From: Eledone cirrhosa
Lineage: Eukaryota
Direction: 5' to 3'
Length of the DNA stretch: 64,000 bases
Assembly (NCBI GenBank): GCA_964016885.1
Contig: OZ024741.1
Coordinates: 70,308,001-70,372,000 of the forward strand
Shown here: positions 1 through 64,000 of the stretch, piece by piece
Layout: every line of letters begins with the position of its first letter
Position numbering within the stretch: position 1 is the first letter of the stretch
Translations under genes and position numbers: made by a program
Notes under the pieces: model-generated
Database searches by the model: none
What the model was told of the DNA's origin: nothing
The model's input: the letters and a program-made list of their open reading frames with translations, nothing else

Positions 1-388
1 ACGAACGCTCTATCTCAAAATTATTTTTGAAAAGCATTAGAAATGCGCAACCGGTAAAACTTAAAACCAAAACTGAATACTAACCAATACTATTACTAAT
101 TCTCACTTATTCCTAATTAAACTATTTTTCACTGTGAACAATTTGTCAGCATTTTCTTTTCCGTTTACCGATATATATATATATATTAGGATTGGTGCTC
201 TGAAATAGCGATGTATACATGAATGTATGTATAGTAATCTGTTATTTTAATAAATATTTGCTCTAGGGTTCTTATATATTTGATATATATTTATCCTTAT
301 CGAGCCCTCTTTGGATTTTAGTCTTCAAATTTATTATTATTACTATATATATATATAGAAGTGGTTACACAACAGTTAGTTCACCATA

Positions 389-428
389 CCGAGAACAATT
401 GTTTCACCTTAGCGGATCTTCAGCTCGG
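389..428 (-). ncRNA. Minimal type I hammerhead ribozyme
   Basis: CCGAG CUGAAGA UCC-GCUAA-GGU GAAA CAAUUG UU CUCGG. Stem I has 5 bp and helix III is the palindrome ACAAUUGU. Confidence 0.85.
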
Positions 429-592
429 AATGGGCATGGTTTTAGGAACAGGAAGGACGACCGTACGAATGCGCATGCGCAGAAAATCGGTCACTTCCCA
501 CAGGCAATACTAGACTGCGTGCGAGAGGTGTAAGGGAGATAACTGCGAAAGTCCGAAAAGTTTTTAGGTTGAAAATAAAATTACAAAGAATC

Positions 593-725
593 AGTCCGGA
601 GCCTTGTAGTTATGCAATAGGTGTTTGGCGACGTGTGGACAACGTGTGAAAAATTCACTTCTCGTGTTTAGGCAATCACTATTGCGTAATCTCTTTAGAA
701 TAGTTATTCGTTCGTCAATACATAA
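593..725 (-). pseudogene. C-terminal remnant of a PLE GIY-YIG endonuclease region
   Basis: Manual translation LCIDERITILKRLRNSDCLNTRSEFFTRCPHVAKHLLHNYKAPD* fits the LC..E...I...LN.RSE....C.H..K.LL tail of PLE ORFs and resembles 47760-47870. Confidence 0.75.
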
Positions 726-1452
726 GTGAACTAACTGTTGTGTAACCACTTCTACCTAACTCGTCCCTTGGACTGAGTGTTCTACCTCTACGGATATTAC
801 CTTCCAGTGTTCCACCACTATATAGATAAATATATATATATATATATATATGTTTGAAGAATAATCAGACAAACTTTATCCAATTTTTTCTTCTTAGTCC
901 GTAGAAATCAACTAGATGAATAATCATTTAAACGGAGCTAAGTTTAAAATGTAACTTTGAATAAATAACAGATAAATGTTATCGATATTCCTTTATGAAG
1001 AACAGTCAGATAAGATTTACCTAGTCTTTCCTCTTAGTCCGTAGAAGTCAACTATATATATTGTATCACAAATCAGCAATTATTTGCTTTTATATATGTA
1101 TATATGCATAAACCTCGTTATATATATGTGTGTATATATACAGCTAATTTGTTGAGTTCTTCGATTTTGTGCGAAGTTCTTTGTTTGAATTCGACCTGCA
1201 AACCACACTTATTAGTCTACGATAGAATTCTTCTTCTTTTTCATTAGAAGCAGAGAGTGTGAATGGCAACAACTACTAGATGTCCTGTCCAAAACACAGC
1301 CACCGTATCTGTTATTAATTAAATGTGTGCACTCTGAACAGCTGATTATAGCTGCGTTAATGCAATCCGGCAGATTCATTGAGTGAGCTAGACATTAGCC
1401 GGAGAATGTTGACTTAATATCAGCGATCTTTGTTATCTTTATACATACATAG

Positions 1453-1484
<32 letters not shown>

Positions 1485-1485
<1 letters not shown>

Positions 1486-1945
1486 AGTATGTACACGTAC
1501 ATACATATATGTATACAGACGTACAGTAGTATGTATATATATATACATACATGCACACATATATATATGTACGTATGGATTCACCGAACATTTATTATAA
1601 TGCTCGGTGTTAATACGTTCAACAATCTGGCAGGAAGGTATACGTTGCTGACGATAGCTAATAAGCTTGAAACTAGTACAGCGTTCCTTTGTCAGTGTTG
1701 AACAAACGAGCAACGATGATTGCTGGACACTACGGCTTAATACGGGATGTTTGTTTACAAACACACCGAGCATTATAATAAATGTTCGGTGAATCCATAC
1801 GTACATATATATATGTGTGCATGTATGTATATATATATACATACTACTGTACGTCTGTATACATATATGTATGTACGTGTACATTCTTATATTTAAGTAA
1901 CAGCCGTACTAAGAGTGGGAAATGAAATTTCGTTTCATTTTTTCC

Positions 1946-1950
<5 letters not shown>
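1485..1950 (+). mobile_element. PLE-type pseudo-LTR fragment with inverted 5' copy
   Basis: 1487-1609 is inverted relative to about 1764-1883. It contains a hammerhead and is the same family as 48775-49280. Confidence 0.75.
1643..1683 (+). ncRNA. Minimal type I hammerhead ribozyme
   Basis: CGUUG CUGACGA U-AGCU-AAUA-AGCU-U GAAA CUAG UA CAGCG. Helix III is the palindrome ACUAGU. Confidence 0.85.
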
Positions 1951-1993
<43 letters not shown>

Positions 1994-2165
1994 ATATATT
2001 CCAGTAGGTACTAAGTACCCACGGAAATATATATGGTGTCTGTGCACTAGAAGAAGTAAATATTTAAATCGTATTTTAATTTATTTAAAAGATTGTTTAA
2101 TGTTTACTTGTTCCGCTCATATATATATTTGGCCGGAGTATCGCTATTAGCTTTCTCCGATAATG

Positions 2166-2227
<62 letters not shown>

Positions 2228-2326
2228 GATAAATACACACTTATATATATATGTGTGTGTATGTATGTATATACACACGCACACATACACACACACCCCT
2301 ACACACACACACACACACACACACCC

Positions 2327-2364
<38 letters not shown>

Positions 2365-2870
2365 ACATACACACACATTTATAAGGAAGTGTTTCATGTA
2401 ACAACATGCAGAGAAACAATTAACTGAATGAGCACTCAATATATGTGAACAGTGTATATGGTTTTATTTTTCGAAGATGAAGGTGGCAGTGACTTCGAAG
2501 TTTCAGCTTTATGGGCATCGATATCACCAGCGAAGTGTCCTTGCTCGACATGCAGATAAAATGTAAGCAGTACAATGAAGCCGAAATTTCGAAGTCACTA
2601 GCAACATTTTCTTCAAAAAAATGTGTTTGTGTTCCTGTGTATGTGTGCGTGTCTCAATGCGTGTGTATCTGTGTGTGTGTGTATCTGTGTGTGGGTGTCT
2701 GTGTGTATATGATAGAGAGGGAATTCAGCATGTCTGTAAAATTTCATTTGTAGAGCTTTGGTCGAGCAGAAGCTATGGTTGATGCTTGCAATGGGATCGA
2801 ACCTGAAACCAATAAGTTTGAAGTGATCATTTTAGTAGCACACACACCCATCAGACATGCGCACACGCGC

Positions 2871-2952
<82 letters not shown>

Positions 2953-2966
2953 ATATACATATACAT

Positions 2967-3031
<65 letters not shown>

Positions 3032-3032
3032 C

Positions 3033-3064
<32 letters not shown>

Positions 3065-3080
3065 ATATATATACATATAC

Positions 3081-3195
<115 letters not shown>

Positions 3196-3224
3196 AAAGA
3201 ATAGAGGTGTAACACACAAGTTAT

Positions 3225-3618
3225 TATATATTGGTAAACGGAATAGAAAATGCTGACAAATTGTTCACAGTTGAAAAATGGTTTAATTAGGAATAAAAGA
3301 GTATTAGTGATTGTATGGGTTAGTATTCAGTTGTGGTTTTAAGTTTTTAAGTTTTTACCGGTTGCGCATTTCTAAATGCTTTTCAAAAATAATTTTGAGA
3401 TAGAGTGTCCGTGCTGTTTGCTCTGATCAGAGCAAACAGCACGGACACTCTATCTCAAAATTATTTTTGAAAAGCATTTAGAAATGCGCAACCGGTAAAA
3501 ACTTAAAAACTTAAAACCACAACTGAATACTAACCCATACAATCACTAATACTCTTTTATTCCTAATTAAACCATTTTTCAACTGTGAACAATTTGTCAG
3601 CATTTTCTATTCCGTTTA

Positions 3619-3628
<10 letters not shown>
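3225..3628. repeat. About 400-bp spacerless palindrome of a dispersed repeat
   Basis: Centre is CTCTGA|TCAGAG at 3426/3427 and the arms look identical by eye. Related single-arm copies lie at 1-172 and about 30220-30530. Confidence 0.9.
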
Positions 3629-3699
<71 letters not shown>

Positions 3700-3736
3700 C
3701 GAAAAATCAGTGATGCATCTGGACTCAATTTATTGT

Positions 3737-3824
3737 GTGTTACAATTGTTTCGCCGGCAGACAGTTCGAGACACGATTATTGTATGGATTTGTCTGATTC
3801 TAGAACTGCAGGTTCGTCGGACAC
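3737..3824 (-). ncRNA. Hammerhead-like motif with long stem II and CCGACGA core
   Basis: GUGU CCGACGA [ACCUGCAG...CUGCCGGC] GAAA CAAUUG UA ACAC. A homologous copy lies at 22194-22282 (+). Confidence 0.6.
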
Positions 3825-3950
3825 TGGCAATAATTTCGGAACAAATTTTCTCACATTTTATATTATATCACACTTATATCACACTCTGCTCTGTAAGAAC
3901 ATAGAGTGCTCAACTGGCATACCGCCTATGGAAGCATCATAGCTACCATT

Positions 3951-4048
<98 letters not shown>

Positions 4049-4746
4049 AAGAAGGTGTGATGTGGTGTGATGAAGGTGTGGTGTGGTGTGGACCATAACG
4101 CACCAGAGTACTCGATACTTAGGGTAATAGGAAAAGAGTGACGACCGCGACGGCTGAGCTCCGGCCGTTTCGACAGCTCAGCTGGAGCTCAGCCGTCGGG
4201 GTCCTGATTCTTTTCATATATATATATATATAAATCACAATCATATATCTCTGAGTAGAGAACCCAATACACATTATACTTAGAGTAACACATGGATTAA
4301 TATACAATTATATAGAGGGCACTGGTGGACCTGATCGGCTCTACGCATGATGATACTTCTGGATTATTAACCTAAGATAACCCCAGTCTCATCGAGCAAG
4401 AGCAAGAAGTATATACAACTATGCAAAGCAGCTGAATTAAAAAGAACTCAAGCCATTTGTCTTCATATATAAATATTTTACATATACCGGTTCTCATATG
4501 CCTTTCTGTTAACTGGTCATATAGATAATTAATGGAGAAATACATAGAAAAGGTTTCATCAACTGGTTACTAAATAAAAATCAAATAAGTATTGATCTGA
4601 ATATGTAGACCTGCAGCGTAGGAAAGATACTCAGAACATGAGATGTAAATGTTACGTGGAAAACCTCTAGAGATGTTGGAGATCAGGATGATATATATTA
4701 TATGTATATATATATGTATATATATATATATCATATATATCATATA

Positions 4747-5882
4747 CTAGCAGAGGTACCCGGCGTTGCTCGGGTATTAAATACCAGTTATGTATACCAT
4801 TTATGTCAATACTTCAGTGCTGCTTGGAAAACTATACTTTACAAAATCATCGGCTTTTTCCAAAAGGGGATTCCTGCCCCCAGGGGTCCCCTACTCAATA
4901 TGTGCCAATTCTGAAAGTTCACATTCATCTGTAGAACAAGCGTAGCCCATGTGTCAAGTTTTGTGAAAATCGGTTGTGAACTCCAGAAGTTATGACGTTT
5001 TGTTGCATTGCACTGCAGTGCTTCAGTCGACTCCAAGGAAGTGGTTAAAGGGGTTATCTGCCGGTAGGCCCTATAATCAATATCTGGAAAAATGAAAGTG
5101 TCCATGACCATCCGGAGTACATAAGTAACCTATGTCTTAAGTTTGGTAAAAATACTGTAGAAATGCATAAGGTTTACACACACACACGCGTGTGTGTGTA
5201 TTTGTGTGTGCGTATGTATATGTATGTGTATGTCCGTCGGCGCATACGTATGTACTGGCCTAAATCTTTACTATTTACTTTTACTATTTTAAGGCAAAGT
5301 TAAAATCCCGTCGAGGTTAACTTTGCCTTTCATCCTTACGAGGTCGATAAAATAAAGTACCAGTAATGTACTGGATAATTGCTGGCCTTGTGCCAAAAGT
5401 AGAAACAACTATTTTAATAACCTCTGCCATTTTCGTTTACAATTTTATTTACATCATTCTTAAAGTGCGGGGCTGGAAATCATTCGGTTATTTTAAATTT
5501 TTAAATAGAATATTAGTCTAATGACTTCATTTACACCATAAACTTGATCTTGTCTTTGCATGAAATTGTTCTTCTCGGTCCACATAACGACGTATTATCC
5601 TCGCTTTTTTCCGTTCATTGCCACGGAACGTCTTCACGAACCAAAATATTGTCTTCCTGTTTTCCTTCGGCTGCAACGTTTCTCGAAATATTTAATTCTG
5701 CGTCCACAGATAGAATTTATTAGTTTAAGATCCCGTTAATGTTGAAAGCAGCGATTCTTTGCTTAAACTTTCTTTCTTTCTCACCCCCCCCCCTCTCTCT
5801 CTCTCTATTTCTCTTTCTCTCTCACTCACTCACACCTCCTCTCTCTCTCTTCCTCCTACAGAATGGAGAACAATAAAGAACA

Positions 5883-5925
<43 letters not shown>

Positions 5926-5966
5926 ATATATGTGTGTTTGTGTGTATGTGAACCAGCGTTCATCGC

Positions 5967-6034
<68 letters not shown>

Positions 6035-6818
6035 GTCTCTCTATCTGATTATCTTGTACTTCTCTCTGTATAACGACCTATCTCACTCTCTCTCTCTACA
6101 TCTCCCTTTCTCTCTTTAGATGTATATGTATATGTGTGTGTGTGATATATATATAGAGAGAGAGTTGCAACATGTATGTAGTTTCATAGATTTTTCAGGG
6201 GATAAACAGAGCATATAAATAAATTTACAGTAGAATAGCATAACAAATATATTTTAAATATATACATAAACTACAATATTAAAGAAAATGCAAAGGAAGG
6301 GGTGAACAACGGAGCCAACACCAGAGCAAAAGTCAGCAACGTCGCAAGTACTGGGCAACCTCTCTAATTTTGAGGCAAGCCAGCATACTCGCAGCGTTGC
6401 CTCGGGTGATGGCGAGGCTGATGCGCTGAAATATTGTTTTAAAAGACTTTTTAATGGAAATGAAGCAAAATGGAAGCTTAATGTTGAAACTTCGAACTCA
6501 TGAATTTTGCAGGTTAAAATTTTGCTGGCCCAAAAGCTGTTCGCGTATTTTTGTACGCGTAGTTTGTTCGATAAACAAATGACGCCATAAAAGCGAAATA
6601 ACTCGTCTCTCATCTCTATTTACACATTTGAACTGAAAAATCAATACATTACAAATTCAATTTTTGCACTTGGCGTGGGTCGATTTGAAAAATATTTTGA
6701 CCGATGTCTCCGCCGGACCTTCATCTATAAGTGTAGCAATTTCACCGAGATTTGAACGTACGGTTTAAGAGGAGATGTGTGCTGACCGTTTTAGTAGACA
6801 GACAGACAGACAACCTCA

Positions 6819-6828
<10 letters not shown>
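4747..6828 (-). mobile_element. Non-autonomous Helitron-like element
   Basis: The minus-strand 3' end has the hairpin TACCCG-AGCAACGC-CGGGTA followed by CTAG. The 5' end is TATATAAAACTGAGGTT(GTCT)n. A second 5' fragment lies at about 8465-8640. That both ends belong to one element is inferred. Confidence 0.6.
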
Positions 6829-6892
<64 letters not shown>

Positions 6893-6939
6893 ATATATCA
6901 TATATATATATATATATATGTATATATATGATATATATC

Positions 6940-6973
<34 letters not shown>

Positions 6974-6988
6974 CATATATATGTATAT

Positions 6989-7022
<34 letters not shown>

Positions 7023-7094
7023 ATATATCATATATATATATATGTATATATATATCATATATATGTATATATATCATATAATATATATATATAT

Positions 7095-7460
7095 ACTAGA
7101 CATGAAAAATGCGCAAGCTCAATAGAGCCACAGAATGTTATAATAAACCTTCAAAAATGTGGGACTAGAGTTGTTACTCAAAAATATTGTAATCATTATC
7201 TATCGTACATTCTGTGGCATCCTTTATAAAAAAATATCACAATAAATACATCTATGTTTAATAATATTACATAATTATTTATAGCTGTTATTACATTAAA
7301 CATAGATGTATTTATTGTGATATTTTTATAAAGGATGCCACAGAATGTACGATAGATAATGATTACAATATTTTTTGAGTAACAACTCTAGTCCCACATT
7401 TTTGAAGGTTTATTATAACATTCTGTGGCTCTTTTGAGCTTGCACATTTTTCATGTCTAG
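7095..7460. repeat. Fold-back inverted repeat with about 165-bp arms
   Basis: 7095-7260 is the reverse complement of about 7297-7460 with a few substitutions. It abuts (TA)n. Confidence 0.85.
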
Positions 7461-8019
7461 TTTAATATTTTTTTAAGACAACGCTTGTAATAACTCTAGT
7501 TAAACATGATATATATTAATAATAAATTATCGTTGTAATGTAATTAGATTATATAATTGATATTATAAATGATCTTATAAATATTAGTGTAAGATGTATA
7601 ATAATATTTTCAGACTTTTAATATAAACAACAACAAAAAACAATCAATATTAAATCAATATATTATACATAATAGAAAACATACAATAAATAAACAATAT
7701 AAAAATAAAATATTTACATACAATTGCAATTATCAGTCTATATAAATTTTCTTTATTCCCTGAGCAAATTAATGAGATGTGTTCTGATTGCACATACTTT
7801 GATGAATTTTTGGAGTGTATTAAAAGATAACAACAATTTGTGATTAAATTGTTATCTTAAGCAACTTTCTTTTTAATAGTTGTTGGCTGAGCGAAATTGG
7901 AAAAGCCTATGAGTAAATATAAAAAAAAATACACAAACTACATTTCCCTGTATTGTTGCAACATTAGATAAAATAATTGAGCAATGTCGTGAGATTTTGC
8001 TCTTATTGCACATTAATAG

Positions 8020-8185
8020 TGTTTCTATTTTTCGGCACAAAGCCATTACCGCAGTCCATTACTGGTACTTTATTTTATCGAACTGGTAAGGATGAAAGGC
8101 AAAATTAACCTCGGCGGGATTTGAACTTAGAACGCAAAGGGCCATAACAATGCTGCAAAGCATTGTGTCTGACGCTCTACCAATA
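8020..8185 (-). mobile_element. tRNA-derived SINE with Nin/Deu-like central domain
   Basis: Minus-strand B box GTTCAAATCCC, body GCCTTTCATCCTTAC...TCGATAAAATAAAGTACCAG, tail TTGTGCCGAAAAATAGAAAC. Confidence 0.75.
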
Positions 8186-8632
8186 CTTGTGTTGAGCTGG
8201 TCACCAATTTGTGGTGGTCGTGCGTGGAGTAGAACAACAAGCGCTAGTCGAAATAGTATGAACAAAACATTTTTATTTGTCGAAGAACATATTTTCAATA
8301 GTTTGTGAATGGGCATCTACTTATAGTGACAGTGTATTACTGGTACTTTATTTTATCGACCCCGTAAGGATGAAAGGCAAAGTTAATACTGACAATAATG
8401 CAAATGTGTAATAGTGAAAATTTGCGCCTTTTCAATAATTTATCGTCTGCTCACGTTGCATTAAAGGGAAATAACTCGTCTCTCAACTGTATTTATACAT
8501 TTTAACTGAAACATCAATATTACACATTCGATTTGAAATTTGTTTTGACCGATCTCTCCGCTGGAGCTTAATCTATAAGTTTAGATGTGTGGCGACCGTT
8601 TTAGTAGAGAGACAGATAGACAGACAACCTCA

Positions 8633-8694
<62 letters not shown>

Positions 8695-8702
8695 TATATA
8701 TG

Positions 8703-9890
8703 TAAATATGGTGATAATGGGGCTGCGGCGTTGCAAATGGGATACATATGAAAAAGTGAGTCCTCATCAGTGACCATCCAACCGTCCTCGGCATTTCATC
8801 GCTTTAAGGGCCATATGCCTCAGGTTGGTGCGAACAACGGCTAAAAAAAGTCGTTGGGACACGTAAATAAAGGGGGACATTAGAGTAACAAACAAAAGGG
8901 TTATAGCAACGGAAAGTGAGTAGAAATAGACAAGTCCCAGATCTCTATGAATATAAACTCTGTGAAATCGTGAACAAGAGACGAAAGACGATCGAACCTG
9001 GTAGAAATGTGAGCAAGGAAAGAATTTCGCCCAAGTTCGACAGGGGGGGAAAAAGGAGAGAGAGAGAGAGAACGAAAACTGGTCTACGAATGGTAAACGC
9101 AAGTTTTGTGAAGTCGCAGACGAAAGAGAGAGAGAAAAAAAATTATTACCAGCTCGGTCAAGACTGCGCGAGGAAAGAATTACACACAGGTCAAACTTGA
9201 AGGAGGAGGAGGAAAGAGGAGGAGGAGAGGTAGTGACAGAGAATGAGTGAGTGAAAGTTGAGGAGAGGGTAACAGAGAGGAGACTGCTAAAGTGGTAGAG
9301 ATACAAGGAACGAATGCCTGTCTGTTTCGTTCCTTGTATCTCTACCACTTTAGCAGTCTCCTCTCTGTTACCCTCTCCTCAACTTTCACTCACTCATTCT
9401 CTGTCACTACCTCTCCTCCTCCTCTTTCCTCCTCCTCCTTCAAGTTTGACCTGTGTGTAATTCTTTCCTCGCGCAGTCTTGACCGAGCTGGTAATAATTT
9501 TTTTTCTCTCTCTCTTTCGTCTGCGACTTCACAAAACTTGCGTTTACCATTCGTAGACCAGTTTTCGTTCTCTCTCTCTCTCCCTTTTCCCCCCTGTCGA
9601 ACTTGGGCGAAATTCTTTCCTTGCTCACATTTCTACCAGGTTCGATCGTCTTTCGTCTCTTGTTCACGATTTCACAGAGTTTATATTCATAGAGATCTGG
9701 GACTTGTCTATTTCTACTCACTTTCCGTTGCTATAACCCTTTTGTTGTTACTCTAATGTCCCCCTTTATTTACGTGTCCCAACGACTTTTTTTAGCCGTT
9801 GTTCGCACCAACCTGAGGCATATGGCCCTTAAAGCGATGAAATGCCGAGGACGGTTGGAGGGTCACTGATGAGGACTCACTTTTTCATAT
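8703..9890. mobile_element. Large fold-back element with about 570-bp arms and an 11-nt loop, bearing a permuted hammerhead-like motif
   Basis: 8746-9314 is the reverse complement of 9326-9890. (TA)n lies on both sides. Homologues at 39343-39995 and 56036-56405. Confidence 0.85.
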
Positions 9891-10628
9891 ATATATATAT
9901 ATATATATACATATCAAAGATTTTTAAACGCGTGTGACACAAATTTTTACAATGTTTTTAGAAAAATTATTTTTACAAATATTTACAAACAAAGTGCAGT
10001 TTGTATTACAATCGGAACTCTGCCTATACTCGATTGCAATATATAAAGAGGAACAAGATACAAAGATATATTTCTTTATTTGGCACAAGGGCACACAAAA
10101 ATGGGACATTACAGAACATGAATATACGCTATTTTGAAGTGTTTAAACATTTTTTACAAACAAAAATTTTAAAATATTTGTACAAACTTTTACGATAGAC
10201 TTTCATCTTATCTATTGACCGCCTAACCCTAACCCTAACGTCAATATATTACATTTGTTTTAAAAATAGTTAATATAAATTTTAAAAAATCATATAACGA
10301 CGAAATAACAAAAATAAATGAACTAGGAAAACAAATAAAAAAACATGGCGGATGCTTTTGAGCAACACTTACTCTGATTGGTTGAAAATTAGCCAATGGC
10401 ATGTAATCACCACGGCCACGGTCAGACCTTGAAAAAAAAATTGACGATCTACACATATATGTTAGAACACTAAAGTGACTTAAACATTCTGCTGTTAGTC
10501 ACTTCGTGTCTAACAGATATATGTATATATATATGATATATATATATGTATATATATCATATAATATATATATATGTATGTATGTATATGTATATATCAT
10601 GTACATATATATATATTTATATGTATGT

Positions 10629-10682
<54 letters not shown>

Positions 10683-10740
10683 ACATACATATGTATATAT
10701 TTCGTTTCTGAATTTGTTGACCCTCCCAAAGCATAACAAC

Positions 10741-10821
<81 letters not shown>

Positions 10822-10893
10822 TATATATATATATCATATATATATATATATATATACATATACATGTATATATATATATGATATATATATATG

Positions 10894-11013
<120 letters not shown>

Positions 11014-11787
11014 GTATATATATATGTATGTATATATATATATATATATTTATTTATTTATATGTATCATATATATCAATATATCATATATATAAATATA
11101 TGTGTGTGTGCGAGTGTGTATATACATACACACACACACATGGTGGCTGCCAACTCGTTTTCGAGTACGGCCACTACTTTATATCCATGTAGGAGAACCC
11201 CCTACCGATGCGCTGAACGAGTGTGACTTTTTAGTCCAGCCAGCGACTTGAAAACTCTGGTACAAACATTACACTTGTGACAATTATTGACACTTAGTGC
11301 TGGGCCCATGGTACCATGTGACGACAAGTGCAGGGAGATCTCCAGATATAAAGCAATGCCTGTGCCGTGAAGCTTTTATAGTGAGCAAAGGCACTGCACA
11401 AAGCCAGTCCCACTCTCTTAACCACATACATATATACATACGTACATACATAGATACACACACACACACACATACATACATACATACATACATACATACA
11501 TACACACATACACACATACACACATACATACATACATACATACATACATACATACATACGTACATATATATGTGTGTGTGTGTGCGTGTGTCTGTGTATG
11601 GGGGTCGTGCGTGGTCCATGTACTTGTATCTGTGTGGCCGTGTCACATTGTGTATTGCGTAAAATTTCAACAGATAGCTAAAACAGACATTAAAAGATAA
11701 AAGTGAGGTTTAGTGGGCGGTAACTTTAACGCTCGGTAGACATTATCTTGGCGACAACTATACAGGGGAATATATTGGAACCACTGG

Positions 11788-14652
11788 ATGGTGGCGTGGT
11801 GGTGTGGTGGTGTGGTGGTGGTGTGGTGGTGTGGTGTGTTGTGGTGGTGGGATGGTGGTGTGGTGGTGTGGTGTGTTGTGGTGGTGTGGTGGTGGTGGTG
11901 GTGTGGTGGTGTGGTGTGTTGTGGTGGTGTGGTGGTGTGGTGGTGGTGGTGGTGTGGTGTGTTGTGGTGGTGGGATGGTGGTGTGGTGGTGTGGTGGTGT
12001 GGTGGTGGTGGTGGTGGTGGTGTGGTGGTGTGGTGGTGGGATGGTGGTGTGGTGTGTTGTGGTGGTGTGGTGGTGGTGGTGGTGTGGTAGTGTGGTGTGT
12101 TGTGGTGGTGGGATGGTGGTGTGGTGGTGGTGGTGGTGTGGTGGTGTGGTGTGTTGTGGTGTGGTGGTGCGGTGGTGGTGTGGTGGTGGTGGTGGTGTGG
12201 TGGTGGTGGTGTGGTGGTGTGGTGGTGTGGTGGTGTGGTGTGTTGTGGTGGTGGGATGGTGGTGTGGTGGTGTGGTGGTGTGGTGGTGCGGTGGTGGTGT
12301 GGTGGTGTGGTGGTGGTGGTGTGGTGGCGTGGTGGTGTGGTGTGTTGTGGTGGTGGGATGGTGGTGTGGTGGTGTGGTGGTGTGGTGTGTTGTGGTGTGG
12401 TAGTGTGGTGGTGGTGTGGTGGTGGTGGTGGTGTGGTGGTGGTGGTGGTGTGGTGGTGTGGTGTGTTGTGGTGGTGGGATGGTGGTGTGGTGGTGTGGTG
12501 GTGCGGTGGTGGTGTGGTGGTGCGGTGGTGGTGTGGTGGTGTGGTGGTGTGGTGGTGTGGTGGTGTGGTGTGTTGTGGTGGTGGGATGGTGGTGTGGTGG
12601 TGTGGTGGTGTGGTGGTGCGGTGGTGTGGTGGTGGTGTGGTGGTGTGGTGGTGGTGGTGTGGTGGTATGGTGGTGTGGTGGTGTGGTGTGGTGGTGTAGT
12701 GGTGTGGTGGTGTGGCGGTGTGGTGGTGGTGTGGTGTTGTGGTGGTGTGGTGGTGGTGTGGTGGTGGTGGTGGTGTGGTGGTGGTGGTGGTGTGGTGGTG
12801 GTGTAGTGGTGTGGTGGTGGTGTGGTGGTGTGGTATGGTGGTGGTGTGGTGGTGACGTGGTGTGGTGGTGTGGTGGTGGTGTATGGTGGTGTGGTGGTGT
12901 GGTGGTGGTGTGGTGGTGTGGTGGTGGTGTGGTGGTGTGGTGGTATGGTGGTGGTGGTGGTAGTGGTGGTGGGGTGGGGTGGTGGTGGTGTGGTGGTGTG
13001 ATGGTGGTGTATGGTGGTATGGTGGTGTGCTGGTGGTGTGGTGGTGTGGTGGTGGTGTGTGGTAGTGTGGTGGTGTGGTGGTGTAGTGGTGTGGTGGTGG
13101 TGTGGTGGTGGTGGTGTGGTGGTGTGGTGGCGGTGGTGTGGTTGTGTGGTGGTGGTGTGGTGATGGTGTGATGGTGTGGTGGTGTGATGGTGTGGTGGTG
13201 GTGTGGTGCTATGCTGGTGTGGTGGTGTGCTGGTGTGATGGTGGTGTGGTGGTGTGGTGGTGGTGGTGTGGTGGTGGTGGTGGTGTGATGGTGTGGTGGT
13301 GTGGTGGTGTGGTGGTGTGGTGGTGGTGGTGTGGTGGTGTGTGGTGGTGTGGTGGTGCGGTTCTGTGGCGGTGTGGTGGTGTGGTGGTGTGTGGTGGTGT
13401 GGTGGTGCGGTGGTGTGGTGGTGTGTGTTGGTGTGATGGTGGTGGTGGTATGGTGTTGCGTGGTGGTGTGTGGTGGTGTGGTGGTGTGGTGGTGTGTGGT
13501 GTGTGGTGGTGTGGTGGTGTGGTGGTGTGGTGGTGTGGTGGTGTGATGGTGTGGTGGTGTGGTGGTGTGATGGTGTGGAGCTGTGGTGGTGTGGTGGTGT
13601 GGTGGTGTGATGGTGTGATGGTGTGGTGGTGTGGTGGTATGGTGGTGTGTGGTGGTGTGTGGTGGTGTGATGGTGTGGTGGTGTGGTGGTGTGGTGGTGT
13701 GGTGGTGTGGTGGTGTGATGGTGTGGTGCTGTGGTGGTGTGGTGGTGTGATGGTGTGATGGTGTGGTGGTGTGGTGGTGTGGTGGTGTGTGGTGGTGTGT
13801 GGTGGTGTGGTGGTGTGGTGGTGTGATGGTGTGGTGGTGGTGTGGTGATGTGATGGTGTGGTGGTGTGGTGGTGTGGTGGTGTGATGGTGTGGTGGTGTG
13901 GTGGTGTGGTGCTATGCTGGTGTGGTGGTGTGCTGGTGTGATGGTGGTGTGGTGGTGTGGTGGTGGTGGTGTGGTGGTGGTGGTGGTGTGATGGTGTGGT
14001 GGTGTGGTGGTGGTGGTGGTGTGATGGTGTGGTGGTGTGGTGGTGTGGTGGTGTGGTGGTGGTGTAGTGGTGTGTGGTGGTGTGGTGGTGCGGTGGTGTG
14101 GTGGTGTGTGGTGGTGCGGTGGTGTGGTGGTGTGTGGTGGTGTGATGGTGGTGGTGGTATGGTGGTGCGTGGTGGTGTGTGGTGGTGTGGTGGTGTGTGG
14201 TGTGTGGTGGTGTGGTGGTGTGGTGGTGTGGTGGTGTGATGGTGTGGTGGTGTGGTGGTGTGATGGTGTGGTACTGTGGTGGTGTGGTGGTGTGGTGGTG
14301 TGATGGTGTGATGGTGTGGTGGTGTGGTGGTGTGGTGGTGTGTCGTGGTGTGTGGTGGTGTGGTGGTGTGATGGTGTGGTGGTGTGGTGGTGTGGTGGTG
14401 TGGTGGTGTGATGGTGTGGTGCTGTGGTGGTGTGGTGGTGTGATGGTGTGATGGTGTGGTGGTGTGGTGGTGTGGTGGTGTGTGGTGGTGTGTGGTGGTG
14501 TGGTGGTGTGGTGGTGTGATGGTGTGGTGGTGGTGTGGTGATGTGATGGTGTGGTGGTGTGGTGGTGTGGTGGTGTGATGGTGTGGTGGTGTGGTGGTGT
14601 GGTGGTGTGGTGGTGTGGTGGTGTGATGGTGGTGTGGTGGTGTGGTGGTGTG
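11788..14652 (+). repeat. About 2.9-kb G/T-rich (GGT/GT)n irregular satellite
   Basis: Continuous GGTGTGGT-type repeats with occasional A or C variants. Confidence 0.97.
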
Positions 14653-15047
14653 GGATATGATATAGAGTGTGTGGTGTATGGAGTTTTTATGTGTGGTGTG
14701 TAATATGCTTTGTGTGTGATATGTAGTGTACAGTGGTGAGTGATATATATTGTATAATATTATGTCGTGTATGCTATGTGATACGCGTGTCTGAATGTAC
14801 GTATGTGTGTATATGCCGTATACAGTGTGTATATGATGTATACAGTGTGTATATGCTGTATACAGTGTGTATGTACTGTATACAGTGTGTATGTGCTGTA
14901 TACAGTGTATTTGAGTGCGTTTTGTGGCAGCTCATGTGTGGTGTACTGTATGTGGTACAGTGTAGTGTAATGTGTACAAGGTATACACTATATAGTACGC
15001 ACCATCGTGCGTATGTGTGTGTGCGGGCACGCACACACACATACACA

Positions 15048-15078
<31 letters not shown>

Positions 15079-15327
15079 GTATATATATATGTATATATGC
15101 TGTTTGAACCCCAGTGGGTTTACAAGTTAGTCAGCGTCGCTTTGCTGTAATGATTGCGCAGCCGTCTCTCATATGGCAGGTGTGAATTCGAGTCCCACAT
15201 TTATCGTCTCTTGGGACATATAATGTTCAACTTTCTCCACTATTTTTCACAGTAAAAGCGTTGAAGCAGCTTACTTTAAGTTAACATACATTAAAAAGAA
15301 TTCATAATTTTCTCAACGCCTCGCCAA

Positions 15328-15364
<37 letters not shown>

Positions 15365-15404
15365 ATGCATACACAAATACTCTGTGTGTGTGTGTGTATG
15401 AGTG

Positions 15405-17070
15405 TTGGTGTCCGGAAAGGTAGATCCACAACATCTCACCTTGCTTTATGTAGAATTATCGAGGAGCTTAAGAATTATAAAAGGAAGCAGTTCTAACTTC
15501 TATTGATTTCCGTAAAGCCTTTGATTCAGTTGATCCTACCAAACCTTTCCTGATTCTTGAAGCTTATGGAATTCCTCGGGATGTAGTTGCTATTATTCAT
15601 GTCATGTATGAGAACAATTTATGTGGTGTTGCCCTTACACCTGAAGAAGAAACCAACATGTTTACAATCGATACAGGCGTTTTGCAGGGTGATCCTCTTG
15701 TTCCGCTCCTTTTTTATATGTTTGGACTATGACCTTCGCATTGCCATCACAGATACTGACGGTATAACCACCAGTCGCCCTCATCAAGCTATTGTGTTCC
15801 AAGACCTTGACTATGAAGATGACATCGTTCTTCTGGAAGATACCATTGGAGCAGCTCAGGACCTCCTCCAGCATATCATGACTGTCTGCCAAGAGGTGGG
15901 TTTGTTTCTCAATGCCTCAAAAACTAATTTCATGCATTTGAATCCATCCATTCCCAGTTCGCTACATGGTTCTGACGGTTCCCCTATCGAACTAGTTCAA
16001 GAATTTAAATATCTGGGTAGTTACACTAACTCTGAGCACGATATGACCACCAGATTTGCTCAAGCATGAAGTGCAATAAATTCACTACAAAAAGTCTGGA
16101 AAGCTCCCATCCCAAGATCTAAGAAGTGCAAAATCTTCAAAGCTATGGTCGAAACCATCTTACTGTATGGTTCAGAATCCTAGACTCTCAAGGAGACTTG
16201 ATGGTTCCTATACCTCGATGTTACATTTGGTGTTCAAAATTTCGTGACAAAGTCACACTTCCAACAAAATTTCGTGACAAAGTCACACTTCCAACAAAAT
16301 TTCCCTGACAAAGTCACACTTCCAACAAAATTTCGTGACAAAGTCACACTTCCAACAAAATTTCGTGACAAAGTCACACTTCCAACAAAATTTCCTGACA
16401 AAGTCACACTTCCAACAAAATTTCGTGACAAAGTCACACTTCCAACAAAATTTCCTGACAAAGTCACACTTCCAACAAAATTTCGTGACAAAGTCACACT
16501 TCCAACAAAATTTCCTGACAAAGTCACACTTCCAACAAAATTTCCTGACAAAGTCACACTTCCAACAAAATTTCCTGACAAAGTCACACTTCCAACAAAA
16601 TTTCCTGATAAAGTCACACTTCCAACAAAATTTCCTGACAAAGTAACACTTCCAACAAAATTTCCTGACAAAGTCACACTTCCTACAAAATTTCCTGACA
16701 AAGTCACACTTCCAACAAAATTTCGTGACAAAGTCACACTTCCAACAAAATTTCCTGACAAAGTAACACTTCCAACAAAATTTCCTGACAAAGTCACACT
16801 TCCAACAAAATTTCCTGACAAAGTCACACTTCCAACAAAATTTCCTGACAAAGTCACACTTCCAACAAAATTTCCTGACAAAGTCACACTTCCAACAAAA
16901 TTTCCTGACAAAGTCACACTGCTATGAATTTCATCGAAAGTCAATCCCGTCGTTAGGCTCTTGCTGGTCATGTTTCCTGCCATGATTAACCTGCATGCAA
17001 AGCACCGAATAGTACTCACTGGCCTCACTGGACGGGATCTTCTTACGGTGATGAGAAAGTGGGAAGTCTG
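15405..17070 (+). pseudogene. Degenerate RTE-type LINE reverse transcriptase fragment
   Basis: Remnant motifs FIDFRKAFDSV, G.LQGDPL, LDYEDDIVLL, GLFLNASKT, EFKYLGS, ETILLYGSES, RL.AGHV, with several frameshifts and stops. Confidence 0.85.
16236..16920 (+). repeat. 30-bp minisatellite, about 23 copies, inside the LINE
   Basis: Unit AAAATTTC(C/G)TGACAAAGTCACACTTCCAAC in head-to-tail copies with no spacers. Confidence 0.97.
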
Positions 17071-17167
17071 GAACATGAACTTTGTGCATACTTCACCTTC
17101 GATAGAGAGATGAGTGAAGAAGAAGATTTTATATAGAAATGACTTCTGTGTGTGCGTGTGTGCGTGT

Positions 17168-17210
<43 letters not shown>

Positions 17211-17754
17211 CTAGCGGGATTAAAAATCAGGTCCTGAAAATCAAATAGCCGGAGATTTACCATCAACTTGTCTACGTTTGATATTTAAAACAAACAAACA
17301 AACAAACCTGATATAAATAAATAAATTAATCATAAGAATAAACAGAGAAATACATAAAACATATTATTAAGTCAATATTTAGAGACTTCTCTAAAGGAAA
17401 TATATAGAAATTCAAAATTATTGCTTGTATCAGACACTGTTTGCTTATTTAGCTGTGAGTGGTTAGTGAACGCTGTTTTACAGTTATACTTATATAAACA
17501 CGACTCTTCTATGAAGGTTTGCAAGGAAGGTTAATAGAAAAGAGATGAGTGACACATGTTCCGTTCTATCTGAATGGTGTGCACTTCATTGCATATATGC
17601 AACTCAGTTGGGCACCGTCTCGACACATAACAAACAAGATTTGTTGATCTGCCATTTTGACCTAATGTTTTGAGAAATGGAAGCCATCTTGGTTGGATAC
17701 CTAACATGATATGCTAGATATGATTCATGTCTTTATATATATATATATATATAT

Positions 17755-17888
<134 letters not shown>

Positions 17889-17909
17889 AACACACACACA
17901 TCCATACAG

Positions 17910-17941
<32 letters not shown>

Positions 17942-17946
<5 letters not shown>

Positions 17947-18258
17947 AAATTGAGGTTGGTAATGGCACATGGAATATATAAGAGACAGAATACTTTTTTG
18001 TGAAAAAACATATAATTTTATAAGGTAAGGAAATAATAAAGGGTATAAAAAATGACCGGTTTCGATGGGTCTGCAAAAGCCATCTTTTCAAATGTTGATT
18101 AATCAACATTTGAAAAGATGGCTTTTGCAGACCCATCGAAACCAGTCATTTTTTATACCCTTTATTATTTCCTTACCTTATAAAATTATATGTTTTTTCA
18201 CAAAAAATATTCTGTCTCTTATACATTCCATGTGCCATTACCAACCTCAATTTTCTCT
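17942..18258. repeat. Spacerless fold-back of a PLE-like fragment with a degenerate hammerhead
   Basis: Centre is GTTGATT|AATCAAC at 18100/18101. The arms contain GATGG...CCATC GAAA CCGG TC (intact in the left arm), preceded by TTGAAAA instead of CTGAAGA. Confidence 0.8.
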
Positions 18259-18360
18259 ATAACCTTCGTTTTGTGTAGAAAATTACACTTTTCATATATA
18301 TATATATATATATACGATATTAACAAATGGAAACTATATTTATAAAACCATATCTATTTC

Positions 18361-18416
18361 ATTATACATATTTCAAGGATACCATGTTAAATTATGGTAT
18401 GCTTTCATCAGACAAA
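18361..18416 (-). ncRNA. Type I hammerhead inside an inverted-repeat element (about 18313-18565)
   Basis: CUGAUGA AAGCAUACCAU-AAUUUAAC-AUGGUAUCCUU GAAA UAUG UA. Same family at 30036-30091 (-) and 43197-43253 (+, core mutated to CUGUUGA). Stem I is weak. Confidence 0.7.
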
Positions 18417-18815
18417 ATACAATATATACCAGTTTTATAAATAAATATTGACATACCCTTTCAAAATGCAACCGTTACTTTTGGAAGACATCAGGGATAG
18501 TGAAATATGTATAATAAAATAGATATGGTTTTATAAATATAGTTTCCATTTGTTAATATCGTATATTTACTCCAAATACTTGTCGAGTGCTTTATATCAG
18601 TTATAAAAATATTTGCTTGTTGTATCCCAACAATTTAAATAGAACTTTTGCATATATATATATATGTGTGTCTGTGTGTGTTGTGTGTTGACGTAGATTT
18701 TTATTTTAGTTTCATTCTTTTACATATTGTATATATATATATGTGTCTACGTATATGTGTGGATATATGCATGAATGTGCATATATATAAGAATATGTAT
18801 GTGTGCGCATGTATG

Positions 18816-18918
<103 letters not shown>

Positions 18919-19432
18919 TGTATGTATATATATATATGTGTGTGTATGTCATTATTCAGCTCAATTTCTACTGCTGCATGCTTACAAAACGTTGAGTGCA
19001 AATATTATTAGGATTTTCTGCCCCACGGTTAAGCTTTTACCGTTTCAACAGCAAACGAGAAATTTAAGCTATTTATTTTGTCTTGTTCTATTCGGAGACA
19101 CGGTTATGGTTTGATTGACAGGTGGGGGTACCTATCAGAAAAGGGATGCTGCGATAGGGCCATGGAATGTTTTAAAACATGTGGAAGGGGAGGTGAGGGT
19201 GGTGGGAAAATGATCAAACTTTACAAACAGATACATGGCGAGAATGTGGTGATGGTAGTGGTGGTGGCGGGGAAATTGTACTATTAAAACGTAATTTTCA
19301 GGAATTATCAGTATGACATAATATCTGACAATCCTCACCCCGTATAATCCTTCCGATGGGCTTTCACACAGTTTCTGTCTACCTCAGTTTCACCCACAAA
19401 GCTTAAGTTGATCAAAAGCTATGTATGATAAA

Positions 19433-20068
19433 TAATGGTTTCTACTTTTGGCACAAGACCAGCAATTATCCCAGTGTATTACTGGTACTTTATTTTATCG
19501 ACCCCGTAAGGATGAAAGGCAAAGCTTAACCTCGTCAAGATTTGAACTTAGAACGTAAAGGACCGTAACTCTATGCTGCAGAGCATGGTATTTGACACTC
19601 TACCAACACTGCCAATCCACCACCGTAACAATAAATACAGATTTCTACTATAGGCACAAGGTCAGCCATTTGGGGGTGGAGAAAGTCAATTAAATCGATC
19701 CAGTGCATTACTGGTGCTTCATTTTACCGACCCGTAAGCATGAAAGGCAAAGCTAGCCTCGGCGGGATTTGAACTCAGAAAGTAAAGGGCCGTAACTCTA
19801 TGCCACAAAGCATGTTGCCCGATCTTTACTGATGCTGCCAATACACCACTCTACAATCGTTTCTATTATAGGCCCAAGGTCAGCAATTTTAAGGGGAGGG
19901 GAAAGTCGATTAAATAGTGCATTACTGGTGCTATATTTTATCGACCCCGTAAGGAGGAAAGGCAAAGTTAACCTCGGCAGGATTTGAACTCAGAACGTAA
20001 AGGGCCGTAACTCTATGCTGCGAAGCATGGCGTCCGACGCTCTACTGATACTGCCAATCCACCGCCTT
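19433..20068 (-). mobile_element. Three tandem Nin/Deu-domain tRNA SINE copies
   Basis: Repeated TTTCTAC..GGCACAAGG...ACTGGTAC...CGACCCCGTAAGGATGAAAGGC...GATTTGAACTCAG...CTGCCAATCCACC units. Confidence 0.85.
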
Positions 20069-20202
20069 CAATATATGATAAATAATAAAAGACATTTGCC
20101 TAACATATTATACAGCCGCAGTATTGAACTCGGGATCTTCTGAACTTCTTCACTACGTAACTTTGTCTCAGTCCATTAATAAAATATTAGTTGCAAGGAA
20201 GG

Positions 20203-20416
20203 GGAGGGGGCTGAAAAGTTCATATCCTAATTATGAAGGATCGATGCTAGTGTTGTGAAATCTTACATGCATTAATTTCAAACCTTCTTATTAATAGCTG
20301 CATTGTTTCTTTCCAAGGACTATGTTGAAAAATAAACCTCATTTGGTCATTCCATCAGAGTATCTTCGTCAGCCTTTGAACGTTTTAGCCTATGTACTTT
20401 TCAGCCGACACTCGTA
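20203..20416. mobile_element. Possible mariner-derived MITE remnant
   Basis: The left end GGCTGAAAAGTTCATA matches the reverse complement of the right end TATGTACTTTTCAGCC...CTCGTA. Confidence 0.45.
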
Positions 20417-20663
20417 AGTAAATTCGTGTGCCATGAGGAGTGTTGAATTCTGACATTTCATTTGGAGGTCGTGGGGCGGTGAACGAAGTTTTCCTCGGCT
20501 CACTAGAGAATTTGGCGTCATAAGATCAACGGGTTTTTCTCTGTGACGATCCGTTTCTAATGCCAAGAAGTTAGCCATCTGGCAGATGTTAGCTGCTTCG
20601 AAAGAAGAGAAAAGTAAAAAAGGAACGGAAAGGTTCAGATCCATCTCTCTCTCTCTCTCTCTC

Positions 20664-20764
<101 letters not shown>

Positions 20765-21068
20765 GGGAGGTGTTCTCTCTGCCTTTTTCTTTATCGATCC
20801 TTCTCTCTCTCTCCCTCTCTATCTTCGCCACCACCACTACCACCACCACCACCCCCATCACCACCGCCACGCATTCGGCAGCTGGCCTTCAACAAGATTT
20901 TCGACAGACTTATGAGCATCCCGTGAAACACAAGCTATCTTCAATACATTTGAAATGCACCCCACTACACACACACACACACACACACACACATCGTCGT
21001 TGTCGCAGTATCTGTGTATGCAGGTATGTATATATGGCCTGATGTGTATGTGCGTTTGTGAAAATATG

Positions 21069-21124
<56 letters not shown>

Positions 21125-21125
21125 G

Positions 21126-21492
21126 CAAAAGAGTCAGGACTCTGCGTTCAGACCTAGCTGTTTAACGGCCGGAGCTCAGCCGTCGGGGTCCTGACTATTT
21201 TCCTATTACCCACTCTACTACACTAAGTATCTAGTACTCTGGTGCGTTATGGTCCATCTGGTTCCTTACCACAATGCCTTTGTTATATATATATATAACA
21301 AAGGTATTGTGGTAAGGAACCAGATGGACCATAACGCACCAACGTACTCAATACTTAGGGTAGTAGAGTGGGTAATAGGAAAAAGTATAACCCCGACGGC
21401 AGATCTCAAGCCCTTTCGACGGCTATTTCTGGACTAGTCCAGAACTAACCGTCGAAACGGCTTGAGCACTGCCGTCGGGGTCATACTTTTTC

Positions 21493-21495
<3 letters not shown>
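21126..21495. mobile_element. Zig-zag fold-back of a short (TA)n-tailed repeat family
   Basis: Tail-to-tail inversion about a TA run near 21290, then head-to-head inversion about CTGGACTAGTCCAG near 21436. Family members at about 4040-4215, 33422-33620, 40097-40285 and 46455-46655. Confidence 0.8.
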
Positions 21496-21529
<34 letters not shown>

Positions 21530-21985
21530 TGCACGCGTGTATGTATGCATGTATGTGGCATGTGTGTGTGTGTGAGATGACTGTCGACTCACTATCGAGA
21601 ATGACCATCTTTTGCAATAGTTTTCCACATAGTTCCCGTCTACCAAATTTCCCTCACAAGTTATTATTCAATCCGGGTCTATAATAGTCCAAGGACCGAA
21701 CCCTATTACTTTCTCCAGGAATCTAAAGGATTGACTTCTATTTTGATAGGCTTGAGCATGTGGTGTCTTTTAACATTTTCTTATCATATTTCTAATGAAT
21801 TGGAAATATGTACTAACATAACCGGTTTCTCATTCCTAAGATGGTGTTTGGAACATAACAAGTTCTTACATCAAATTATGATCGATGATTTTTATACAAA
21901 CATAAATATTTTAAAACAAAGTGCTTTGTAACACATAACATAGGTGAAACTCAAGAGTAACAAGAGCCGTTATTTACACACACAC

Positions 21986-22045
<60 letters not shown>

Positions 22046-22193
22046 TAAACTTATGCCAAGATATTATTTTATCCTTTCGTTGAGATATTTAACTTTTTAA
22101 TTGATATATATATATAAGAGTGGAAGATGTTTTTTGAAGGTGTTTTTTGACGATAACACCCCAGTGAGAAAATTTGCTCCGAACAGATTGCAT

Positions 22194-22282
22194 GTGTCCG
22201 AAGGAACCTGCAGCCGTAGAATCAGCCAGATCCATACAGTGATCATGTCTCGAGCTACCTGCCGGCGAAACAATTGTAACAC
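22194..22282 (+). ncRNA. Hammerhead-like motif with long stem II (degenerate core)
   Basis: GUGU CCGAAGGA ACCUGCAG...CUGCCGGC GAAA CAAUUG UA ACAC. Confidence 0.5.
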
Positions 22283-22625
22283 GCAATAAACTGAGTGCAG
22301 ATGCATCACTGATTTTTCGTTATTTTATACTATTCAGACACTGGTCTGTATGAATATTGAGTGGTAATTTTGGCATACCGCCTATGGAAACACCATAGCT
22401 ACCATTATACACACGTATATATATATATATATATATATAATTAGCATATTATTTCTCGCCCTAACACAGCTGATACATAAATGTAAATATGCACACTTTC
22501 ACACTTACGGCACGGCACAGCTTCAAATCGGGCCGTTTGTTTACAACCTAATCGAGCATATTTTTATTAATGTTCGATATAACCCATATGTACATATGTA
22601 TATATGTATGTGTATGTATATAGAC

Positions 22626-22685
<60 letters not shown>

Positions 22686-24404
22686 ATAAGGTACACACAC
22701 ACACACATAAGTATAAATATATATATATATATATGTGGTATCCCGCCTTGACCAGTTTTGTTCAATGACTGAAAGGATTAAAAAATAAACATTTAATCAC
22801 TGCTATCTATCAAATTAAAAATGTGAAGAAAAAATAGACAGAATATACCTAATTTTTTCTCCAAAGTCCCGACTGCAGTTCTGTCGATTGGTTTGCAGCT
22901 GTAGTACACCAAAAAGTGCGCCAGGATGGTGAGGCTACCTGTTTTCAAGAGACACCTGAAGTGAAAGGACTACTTCGTGAACTGACAATTACAAGTGAAA
23001 ATTTCTCTGGAGGGAGAACTTATCACGTAGTGTATGTGTGTTTCCCCTCTAAAACTGTATGGAGGGTTTGAGAAGATTTGGCTCCTGTTTCTAGCAGTTA
23101 ACACGACCACATGCATGATTCCCAATTGGTTTGGTGTTTATTCTGTTGGCAGACCCTGGCATATTATACTATCGTCGAAGACATCTGTGGCTCATGTGAA
23201 GCTGCTAGCTAACCCTTATTTGCTTCCAAATGACCGACCTATCGAAAGATTGAAAATTCAGTCGAAAAGAAAACGAAAAAGACAAAAAAAACAAGAAAAT
23301 TGAAAATAAAAAAATTATTTAAAAAATAAAAACAAAATAAATAAATACATAATAATAAATAAATAATAGAAAAATTACAATAAAAATAGCAAGATAAAAG
23401 TGAAATAGGCAAAACAAATTTCACACCATCAAATTGAGAAATGTTAGAATAAATAAGAAAAAAAAAATAGAAAAAAAAAATAATAGTAAAAAAGAGGAAC
23501 CATGATAAAAAGCCAATAGATGTTACCGTCAGAAACTGGGATGTGGAAGAAAAGATGCCGAAGTGATAAACAAATAAATAACAGAGATAAATAAAGGTTT
23601 CTGAAAAGAAATTACTTTAAGACGCGAAAACACAAGGAATTTGTCGAACTTGCTTTGTTTTAAAGAATTCTTTTGAAGTGAGAATATTTTTACTCCTTCT
23701 GCTATACATATGAGCTGATGTTTGTTGGTTGGACTGGAGTTTATATCTGGGTGGCGTTTGTTTCAAGGGTAGAAATCGGTTTGTCAATATAACGTTTTTT
23801 CTTCACTTATATTTTGCCTTCTATCTCATCACCAATATTGAAACAGTAAGCAGAACACATCATAATATCTTTTGTTTATATGTATGTATACTCTATACAA
23901 CAGAATAGAAGAAATTCCTCTTCGGTCATGGCTGACTATGAGTTTGCACCTGGAAAATTCTCCAATGTACAAGCCCTGAGATTCATACAAAACATAATGC
24001 ACACAGCCTATTTTAACATGCTAGACAACTGGAAAGGAAAAATACAAATTTGTGCTGACAATAAACAACACACTAGAAGTGCTGCAAAGGAAGAGCCAGG
24101 AAATTCTGAACATTTAGAAAACTCATATCGAAAAGCAACTTAATATATAATTTCCTCTCAACGAGAAAGCTTTAAAAAGGTTGGATCAAATAATGATTTC
24201 TGATTTAGGCACAAGGCCAACAATTTTGGGGGAGAGAAAAGGCGATTAAATCGACCCCGCTGCGCTACTGGTACTTTATTTGATCGACCCCCCCCCCCCC
24301 CCCCGTAAGCAGGAAAAGTAAAGATAACCTCGGCGGGATTTGAACTCAGAACAGTAACTCTATGTTGTAAAGCATGTTGTTCGATGCCCTACCGATACTG
24401 CCAG

Positions 24405-25445
24405 AGTTGGACCAAATAATAGAAGAAAAAAATTCTGAATTCCCTTTTTTCACGGTTAAAGAAGTAGAATGTGCCATTAAACAGGTAAGAAACCGAAAGT
24501 CACCAGGAATAGACGGGATAACCACAGAACGTTTAAAAGGAAGTGGTAACATGATGGTAAAACGCTGTCAAAATTGTTCAATGACGTCATTAGATCAGAG
24601 AGAACGCCTAAAAATTGGTCAACAAAGATAGTGACACCTATTCATAAAAAAGGAAACAAACTGAAACCTGAAAATTCCAGAACTGTCTCATTCTCTCGAT
24701 TCCCCAAAAAGTCTTCCGCAAACTATTAATGAATAGACACTCCGCAATAATCGAAAGATCAATGAGTGAATAGTAATTTAGCTTCTGGCCCGGAGGAGGA
24801 ACCTCCGATACGATCTTCTTTGTAAGTCAAATTATTGGGAAAGTGAAGAAACACAAGGTCTCACTACATTTCCACTTCATAGATTTAATTGTCCTTTTGA
24901 CATACAATGCAGTGTTATGGAAAAGGGGTGCGAAAGAGTGGGGGGAATTAACTCCAAGAAATGTGTAATAAAATTGTCAAATCCCAATATAGAACTAAAA
25001 ATTGACAACCTAAACGTTCCCCAAAAGTTCAAGTTCCTAGGAAGTATGGTGCACTTCCGACATCATACACAGAATAGCTTTGGCTTTGCAAGCGTTCGGT
25101 CGCCTTAGAAATGCAGTATGATCATCTTGAAATGTTTCCAGAAGACTAAAAGTTCGACTTTTCAAAAGCACTAATCCTGCCAATAGCCACATATAGCTTA
25201 GAAACTTGGACTACAAGAAGCGAACAGATACATGCTTTCATGGTGTTCGAAATGAAATGAGTAAGAATGATCCTTGGACGTGGACACATGTTGAACACTG
25301 TACATATATACAACAGACTAGGATTGACTGTGACAATTGAAGATATGGCCATGTGGTCAGAGTCACCAGAGAACAATGATCAACGCCTTCTACAGGTCAG
25401 AATTCTGAGACTGAGAAGACAGCCTCCAAAGAGATGAACCAACAA
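24405..25445 (+). pseudogene. Highly degenerate RTE-type LINE fragment
   Basis: EVECAIKQVRNRKSPGIDGITTERLK, TPIHKKGNKLKPENSRTVS, KFKFLGS, KVRLFKALILPIATYSLETWT. It is preceded by a SINE at about 24195-24403 (-). Confidence 0.8.
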
Positions 25446-26434
25446 CATCGGATGTAAATGCTTTCATATTTTTTAATCATTAAAATCTAAATGTCTGGGT
25501 GTAATTTGTTCAACTAAATATATAATAGAGTTTGCTGATGAAATGTATTCTCTGAAATCGGGAGAGTAGATCTAAAACGTTCGGGAACCCCAGATTTAGG
25601 CCGACATTTTTTCTTCAAAGTTGAAACTTTCGACCCGAAACGATGATGGAACAGCGAGAGTTTTTTGGTTATTTTAATTTTTTATTTTATTTTTGCTGGG
25701 AGGCAGGGGGAAAAGGGAGATAGACAAATAAGGGATTTATTCTATTTACTTATATCACCTTATTTTGTGTGGTCTTGTAACAAGAATGAAGGAAAAGGAG
25801 AAGAGGAGGCCGAAGAAAATAAAACAAAAATATAGTAGGGGCAGAAGTAGATGATGATGGAGATGAAAACTTTTTAAAAAGGAGAGAAATAATAATAGTT
25901 TCTGATTTAGGCACAAGGACAACAGATTTTGGGGGAGGGGAAACGTGATGAAGTCGACTCCAGTGCGTAACTGGTACTTTATTTTATCGACCTCGTAAGG
26001 ATGAAAGGAAAAGCTAACCTCGGCGGGATTTGAACTCAGAACGCAAAAGGACGTAACTCAATACCACAAAGCATGCCGTCCGACGCTCTACCGAAACTGT
26101 CAATAATAATTATAATAATAATAATGTTTCTACTTTTGGCACAAGGCCAGCAATTACCCCAGTGCATTACTGGTGCTTTATTTTATCGACCCCATAAGGA
26201 TGATAATAATTGTTTCTACTTTTGGCACAAGGCCAGCAATTATTCCAGTGCATTACTGGTACTTCAGATAATAATGATTTCATTTATTGGCAACAAGGAT
26301 AATGATGATGACGATGTTGATAATTTCTTTGTTAGCCACACAGGGTCCTCATTAAGAAAACATTAAAGACGGTAGAGGACGGTTCAGAGTGGAGGGGTTT
26401 TTTTGTGCGTATAAAATAAAATTTGAAGAAGAAG

Positions 26435-26465
<31 letters not shown>

Positions 26466-26589
26466 GTATTAGAATAATTGTGGTGTTATACACAAATATA
26501 CTGACATTTTTGTGAAATGGTCTGATGATCTGTTTGTTAATGACAAAATTGTGAAATTACGGTTTGTTACGGCTAGAGTCAGATAGTTA

Positions 26590-27056
26590 ACTAACCAGCT
26601 AACTAGCCAGTTAACCAAATACCCAGTTACCCGACCAGTTAGCCAACCAACCGGCTAACAAACCAGCCAGTTAACTAACCAGCCAGTTAACTAACTAACC
26701 AACCAGTTAACCAGCCAGTTAACCAAACAGCCAGCAAACTACCCTGCAACCCGTTGACTAACCAGACAGCCAACCAGCCAGTCAGCTAACTAATTAACCA
26801 GCCAGCTAACTAAATAACCAGTCAGATAACTAACCAGCCAGCTAAGTAAATAACCAGTCAGATAACTAACCAGTCAGCTAACCAGCCAATCACTTAACTA
26901 ACCAGCCAGCTAACTAACTAACCAGTCAGATAACTAACCAGCCAGCTAACCAGCCAATCACTTAACTAACTAACTAACCAGCCAACCAGCTAACCAACCA
27001 GACATCTAACCAGCCTGACAGGCAACTAACCAGCCAGCCAACCAGCTAACCAACCT
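26590..27056 (+). repeat. Complex tetranucleotide satellite (AACC/AGCC/AACT/AGTT)
   Basis: Directly visible 4-nt periodicity with local higher-order duplications. Confidence 0.9.
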
Positions 27057-27334
27057 AGTACCGTATTCCCGGAGCTGACATACCGGCAATAAACTCAAAT
27101 TTGGTCTTCTCCATCTGATGATTTGTTTTGCAACTAAAATAACAGTATTTATAGTGGAAATGGTTTGAAAGATGAATGAAAAACCACCCACACATTTACA
27201 TACACCTTCTCTCTCTCTTTTTCTCTATTATATATATATATAGAGAGAGAGAGGGGGAGAGACATATATGTACATACATGCATACAAACATACACACACA
27301 CACACACACACACACATATATGTATATATGTATG

Positions 27335-27368
<34 letters not shown>

Positions 27369-27574
27369 TGCATACATATACACACACACACACACACTGG
27401 AATAGGAAGACCGAGGTTAACGTATGTTGATGCCCTAAGGACAGACACTGGTCTCTTGGAGACGCAGGACATGGCAGCGATAATGAGGGACAGAGACCGC
27501 TAGAGAGAACTCGTCCATGGATCTCAGGAATTTTACCCGCACTAGATATATATGTGTGTGTGTGTGTGTGTGTG

Positions 27575-27638
<64 letters not shown>

Positions 27639-28125
27639 CACATACATACATACACTCATACATAAATACATACATATATCACCTATCTGTGACATAAACA
27701 AATTTCCTCATTTACATTCACACAGTGACAGTGATAGTGGGCGTGGCACGTTAAACAATGTAAACTCCCACCGCCACTACCATCTCTAGTACCACCACCA
27801 CTACCACCACCACTACCATCTCTAGTACCACCACCACTACCATCACTACTACCACCACCACTACCACCACCAATAACAACAACGACACTAACACCGCCTC
27901 CCACCACCACCACCACCAAGAATATGAACAACAAAAACCACAAACACAACCACACACCCCACATATCACTCCACCACCTCCACCACCACCAACAACAACA
28001 ACAGCAATACCATCACAATCACCACAGACGTCACCGCCGCCTCCACTGCCATCACCACCACCACCATTTGACAGTTAATTGTTGATATTTTGTCACTATA
28101 TATATATATCTATCTATCTATCTAA

Positions 28126-28692
28126 GACGGGTAAAATTCCCGAGATCCATGGACGAGTTCGCTCCAGCGGTCTCTGTCCCTCATTATCGCTGCCATGTCC
28201 TGCGTCTCCAACAGACCAGTGTCTGACCATAGGGCATAACATACGTCAACCTTGGTCTTCCTCTTCCAATGTGTCCATGTAGGGGCTCCCAAAGGAGCAC
28301 TGAGTGCAATGTCAACTCTGGATGTCGGTGACATGTCCAGCTAACCTTAGTCTCCTCTGTGCCACTTTTGAGCTGACTTTTGGGATGCTCCCATACAGCT
28401 CTGAGTTTTTCATCCTCAGTGTATACTGATTAATGTTCAGAGCCATCCTCAGCATTCTCGTGTAGCACCCATCCACCATCTGAGTGAGCTTCTTGGTCAG
28501 TGTCCAAGTCTCAGACCCATACAGCAGCACAGACTCCACTACAGCAATGAAGAGGCGGATTTTCAGGTCTCTACGAAGGTCCGACTTCCACACCGATCTC
28601 AAGCTGTGGCACGCCGCCCAGGCCTTGCTCTTCCTCTCAACCACATCATCTTCCGTATTCCCAATCTTTGCTCCCAAATACAGGAAGTCCTC
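28126..28692 (-). pseudogene. RTE-type LINE 3' fragment
   Basis: EDFLYLGA, KIRLFIAVVESVLLYGSETWTLTK, YTRMLRMALNI, RRLRLAGH, DRDRWS. An inverted partial copy lies at 27398-27539. Confidence 0.9.
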
Positions 28693-28766
28693 AATATATA
28701 TATATACGTATGTATGTATATATGTATGTATGCATGTATGTATATATAATATATAATATGTATATG

Positions 28767-28812
<46 letters not shown>

Positions 28813-28819
<7 letters not shown>

Positions 28820-29255
28820 AATAAGTCAAATGTTTAAAATTTGGCTTCGTTTATTACTGCTATATATATTTCGGTGACAGCCATCCCTGGCTGTGAGCTC
28901 TTCAGGCAGTCCGAACTAGTGTGGTATATACGAGTACACTGGTTGGGTTGTTATTTCACTGATTCCAGTTCCTCAGTGAAATAACAACCCAACCAGGAGC
29001 TAGGCATATCAGTTTACTGACAAAGTTAAACACCTCAACAACATGTGTACTCGTATATACCAAACTAGTTCGGACTGCCTGAAGAGCTCACAGCCAAAGA
29101 TGGCTGTCACCGAAATATATATAGCAGTAATAAACGAAGCCAAATTTTAAACATTTGACTTATTTATTTTATTTTACATTACTCCGGAATAACCAAACCA
29201 ACCTGCGCACTTCGTCGAGTGCTCCAATCTGCATACTGGGTGTTGGTTTACAACC
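28813..29255. mobile_element. Fold-back PLE-type fragment with a hammerhead in each arm
   Basis: About 28815-28938 is the reverse complement of about 29046-29170. An internal hairpin TGGTTGGGTTGTTATTTCACTGA/TCAGTGAAATAACAACCCAACCA is also present. Confidence 0.85.
29074..29128 (+). ncRNA. Type I hammerhead ribozyme (mirror copy at 28856-28910, minus strand)
   Basis: ACUGC CUGAAGA GCUC-ACAGCC-AAAGAU-GGCUGU-CACC GAAA UAUAUA UA GCAGU. Confidence 0.85.
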
Positions 29256-29462
29256 AACATATACTGAAAAAAAAAATATATATATATATATAATTGTTTC
29301 TACTTTTGGCACAAGGCCAGCAAATACCCAGTACATTACTGGTACTTTATTTTATCGACCCCGTAAGGATGAAAGGCAAAGTTAACCTCGGCGGGATTTG
29401 AATAATATTATATATATATATATATTTATATATGTATATATATATATATGTATATACACATA

Positions 29463-29523
<61 letters not shown>

Positions 29524-29533
<10 letters not shown>

Positions 29534-29560
29534 TTTTTGGGACACCCTGTATATATATAT

Positions 29561-29595
<35 letters not shown>

Positions 29596-29668
29596 CAGGG
29601 TGTCCCAAAAAATGTATACACATTTCAACAGCATTCTAATAAATATATGTTTACATTTTAGGTGGATG

Positions 29669-29672
<4 letters not shown>
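29524..29672. mobile_element. Tc1/mariner-like terminal inverted repeat fragments (mini-MITE)
   Basis: TA-CAGGGTGTCCCAAAAAATGTATA occurs in both orientations. A related mini element lies at 47067-47144. Confidence 0.6.
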
Positions 29673-29718
<46 letters not shown>

Positions 29719-29724
<6 letters not shown>

Positions 29725-29864
29725 AAAAAGAGATGAAATCGAAAATGCAACTGAAGTCTTATTTTTTTTAAAAATATATATATTTTAAAATATTTTAAAA
29801 TATATATATTTTTAAAAAAAATAAGACTTCAGTTGCATTTTCGATTTCATCTCTTTTTCTTTAT
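29719..29864. repeat. Spacerless palindrome of about 145 bp
   Basis: AAAGAAAAAGAGATGAAATCG...AAAAT|ATTTT...CGATTTCATCTCTTTTTCTTT, following (TA)n. Confidence 0.9.
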
Positions 29865-29920
29865 ACTTCCACTCGTGTAGGACACCTCGGTTATTTTTTA
29901 TTTTGTAAAAAAAACCTCAC

Positions 29921-29988
<68 letters not shown>

Positions 29989-30172
29989 GATATATTAACA
30001 AATGGAAACAATATTTATAAAACCATATTTATTTCATTATACATATTTCAAGGACACCAAGTTAAATTATGGTGTGCTTTCATCAGATAAAATATAATAT
30101 AGATCAGTTTTATAAATAAATATTGACATACCCTTAAAGAATGCGACCATTATTGTTGGAAGCTCCCGGATA

Positions 30173-30211
<39 letters not shown>

Positions 30212-30295
30212 TAAAAAGGAAAAGAAAATGCTGACAGATTTTTTTCCAGTGAAAAATAGTTTAATTAGGAATAAGTATAAATTAGTAATAAGTAA

Positions 30296-30484
30296 TTGTT
30301 TGTACATTTGGCACAAGGCCAGCAAATACCCAGTGCATTACTGGTACTTTATTTTATCGACCCCGTAACGATAAAAGGCAAAGTTAACCTCGGCTGGATT
30401 TGAACTCAGATCATAAAGAGCCGTAACTCTATGTTACAAAGCATGGCGTCCGACCCTCTACCGATACTGCCAACACACCGCCCT
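30296..30484 (-). mobile_element. Nin/Deu-domain SINE inserted into a PLE-like repeat
   Basis: Full SINE body. AGTAATAAGTAAT occurs on both sides (30284 and 30491), resembling a target-site duplication. Confidence 0.75.
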
Positions 30485-31147
30485 CACCATAGTAATAAGT
30501 AATGGTTAGTATTCAGTGTTAGTTTTAAGTTATATATATATATATAAATATATTTCATACTAAACTTCCCCACATAACTAATCTTTTTGTTGATGTTTTC
30601 TTCATGGTGGTGGTGGTGTTGGGGTTGTTGATAGTGCTGGTATCGTTGTTGATGGTGGTGGCGGTGGTGGTAGTGGTGGTGATGGTGATGATAATGATAG
30701 TGGTGGTAGTGGTCATGGTGATGTTGGTAGTCGTGGCGGTGTTGGTAGTGCTTTCGTTGGGGATGTTTTGTTGTTGTTGTTGTTGTTGTTGTCGGTGGTG
30801 ATGTCGTTCTTGTTGTTGTTGGTGTTGTTTTCGTTGCCGTCGCCGTCGATGTTGCCGTCGTCGTCATCGTTGTTGTTGTCGTTCTTGTTGGTGATGTCGT
30901 TGTTGTCGTTGTTGGTGTTGTTGTTGTTGTTCCCAAGCTATGCAATGGCACTACAACAAATTTTGTCTGCTTTAGAAATATAACTTAGTTCCTTTATTTA
31001 CTCAAAGATAGTCAACTGGTAGACTCATCACTGGAAAAGGTGAGTGTCGGGTGAGAGATAGATAGAGGGCGGGAGAAGGGAATGACACGGAGGGAGAAAG
31101 AGAGAGAGAGGGGGAGAGAGAGAGACACATAGAGAGGGAAAGACCTA

Positions 31148-31179
<32 letters not shown>

Positions 31180-31242
31180 GTTCAAGGAAACAACAAACAG
31201 AGGTACAAAGTCTTATTAGTTTCACGCTTTATATGGAAAAGA

Positions 31243-31278
<36 letters not shown>

Positions 31279-31279
31279 G

Positions 31280-31310
<31 letters not shown>

Positions 31311-31417
31311 CCTCCCATAGTGTTGTTGATAAGTTGTCTACTCCAAAGAAAATATAATTTAACCATTTCTTAGATGTCAGATGAAAAACGAAGGCAAGAA
31401 ATACAAACTAATAATAA

Positions 31418-32218
31418 TTCTTTGTAAGATTGGCTCAAGGCCAGCAATTTGGAGGAGAGAGAAAAGTCTATTATATCAACCCCAGTAATTGACTAGTATT
31501 TTTTTTTTCTGTTCGACCGCGTAAGGACGAATGGCAAAGTTAACCTCGGTGGGATTTGAACTCAGAACGCAAAGGGACGTAACTCTATGCTGCAAAGCAT
31601 GGCGTCCGACCCTCTATCGATACTGCCAATCCACCGCCCTTTGCCAATCCACCTGAGAATAATAATAATATCGATTTCTGATTTAAGCACAAGGTCAACA
31701 ATTTTGAGGAAGGGAAAGCTGATTAAATCGACCCCAATGCATTACTGGTACTTTAGCCGTAACTAAATGCCATGAAGTATTTTGTGCGACCCTCTAACGT
31801 TTTTGCCAATCTACCGCTCTGAGAATAATAATAATTGTTTCTACTTTTTGGCACAAGGCCAGCAATTATCCCAGTACATTATCAATCCCGAAAGGCAAAG
31901 TTAACCTCGACAGGATTTGAATTCAGACCGCAAAGGGACGTAACTCTATGCTGCAAAGCATGGCGTCCGACCCTCTACCGATACTGCCAATCCACCTAAT
32001 ATAATATTGGTTTCTTATATAAGCACAAGGCCAGTGATTTTGGGGGAGGGGAAAGTCGATTAAATCGACCCCAGTGCGTGACTGGTACTTTATTTTATCG
32101 ACCCCGTGAGGATGAAAGGCAAAGTTAACCTCGGCGGGATTTGAACTCAGATCATAAAGGGCCGTAACTCTTTGCTGGAAAGCATGGCGTCCGACTCTCT
32201 ACCGATACTGCCAATCTC
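31418..32218 (-). mobile_element. Four tandem Nin/Deu-domain SINE copies
   Basis: Same SINE consensus repeated head-to-tail and separated by (AAT)n. Confidence 0.85.
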
Positions 32219-32545
32219 CTTATAATATATAACCAGCAATTTCTCTGTCTGTCTGTCCGACAGTGGAAACACGTGCGCGTGTGCGAATGTTTTTTGTGCA
32301 CGCGTAGAGAGAGAGTGAGAGTGAAAGAAAGAGACAGACTACAAGAGGGGGATAGCGGGAGAGAGGGGGGAATTGAGGAGTGCTACAGAAACATATATAC
32401 ATTTCTGTGTGCGTGTAATATATATATATATATACACACACAGAAATATATATATATATACACACAGAAATATATATACATTTCTGTGTGTGTAATATAT
32501 ATATATATATACACACAGAAATATATATACATTTCTGTGTGTGTG

Positions 32546-32576
<31 letters not shown>

Positions 32577-32680
32577 GAAATATATATATATACATTTCTG
32601 TGTGTGTAATATATATATATACTAGCAGAAAATCACCCGGTAGGCGGTTTTCTGCTAGTCCACCTAATATAATATTAATA

Positions 32681-32980
32681 TCTATATATCTAAAACAGAG
32701 AATGTCTGTCTGTCTGTCTGTCTGTCAGCTCACTAAAACTCGAGAACCACCCAACCGAATGTTTTCAAACTTTACACATGTAATACTTATGATCCTGTGA
32801 GTGTTTTGAGAAAAAAATTTGTTAAATGTTCACTGCCCTAGGGACCGCATTAGGCGATCTAGCGATCTCTCTCTATAATTCTTAGTCTTCCTCTGTTTAG
32901 ATAGATACGTAGATATAACGTTGCGCCCTTATAATATCTGTCTGTATGTCTGGCTGTCTAAATTACGATATTATGAGGCG

Positions 32981-33015
<35 letters not shown>

Positions 33016-33347
33016 GTGTGTGTACCGTTTTTCGAAATATTTACTTCTGCGTTCACAGATTGATTTTTTTAGTTTCAGAAGATCCCGTTAAGGATGAAAG
33101 CAGCGATTCTTTGCTTAAACTTTAATCTGTTGTTTTAATATATATATATATATATATAATTATATATTCGTGTACAGATATTTTTGCATACACAATAACA
33201 AAATATAAACAAAAGTATTTATTTCGCGATAAAGTATTGATTTTCTTCGCACGAAAAAAAACTCTGGTATTCTACGACGAATTTTTTTATAAGCACAAAA
33301 TGTAGACACCATCCCGAGGCCGGGGTATTCCGTACTTCTCTGTACTG

Positions 33348-33424
<77 letters not shown>

Positions 33425-33616
33425 AAAAAGTACGACCACGACGGCAGAGCTCAAGCCGTTTCGACGGCTATTTCTGGATTGAAAGAAATAGCCGTCGAAA
33501 CGGCTTGAGCTCTGCCGTCGGGGTCATACTTTTTCCTATTTCCCACTCTACTACCCTAAGTATTGAGTACTCTGATGCGTTATGGTCCATCTGGTTCCTT
33601 ACCACAATTCCTTTGT

Positions 33617-33652
<36 letters not shown>

Positions 33653-34104
33653 GTTACAGGAATAACCAAAGAGTGCTTAGAAATACATTGTTTTATTAGC
33701 TAATAGTGTTTCATCCATACACCATGGCAGGAATCCTCAGAGCCTATAAACATGTAGTAGTTGCATGCAACTGTTAGGTAATAAAACAATGTATTTCTAA
33801 GCACTCTTTGGTTATTCCTATAATTATAACGGCTCTGTAGTATACTAGTTATCCTACATTGAGCTAAAACCACACTGTCATACCAAGGGCAATATATTTA
33901 CATGCCTGGGCATATTGATATATTTGTCAACGAAATATATATATATATATATAATTATATATTCGTGTACAGATATTTTTGCACACACAATAACAAAATA
34001 TAAACAATCGTATTTATTTCACGAGGCTCGATAAGAATAAATATATATCAAATATATAAGAACCCTAGAGCAAATCCCAAGCAATTCCGGGCCATTCTGC
34101 TAAT
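32681..34104 (+). mobile_element. Helitron-like element with nested insertions
   Basis: 5' TCTATATATCTAAAACAGAGAAT(GTCT)n and 3' CCCAAGCAATTCCGGG...CTGCTA. Internal CCCTAGGGACCGCATTAGG is shared with 58083-58102. Linkage of the two ends is inferred. Confidence 0.5.
33697..33745 (-). ncRNA. Type I hammerhead-like motif inside an inverted repeat (33658-33819)
   Basis: GGCU CUGAGGA UUCC-UGCCAUGGUGUAU-GGAU GAAA CACUA UU AGCU. Confidence 0.6.
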
Positions 34105-34370
34105 ATATGCTAAATCCTTTGAATTAGACGGGCAGAAGTTTGTTATATACTAAATAATTATTGGCAGTATCGGTAGAGAGTCGGACACCATGCTTTGAAG
34201 CATAGAGTTACGCCCCTTTACGGTCTGAGTTCAAATCCCGCCGAGGTTACTTTGCCTTTCATCCTTACGGGGTCGATAAAATAAAGTACCAGTAATACTC
34301 TGGGTAATTGCTGGCCTTGTGCCAAAAGTAGAAACAATTATTAAATAAAATAAAATATTTTAAAAAAATG

Positions 34371-34450
<80 letters not shown>

Positions 34451-34698
34451 CATTGACGACCTGTATCTTGACGGCATGTGAACTTCATTGGAAGCGAAAC
34501 CATACTTAAAAAATTGAAAGTGAAATTCTTTCTCACGGACGATACCTGCTCAGATGTCTTCCTTCAGTTGCTTTAATAAAAGGGGACTAATACATTTATA
34601 GATAATAGTTTAAATAGAGATACGCCACACATTGTATTACACCCATTTTCACTGCAGCAAGAACGTATAGGGGATACATTTTCAACATTTTAAATTCG

Positions 34699-34996
34699 TA
34701 TACTAACCTGGAGGCAGCCCTCATTGGCTTCGTAAGTCTCGCGAGACTGATAATGTTGTATTACTAGCCTCGGGGCAGCCCTCATGAGCTTCGTAAGTCT
34801 TACGGGACTGATAAGGTCGTATTACTAGCCTGGAGGCAGCCCTCATGAGCTTCGTAAGTCCTGCGAGACTGTTAAGGTTGTATTACTAACCGTGATGCAG
34901 CCCTCATGAGCTTCGTAAGCCCTGTGTGACTTATGAGGTTGTATTACTAGCCTGGAGGAAGCCTTTATTAGCTTCGCAAATCCTGCGAGATTGATG
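34699..34996 (+). repeat. About 60-bp tandem repeat, 5 diverged copies
   Basis: Unit approximately TATTACTAGCCTGGAGGCAGCCCTCATGAGCTTCGTAAGTCCTGCGAGACTGATAAGGTTG. Confidence 0.9.
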
Positions 34997-35319
34997 AAAC
35001 TGCATCTTATGGGGGGGGGGGGTATTTTAATGATAGAGGTGTAAGTTCTATTACATCACCCTTTCCCAGCGACAGGAGGCGGGATTTGAACTCTGAATGC
35101 ACAAAACCAAAATCAAGCAATGCGAGGCATTAATTTCGATGCTCTAACGACTCTGCCAATGTGACACGTTGCACCAACATTCGACAGGTTTTTATTATAA
35201 TTTACGGGGTCGAATAAAGTAAAATATAAATAAAGTATAACGCACTCGGGTTATTTAATCGACTTCCCCTCCCCCAGACTGTTGGCCTTGCGCCTAAATC
35301 AGAAACCATTATTTATTTA

Positions 35320-35512
35320 GGGCGGTGGATTGGCAGTATCGGTAGAGGGTCGGACGCCATGCTTTCCAGCATAGTTATGTCCCTTTACGATCTGAGTTCA
35401 AATCCCGCCGAGGTTGACTTTGGCTTTCATCCTTACGGGGTCGATAAAATAAAGTACCAGTAATGTACTGACTGGGTAATTGCTGGCCTTGTGCCTAAAG
35501 TAGAAACAATTA
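35320..35512 (+). mobile_element. Near-full-length tRNA-derived SINE with Nin/Deu-like domain
   Basis: A-box-like TGGCAGTATCGGT, B box GAGTTCAAATCCC, body GCTTTCATCCTTACGGGGTCGATAAAAT. Further copies at 25895-26102, 34160-34342, 35530-36050, 41105-41310, 46338-46440, 57888-58010 and 58654-58837. Confidence 0.85.
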
Positions 35513-36651
35513 ATTATTTATTTATTTATTGAGGTGGCGAAATAGCAGAGTCGTTAGTGGCATAGGATTAAAAATTCTTCGGTATTCGTTCAGACTCACT
35601 GCGCTTTCAGTTCAAATCTCACCGAGGTCAACTTTGCTTTTCATCATTTCGAGGTCGATAAATAAAACAAAAATCCAGTGTTGGGTTCGATTCTTCCTCT
35701 CTCTCCTTTTCGGGAAGAAATCGGTTATGTTACCACCTGGAGTGGAATGGACTCTACTAGGTTCAAAATGCCAAAGATACGCTTGTGCCATGACGGCGCC
35801 CCTACCAGTTCATCATGAGTCAAGGGCACTTTATCATTGAAGGCGATGCGTTGGCAGAATCGTTAATGCGTTGGACAAAATGCTGGGAGGTATTTCATCT
35901 CTTTACATTCTGAGTTCAAGTCAAATTTACCTTTTATAATTTCGTGGTCGATAAAATAAAGTACTAGTCACGTACTGCTGGGGTAGATATAATCGACTTT
36001 CCCTTCTCCTCAAACTGCTGGCCTTATCCCTGAGTTACAAATTAGAAACAACTATTTATTGATTGATTGAGCCAGAGGTGGGAGGGAAGCCGTTTCTATG
36101 GTCCTCATAGGCCCAGTATAACCAGTATGATAAATACAGCTAACGTTTCTTTTGAATAATTGGAAATCAACAGCTACTGGAAAGACATTTTCAGAAATAG
36201 AATTACTGAGGGGCCACGTTTAGAAATGAAGGAATGGGCATAATGGGTAGTGCATGGATTGGAGGAATAGGCACGGGATTTCTAGACAGTGCAACAACCT
36301 TCAATATTGAGAAATTGAGACGTGGTCTGACACTTTCCGGTTTAACGTGTTTCCAATTTCTGGAAAGTTTCGTATAATTGGAAGACCAGGATATGTAATG
36401 TAATAGCTTCAATGAATATATGTGTTAACAATACATTTAGACGTGTGTAGAGACATGCATGGTAAATCAATTAATACGTGAATGTGTATATATATTTATA
36501 TCTACTGACATATCTAAAAAAACACTCAAAAGCATACGCACGCACACACATATATATATATGTACATGCATATATATATATATGTACATGCATATATATA
36601 TATATATGTACATGCATATATATATATGTGTGTATACACACACACACACAG

Positions 36652-36750
<99 letters not shown>

Positions 36751-36879
36751 TGTATATATATATATATACAAACACTGGGCTCTTAGTAGTGCGCAAAGAA
36801 GGAAGAACTCAATATTTATATCATACTACATATAAGTTGATTTATTCATCGTAGATATGGTGTGAGAAAATGAATACAT

Positions 36880-36959
<80 letters not shown>

Positions 36960-38581
36960 AAGTTGGAAATAGTACGGAAAATATATTTTAGGGTCTGTTT
37001 TTCTTTTTTTTTTTCGTGCTGTGCGTTCCTCTTAGATCATGCTTAACAGAATGTTGAGATGTTTCTTGAAAACAACTACATCCACAACATGTAGAAAACA
37101 TGTACATCGGCGCTAGATTTGTTTTAGCACCTTATTAAAGAGCTGGGAGCTTTTAAACCCCAGATTATTGCAGTATCTGGTCCTTACTCTTGATGCGATG
37201 GATGGAACCTTTGGCATGACATTGTGGTGTCCTGTTCGCAGGTTGGTCCAACTCTCAATGCCAAAGTTTGATGCTAGTCATTCCAGGATATTCCATATAT
37301 ATATACATATATCACTGTGTATCTCTCACGTCTTTGTTCAACCTCTCCCAGTAGCTCATCTCCTTCATTGAGGTAATAGTTTAACTTTGTTGGATTGCTT
37401 CAATTTATGTTGTTAGTTTAACACTGTGGGTAGAGCACATGCAATAATACCCATACCTGCACATACACATACACACACACATACACAAACATGCATACGT
37501 ATTTACGTAGCTCATGTCTAAATTCCAAGAAATGAGTCGTGTTTCTATGTTAGAAACCGGCTCTCTATTGGTGAAAATTTATAAAATAATAAAACCAGAA
37601 GATCATATATACATACATATATACATACATACATGATGATGGCTGCCCCCGCGTTATCGAATATGGCCATTGCACGATATAACATTATTAATAATTATTA
37701 ATTAATTATATCGTGCAATGCCCTTGCTTGACGATTTTTTTTTAAAGTGAGGAAAGACTGTGCACTGAGCCAATCCCACTCTCTGAGGGACAGTAGCTAT
37801 AATTCGAAAAGAAGAAAAGATCAACATCATCGGTAACTACTGAGCTGCAAGTTTTATGTCGGAGTTATCCCAATTTCCTGAGTTGCCTTCTCCTTGAACA
37901 AACGTTCTCAACGGGGGGGGGGGGATATGCCACCCTCACCCGGGGGCGTTTCGGAGCTCCAGGAGGCGTTTGATGCTTTGGGGGACGCTAGAGGGGCACT
38001 GGAAGGATATTTACTTGGGTAAGTTTTATTAGCCATATTAGTACGTCTCTGTGACAGCCAGTGTGAATGCATTTGAGTGAAGAAAACGAAGAAAATAAAT
38101 AAAAGAATCTTCTTGTCAACGAATTCCCTAGGGAGATAAAAGAAAAAACCAAAGAAATTAAAGAAAATGAAAATAAGGACAACTTCAACTTTGACAACAG
38201 TTACAAGAACAACAGAAACGACAAGAAAAAGAAGCAATGGTGATGAAAAGTGTGAGTGTATGCATATACATACATACAATCATACACACACATGCATACG
38301 TACATACATACATACATACATACACATATACACACACAGGCCGGCGTTGGTGTTTGATGAGGTTGAGAACCTGGTCAGCTTTCAGCTAGAGCTGTGGTAT
38401 TTAATCTCCCTAGGTAATAAAATCTGGAGACAAAATGTTCTCCTTACCAAAGAAAAAAACATAAATCACGTCAACATCCTTACACACTTAAATATAAATG
38501 CATGTATATATACAAATGTATAAATGCATAGCTATATACATAGGTAAATGTATGTATGTATATATGTATGTAGGTATGTAG

Positions 38582-38617
<36 letters not shown>

Positions 38618-38715
38618 GAAGTAATTCCATCGGAAAAGTCCAGGAAAAAAGAGTGCTCTATGTATGCAACAGAGCTTAATTATTATTATTATGTAATAAA
38701 CAACATAAGGCAATT

Positions 38716-38778
38716 ATTCCATTTCTGAGGATTGAAAGCAAAACCTTTTGCTTTTAAGAAACCACTGGTAAATGGAAT
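38716..38778 (+). ncRNA. Type I hammerhead whose stem I is extended by an inverted repeat of about 45 bp
   Basis: AUUCCAUUU CUGAGGA UUGAAAGCAAAA-CC-UUUUGCUUUUAA GAAA CCACUGG UA AAUGGAAU. The arms span about 38679-38724 and 38770-38815. Confidence 0.8.
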
Positions 38779-38812
38779 AATTGCCTTATGTTGTTTATTA
38801 CATAATAATAAT

Positions 38813-38924
<112 letters not shown>

Positions 38925-39113
38925 TAGGATTAGGGCTCTGAAATAGCGATGTATAAATGAATATATATATAGTATATTTGGCAATATACTGTATGCTTAA
39001 TTAAAAACATTTTGAAGACCTTGCGCTATCGCTCTGTATAATCAGTTCCTGATTATTACTGGAATTCTATAAGAATCCAGCATCGATAATTTTCAACAAA
39101 CATCGGCGAGTGC

Positions 39114-39159
39114 TAAGCTCTGATGATCACCAACAGTGTAAAACAGATCTGTCAGCTTA
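39114..39159 (+). ncRNA. Hammerhead remnant (GAAA changed to AAAA) within an inverted-repeat element at about 38955-39290
   Basis: UAAGCU CUGAUGA UCAC-CAACA-GUGU AAAA CAGAUCUG UC AGCUUA. Helix III is the palindrome ACAGAUCUGU. Confidence 0.75.
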
Positions 39160-39282
39160 TCTCCCTTTGTTTGTTGAAAAAAGAAGTAAGTGACATAGTC
39201 ACTACTTTAAAATAATAGCGCAAGGTCTTCAAAATGTTTTTAATTAAGCATACAGTATATTGCCAAATATACTATATATATA

Positions 39283-39342
<60 letters not shown>

Positions 39343-39344
<2 letters not shown>

Positions 39345-39995
39345 GAAGGACTAACTTTATTCATATGTAACCCATTAGCAACCACGCAGCACGTTTATTC
39401 TCATATTTACACATATTTTTTCCCCGCTGTGACCCGTCTATTTCGTTCTTACTGCTTCCTCTTTCTCTGTACCTTTACCCTCTCTAACAGTCACTCTCTC
39501 TGTTAGCCTCTTCCTCACCCTTCACTCACTCACTCTCTGTTACTACCTCTCCTCCTTCTTCCCGTTTGACCTGTGCGTAATTCTTTTCTTTCGCACCCTT
39601 GGTCAGGCAGGTCGCTTTTTTTCTCTCTCTCGTCTACGATTTCACAGAACTTACGTTCACCGAATTCACAGACTAGATCCCTTCTTCCTCCCGTTAGACC
39701 TGTACGGAATTCCTTCCTTGCTCACATTCCAACCAGGTTTGATGGTCTTTATTCTCTCTCGTTCACGATTTCACCGAATTTATGTTCATGGAAATTTGTG
39801 ACTTGACTCCTTCTTCCTCATTTTTCGTTGCTTCACCATCTTTGTTTGTTTACACTCTCGTGTCCCCTTTATTTACGTGTCCCAACGACTTTTTTTAGCC
39901 GTTGCTCGCACCAACCGGAGGTATATGGTCTTTAAAGCGATGAAATACCAATGATGGTTGGAAGATCACTGATGAAGGACTAACTTTATTCATAT
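39343..39995 (+). mobile_element. 629-bp-period element with a terminal direct repeat, same family as 8703-9890
   Basis: ATGAAGGACTAACTTTATTCATAT occurs at 39343 and 39972, with (TA)n on both sides. Confidence 0.8.
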
Positions 39996-40054
39996 ATATA
40001 TATATATATATATTGAGATAAGCGGAGCAAGCAAGATTCAAACAATTTTAAAAA

Positions 40055-40098
<44 letters not shown>

Positions 40099-40281
40099 GA
40101 ACCAGTAAGACCCCGACGGCTGAGCTCAAGCCGTTTCGACGGCTAATTCTGAATTAGCCGTCGAAACGGCTTGAGCTCAGCCGTCGGGGTCTTACTGGTT
40201 CCTATTACCCACTCTACTACCCCAAGTATTGAGTACTTTGGTGCGTTATGGTCCTCCTGGTTCCTTACCACATTTCCTTCG

Positions 40282-40375
<94 letters not shown>

Positions 40376-40618
40376 CACACACAGAGACATATATATATAT
40401 ATATATTTTTTTTTTTTTTCAGTCTGGTCTACCTCTGGATAGAACTCAATGTAATCTTGTAAAATCCATAAAGAAGTTCTGTGTTTCGTTGAATTAATTA
40501 TTTAGATACAGAGTCAGATATTAGGTATAAAATTAACAATAAAAATAAAAACAACAAAATAAAAACAAAGTTATAATGTAACTTGACTTTGTTCTTTTTA
40601 TTTTCTTTGTTAATTTGA

Positions 40619-40673
<55 letters not shown>

Positions 40674-40684
40674 TATATATATGC

Positions 40685-40802
40685 GCAGTGTGACAAGAAG
40701 CTTGCTTCCCAACCACATGTTTCCGTGTTCAGTCTCACTGCCCGGGCCGACCAAAGCCCTGTGAGTGGGTTTGATAGACCGAAACTAAAAGAAACACGTC
40801 GT
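40685..40802 (+). mobile_element. Internally deleted tRNA-derived SINE of a second family
   Basis: AAGAAGCTTGCTTCCCAACCACATG..GTTCAGTC..CGGGCCGACCAAAGCC.TGTGAGTGG...GAAACT. It resembles octopus SINE sequences as I recall them, unverified. Confidence 0.55.
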
Positions 40803-40941
40803 ATATATGTATATATGTCTGTGTGTGTCTTTGCGTTTGTGTTTTCCCTCCCACTAATGCTTGTTGGTTTGTTGACGTCCCCATAACTTACCAAGGTGAT
40901 GCTCCGGCATGGGCGTAGTCCAGAAACATAAAAAAGGTAAA

Positions 40942-40987
<46 letters not shown>

Positions 40988-41001
40988 GGGGGGGGGGTAG
41001 A

Positions 41002-41406
41002 AGAGGGGTCTCAAACTGAAGGACATAAAAGAGCCATTACGTCCTGGAGAAGAGGCATAGTGGGCCAAACGTGGTGGTGGATGATCATTTTCACCAGTTA
41101 TAATCATTTCTACTATAGGCACAAGGCATGAAATTTAGGGTTTAGGGTCCCGTCGATTACATCAATCCCAGTTCACAACTGGTACTAAATTTATCGACCC
41201 CAAAAGGATGTAAGGCAAAGTTGAGATCGGCGGAATTTGAACTCGGAACATAAAAACGGAAGATGTACCGCTAAGCATTTCGCCAGATGTGCTAACGATT
41301 CCACCAACCACCACCTCATTTTCACCAGTTATAATGGAATCTGAAATATTGGTTCTACCACGGGCCATAGAAAAGTAGTTCGCGGGCCGCATGTTTGAGG
41401 CCCCTG
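41002..41406. mobile_element. hAT-like MITE remnant with a nested SINE
   Basis: Left end AGGGGTCTCAAAC and right end GCGGGCCGCATGTTTGAGGCCCCTG. The right end is duplicated at about 41521-41561. Confidence 0.5.
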
Positions 41407-41485
41407 TTGGAGAGATAGATAGATAGATAGATAGACGTGTACCAAACACACACACACATTTCTTACTCTCTATGTCTCCCCCCCC

Positions 41486-41520
<35 letters not shown>

Positions 41521-43253
41521 CATAGAAAAGTAGTTCGCGGGCCGCATGTTTGAGCCCCCTGTTGGAGAGATAGATAGATAGACGTGTACCAAACACACAC
41601 ACACATATTTCAAATCTCGCTTTAATAACCATAAATGTTCCTTTACGAATATTGGTAAAAAATCTTCAACTTCTCTATCTAACTTATTATGGGACTTAAA
41701 ATCCAAGAATATTAACTATTCTTTACTTTGGAAAATTATTTCCAAATCTCCTTCATACACTGCTTTATCCAAAAATTGCTCACTCTGCGTTGAAGAAATA
41801 TTCTTTATACTAAAAAGTAAGAACTCTATTAATTTGCGGAATAATTTATTTAGTTCATGTAAACATTGTTTAAACTCAACTTTTAAATATATATATAAAA
41901 TGTAATATATGATTTATCTCCTTTACATAATGTTTTCTATATCTGTATATGATTTCTATATATTTAATTTACTTTCTATTGCCTCTACGTTTATTTGACT
42001 GCTTGAAACTCCTTTAAGAAATATTTTTTATTGAAAAACTTACAGAAGGTTTTAGGAAAAATCTTTTGCTTTGAAAGATATAGAAAAACCATTATTTTCA
42101 TACCTTCCAATATTTTTATATCTTCAAATATTTTTACATTTTAATATTTTTATATCTTCAAACGTTTTTAATATATATATCCAATTGTTTATATATATGT
42201 GGAAAAACATATGTTTTTATATATAGGTTTTTTTAATATATATGTGGAATAACCTATGGTTTATGCTTTAAATATATTCTTAAGATAAAATTTTTTAACA
42301 TTTTTTAACCTTATAGCAAGTAAATTTATGACTTAGTATAAAATAACATATGGTTCATGTTTTAATTATATTCTTAAGATAAAAAATGTTTAACTTTTTA
42401 ACCTTATAACATCTAATCCTTGGAGTCATCTGAGATCTTAAAAAAATCACTTCTAACTTCCTTTACACTTCCTTACGGTTTTTATAATATAATTAAGTGG
42501 TTATTCCTTTGTAAACTCTCGTAAATTTTTCATAAATTTAGAATTATTTGGATGTTTAAATTTTGACTTACAACTTTTAATAAAATAAACTATACTAGAT
42601 TTTCTCTAATGTAAAATACTATATATTTATTTAAATAATTTATAATCCTTAACATACACATTTAAACTAATTATTAATATTAAATTAAATCTTTAATATT
42701 AAGGCAAATTTTAATCTTTAATTTTGATTTCTAATTTTTAATCTTAATCTAATTTTTCAACCTATCATTATAAGTACCTTTTCAAAACATAATGAACCCT
42801 GCATTATAAATATTATTCTTCCACGTTAATATGATCTCTTCTTTCACTTAGATATACTTACGCTGTGTATATTTATGCTTTGAAATTTATTTCTTCATGC
42901 ACTCTATCTTCACTATCAATATATATAATCGTTTTTTCTTTCCTCTTCTATCTTTCTCCTTCCTTTTTCTTTTTTCTTTTTTTCTCTCTCCCTTACATAT
43001 CATCTTCTTCCAACAGTTTAATTTAAATAAACCGTTATCTTTTCAACTATTCGGACACTCATTTGCATACTCACTCATAACTTTATATTACCCTCAATAA
43101 ATGTACTATCTCCACTATCCAGGAAGCTCCAACCGTTAAGGTTGTCTTTTTTTCTGGGTATGTCAATATTTATTTATTTATAAACCAAATCTGTATTTTA
43201 TCTGTTGAAAGCGCACCATAATTTACCTTGGTTGCCCTTGAAATATGTATAAA

Positions 43254-43383
43254 TATGGTTTTATAAATATAGTTTCCATTTATTAATATATTGTGTATTT
43301 ACCCCCCACTAAACTGTTGAGTGCTTTATATCAGTTATAAAATGTTTAAGCTTGTTGAATCCCAACAAATTAAATACAACCTC

Positions 43384-43467
<84 letters not shown>

Positions 43468-43523
43468 TATATATATATACATACATATATATATACATAC
43501 ATATATATATATATACATACATA

Positions 43524-43569
<46 letters not shown>

Positions 43570-43621
43570 TATGTATGTATATATATATATATGTATGTGT
43601 ATATATATGTATGTATGTATA

Positions 43622-43705
<84 letters not shown>

Positions 43706-43832
43706 GAGGTATTTAATTTGTTGGGATTCAACAAGCTTAAACATTTTATAACTGATATAAAGCACTCAACAGATTAGTGGGGGTAAATACACAATATATT
43801 AATAAATGGAAACTATATTTATAAAACCATAT
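43254..43832. repeat. Tail-to-tail inverted PLE-type ends enclosing a (TA)n run
   Basis: 43254-43387 is the reverse complement of about 43702-43832. Confidence 0.85.
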
Positions 43833-43845
43833 AATTATGGTGCGC

Positions 43846-43900
<55 letters not shown>

Positions 43901-44817
43901 GTTGTTATTTGACGTTGTTGAAAAGAACTGTGGCCTTTAACCCGGCAATAAAAACTGGAGACAAAATTCTTTCTGTACCAAAAACAAGGCACACACAAGT
44001 TTGTTTGTGTGTGTGTGTGTGTGTGTGCGTTAGTGTGCGCGCGCGTGTATGTGTGTGTGTGTATCTATCTATGTATATACATAAGGGATACAAATATTGT
44101 TTGTTCACTGTCACCAACCATCTCAATTCATTCGTTGCAACTTAGTTTGTGATCGAGGCACTTTATTTTGCAAGTTACTATTTTCCCCTTGAGTTTGTGA
44201 TTCAAGAGAAAGGTAAGAATTTCTTCATATTTTGCATCTTTTGTATTTTGACTTTACAGTTTGAATTGTAGATTTGTCTATCCACTCAAAATATTACAAC
44301 AGCTAACAGTGAAATATAGAATTTAAAAAAAAAAGCTTTTTCGACAGAGATCAAATCTTTGAGCACATTCACCTCTTTTTTCTTTTTTAATATATAATTT
44401 GAAATAGCTTGCTTTTGTTTTGGACTGAAACTTTTTTGTATTTCATTCGTACGAGTATTTTTTAAAGATCTTTTTTAAGATTCTAACATAACTTGATTTG
44501 GCCCAGTAATCTACTTATATCAAAATCAGTAGTATATTGAAAAATGAAAAAATAGGGTAGGGGCGTTTCGTGATTTTGAGGGGCAAAAGGGGGCGTTTGG
44601 CGAAATGGGTTGATAACCTTTGTTCTAGAAGAATGCCCTGACAAAGGCTAGGGGTCCTTCACTCCGAGTGGTTTAACCACGCGATTGGGTATCCAGCCCC
44701 ATTATTTCTATGTCCCCGCGCATATATATACATATGTATACATGTATATACATATATACATACATACATACATACATACATACATACATACATACATACA
44801 TACATACATACATACAT

Positions 44818-44890
<73 letters not shown>

Positions 44891-44990
44891 CAAGAGATGT
44901 CAACATGAATGGACCTGTAATTTTTATCTAAAGACATTTTTTCCAATTCCAACCCGCCCGTCCCCTCAATCTATTTTATTTTTCATTCTT

Positions 44991-45026
44991 TCTTCTGATG
45001 AAGGACTAGCGTCCGAAACGTTAAGA
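44991..45026 (+). ncRNA. Minimal type I hammerhead ribozyme
   Basis: UCUU CUGAUGA A-GGAC-UAGC-GUCC GAAA CG UU AAGA. Helix III (ACGU) can form only in a dimer. Confidence 0.8.
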
Positions 45027-45109
45027 CCCTCTTCCTACTATATCAAGCGTTAACCTAATATATACCTTCCAATACTGTACCGATTGTGTTGTTATTTCTG
45101 TTTACCTTT

Positions 45110-45190
<81 letters not shown>

Positions 45191-45406
45191 ATATATATAC
45201 ATATGTACATATGTAGATACATATTTACACATTTTTGGATGCATAGATACATACATACATATATACATACATACATACATACATACAAGTTGTGAAATTA
45301 TAAAACCAGAAGAACATACATACATTAGCAGGTGCACAAATTCATACATCATACTACTTGCATGTTTGCATCCATACATAAATATTTATGTATGCGTGTA
45401 AATGTG

Positions 45407-45445
<39 letters not shown>

Positions 45446-47030
45446 ATGAGAAAGCTTACATGTGCATGTACGTGTTTGTGTGCGTATGTGTTTTTATGTA
45501 TGTATGTACGTATACACACGAAGAGAGATGGAGAGAGAGAAAGAGTACCATACATACTTATGTGCGCTTGTTTGTGTGTGTGTATGTGTGTGCATGCGTG
45601 TGTATGTGTGTGTTTGTGAGTGTATGTGTTTGTGTGTGTATGTATGTGTGTGTGTATTTGTGCGTGTGTATGTGTGTATGAGTGTACGTGTGTATGTATG
45701 TGTATGTGTTCGTGCATGTGTGTATGTGTTTGTGTGTGTATGTATGTCTGTGTCTGTGTGTGTGTGTATATATGTGTGTATGTATGTGTGTCTATATGTG
45801 TGTGTATGTATGTGCGTGTGTGTATGTATGTGTGCGTGTGCGTGTGTGTGTGAGTGTGTACGCAACACATAGCCAATGATAATAAATCAGGAGCATAAAT
45901 AAGAGATAATAAATAAAGATAAGAGGAGAAAGAAACAGCTGACTTAGAAGAAGAAGAATAAGAAGAATGGAGAAGATTCTAAATATTTCTATATTCTCAT
46001 CGTAGTCCTCCCACAGAAATGTCTATAGTATCCAGCTGGAATGAATTGACCTAGACAACACTTTGGTTATATAAATGCCAACGTTGATAATGTAACCATT
46101 GAACCGGTACTGAATCAACAAACAGCTTTACTGATAAACCTTCATTGCTCATGTCTTTTCTTATATATTTGTTTCTGTTTATTTATTTATTTGGTGAAAT
46201 ACTGATAGAAATATATTGCAGCAGTAACAAAGAAACACTTTACTTAAAGACAGGCCAAACCAACACAACATATTGTTTCAAAATGCACAATGATACACAA
46301 ACATGAGCCAGTTCTGATGTCTATTACACACTCACATTGCCGAGGTTAACTTTGCCTTTCATCCTTACGAGGTCGATAAAATAAAGTACCAGTAATGTAG
46401 TGGGTAATTGCTGGCCTTGTGTCAAAAGTAGAAACAATTATATATATATATATATGAAAAGATTCAAGACTCCGACAGCTGAGCTCCGGCAGTTTCGAAA
46501 GCTAGATCCGAACTGAAGCACCAGTATTTGAGCAGCGGGAATCTAGCTCAGCCGTCGGGGCCCTGAATCTTTTCATATTACCCACTCTTCTACCCCAAGT
46601 ATCGAGTACTCTGGTATGTTATGATCCACCTGGTTTTTTTTACCACACTCTATCTGATATATATATATACACACACTGTACCCCGACATTCACAGTCCCA
46701 GTTATTCGCAGAATCTTCCTTAGAACCTAACTAATAATTATTCGTAGGAAACACCACATATTCGTGGAATTGTAAATATCTTCCGCGATTTTTTAATGGA
46801 TTTTTTCGTGGCAATATATATATTTTTAACGTTAAATTATTAATAACAATATACTGTATTGGCCGGCCTATTGGACGTCTCTCCGCATAAGATGCTTCCT
46901 CTTTTTTTATTATATTTTACGTTATATTTTGACGTTTATAGGCATGTTTATGGACCACATCCAATATTCGCGGTTTTTCATTCTTCGTGGGTGCTCTAGG
47001 AACGTAACCCTCGCGAATACCGGAGGACAA

Positions 47031-47072
<42 letters not shown>

Positions 47073-47344
47073 TCCCCCCAAAATATATACACACTTCAAT
47101 AGCACTCTAATCAAAGTGTGTATACATTTTTGGGGATACCCTGTGTATATATATTATTGGTACAAATTAAAGTTTAAGCAAAGAATTTCTGCTTTCACCC
47201 TTTATGGGGTATTCTGAAAATCATATACTTACATATATAGAATCCTTATCGAGCCCTCTTCGGATTTTGGTCTTTGTATTTATTATTACTACACACACAC
47301 ACACACGCACGCATGCATATATATATATATATACCTTATAGATA

Positions 47345-47900
47345 AACATTTTCCTGAATACCACAAATACAGACCAACCTTCATCCGACACACTGTGAAA
47401 CTTGGATATTCGTGTGCCGAAATATAAAATCCCATCTGAAACCGAAAGCCATGAACCCATCAACAGAAGGATGCTCATACGGAAACCCAGATACATTCTG
47501 CTAGATCAAAAATGCGATACAACAACACTGGTGTATAAAGCAAGGGTAACCTCTACTAATATACACCATAAAAGCGAAACAGGGTTATTTGTAGGAATGT
47601 CAGAGAGCTGGTTTAAAAACTGTTACCTCAATCACGAAATGAGATTTAGAAACCAAGACAAAAGACAATCCACGAAACTCGCACGCCATATAGGGCATGT
47701 CAAGGATTCCATTAAATAGAAAATCTGAAAGAAATCAAGACCATTCATAAACGTATCACGCCGATGTTACCTCTGTGCAGACAAATGATGAAATATTTTA
47801 AAGACTTTAGCCTCTAACAGGAAATTCCTAGATACCCGCTCCAAATTCTTCACTTACTGCCCACATGAATATAATACATCTTTAAAAAATGGTCTAGACC
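47345..47900 (+). pseudogene. PLE GIY-YIG endonuclease remnant
   Basis: KCDTTTLVYKARV...FVGMSESWFKNCYLNHEMRFRNQDKRQSTKLARHI, then RCYLCAD...LDTRSKFFTYCPH, with stops and frameshifts. Confidence 0.85.
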
Positions 47901-48319
47901 AGATTGAAACTACCCATTGATTACCGGACAAACAATAATTTGATATTAAGTATTTTAAATCTCCTCCTCCTTTAAACCTTCTAGCTTTTAATTATGTTAA
48001 CAATAATTTACCCCCCTCTTTCAATTATATTCATATATTAAGTTACCTCGCCTTCTTATTTACCCACTATATACCAGACAAAAATAATCCTTTTATACTA
48101 AGTTATTAAGCATCCCTCTTGTTACTATTTATAAATTTCTATTTATAGTTGTTTCTACTTTAGGCACAAGGCCAGCAATTTACTCCCTCCTTAATTATAA
48201 TTTTATAAATTAATATTAACATACTACCCTTACATAATTAACTTTGCCTTTTATCTATAAAGTTCTCTTCTCCTTACTATTAGAACTCTTTTGTTCTCAA
48301 TCGGAAACAGCCATTTTAT

Positions 48320-48385
48320 TCATAATTAGAAGCTGATGAAATGACTCAATCTAGTCATTGAAACGTGTGTCCTTTTTAATTATGA
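48320..48385 (+). ncRNA. Type I hammerhead in the PLE 3' pseudo-LTR
   Basis: UCAUAAUUAGAAG CUGAUGA AAUGAC-UCAAUCUA-GUCAUU GAAAC GUGU GUC CUUUUUAAUUAUGA, about 430 nt downstream of the GIY-YIG remnant on the same strand. Confidence 0.88.
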
Positions 48386-48414
48386 GTGGTTTGTAGTGTG
48401 AATTGATTATATAA

Positions 48415-48449
<35 letters not shown>

Positions 48450-48588
48450 AATATATATATCTATAGATATATATAAATATAAATATATATATCTATATAT
48501 ATATATATAAATATAAATATATCTCTCTCTATATATATATATCAATATATATATAAATAAATATAAATATATATATATATATATATAA

Positions 48589-48696
<108 letters not shown>

Positions 48697-48774
48697 GTGT
48701 GTAAATAAATATATATATATATATATATAAATATATATATATAAATATAAATATCTATATCTATATATAAATAT

Positions 48775-49281
48775 AAGTATGTATACGTATATACATATGT
48801 GTATACAGACGTACAGTAGTATGTATATATATATACATACATGCACACATATATATATATGTACGTATGGATTCACCGAACATTTATTATAATGCTCGGT
48901 GTGTTTGTAAACAAACATCCCGAATTAAGCCGTACAGTGTCTAGCAACCATCGTTGCTCATTTGTTCAACACTGACAAAGGAGCGCTGTACTAGTTTCAA
49001 GCTTATTAGCTATCATCAGCAACGAATACCTTCCTGCCAGATCGTTGAACGTCTGAAAGTATATACTTTCCTTATGCATATTGATGGCTGAGCAGCCTAA
49101 TTTTCATATCGAGTGAGTTAATCGGCCGGGGTACCGAAAACGATAAACGGAAAAAATGAAACTAAATTTCATTTCTCACTCTTAGTACGGCTGTTACTTA
49201 AATATAAGTATGTATACGTACATACATATATGTATACAGACGTACAGTAGTATGTATATATATATATACATACATGCACAC
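48775..49281 (-). mobile_element. PLE-type pseudo-LTR fragment with a direct terminal repeat and a hammerhead at 48984-49024 (-)
   Basis: About 75-bp direct repeat at 48775 and 49205. Core is CGUUG CUGAUGA UAGCUAAUAAGCUU GAAA CUAG UA CAGCG. Confidence 0.8.
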
Positions 49282-49401
49282 ACATATATATATATATATA
49301 TATAAATATATATATATAAAGATATAAATATATATATCTATATATATATATAAATATAAATATATATATAAATATAAATATATATATATATATTTATATA
49401 A

Positions 49402-49436
<35 letters not shown>

Positions 49437-49490
49437 AATATAATTATATATATGTATATATATATATATATAAATATAATTATATATATG

Positions 49491-49567
<77 letters not shown>

Positions 49568-49578
49568 TTATATATATG

Positions 49579-49610
<32 letters not shown>

Positions 49611-49884
49611 AATATAAATATATATATGTATATATATATATATATATAAATATATATATGTGTATATATATATAAATATATATATAAATATAAATATATA
49701 TATAAATATAAATATATATATATAAATATATATATATAAATATATATATAAATATATATATGTATATCTATATAAATATAAATATATATATATAAATATA
49801 AATATATGTATATCTATATATATATATATATAAATATATATAGATATATATAAATATATATCTATATATATATATATATATATA

Positions 49885-50212
49885 TCATCATCATTTCGTT
49901 TTACGTCCGCTTTTCCCTGCTTGCAAGGGTGGGACGGGAACTGATTCTGGCTTGATTTCTACAGCTGGATGCCCTTCCTAACACCAACCTCATTTACAGT
50001 GAGTGCTGGGTGCTTTTTTGCCGTGGCACCTCCACGACCACTTTGCAGTGGAATGATATGGACCCCAGTCCCTATCATCTCATTTCTACAGCTGAGTAAA
50101 CTGGAGCAATGTGAAATAAAGTGTCTTGCTCAAGGAAACAACACATCACACGGTCTGAGAATTGAACTCACAACCTTTCGATTGCAAGGCTAATGCTCTA
50201 ACCACTAAGCCA
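49885..50212 (-). mobile_element. tRNA-head SINE with CORE-like body and RTE-derived tail (second copy at about 55650-55988)
   Basis: Head GGCTTAGTGGTTAGAGC...GAGTTCAATTCTC, body CCTTGAGCAAGACACTTTATTTCAC, and tail GGTTGGTGTTAGGAAGGGCATCCA...(TGA)n shared with the LINE 3' UTR at 62494-62650. Confidence 0.8.
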
Positions 50213-50678
50213 TTATATAAATATAAATATATATCTATATATAAATATAAATATATATATCTATATATAAATATAAATATATATCTATATATAAATATAA
50301 ATATATATATCTATATCAATATAAATATATATCTAAATATAAATATATATATCTAAATCTATATATATATATAAATATAAATATATATATCTATATATAT
50401 ATATAAATATATATATATCTATATCTATATATAAATATAAATATAAATATATATATATCTATATATATATAAATATATATATAAATATATATATATATCT
50501 ATATCTATATATATATATAAATATAAATATATATATATCTATATATATATAAATATATATATAAATATCTATATATCTATATATATATAAATATATATAT
50601 AAATATATATATAAATATAAATATCTATATATCTATATATAAATATAAATATCTATATATCTATATATAAATATCTAT

Positions 50679-50795
<117 letters not shown>

Positions 50796-50796
50796 A

Positions 50797-52143
50797 GGAA
50801 GAAGCTGCCTTACACAGCTGCTACATCACTACGACTGGGTACTGAGACAACTACTAGACAGCTCACATGTAGACGTGATATATCTTGACTTTGCGAAGGC
50901 CTTTGACAAGGTCGACCACGGAATGATATGTCACAAACTACACGGACTCGGCATAACTGGAAAAGTAGGGGAGTGGCTGCATGGCTTCCTAAGGGACAGA
51001 AGCCAGGCAGTCGCAGCAAATGGGGCCCTCTCGAGGGAAACACCGATAACAAGTGGGGTGCCCCAGGGGACAGTCCTGGGACCACTACTGTTTTTAGTGG
51101 CACTCTCGGACATGCCCTCTGTGGTGCATGCAACAACATCCCTCACTAGCTATGCTGATGACACTAAGGAAGCACAGGCAATCAAAAACCCGGCTGACGC
51201 TGCCCTATTACAGCAGGATCTGGATGCCATATACAGATGGGCGGAAGAAAACAACATGCAGTTTAATGCTGGCAAATTCCAAGCCCTACAATACAAACCT
51301 GCAAACACAAACACAAATATAGCGGAACACAGCTACACAGGACCAGGAGGGACCGATATCCCCGTGTCAAAATCGATACGAGACCTGGGCATAGACATGA
51401 GCGATGATGCATCTTTTTCTTCACACATCATGAAGGTGGCGAGAACATGTAGACGATTCGCTGGCTGAATCTTGAGGACTTTCCTTACAAGAGATCGAGA
51501 CACCATGTTGACACTGTGGAGGACTTTTGTCCTAAGCCGCCTGGACTACTGCTCCCAGCTGTGGTCACCCCATAGTGTCAAACTAACCATGGAGCTTGAG
51601 GCAATCCAGCGAAGCTACACCAAGAGGATTGCCAAGATGAGGGAGACAAGCTACTGGGAGAGGCTAAAGGAACTGAACCTCTACTCCTTGGAGCGAAGAC
51701 GGGAGAGATACGCAGTGATCTACATGTGGAAAATCCTGGAGGGACTAGCACCAAACTTTGGCATTGGGAGCTGGACCAACCGTCGAACAGGACGTCACTG
51801 TGTGGTGCCAAAGGTCCCGTCTTCCACATCTAGAATAAGGAGCAGGTATTGCAATAGCCTGGGATTCAAGGGCCCTCAACTCTTCAACAGACTGCCGAGG
51901 CATCTGCGAGACTTGTATGACGTGGAGGTGGATGTCTTTAAGAAACATCTGGACACCTTGTTATCCAGGATCCCGGATGAGCCCACAGCAAGACACGAGG
52001 GAAACCTAAAGGCAGCAGCAACAAACTCCCTCCTACACCAGTGGCCAACCTATACAGGCTGGAGAGAAAATGTGTAGCAACAAGGGCGGTGCCCCAGCAT
52101 GGCCTCAGCCGGATGGCTGAAACAGGTAAAAGAGTAAAAGAGT
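50797..52143 (+). pseudogene. 5'-truncated CR1/L2/Jockey-group LINE reverse transcriptase
   Basis: [71 protein letters not shown] single in-frame TGA at 51466 splits the two ORFs. Tail is (GTAAAAGA)n and (TA)n lies on both sides. Confidence 0.92.
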
Positions 52144-52196
52144 ATATATATATATATAAATATATATATCTATATATCTATATCTATATATATATA

Positions 52197-52254
<58 letters not shown>

Positions 52255-52319
52255 TATATATAAATATATATATATATAAATATATATATAAATATATATA
52301 TAAATATATATATATATAA

Positions 52320-52364
<45 letters not shown>

Positions 52365-52416
52365 TATATAAATATATATATATATATATAAAAATATATA
52401 TATATATATATATATA

Positions 52417-52470
<54 letters not shown>

Positions 52471-52479
52471 AATATATAT

Positions 52480-52526
52480 ATTCCTGATGATTTCTAATGA
52501 ATGAAACAGTTCTAGTCCTGTAGAAT
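52480..52526 (+). ncRNA. Type I hammerhead in an island of about 130 bp between (TA)n runs
   Basis: AUUC CUGAUGA UUUC-UAAU-GAAU GAAA CAG-UUCUAGUC-CUG UA GAAU. Confidence 0.75.
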
Positions 52527-52611
52527 CTCTTCTATATTAAAACTGTTATACTCTGCTATGTATTGAGTACCTTACTTACTGTGGTTACCTCCGATTCAAC
52601 CCGGAATAACG

Positions 52612-52709
<98 letters not shown>

Positions 52710-52736
52710 TATATATAAATATATATATATATATAA

Positions 52737-52773
<37 letters not shown>

Positions 52774-52818
52774 AATATATATATAAATATATATATATAT
52801 ATAAATATATATATAAAT

Positions 52819-52889
<71 letters not shown>

Positions 52890-53164
52890 TATATAAATTT
52901 TAGTACAGCATTGCCGAAGCTTTAGTATACAGCCAAGCTAGCGTATATGCATAATCGGTCTGTAGTTTTAGCACCCGGATGAGGTAAGAACCCAGAGTAA
53001 TAACATTACGTTCAGACAGCTTAGCAAATCAGATATAGCGGTCGGCAGTCCAGCCGCATTACCAAAGCAACGAAAATACATGACGAAAATACAATAACGG
53101 CATTCCTGTCTTAACGACATCACAACTTTCTCCGCTTGGCCTGTTCCCCCCCTTTTGGAACTTT

Positions 53165-53198
53165 CCCCCGTTGATGGGCGTGAGCCCGAAATATTGGG
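53165..53198 (+). ncRNA. Degenerate hammerhead remnant
   Basis: CCCC CGUUGA U-GGGC-GUGA-GCCC GAAA UA UU GGG. The CUGAUGA box is damaged. Confidence 0.45.
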
Positions 53199-53428
53199 AT
53201 TAAATCTCCACTACGGTAACCCTTCTACCTTTGTTTTGTTTTCATCTTTGTCTCTCTCAATTTTCACTTTCACCTGTTTCTCCTATCTATCATTCACTTC
53301 CTACCTCGAGATTTCCCTCTGCATTGTTGTGGCTTTCTTAACTACGTATTTTACACATTTCACAATGCTTCAAGCAAACTTTAACACCCTCTTATATATA
53401 AATATATATATATAAATATATATATATA

Positions 53429-53460
<32 letters not shown>

Positions 53461-53473
53461 AATATATAAATAT

Positions 53474-53546
<73 letters not shown>

Positions 53547-53564
53547 TAAATATATATATATATA

Positions 53565-53630
<66 letters not shown>

Positions 53631-53687
53631 AATATAAATATATATATATATAAAAATATATATATATATAAATATATATATATAAAT

Positions 53688-53774
<87 letters not shown>

Positions 53775-53805
53775 AATATAAATATATATATATATAAAAA
53801 TATAT

Positions 53806-53887
<82 letters not shown>

Positions 53888-54635
53888 GTTTGTATATGTA
53901 TAATAAAGCCAAAACAATGCAGGTATGGACATAGAATAAAGAATGCAAATGCAAAAGATATTGTTGACAATTAGTCTTTTACCTTAGATTTATTTAAATG
54001 TCCTAAATTTTCGAGATAATATCTCTTCTGCAGAGGGAAGTAAAGCTGTCAAACCAGTGTTCTAAATAGCTTGCCAAGTCATGCTGACAGGAAATGGTAA
54101 TAGAGTATCTGTTCTATCTCTAATGTCAAAGATTTAAGAGTAGGTGGATAAAGAGTAGTCTCCCTTTAAGAGAGGGTTTGTTTTTGTTGTTTTTTTGTTT
54201 TTTTATACATGCCTGTTTAAGTGTGTGGGAGAATGCATGAAGGTGTAAGTATGTGAGTGTGTGTGTGTGAGTGTGAGAAGATATGTCTATACGTAAATGT
54301 GGGGGATAGATGTTATCTCGTGTTAGAACTGGTTTTGTGTGCGTATGTGTGAGAGGGATAAGTGGAGGTGTAAGTGTGTGTGTGTGTATGTGCGTGCGTG
54401 TGTGTGTGGGAGGTGTGTGTAAATATGGGGCTAGGAGCTCTATCAAGTTATAAATTGGGTGTTGAGTTCCAGTCTATTATTAATTGGTGGTTGTGTTTTG
54501 TCTATAATTAGTGCTTCCTTAATTCTAAGATTGCCGAGGTTTCTTTCCTTAGTTTCTATCCTAACTGTTATGGTTTTGTCGGTGTTTTTGCATTTAACTA
54601 GGTGTTTCTTAAATGAGGAAGCTTTAGTCTTTTGA

Positions 54636-54992
54636 CACTCCACCAGACATGACAACTGCTGCAGACTAGCCAACTGCCCCATCAACGACACAGACCTATG
54701 CCACCAGGCTTACGTCGTATACAGACTAGAGTGTGACAAATGCAACAACTTCTACGTTGGTAGCACCACCAGACCACACCACATAAGAATAAAAGAACAC
54801 CTCAATACTAAAGCTTCCTCATTTAAGAAACACCTAGTTAAATGCAAAAACACCGACAAAACCATAACAGTTAGGATAGAAACTAAGGAAAGAAACCTCT
54901 GCAATCTTAGAATTGAGGAAGCACTAATTATAGACAAAACACAACCACCAATTAATAATAGACTGGAACTCAACACCCAATTTATAACTTGA
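54636..54992 (+). CDS. PLE GIY-YIG endonuclease domain (open frame, 5'-truncated, no start codon)
   Basis: CCRLANCPINDTDLCHQAYVVYRLECDKCNNFYVGSTTRPHHIRIKEHLNTKASSFKKHLVKC...LRIEEALIIDKTQPPINNRLELNTQFIT*. Translated manually and absent from the ORF track. Confidence 0.9.
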   Translation, partial: HSTRHDNCCRLANCPINDTDLCHQAYVVYRLECDKCNNFYVGSTTRPHHIRIKEHLNTKASSFKKHLVKCKNTDKTITVRIETKERNLCNLRIEEALIIDKTQPPINNRLELNTQFIT

Positions 54993-55394
54993 TAGAGTTC
55001 CTAGCCCCATATTTACCCCCCCCCCCCACAAACACACGCGCACGCACACACACACACACACACACGCTTACACATCCACTTATCCCTCTCACACATACGC
55101 ACACAAAACCAGTTCTAACACGAGATAACATCTATCCCCCACATTTACGTATAGACGTATCTTCTCATACTTACACACACACATACTTACACCTTCATGC
55201 ATTCTCCCACACACTTAAACAGGCATGTATAAAAAAACAAAAAAACAAACAAAAACAAACCTTCTTAAAGGGAGACTACTCTTTATCCACCTAATCTTAA
55301 CTCTTTGACATTAGAGATAGAACAGATACTCTATACCATTTCCTGTCAGCATGACTTGGCAAGCTATTTAGAACACTGGTTTGACAGCTTTACT

Positions 55395-55432
55395 TCCCTC
55401 CGAAGAAGAGATATTATCTCGAAAATTTAGGA
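55395..55432 (+). ncRNA. Minimal hammerhead in the pseudo-LTR
   Basis: CCU CCGAAGA A-GAGAU-AUU-AUCUC GAAA AU UU AGG. The mirror copy has CUGCAGA, so the consensus is CUGAAGA. Confidence 0.7.
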
Positions 55433-55609
55433 CATTTAAATAAATCTAAGGTAAAAGACTAATTGTCAACAATATCTTTTGCATTTGCATTCTTTATTCT
55501 ATGTCCATACCTGCATTGTTTTGGCTTTATTATACATATACAAACGTTTATATATATTTATATATATATATATATATTTATATATATTTATATATATGTA
55601 TATATATTT

Positions 55610-55647
<38 letters not shown>

Positions 55648-55985
55648 CATCATCATCATTTTCATCATTTCATTATACGTCCGCTTTTCCCTGCTTGCGA
55701 GGGTGGGACGGGAACTGATTCTGGCTTGATTTCTACAGCTGGATGCCCTTCCTAACACCAACCTCATTTACAGTGAGTGCTGCGTGCTTTTTTGCCATGG
55801 CACCTCCATGACCACTTTGCAGTGGAATGATATGGACCCTAGTCCCTATCATCTCATTTCTACAGCTGAGTAAACTGGAGCAATGTGAAATAAAGTGTCT
55901 TGCTCAAGGAAACAACGCATCACCCGGTCTGAGAATTGAACTCTCAACCTCTCGATTGCAAGGCCAATGCTCTAACCACGTGCCT

Positions 55986-56035
<50 letters not shown>

Positions 56036-56403
56036 TGTTTCTCCTCTTCTCACTTCACTCCGTTCGCGACGAAATCATTTTCTCTCTCTCACATTTGAAT
56101 TCGCTGCTGAAAGGTCTTTTTTCTAAGCGCTCATATATTCACCTAGCTTATGCTAACAGAATAACTATGAAGCTTGTTCCCTTCCTTCTACGGTTTGCTA
56201 TCCTCTTTGTTGTTATCTTGTCTCACTCGCTTTACGCGTTTTAATTGTCCTAATAACTTAATTTAGTTATTATTGCACCGACGTGAGGTATATGATTTTT
56301 AATGCAATGAAATATCTATGATCGTCGGCAAATCACTGATGAGGGACTTATTTTATTACATGTTATCCATGTGCAACCAGCAGTATTCTTCTCCCCATTT
56401 TTT

Positions 56404-56405
<2 letters not shown>
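56036..56405 (+). mobile_element. Diverged member of the 8703-9890 family
   Basis: Shares GCACC..C.TGAGG.ATATG...ATGAAAT...TCACTGATGAGGGACT...GCAAC. Flanked by (TA)n. Confidence 0.65.
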
Positions 56406-56440
<35 letters not shown>

Positions 56441-56631
56441 CCACCCTTGCAAGCAGGGAAAAAGCGAATGTAAAATGAAATGATGATGATGATGATGATA
56501 TGTATGTATGTATGTATGCGTGTGCGCGCTTAGATAAATACAAACACTTCCAGTTTTTATATTTGAAAACGAATCTCTCTCTCTCTCTATATATATATAT
56601 TTGTTAAAATAACAGATTAAAGTTTAAGCAC

Positions 56632-56663
<32 letters not shown>

Positions 56664-58029
56664 CTGGATGTTCTACCCTTACTCCAAGGGTTTAAGAAGA
56701 AGCAATCTCAAAAATATGAAACAACAAATCTGTATGACCGGACCAAATTTCAGCAGATCTTATCAAATATATTAGTCAAATCTTCCTCACTCTGATTCAT
56801 CACTTCAGTCTCTCTATCTTGAAGCAAGCCAAACTCTTACAGTTTTGAAAGCTACTATCATAACAATATTAAATGCAGTAGATAGTTAGACCTCTTAAGG
56901 CGTGTGACAACATTCTTTGCAGCATTTGTTCCCGCCTAGATCAACTTTCATCCACCCCAGGACATTAAAGTAAAATACAAGTCAATCACTAAGGTGGATT
57001 TAATCGATTTCCTAACCTTTCTTGATGTATGAATTTGTGCACCTGCTAATGTATGTATGTTCTTCTGGTTTTATAATTTCACAAATTGTATGTATGTATG
57101 CATCCAAAAATGTGTAAATATGTATCTACATATATACATATATATACTCGTTCAGCGCATCGGTAGGAGTTCTACATGGATATAAAGTAGTGGCCGTACT
57201 CGAAAACGAGTTGGCAGCCACCATATATATGTATACATATGTATATATATGCGCGGGGACATAGAAATAATCCCCATCTGGATTAGAAACACCCAGTTCC
57301 TAAATCATATTTGCAATAACTAAGCAACACCCTGGCATATAGCATGATCTGATGCGAAGAAAATTTTTGATTGTTAAATTTACTTTGGCATGATAGGGAT
57401 ATCATTGAATGATGCAACTCTTCAATGAACTAATTTCCATCTTAGTAATACTTCCTTATCACATTATTGTAGTACTTGCAGTACTGTGCTGGAGCTGCTT
57501 CACAGATTGTTAACTCTTGTGGTAGGTATATATGCAATAATAATTTTCCGTCATGTATCTTTGCCGTAATACATATAAAAATGAGAAAACTCATCACTAG
57601 AACAGCCATTGAAACAGCTAAATGCTGTCAAAGACAGCGATGGGCAAAAATGCTCCAGAGGATAGAAACCAGCAGCCAGTGATCAACAGAGAGACAATCC
57701 ACTACACAATGACACTGTGTTCAAACTTACAGTCTAGTTTTTGGTCTGCTTGTTATAAACAAAGTACTTTGTCAAGTTAAAAAAAAAAGAAAAAACAATA
57801 ATGATGTGAGTTGACCAATCAACGATCACTTACGTTATTAATAATATAGTTTTTTTTTATTTTGTTTTAATATTATTTGGCATAAAAGGGCAGTGGATTG
57901 GCAGTACCAGCAAAGCATTGGACAAAAGGCTTTGCGTTATTTAGTAACGACTTTCAAAGTTCTGAGTTCAACAAAATAAGTACCAGTCAAATACTGAGGT
58001 TCATTTAATCAACTTTGCGCTTTTCCTAT

Positions 58030-58553
58030 TATAATTTATTACGTGCATGTGTTATGCACATACAAAATTCAACTTTTTGATCCCCTAGGGCCCGCATTAG
58101 GTGAAAAACTGCTTTTTTTCAGCTTTTTATAGGTTTTTTAAGGCGTTACATCAGACCGATTTCCTTGAAATTGTAACTATGTATTAGTCTTCATACCGTG
58201 AGCAAAGAAAATCCAACTTTTTTTTTTTATGGCCTAGGGTGAAAAGCTTCATTTTTTTTCAGCCTTTTAGGCTTTTTTTGAGGCGTTACGTCTAGCCGAT
58301 TTTCCCAAAATTTTAAGGCATATTATGCACATAAAAAAAATTCATTTTCTTGATCCCCTAGGGCCTGCATTAGGTGAAAACCTGCATTTTTCCTGCTTCA
58401 CCGAGGAAAATCTTAAAGAATATCCAGCCATCAGAGTATTCGGTTTATTTTCTTTACATATTGTCCAGGCATGTAGTTTTTCCACGATTAGGTCTGTTGG
58501 CGGCCCGCGTTCCAAAATACCATAACCCGTGCAACGCCGGGTACCACTGCTAG
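58030..58553 (+). mobile_element. Helitron-like 3' portion with internal tandem duplications
   Basis: Ends in ACCCG-TGCAACGC-CGGGT-ACCACTG-CTAG. The unit CCTAGGG...GGTGAAAA repeats about three times. Confidence 0.7.
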
Positions 58554-59415
58554 TAGATTATAAAGCTGTAAACATACACATATGGCTGCTTTCAGAAAAT
58601 GTGAGGAGTCCTTTCACTTGAATCTTCCTCAAAAGTAAGAAATCTTTTGAATATGTTTCTACTTTTGGCACAAGGCCAGCTATTATCCCTGTGTATTACT
58701 GGTACTTTATTTTATCGACTCCGTAAGGATGAAAGGCAAAGTTAACCTCGGCTGGATTTGACTCAGACCATAAAGGGCCGTAACTCTTTGCTGCAAAGCA
58801 TTGCATCCAACCCTCTATCAATACTGCCAATCCACCGTATGAGTATTAAATTAATATGAGGTTCATTAGCTATTCTAAGATCATATATATTATAGACCAA
58901 GTTCCTCAAACATGTGGCCTGCCGACCACACACTGCCTGCAAATTTATTTTTTAAAGCCCATGGCAAAACAATTTTTCATAATTAATATTTTCCTAAAAC
59001 TTGATAATTTGTCTGTTTTAATGATATTTATAATACAGTTTATTGCAATTTGCCCATGAAATACAATAAAATTGGAAAAAAAATGGAATTTATCAAAAGT
59101 GAAAATGGAAAACAAAGGAATTTACTAAAAGTAAAAATGGAATTAATGAAAATTTGAAACAGAAAATGTGTTCCCCTACATTTTGTACTAATTCACATAT
59201 CACAATTACTATCATATACATATTTATTTTGGTGAAAAAAAAAAAAAAAAATGAATAGCAGCCTATCAGCTGTATACCAGATTAGCATTATAACTGATGT
59301 AAATCACTCCCAACCTCACTCACTTTTGGACCACTGTGCCTCTCCCCAGGACATAATGGTCATTTTTGAGTCCTTCAGTCTGAGACATGTTATAGACATG
59401 CCTAAGATTTTCACA

Positions 59416-59613
59416 TACCGTATATACTTGAATATAAGTCGACCCCCACCTGTTTTATGTCTGAGAAATGGGCAAAAATCCAAACCCTGTTTATAAGCCA
59501 AAGCAGCTAATCAACACATTGTTTAGATGGCAGATATAAGCCAGACCTCCACCCCATTTTACCATCGTTTTTTAGTCACATATTCCTCGGCGTATATTCG
59601 AGTATATATGGTA
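59416..59613. mobile_element. TIR MITE (Tc1/mariner-pogo-like) with TA flanks
   Basis: TA-CCGTATATACTTGAATATAAGTCGA at the left and TCGGCGTATATTCGAGTATATATGG-TA at the right. Confidence 0.65.
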
Positions 59614-60885
59614 ATTAAGAATTTTAAGTTAGTGTTTGGAGAACAACTTAAAGATTCTTACATAAAATTATGATGGAAGATTTTTATATAAATATAAACA
59701 GCTTTGTATCGTATAACCAGAGGCAGTTTGGTATATTAAGGGTTAATCTAGTCCAGAATGAAAAGTTATCTCACCAAATATACCTTAATGCTTTGAACCC
59801 GCCTTCGTGGTATTTTGGCACTACCAATCTTCATCATTTAGTGTCAATTTTTTCTGTTAGCAAGGATTGTTTGACTATATCTTGCCAGCCCTGTATTCTG
59901 TTCTGCCATATACCTCAGTTATTCATAACATTTTGGGTACAAATCAGAAGTCATTTTACATTATTGCTTTAGCCTGAATTCTTCAGTAAGGCATTGCTGT
60001 AGTTTTTTTCAAGTTTGTACATTCCTTTTTATTTTTTCAAGTTTAATTGATGAACATATTTTTTCAGTGGTTTTTGTGCAGAATGCCGAGGATTAGGAAC
60101 TCAATAAATGGCAGGAGGCCAAAGAATCACGATTGAAAGAGTTAACTGGAAATTACACTGTTAACATCATGCAGAGACATTCAACTTTGAAGTTAAACAA
60201 AACGAAAAGTGTTTTATAGTTATTTATCCTAGTAAAAGGGAGGTTAACTTTGTGAGCCCTATGACAAGCTTCATACTCATCATATGATCCTTTTTCAGGC
60301 TTATTTTTTATAGTCAGATGCCCTTCCTGGTGCTAATCTTTTTGGTCACCAAGTATGACACACAGGGATACAGTTTATCTTTTTAAAACCAGATATACAT
60401 AGCCATCGACTTTCAGGTTTATTTTTATATATTTTTCAACTTTGAAATTAAAATATTAATCCATTGATCAATTATACAGTCATTACTGTTTTTCATCCAT
60501 TTTCTCATACATGCATTAGTGGAAAAAAGCATTATTTTTACAACTGGATGCCCTTCTGACTCCTAACCACTCAATTATGATGAAGTGGAAGCTATTACAT
60601 GTCAATCATGCAAAACTGAGTTATGTACCTTGTTCAGAGGAACAAGATAATCACCACCATCATTACAATACCCATTATCATCCCCACCACCATCAATGTT
60701 TTTAAATCTACTTTTCCATGCTAACCTTTATTTGTTTATACCAACAAATTTTCAAAAACTGAGCTGTGAAACAGTATGAGGAACATAAAGAAATGATGCT
60801 GTCTGCCCAGGGAGTATTAATAGGAAGACATAAGGATACAAACATGCAGACATACATGTGTGCATATATATATATATATATTTTC

Positions 60886-62292
60886 ATGAAGGTCACAGAA
60901 AAAGTAATAGCGCAACTAATCAGAGAGAGAATTGACCTAGATGAAATGCAGTTCGGGTTTGTGTCAGGCAAAAGTACCACAGACGCTCTTTTCATAGTAC
61001 GACAACTACAGGAGAAGTACCTAGCTAAAGGTAAACCCCTCTACTTAGCTTTTGTCGACTTGGAGAAAGCCTTCGACAGAGTCCCCCGCTCCATTATCTG
61101 GTGGGCTCTTAGAAAACTAGGCGTTGACGAATGGCTTGTGAGGGCTATACAAGCCATGTATAAAGAAACAGTCAGCAAGGTTAGAATTAACAACGAATAT
61201 AGTGAAGAGTTTAGCGTAAAAGTTGGCGTCCATCAGGGCTCTGTTCTCAGCCCCCTACTATTTATTATTGCCCTTCAGGCTATAACAGAGGAGTTCAAGA
61301 CAGGCTGCCCATGGGAACTCCTATACGCAGACGACCTGACACTCATAGCGGAATCAATGGCCGAGCTAGAGAAGAAATTCCAAACATGGAAGCACGGCCT
61401 AGAGTCAAAAGGACTTAAAATTAACCTGGCTAAGACCAAAGTTCTAGTTTGTAGGAAAGAAAACAAGGCGGCGGTCCCTTCTGGGAAATGGTCGTGCTCG
61501 GTGTGTAGGAAAGGCGTAGGTAGAAACTCCATTTTGTGTCCTAAATGCAAAGTATGGGTGCATAAAAGATGTAGTGGGATCACAGGTAAGCTAACTAAGA
61601 ACATAGATTTTACATGTGGCCGGTGTTCTGGTGCAATAAGTAGCAGCAAGTGCCCACACAATACTAGCTCTTTCAATTGCGCAGAGGGTTCTATAGAAAT
61701 AGTGGACAGCTTCCGTTACCTGGGCGATAAAATCAGCAGTGGGGGAGGGTGCTCTGAAAGTACTGTAGCTAGAGTCAGAACTGGTTGGAAAAAGTTCAGA
61801 GAGCTTATACCACTATTAGCTGCTAAAGGGTTCTCCCTAAAAATGAAAGGCAGGTTGTACGATGCCTGCATACGAACAGCAATGTTGCATGGCAGTGAGA
61901 CCTGGGCATTGTGTGCAGAGGATATACGCAGACTAGAGAGGAACGAAGCTTGCATGCTCCGCTGGATGTGTAACAGTAATATACGTGAACGGCAAAGCAT
62001 AAACGAACTAAGGAAAAAATTAGAGATAAGAGGGATCAGATGTTGTTTACTCGAGAGAAGGCTACGTTGGTATGGACACGTGATGCGCATGAAAGTCGAT
62101 AGCTGTATAACAAAGTGCAGGGCAATAAAGATAGACGGTAGCCACGGAATAGGCAGACCTAGAAAAACCTGGGACGAGCTGATAAACTCCGACCTCACAC
62201 ACTTACACCTCTCCAAGACAATGTCACTGGACCGAGACCTTTGGCGGTACTCAGTAACAGAGAAGACCCGCCTTGCCAGTAGGCATCTCTAA
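60886..62292 (+). CDS. RTE-clade LINE reverse transcriptase, 5'-truncated but uninterrupted, with an internal PHD-type zinc finger
   Basis: QFGFVSGKSTTDA, FVDLEKAFDRV, GVHQGSVLSPLLF, YADD, FRYLG, LHGSETW, RLRWYGHV, GRPRKTW. The listed ORF start at 60766 runs through unrelated flank and TA repeat. Confidence 0.93.
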   Translation: MKVTEKVIAQLIRERIDLDEMQFGFVSGKSTTDALFIVRQLQEKYLAKGKPLYLAFVDLEKAFDRVPRSIIWWALRKLGVDEWLVRAIQAMYKETVSKVRINNEYSEEFSVKVGVHQGSVLSPLLFIIALQAITEEFKTGCPWELLYADDLTLIAESMAELEKKFQTWKHGLESKGLKINLAKTKVLVCRKENKAAVPSGKWSCSVCRKGVGRNSILCPKCKVWVHKRCSGITGKLTKNIDFTCGRCSGAISSSKCPHNTSSFNCAEGSIEIVDSFRYLGDKISSGGGCSESTVARVRTGWKKFRELIPLLAAKGFSLKMKGRLYDACIRTAMLHGSETWALCAEDIRRLERNEACMLRWMCNSNIRERQSINELRKKLEIRGIRCCLLERRLRWYGHVMRMKVDSCITKCRAIKIDGSHGIGRPRKTWDELINSDLTHLHLSKTMSLDRDLWRYSVTEKTRLASRHL

Positions 62293-62650
62293 CAAAATAC
62301 ACCCCGTCCCACCACCACCACCCCCACCCCATCCACACCACCCCGTCCTATGTAAAGTTATGTTGGTGCCGCGCCATCCGGGCCGAAACAAATGAGATCG
62401 TGTAGGTGTCACGACAAAAAACACACAGTCCACGCTGTAATGTGGCCGTGTAGGCAAAACGGTAAAAACCTCCCAGACCCACACTGTAAATGTGGTTGGT
62501 GTTAGGAAGGGCATCCAACTGTAGAAAACCTGCCAGACAGTCCTATGCGAGCAAGACAATCACTCTTGCCTCAAGTGGGACTACCCCCGTCCAAACCCAT
62601 GCAAGCGTGGAACACGGACGTTAAACGTTGATGATGATGATGATGATGAT
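62293..62650 (+). mobile_element. RTE 3' UTR with (TGA)n tail
   Basis: Ends GGACGTTAAACGT(TGA)n and then (TA)n. Confidence 0.8.
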
Positions 62651-62679
62651 ATATATATATATATATATTATATATATAA

Positions 62680-62990
62680 AAGGGTAGAGACCCACATTGG
62701 TCATGAATGAACAAGGGATTTGTACCTAGAAAGTATCCCTCTGAGGCACAAGTCCAAGCAAGGTGTTTTCGTAGAAAACCAGCAGTTGCCCAAGCATACC
62801 AGTTTTCTTTCTCCATGTCACCAATGTTGTCCAAGGGAAAGGTAAAGGCTGATACAACATGGCACACATGACGTCACAACTTATTTCTACAGCTGAGTGA
62901 ACTAGAGTAACATAAAGTGAAGTGTCTTGCTCAACGACACAATGCACAATTGTGAAACCAATACAAACCACTAAGCCACATACCTTCACA
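62680..62990 (-). mobile_element. tRNA-head SINE with CORE-like body (degenerate)
   Basis: Minus strand GTGGCTTAGTGGTT...TTGAGCAAGACACTTCACTTTATG...CTCAGCTGTAGAAAT. Confidence 0.6.
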
Positions 62991-64000
62991 TATATATCAT
63001 CATCATCATTTAACGTCTGTTCTCTCTGCTAGCAAGGGTTGAACAGGTTATCACAGACCAAGTCAGAGCAACTGATCACTTAGCTGGGCTAGAGGCCCAC
63101 ATCTCGCTTACATACCTTCCCACATACTCTCTCTACAAAGTGTCTTCAAGTGCATTTTTTTGGAACCAGCATTAGGGAGGTTGTCATGTCTCTAACACAA
63201 CTGATAAGTCCCTCCAACCTTTTGTTTGGCAAGTAATATTTGTTTGATAGTAATATAACTAAGTTTCTCATTAGTTGGTGTTTGGAATATAACTTAACAA
63301 AGGTTCTTACATAAAATTATGATGGAAGATTTTAGATAAATATAATATAGAACCAGAGTCAGTTTCAGGAATATTAGTATAAAAAGGTTATCAATTAGAA
63401 AGCATATATCATAGAACCAGAGGTGTGGTTTTATGTACAGGGCCAGCACTTGGGTATTTAGTACTCTAGGCTAACCCTACAATATGTGTCCCCTTCACCC
63501 AGTTATGTACAGCAGTCTGCCAAATAATTTTAACTTACAGTTTAGCAAGTTGACAAACCTAATTTTTTACACTTCTTGCTCTTTCACACAAAGAATATTA
63601 CTAAGCCTGCATTTTATACCACTCAGTCCACAATCACTCACATAAAATTATGTTGCAGGTCATAACACCATACTAACCTCTCCATCACTTTGCATATTTC
63701 CACAATGCTGTTCCGTGACAAAGAGGTTTAGTGAATCATTTATCGATCATAGAAAATTATTATACATTTAATTTAACCCGTTAGCAATTAAATCGGTCGT
63801 ATTCAGCCAGAATTCTCTCACCTCTTTCTGTTCAAACCAGCCATAACTGGCTGCTCATACTGACGTTAAGGTATTGTTCTCAAAATAAATAACATCAAAA
63901 TCTCATAGATTCGATATTATGTGAGATAATTATGTAAGTAAAGCTTTTACCACAAAAATACAATAGTCTATATAGAGTAATGTAAAAGCTAAAGGGTTAA

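Follow-up and report, generated by a model that had tools for sequence, protein, structure and literature searches.

A putative SGC-order hammerhead with split stem II and kinked stem III in a Penelope-like repeat of Eledone cirrhosa

Hammerhead ribozymes of type SGC exist and cleave, at 0.007-0.19 per minute (Eckert 2023, PMC10085705). In that paper they come from metatranscriptomes, none having been found in the genome of a known organism, cleavage of SGC-3 needs stem II, and a joint of the zero-length type is flagged as hard to square with the crystal structure (PMC10085705). Non-LTR retrozymes are non-coding tandem repeats with one hammerhead per unit and have been proposed to be non-autonomous Penelope-like derivatives (bioRxiv 10.64898/2026.07.22.740005). 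Naiads, for their part, have (TA)n targets and occur as partial tandems and as inverted 5'-truncated copies (Craig 2021, PMC8557442). They were described there as being without canonical hammerheads, with nothing beyond 'core' or 'half core' cases, and the cephalopod Naiads as inactive remnants (PMC8557442).

We have analyzed a repeat located in a stretch of 64,000 nucleotides of the Eledone cirrhosa genome (assembly GCA_964016885.1, contig OZ024741.1, positions 70,308,001 to 70,372,000), hereafter the window. The original prediction had seen here a hammerhead-like RNA, permuted and conserved, carried by a family of mobile repeats; both the genome counts and the covariation agree with this. 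It had also assigned the RNA to type II (GSC), which did not stand. The explanation that we favor, and consider probable, is that the RNA of a non-autonomous Penelope-like repeat, probably related to Naiads, forms a hammerhead of SGC order, its stem II split and its stem III kinked, and likely cuts itself after A56292.

The motif and its fold

With a profile of the family exactly four copies of the motif were found in the window, at 56245-56348 (subfamily C), 9775-9874 (subfamily A), 39878-39983 (subfamily B) and, as a mirror, 8762-8861. One of them is the mirror motif noticed before, which the profile places on the minus strand; together with its plus-strand partner it belongs to an inverted pair of subfamily A units (8742-9314 and 9326-9894) that are 99% identical. 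All copies have ATGAAAT 22 nt ahead of CTGATGA, and within the window the GAAA-first order is unique to this family as predicted, the other hammerhead-like cores having CUGANGA before GAAA. These cores of ordinary order (CUGAnGA, then GAAA) were seen in other repeat families at 1648+, 44995+, 48333+, 49019-, 18411-, 30086-, 29079+, 28905-, 52484+ and 423-. Other features of the window are a minisatellite with a 30-nt period (16147-17076) and long perfect or nearly perfect hairpins at 40097-40206, 21225-21356 and 3386-3467, formed by head-to-head inverted repeat fragments, that gave spurious microRNA hits.

Table 1. Positions of the motif copies and of the parts of copy C in the window
Feature	Position	Strand	Remarks
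5'-truncated subfamily C unit	56034..56406	+	flanked by (TA)n runs; full unit ~514 nt
Helix P, 5' strand GTCC	56247..56250	+	partner GGAC 56344-56347 directly 3' of the core; closes the domain
Hairpin H, 8 bp	56251..56272	+	arm of the four-way junction; 6/8 pairs two-sided (21 rows)
Helix Q, 5' strand TTGC	56273..56276	+	partner GCAA 56304-56307 directly 5' of U-GAAA; stands for stem II
Outer stem III, 5' strand CCGACG	56278..56283	+	partner CGTCGG 56323-56328; 5/6 pairs two-sided (21 rows)
K-turn-consensus loop, non-bulged strand TGA	56284..56286	+	opposite 56317-56322: 3-nt bulge TAT, then GAT
Block S	56287..56299	+	GGTAT (inner stem III, last base U16.1), A17 56292, stem I strand TGATTT(T)
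Block G	56304..56316	+	Q strand GCAA, U11.1, GAAA 56309-56312, inner stem III strand ATATC
Block C	56329..56347	+	stem I strand (C)AAATCA, CTGATGA 56336-56342, G10.1, P strand GGAC
Subfamily A motif	9776..9876	+	unit ~642 nt; predicted cut after A9822; without a base at 10.1
Mirror motif	8762..8861	-	inverted subfamily A pair
Subfamily B motif	39879..39980	+	unit ~630-640 nt; predicted cut after A39925
Complete subfamily B insertion	39343..39995	+	partial tandem; 39343-39366 duplicates the 3' end of the motif

Judged from its sequence, the motif is a non-circular SGC permutation, with the order site-GAAA-CUGAUGA and a complete hammerhead core. In copy C the inner stem III is formed by GGUAU (56287-56291) and AUAUC (56312-56316), with U16.1-A15.1 as terminal pair, and stem I by UGAUUU and the AAAUCA located just 5' of CUGAUGA. 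The same stems read GGCAU/AUGCC and UGGCCCU/AGGGUCA in copy A, and GGUAU/AUACC and UGGUCUU/AAGAUCA in copy B. CUGAnGA, GAAA, U16.1-A15.1 and H17 are present in the three plus-strand copies of the window (3/3). The cleavage triplet sits 17 nt 5' of GAAA, with the cut predicted after A56292. The hairpin loop of stem III contains the cut site, one strand of stem I and the GAAA block, while the strand 3' of stem III pairs back into this loop, forming stem I, and is followed by CUGAUGA.

The place usual for stem II is occupied by a four-way junction, in which an upstream strand pairs with the bases before GAAA (helix Q) and with those after CUGAUGA (helix P), hairpin H lying between both. Between blocks G and C stem II amounts to one pair at most, 10.1-11.1, which is paired in 14 of the 21 rows of the diverged alignment described below. 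No helix connects stems I and II at their outer ends, the strand 5' of stem I being that of the outer stem III. In the same 21 rows, 95.2% of the cells of Q are paired (2/4 pairs with two-sided changes) as are 87.7% of those of P, whose outer pair is G-C, U-A or A-U across rows. Outside the inner stem III nests a 6-bp helix, beyond a loop with NGA opposite a 3-nt bulge plus GAY. The three plus-strand copies of the window (3/3) have here the signature of a K-turn, i.e., a 3-nt bulge and then G.A and A.G pairs in tandem, with a stem on either side, following the consensus given in PMC5061560 and PMC2790904. Over the 21 rows the non-bulged strand was NGA in 14 and NUA in 7.

By energy folding, hairpin H and the inner and outer stem III were recovered for each of the three copies, and helix P for C and B. 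Compared with shuffles the nested part alone had z values of -0.9 to -1.9, a slight gain, and the reverse strand of C had -2.5; the G-U pairs within the helices would point to the plus strand. Rfam gave no match to a described ribozyme, with 4 weak hits on copy C and one on copy B, nor was there a ribozyme among the best 150 of the 389 hits of the whole window. A box C/D snoRNA was discarded, the hits on copies C and B being weak, below threshold and probably due to the K-turn letters. Comparison by eye with the consensuses of twister, pistol, hatchet, hairpin and HDV-like ribozymes gave no fit, and these readings were likewise discarded.

Covariation and the type II reading

We have compared the corrected fold and the type II fold in two alignments. 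The close one was made of 20 rows picked by eye out of 72 distinct units. Here 96.3% of the cells were paired in the corrected fold and 10/35 pairs showed two-sided changes, a number of pairs reached by 29/500 shuffles, whereas the type II fold had 89.2% of cells paired and 3/21 pairs two-sided, two of the three in the helix that the folds share. The diverged sample was obtained with a core pattern of shorter spacing, which skips subfamilies A-C and yields diverged families (376 genome matches vs. 0 for the control). From the first 100 of these matches listed 20 were taken, and L107 (broken by an inversion), L109 (decayed and Naiad-like) and L115 (5'-truncated) were dropped. The remaining 17 rows were aligned with window copies C and B and with L071 and L067, the latter replacing window copy A, which is without base 10.1.

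Over these 21 rows the corrected fold had 90.2% of 728 cells paired and 24/35 pairs two-sided, with at least one such pair in every helix, and slid controls gave 32-47%. None of 500 shuffles was as high although, the rows being related by descent, neither this count nor that of the close alignment is a probability. Two-sided changes affected 6/7 pairs of stem I and 3/5 of the inner stem III, and U16.1-A15.1 was present in 20/21 rows. The cleavage triplets were AUA (12 rows), AUC (5), GUA (3) and GCA (1). Weak pairs were the seventh of stem I (5/20) and one of P (13/20), the latter perhaps misregistered within a pyrimidine run. For 17 of these rows the core letters were fixed by the search pattern and the invariance of the core is there by construction; the pattern carried no selection for pairing. 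A descriptor demanding stems I, III and Q was passed by 148/168 core matches from loci L001-L120 (many duplicates), but by 0/120 core matches in viral contigs and 0/43 in metagenome contigs, indicating that the pairings are not a by-product of the pattern. On these sequence comparisons the RNA structure is real and strongly covarying.

A type II (GSC) hammerhead whose loop I forms a pseudoknot with the 5' tail would account for GAAA being ahead of CUGAUGA, but we now regard it as extremely improbable. The whole fold pairs 74.2% of the cells in the 21 rows against 90.2% for the corrected one. Its stem I, the hairpin TGAT/ATCA or GAC/GTC, is paired in 50% of the cells, A15.1-U16.1 forms in the type II register in 8/21 rows, and there is no stem II adjoining GAAA. 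The 6-bp helix that had been taken for the pseudoknot does exist, with its strands spaced by 45 nt (CCGACG/CGTCGG at 56278/56323, CCAACC/GGTTGG at 9808/9853 and 39911/39956), two compensatory changes and covariation, but it is the outer half of stem III and not a pseudoknot. Among the flanking pairings, GGTCTT/AGGACT can be drawn (78.7% paired and 3/6 pairs two-sided in the 21 rows), but none of its pairs changes on both sides in the 20 closer rows and stem I makes better use of its 5' strand; ATATG/CATAT is mismatched in the 8 C-type rows; TTGCAC/GTGCAA is seen, by eye, in subfamily C only. Two caveats raised at the time, the absence of U16.1 and the 8 nt between stem II and GAAA, vanish in the corrected fold. 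The copies that seemed to lack U16.1 are actually young and abundant (see next section), so that the gap was not decay; the stems had been mis-assigned. Besides, the differences among A, B and C are fixed per subfamily and any model has to fit all three.

The carrier repeat and its copies

A 58-nt pattern of the family had 9,218 matches in the genome and a looser core pattern 15,670 (about 16,000 copies), while the reversed controls had 0 in both cases. A query with subfamily C gave 961 candidates, with 40/40 of the matches listed at 100% identity; subfamily B gave 802, again with 40/40 of those listed at 100%, and subfamily A gave 783, the 42 matches listed being at 97-100%. By these identities the window copies are members of young, high-copy subfamilies and not decayed relics. 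Units of different subfamilies are only about 70% alike. Another family, found at L122, L124, L125 and L128 (~1420-1620), has GAAA before CUGAAGA with a GUA site and a hairpin upstream; without a clear K-turn consensus, it looks like a second lineage of SGC order. Among the diverged families we also observed a unit in a short perfect inversion that ends at the region of the predicted cut, with two cores facing outwards (L107:4900-5105), and three motifs spaced by about 5.2 kb (L119 and G000:C1:111937006-111947550), which suggests a larger tandem duplication.

The carrier units are 510-710 nt long, lie within (TA)n and are found single, in head-to-tail arrays or as inverted pairs. Arrays of C have a period of 507-519 nt, those of A and B mostly one of 630-706 nt. 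The 3' terminus was found at TA runs, 115-123 nt past the predicted cut, in 23 C loci out of 24 (the 24th runs off the locus), and in A and B the 3' ends are mostly 14-16 or 53-68 nt beyond the core. The 5' ends of the 24 C loci are scattered, in a set that copies beginning at the cut could not enter, since the query needed sequence at both sides of it. No coding ORF was seen in the units. Non-coding tandem units, a fixed 3' end, a variable 5' end, inverted copies and microsatellite targets are traits of non-autonomous Penelope-like elements, and the anatomy matches the descriptions of such elements and of retrozymes in PMC8557442 and bioRxiv 10.64898/2026.07.22.740005. We thus take the carrier, as part of the best explanation, for a non-autonomous Penelope-like tandem repeat.

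As for the enzyme, no linked reverse-transcriptase ORF appeared among the ORFs listed for L001-L100, nor for L101-L132. A 603-aa frame with reverse transcriptase and GIY-YIG at L103 was considered as the parent and rejected, being a canonical element with a hammerhead-like core of its own and a separate insertion. The window itself contains the 3' end of a canonical Penelope-like element at 54700-55540 (+), with a C-terminal GIY-YIG-like frame followed by a variant core (CCGAAGA...GAAA, ~55400-55425), and a near-intact relative, with the 603-aa frame, lies at L103. At L002:1-1440 a subfamily C copy is inserted at the end of a tandem array of ~310-nt units that contain CCTGATGA...GAAAC, a repeat of type I and retrozyme-like.

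The sequence of events that we propose starts with the repeat RNA, which by analogy with SGC ribozymes would likely cut itself after A56292. The outer stem III meets stem I without a linker, and the K-turn might fold stem III back and so enable this joint, perhaps assisted by a host protein of the L7Ae family. Tandem transcripts would be cut to unit-length RNA, possibly circularised. Copying would then be due to a Penelope-like reverse transcriptase, most likely a Naiad one, priming on (TA)n DNA at the AT-rich stretch that lies 15-65 nt beyond the core; such priming could produce 3' ends that are constant and 5' ends that vary, as well as the tandems and the inverted pairs. Alternatively, the copier may be a canonical Penelope-like enzyme supplied in trans.

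Two other readings keep most of the structure. The fold may be right but cutting inefficient at present, the motif being kept as a structured 3' signal for the reverse transcriptase or for a K-turn-binding protein. This would suit the split stem II, the 7/21 rows with 10.1-11.1 unpaired, and the insertions that end well beyond the whole motif rather than at the cut. Nor did 5' junctions pile up at the predicted cut among the first 100 of 580 overlapping rows, where TA microhomology blurs the junctions. We nevertheless find this unlikely: the catalytic letters and the NUH triplet have been kept across subfamilies about 70% alike and in the Naiad consensuses read by eye, and H17 is only A or C (G was barred by the pattern in 17 rows). 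The second reading is that the helices form between tandem units or between two molecules, as in a dimer-type hammerhead, instead of in a single-unit pseudoknotted SGC fold. Penelope-associated hammerheads reportedly cleave as dimers, going by the title of a published study. Within arrays, neighboring C units are nearly identical (512-514 matches per unit) and covariation is therefore blind to whether pairing is within or between units. However, the 4-5 nt linker from stem I to Q, the zero-length joint of stem III and stem I and the conserved kink make sense only within one unit, in C and B the predicted fold has P as the closing helix of the domain, and many copies are single units, all of which makes dimers quite unlikely. 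The single-unit, self-cutting hammerhead continues to be our preferred reading.

Naiads, SGC hammerheads and retrozymes

We have looked by eye at the Naiad 3' ends in the part of the supplement of PMC8557442 that was inspected. Those of Naiad_Obim and Naiad_Ovul have P, H, a 5-bp Q abutting GAAA and a K-turn-consensus loop, and their GUA site is accompanied by CUGAUGA and a stem I of 6 bp, all in letters that differ from those of the repeat. In Naiad_Aacu and Naiad_Anas, P has 8 bp and abuts CUGAUGA, H is present, Q has 6 bp, and a GUA site goes with a stem III that is long and bulged. The block order is the same in Naiad_Omin; Naiad-1_Skow has only a degenerate hint, some other Naiad ends have CUGAnGA before GAAA, and in Naiad_Adux no clear motif was seen in the part of the supplement inspected. 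By this visual comparison of consensus sequences the fold appears in several Naiads, including octopus and coral ones, a statement limited to those ends and not extended to all Naiads.

In this genome a YWIPK pattern found one broken Naiad-like remnant, which led to 88 Naiad-like matches, all of them fragments with open frames of at most 233 aa and most with stops, while neither a DKA-motif pattern nor a 22-nt motif of Naiad_Obim had any match in the genome. No intact Naiad was found by these pattern and match searches, only broken remnants. Six of the 20 extended remnants plus L254 cover the 3' region, and a recognisable decayed GAAA...core was seen in L254 only, about 0.5 kb past the reading frame. 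L254 and L280-L299 constitute an old, broken family of Naiad-like reverse transcriptases, whose 233-aa piece has no Pfam hit. Decayed motifs were also present at L109:960-1123 (-), L126, L127, L129 and L130, with a GGTGTC-GAAACC block that matches the published octopus Naiad 3' ends.

If the fold is true, it would be an abundant chromosomal animal example of an SGC-order hammerhead, and stem II between the CUGAUGA and GAAA blocks would no longer be obligatory. Standard descriptors miss the motif because stem II is not between these blocks. It also bears on why Naiads seem to thrive without the hammerhead carried by other Penelope-like elements, and a K-turn in the arm of a natural ribozyme would suggest protein-dependent control of cleavage. 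There is, in our judgement, about an even chance that the new architecture, with its four-way junction for stem II and K-turned stem III, is a hidden clade-wide ribozyme of Naiads, present by the tens of thousands in animal genomes, and that L7Ae-family host proteins might switch its cleavage on. In the literature outside subscription papers and bioRxiv supplements we found Eckert 2023 alone on type-SGC hammerheads and nothing on a K-turn within a ribozyme; the publications on octopus hammerheads include, judging by title, none on this motif. The word 'kink' is nowhere in the accessible text and supplement of Eckert 2023 (PMC10085705), and the available part of the retrozyme preprint (bioRxiv 10.64898/2026.07.22.740005) makes no mention of 'SGC', 'kink' or 'octopus'.

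With the published SGC hammerheads (HRIMA-1 and variants) the motif has in common the block order and full catalytic core, the stem III hairpin whose loop contains a stem I strand and block G, and a linker of only a few nucleotides between stem I and the strand 5' of GAAA; with HRIMA-1 it also shares one extra base after CUGAUGA. In contrast, the published forms have a stem II of 5-6 bp and a separate helix joining stems I and II. The repeat motif is without both, splits stem II into P and Q with H, and continues stem III through the K-turn-consensus loop. Lacking stem II and the stem I-II helix, it is set apart from the published SGC family as a variant.

The plan of tandem, non-coding units with a hammerhead in each is the one known for non-LTR retrozymes. 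These reportedly carry ordinary type I hammerheads, whereas the order found here is SGC and not type I. With the Naiads of PMC8557442 the repeat shares the (TA)n targets, partial tandems and inverted 5'-truncated copies and, by eye, the P-H-Q and SGC layout of the 3' ends of Naiad_Obim, Naiad_Ovul, Naiad_Aacu and Naiad_Anas. It differs in having no ORF, in its units of 510-710 nt and in being young, while the cephalopod Naiads are described as inactive remnants.
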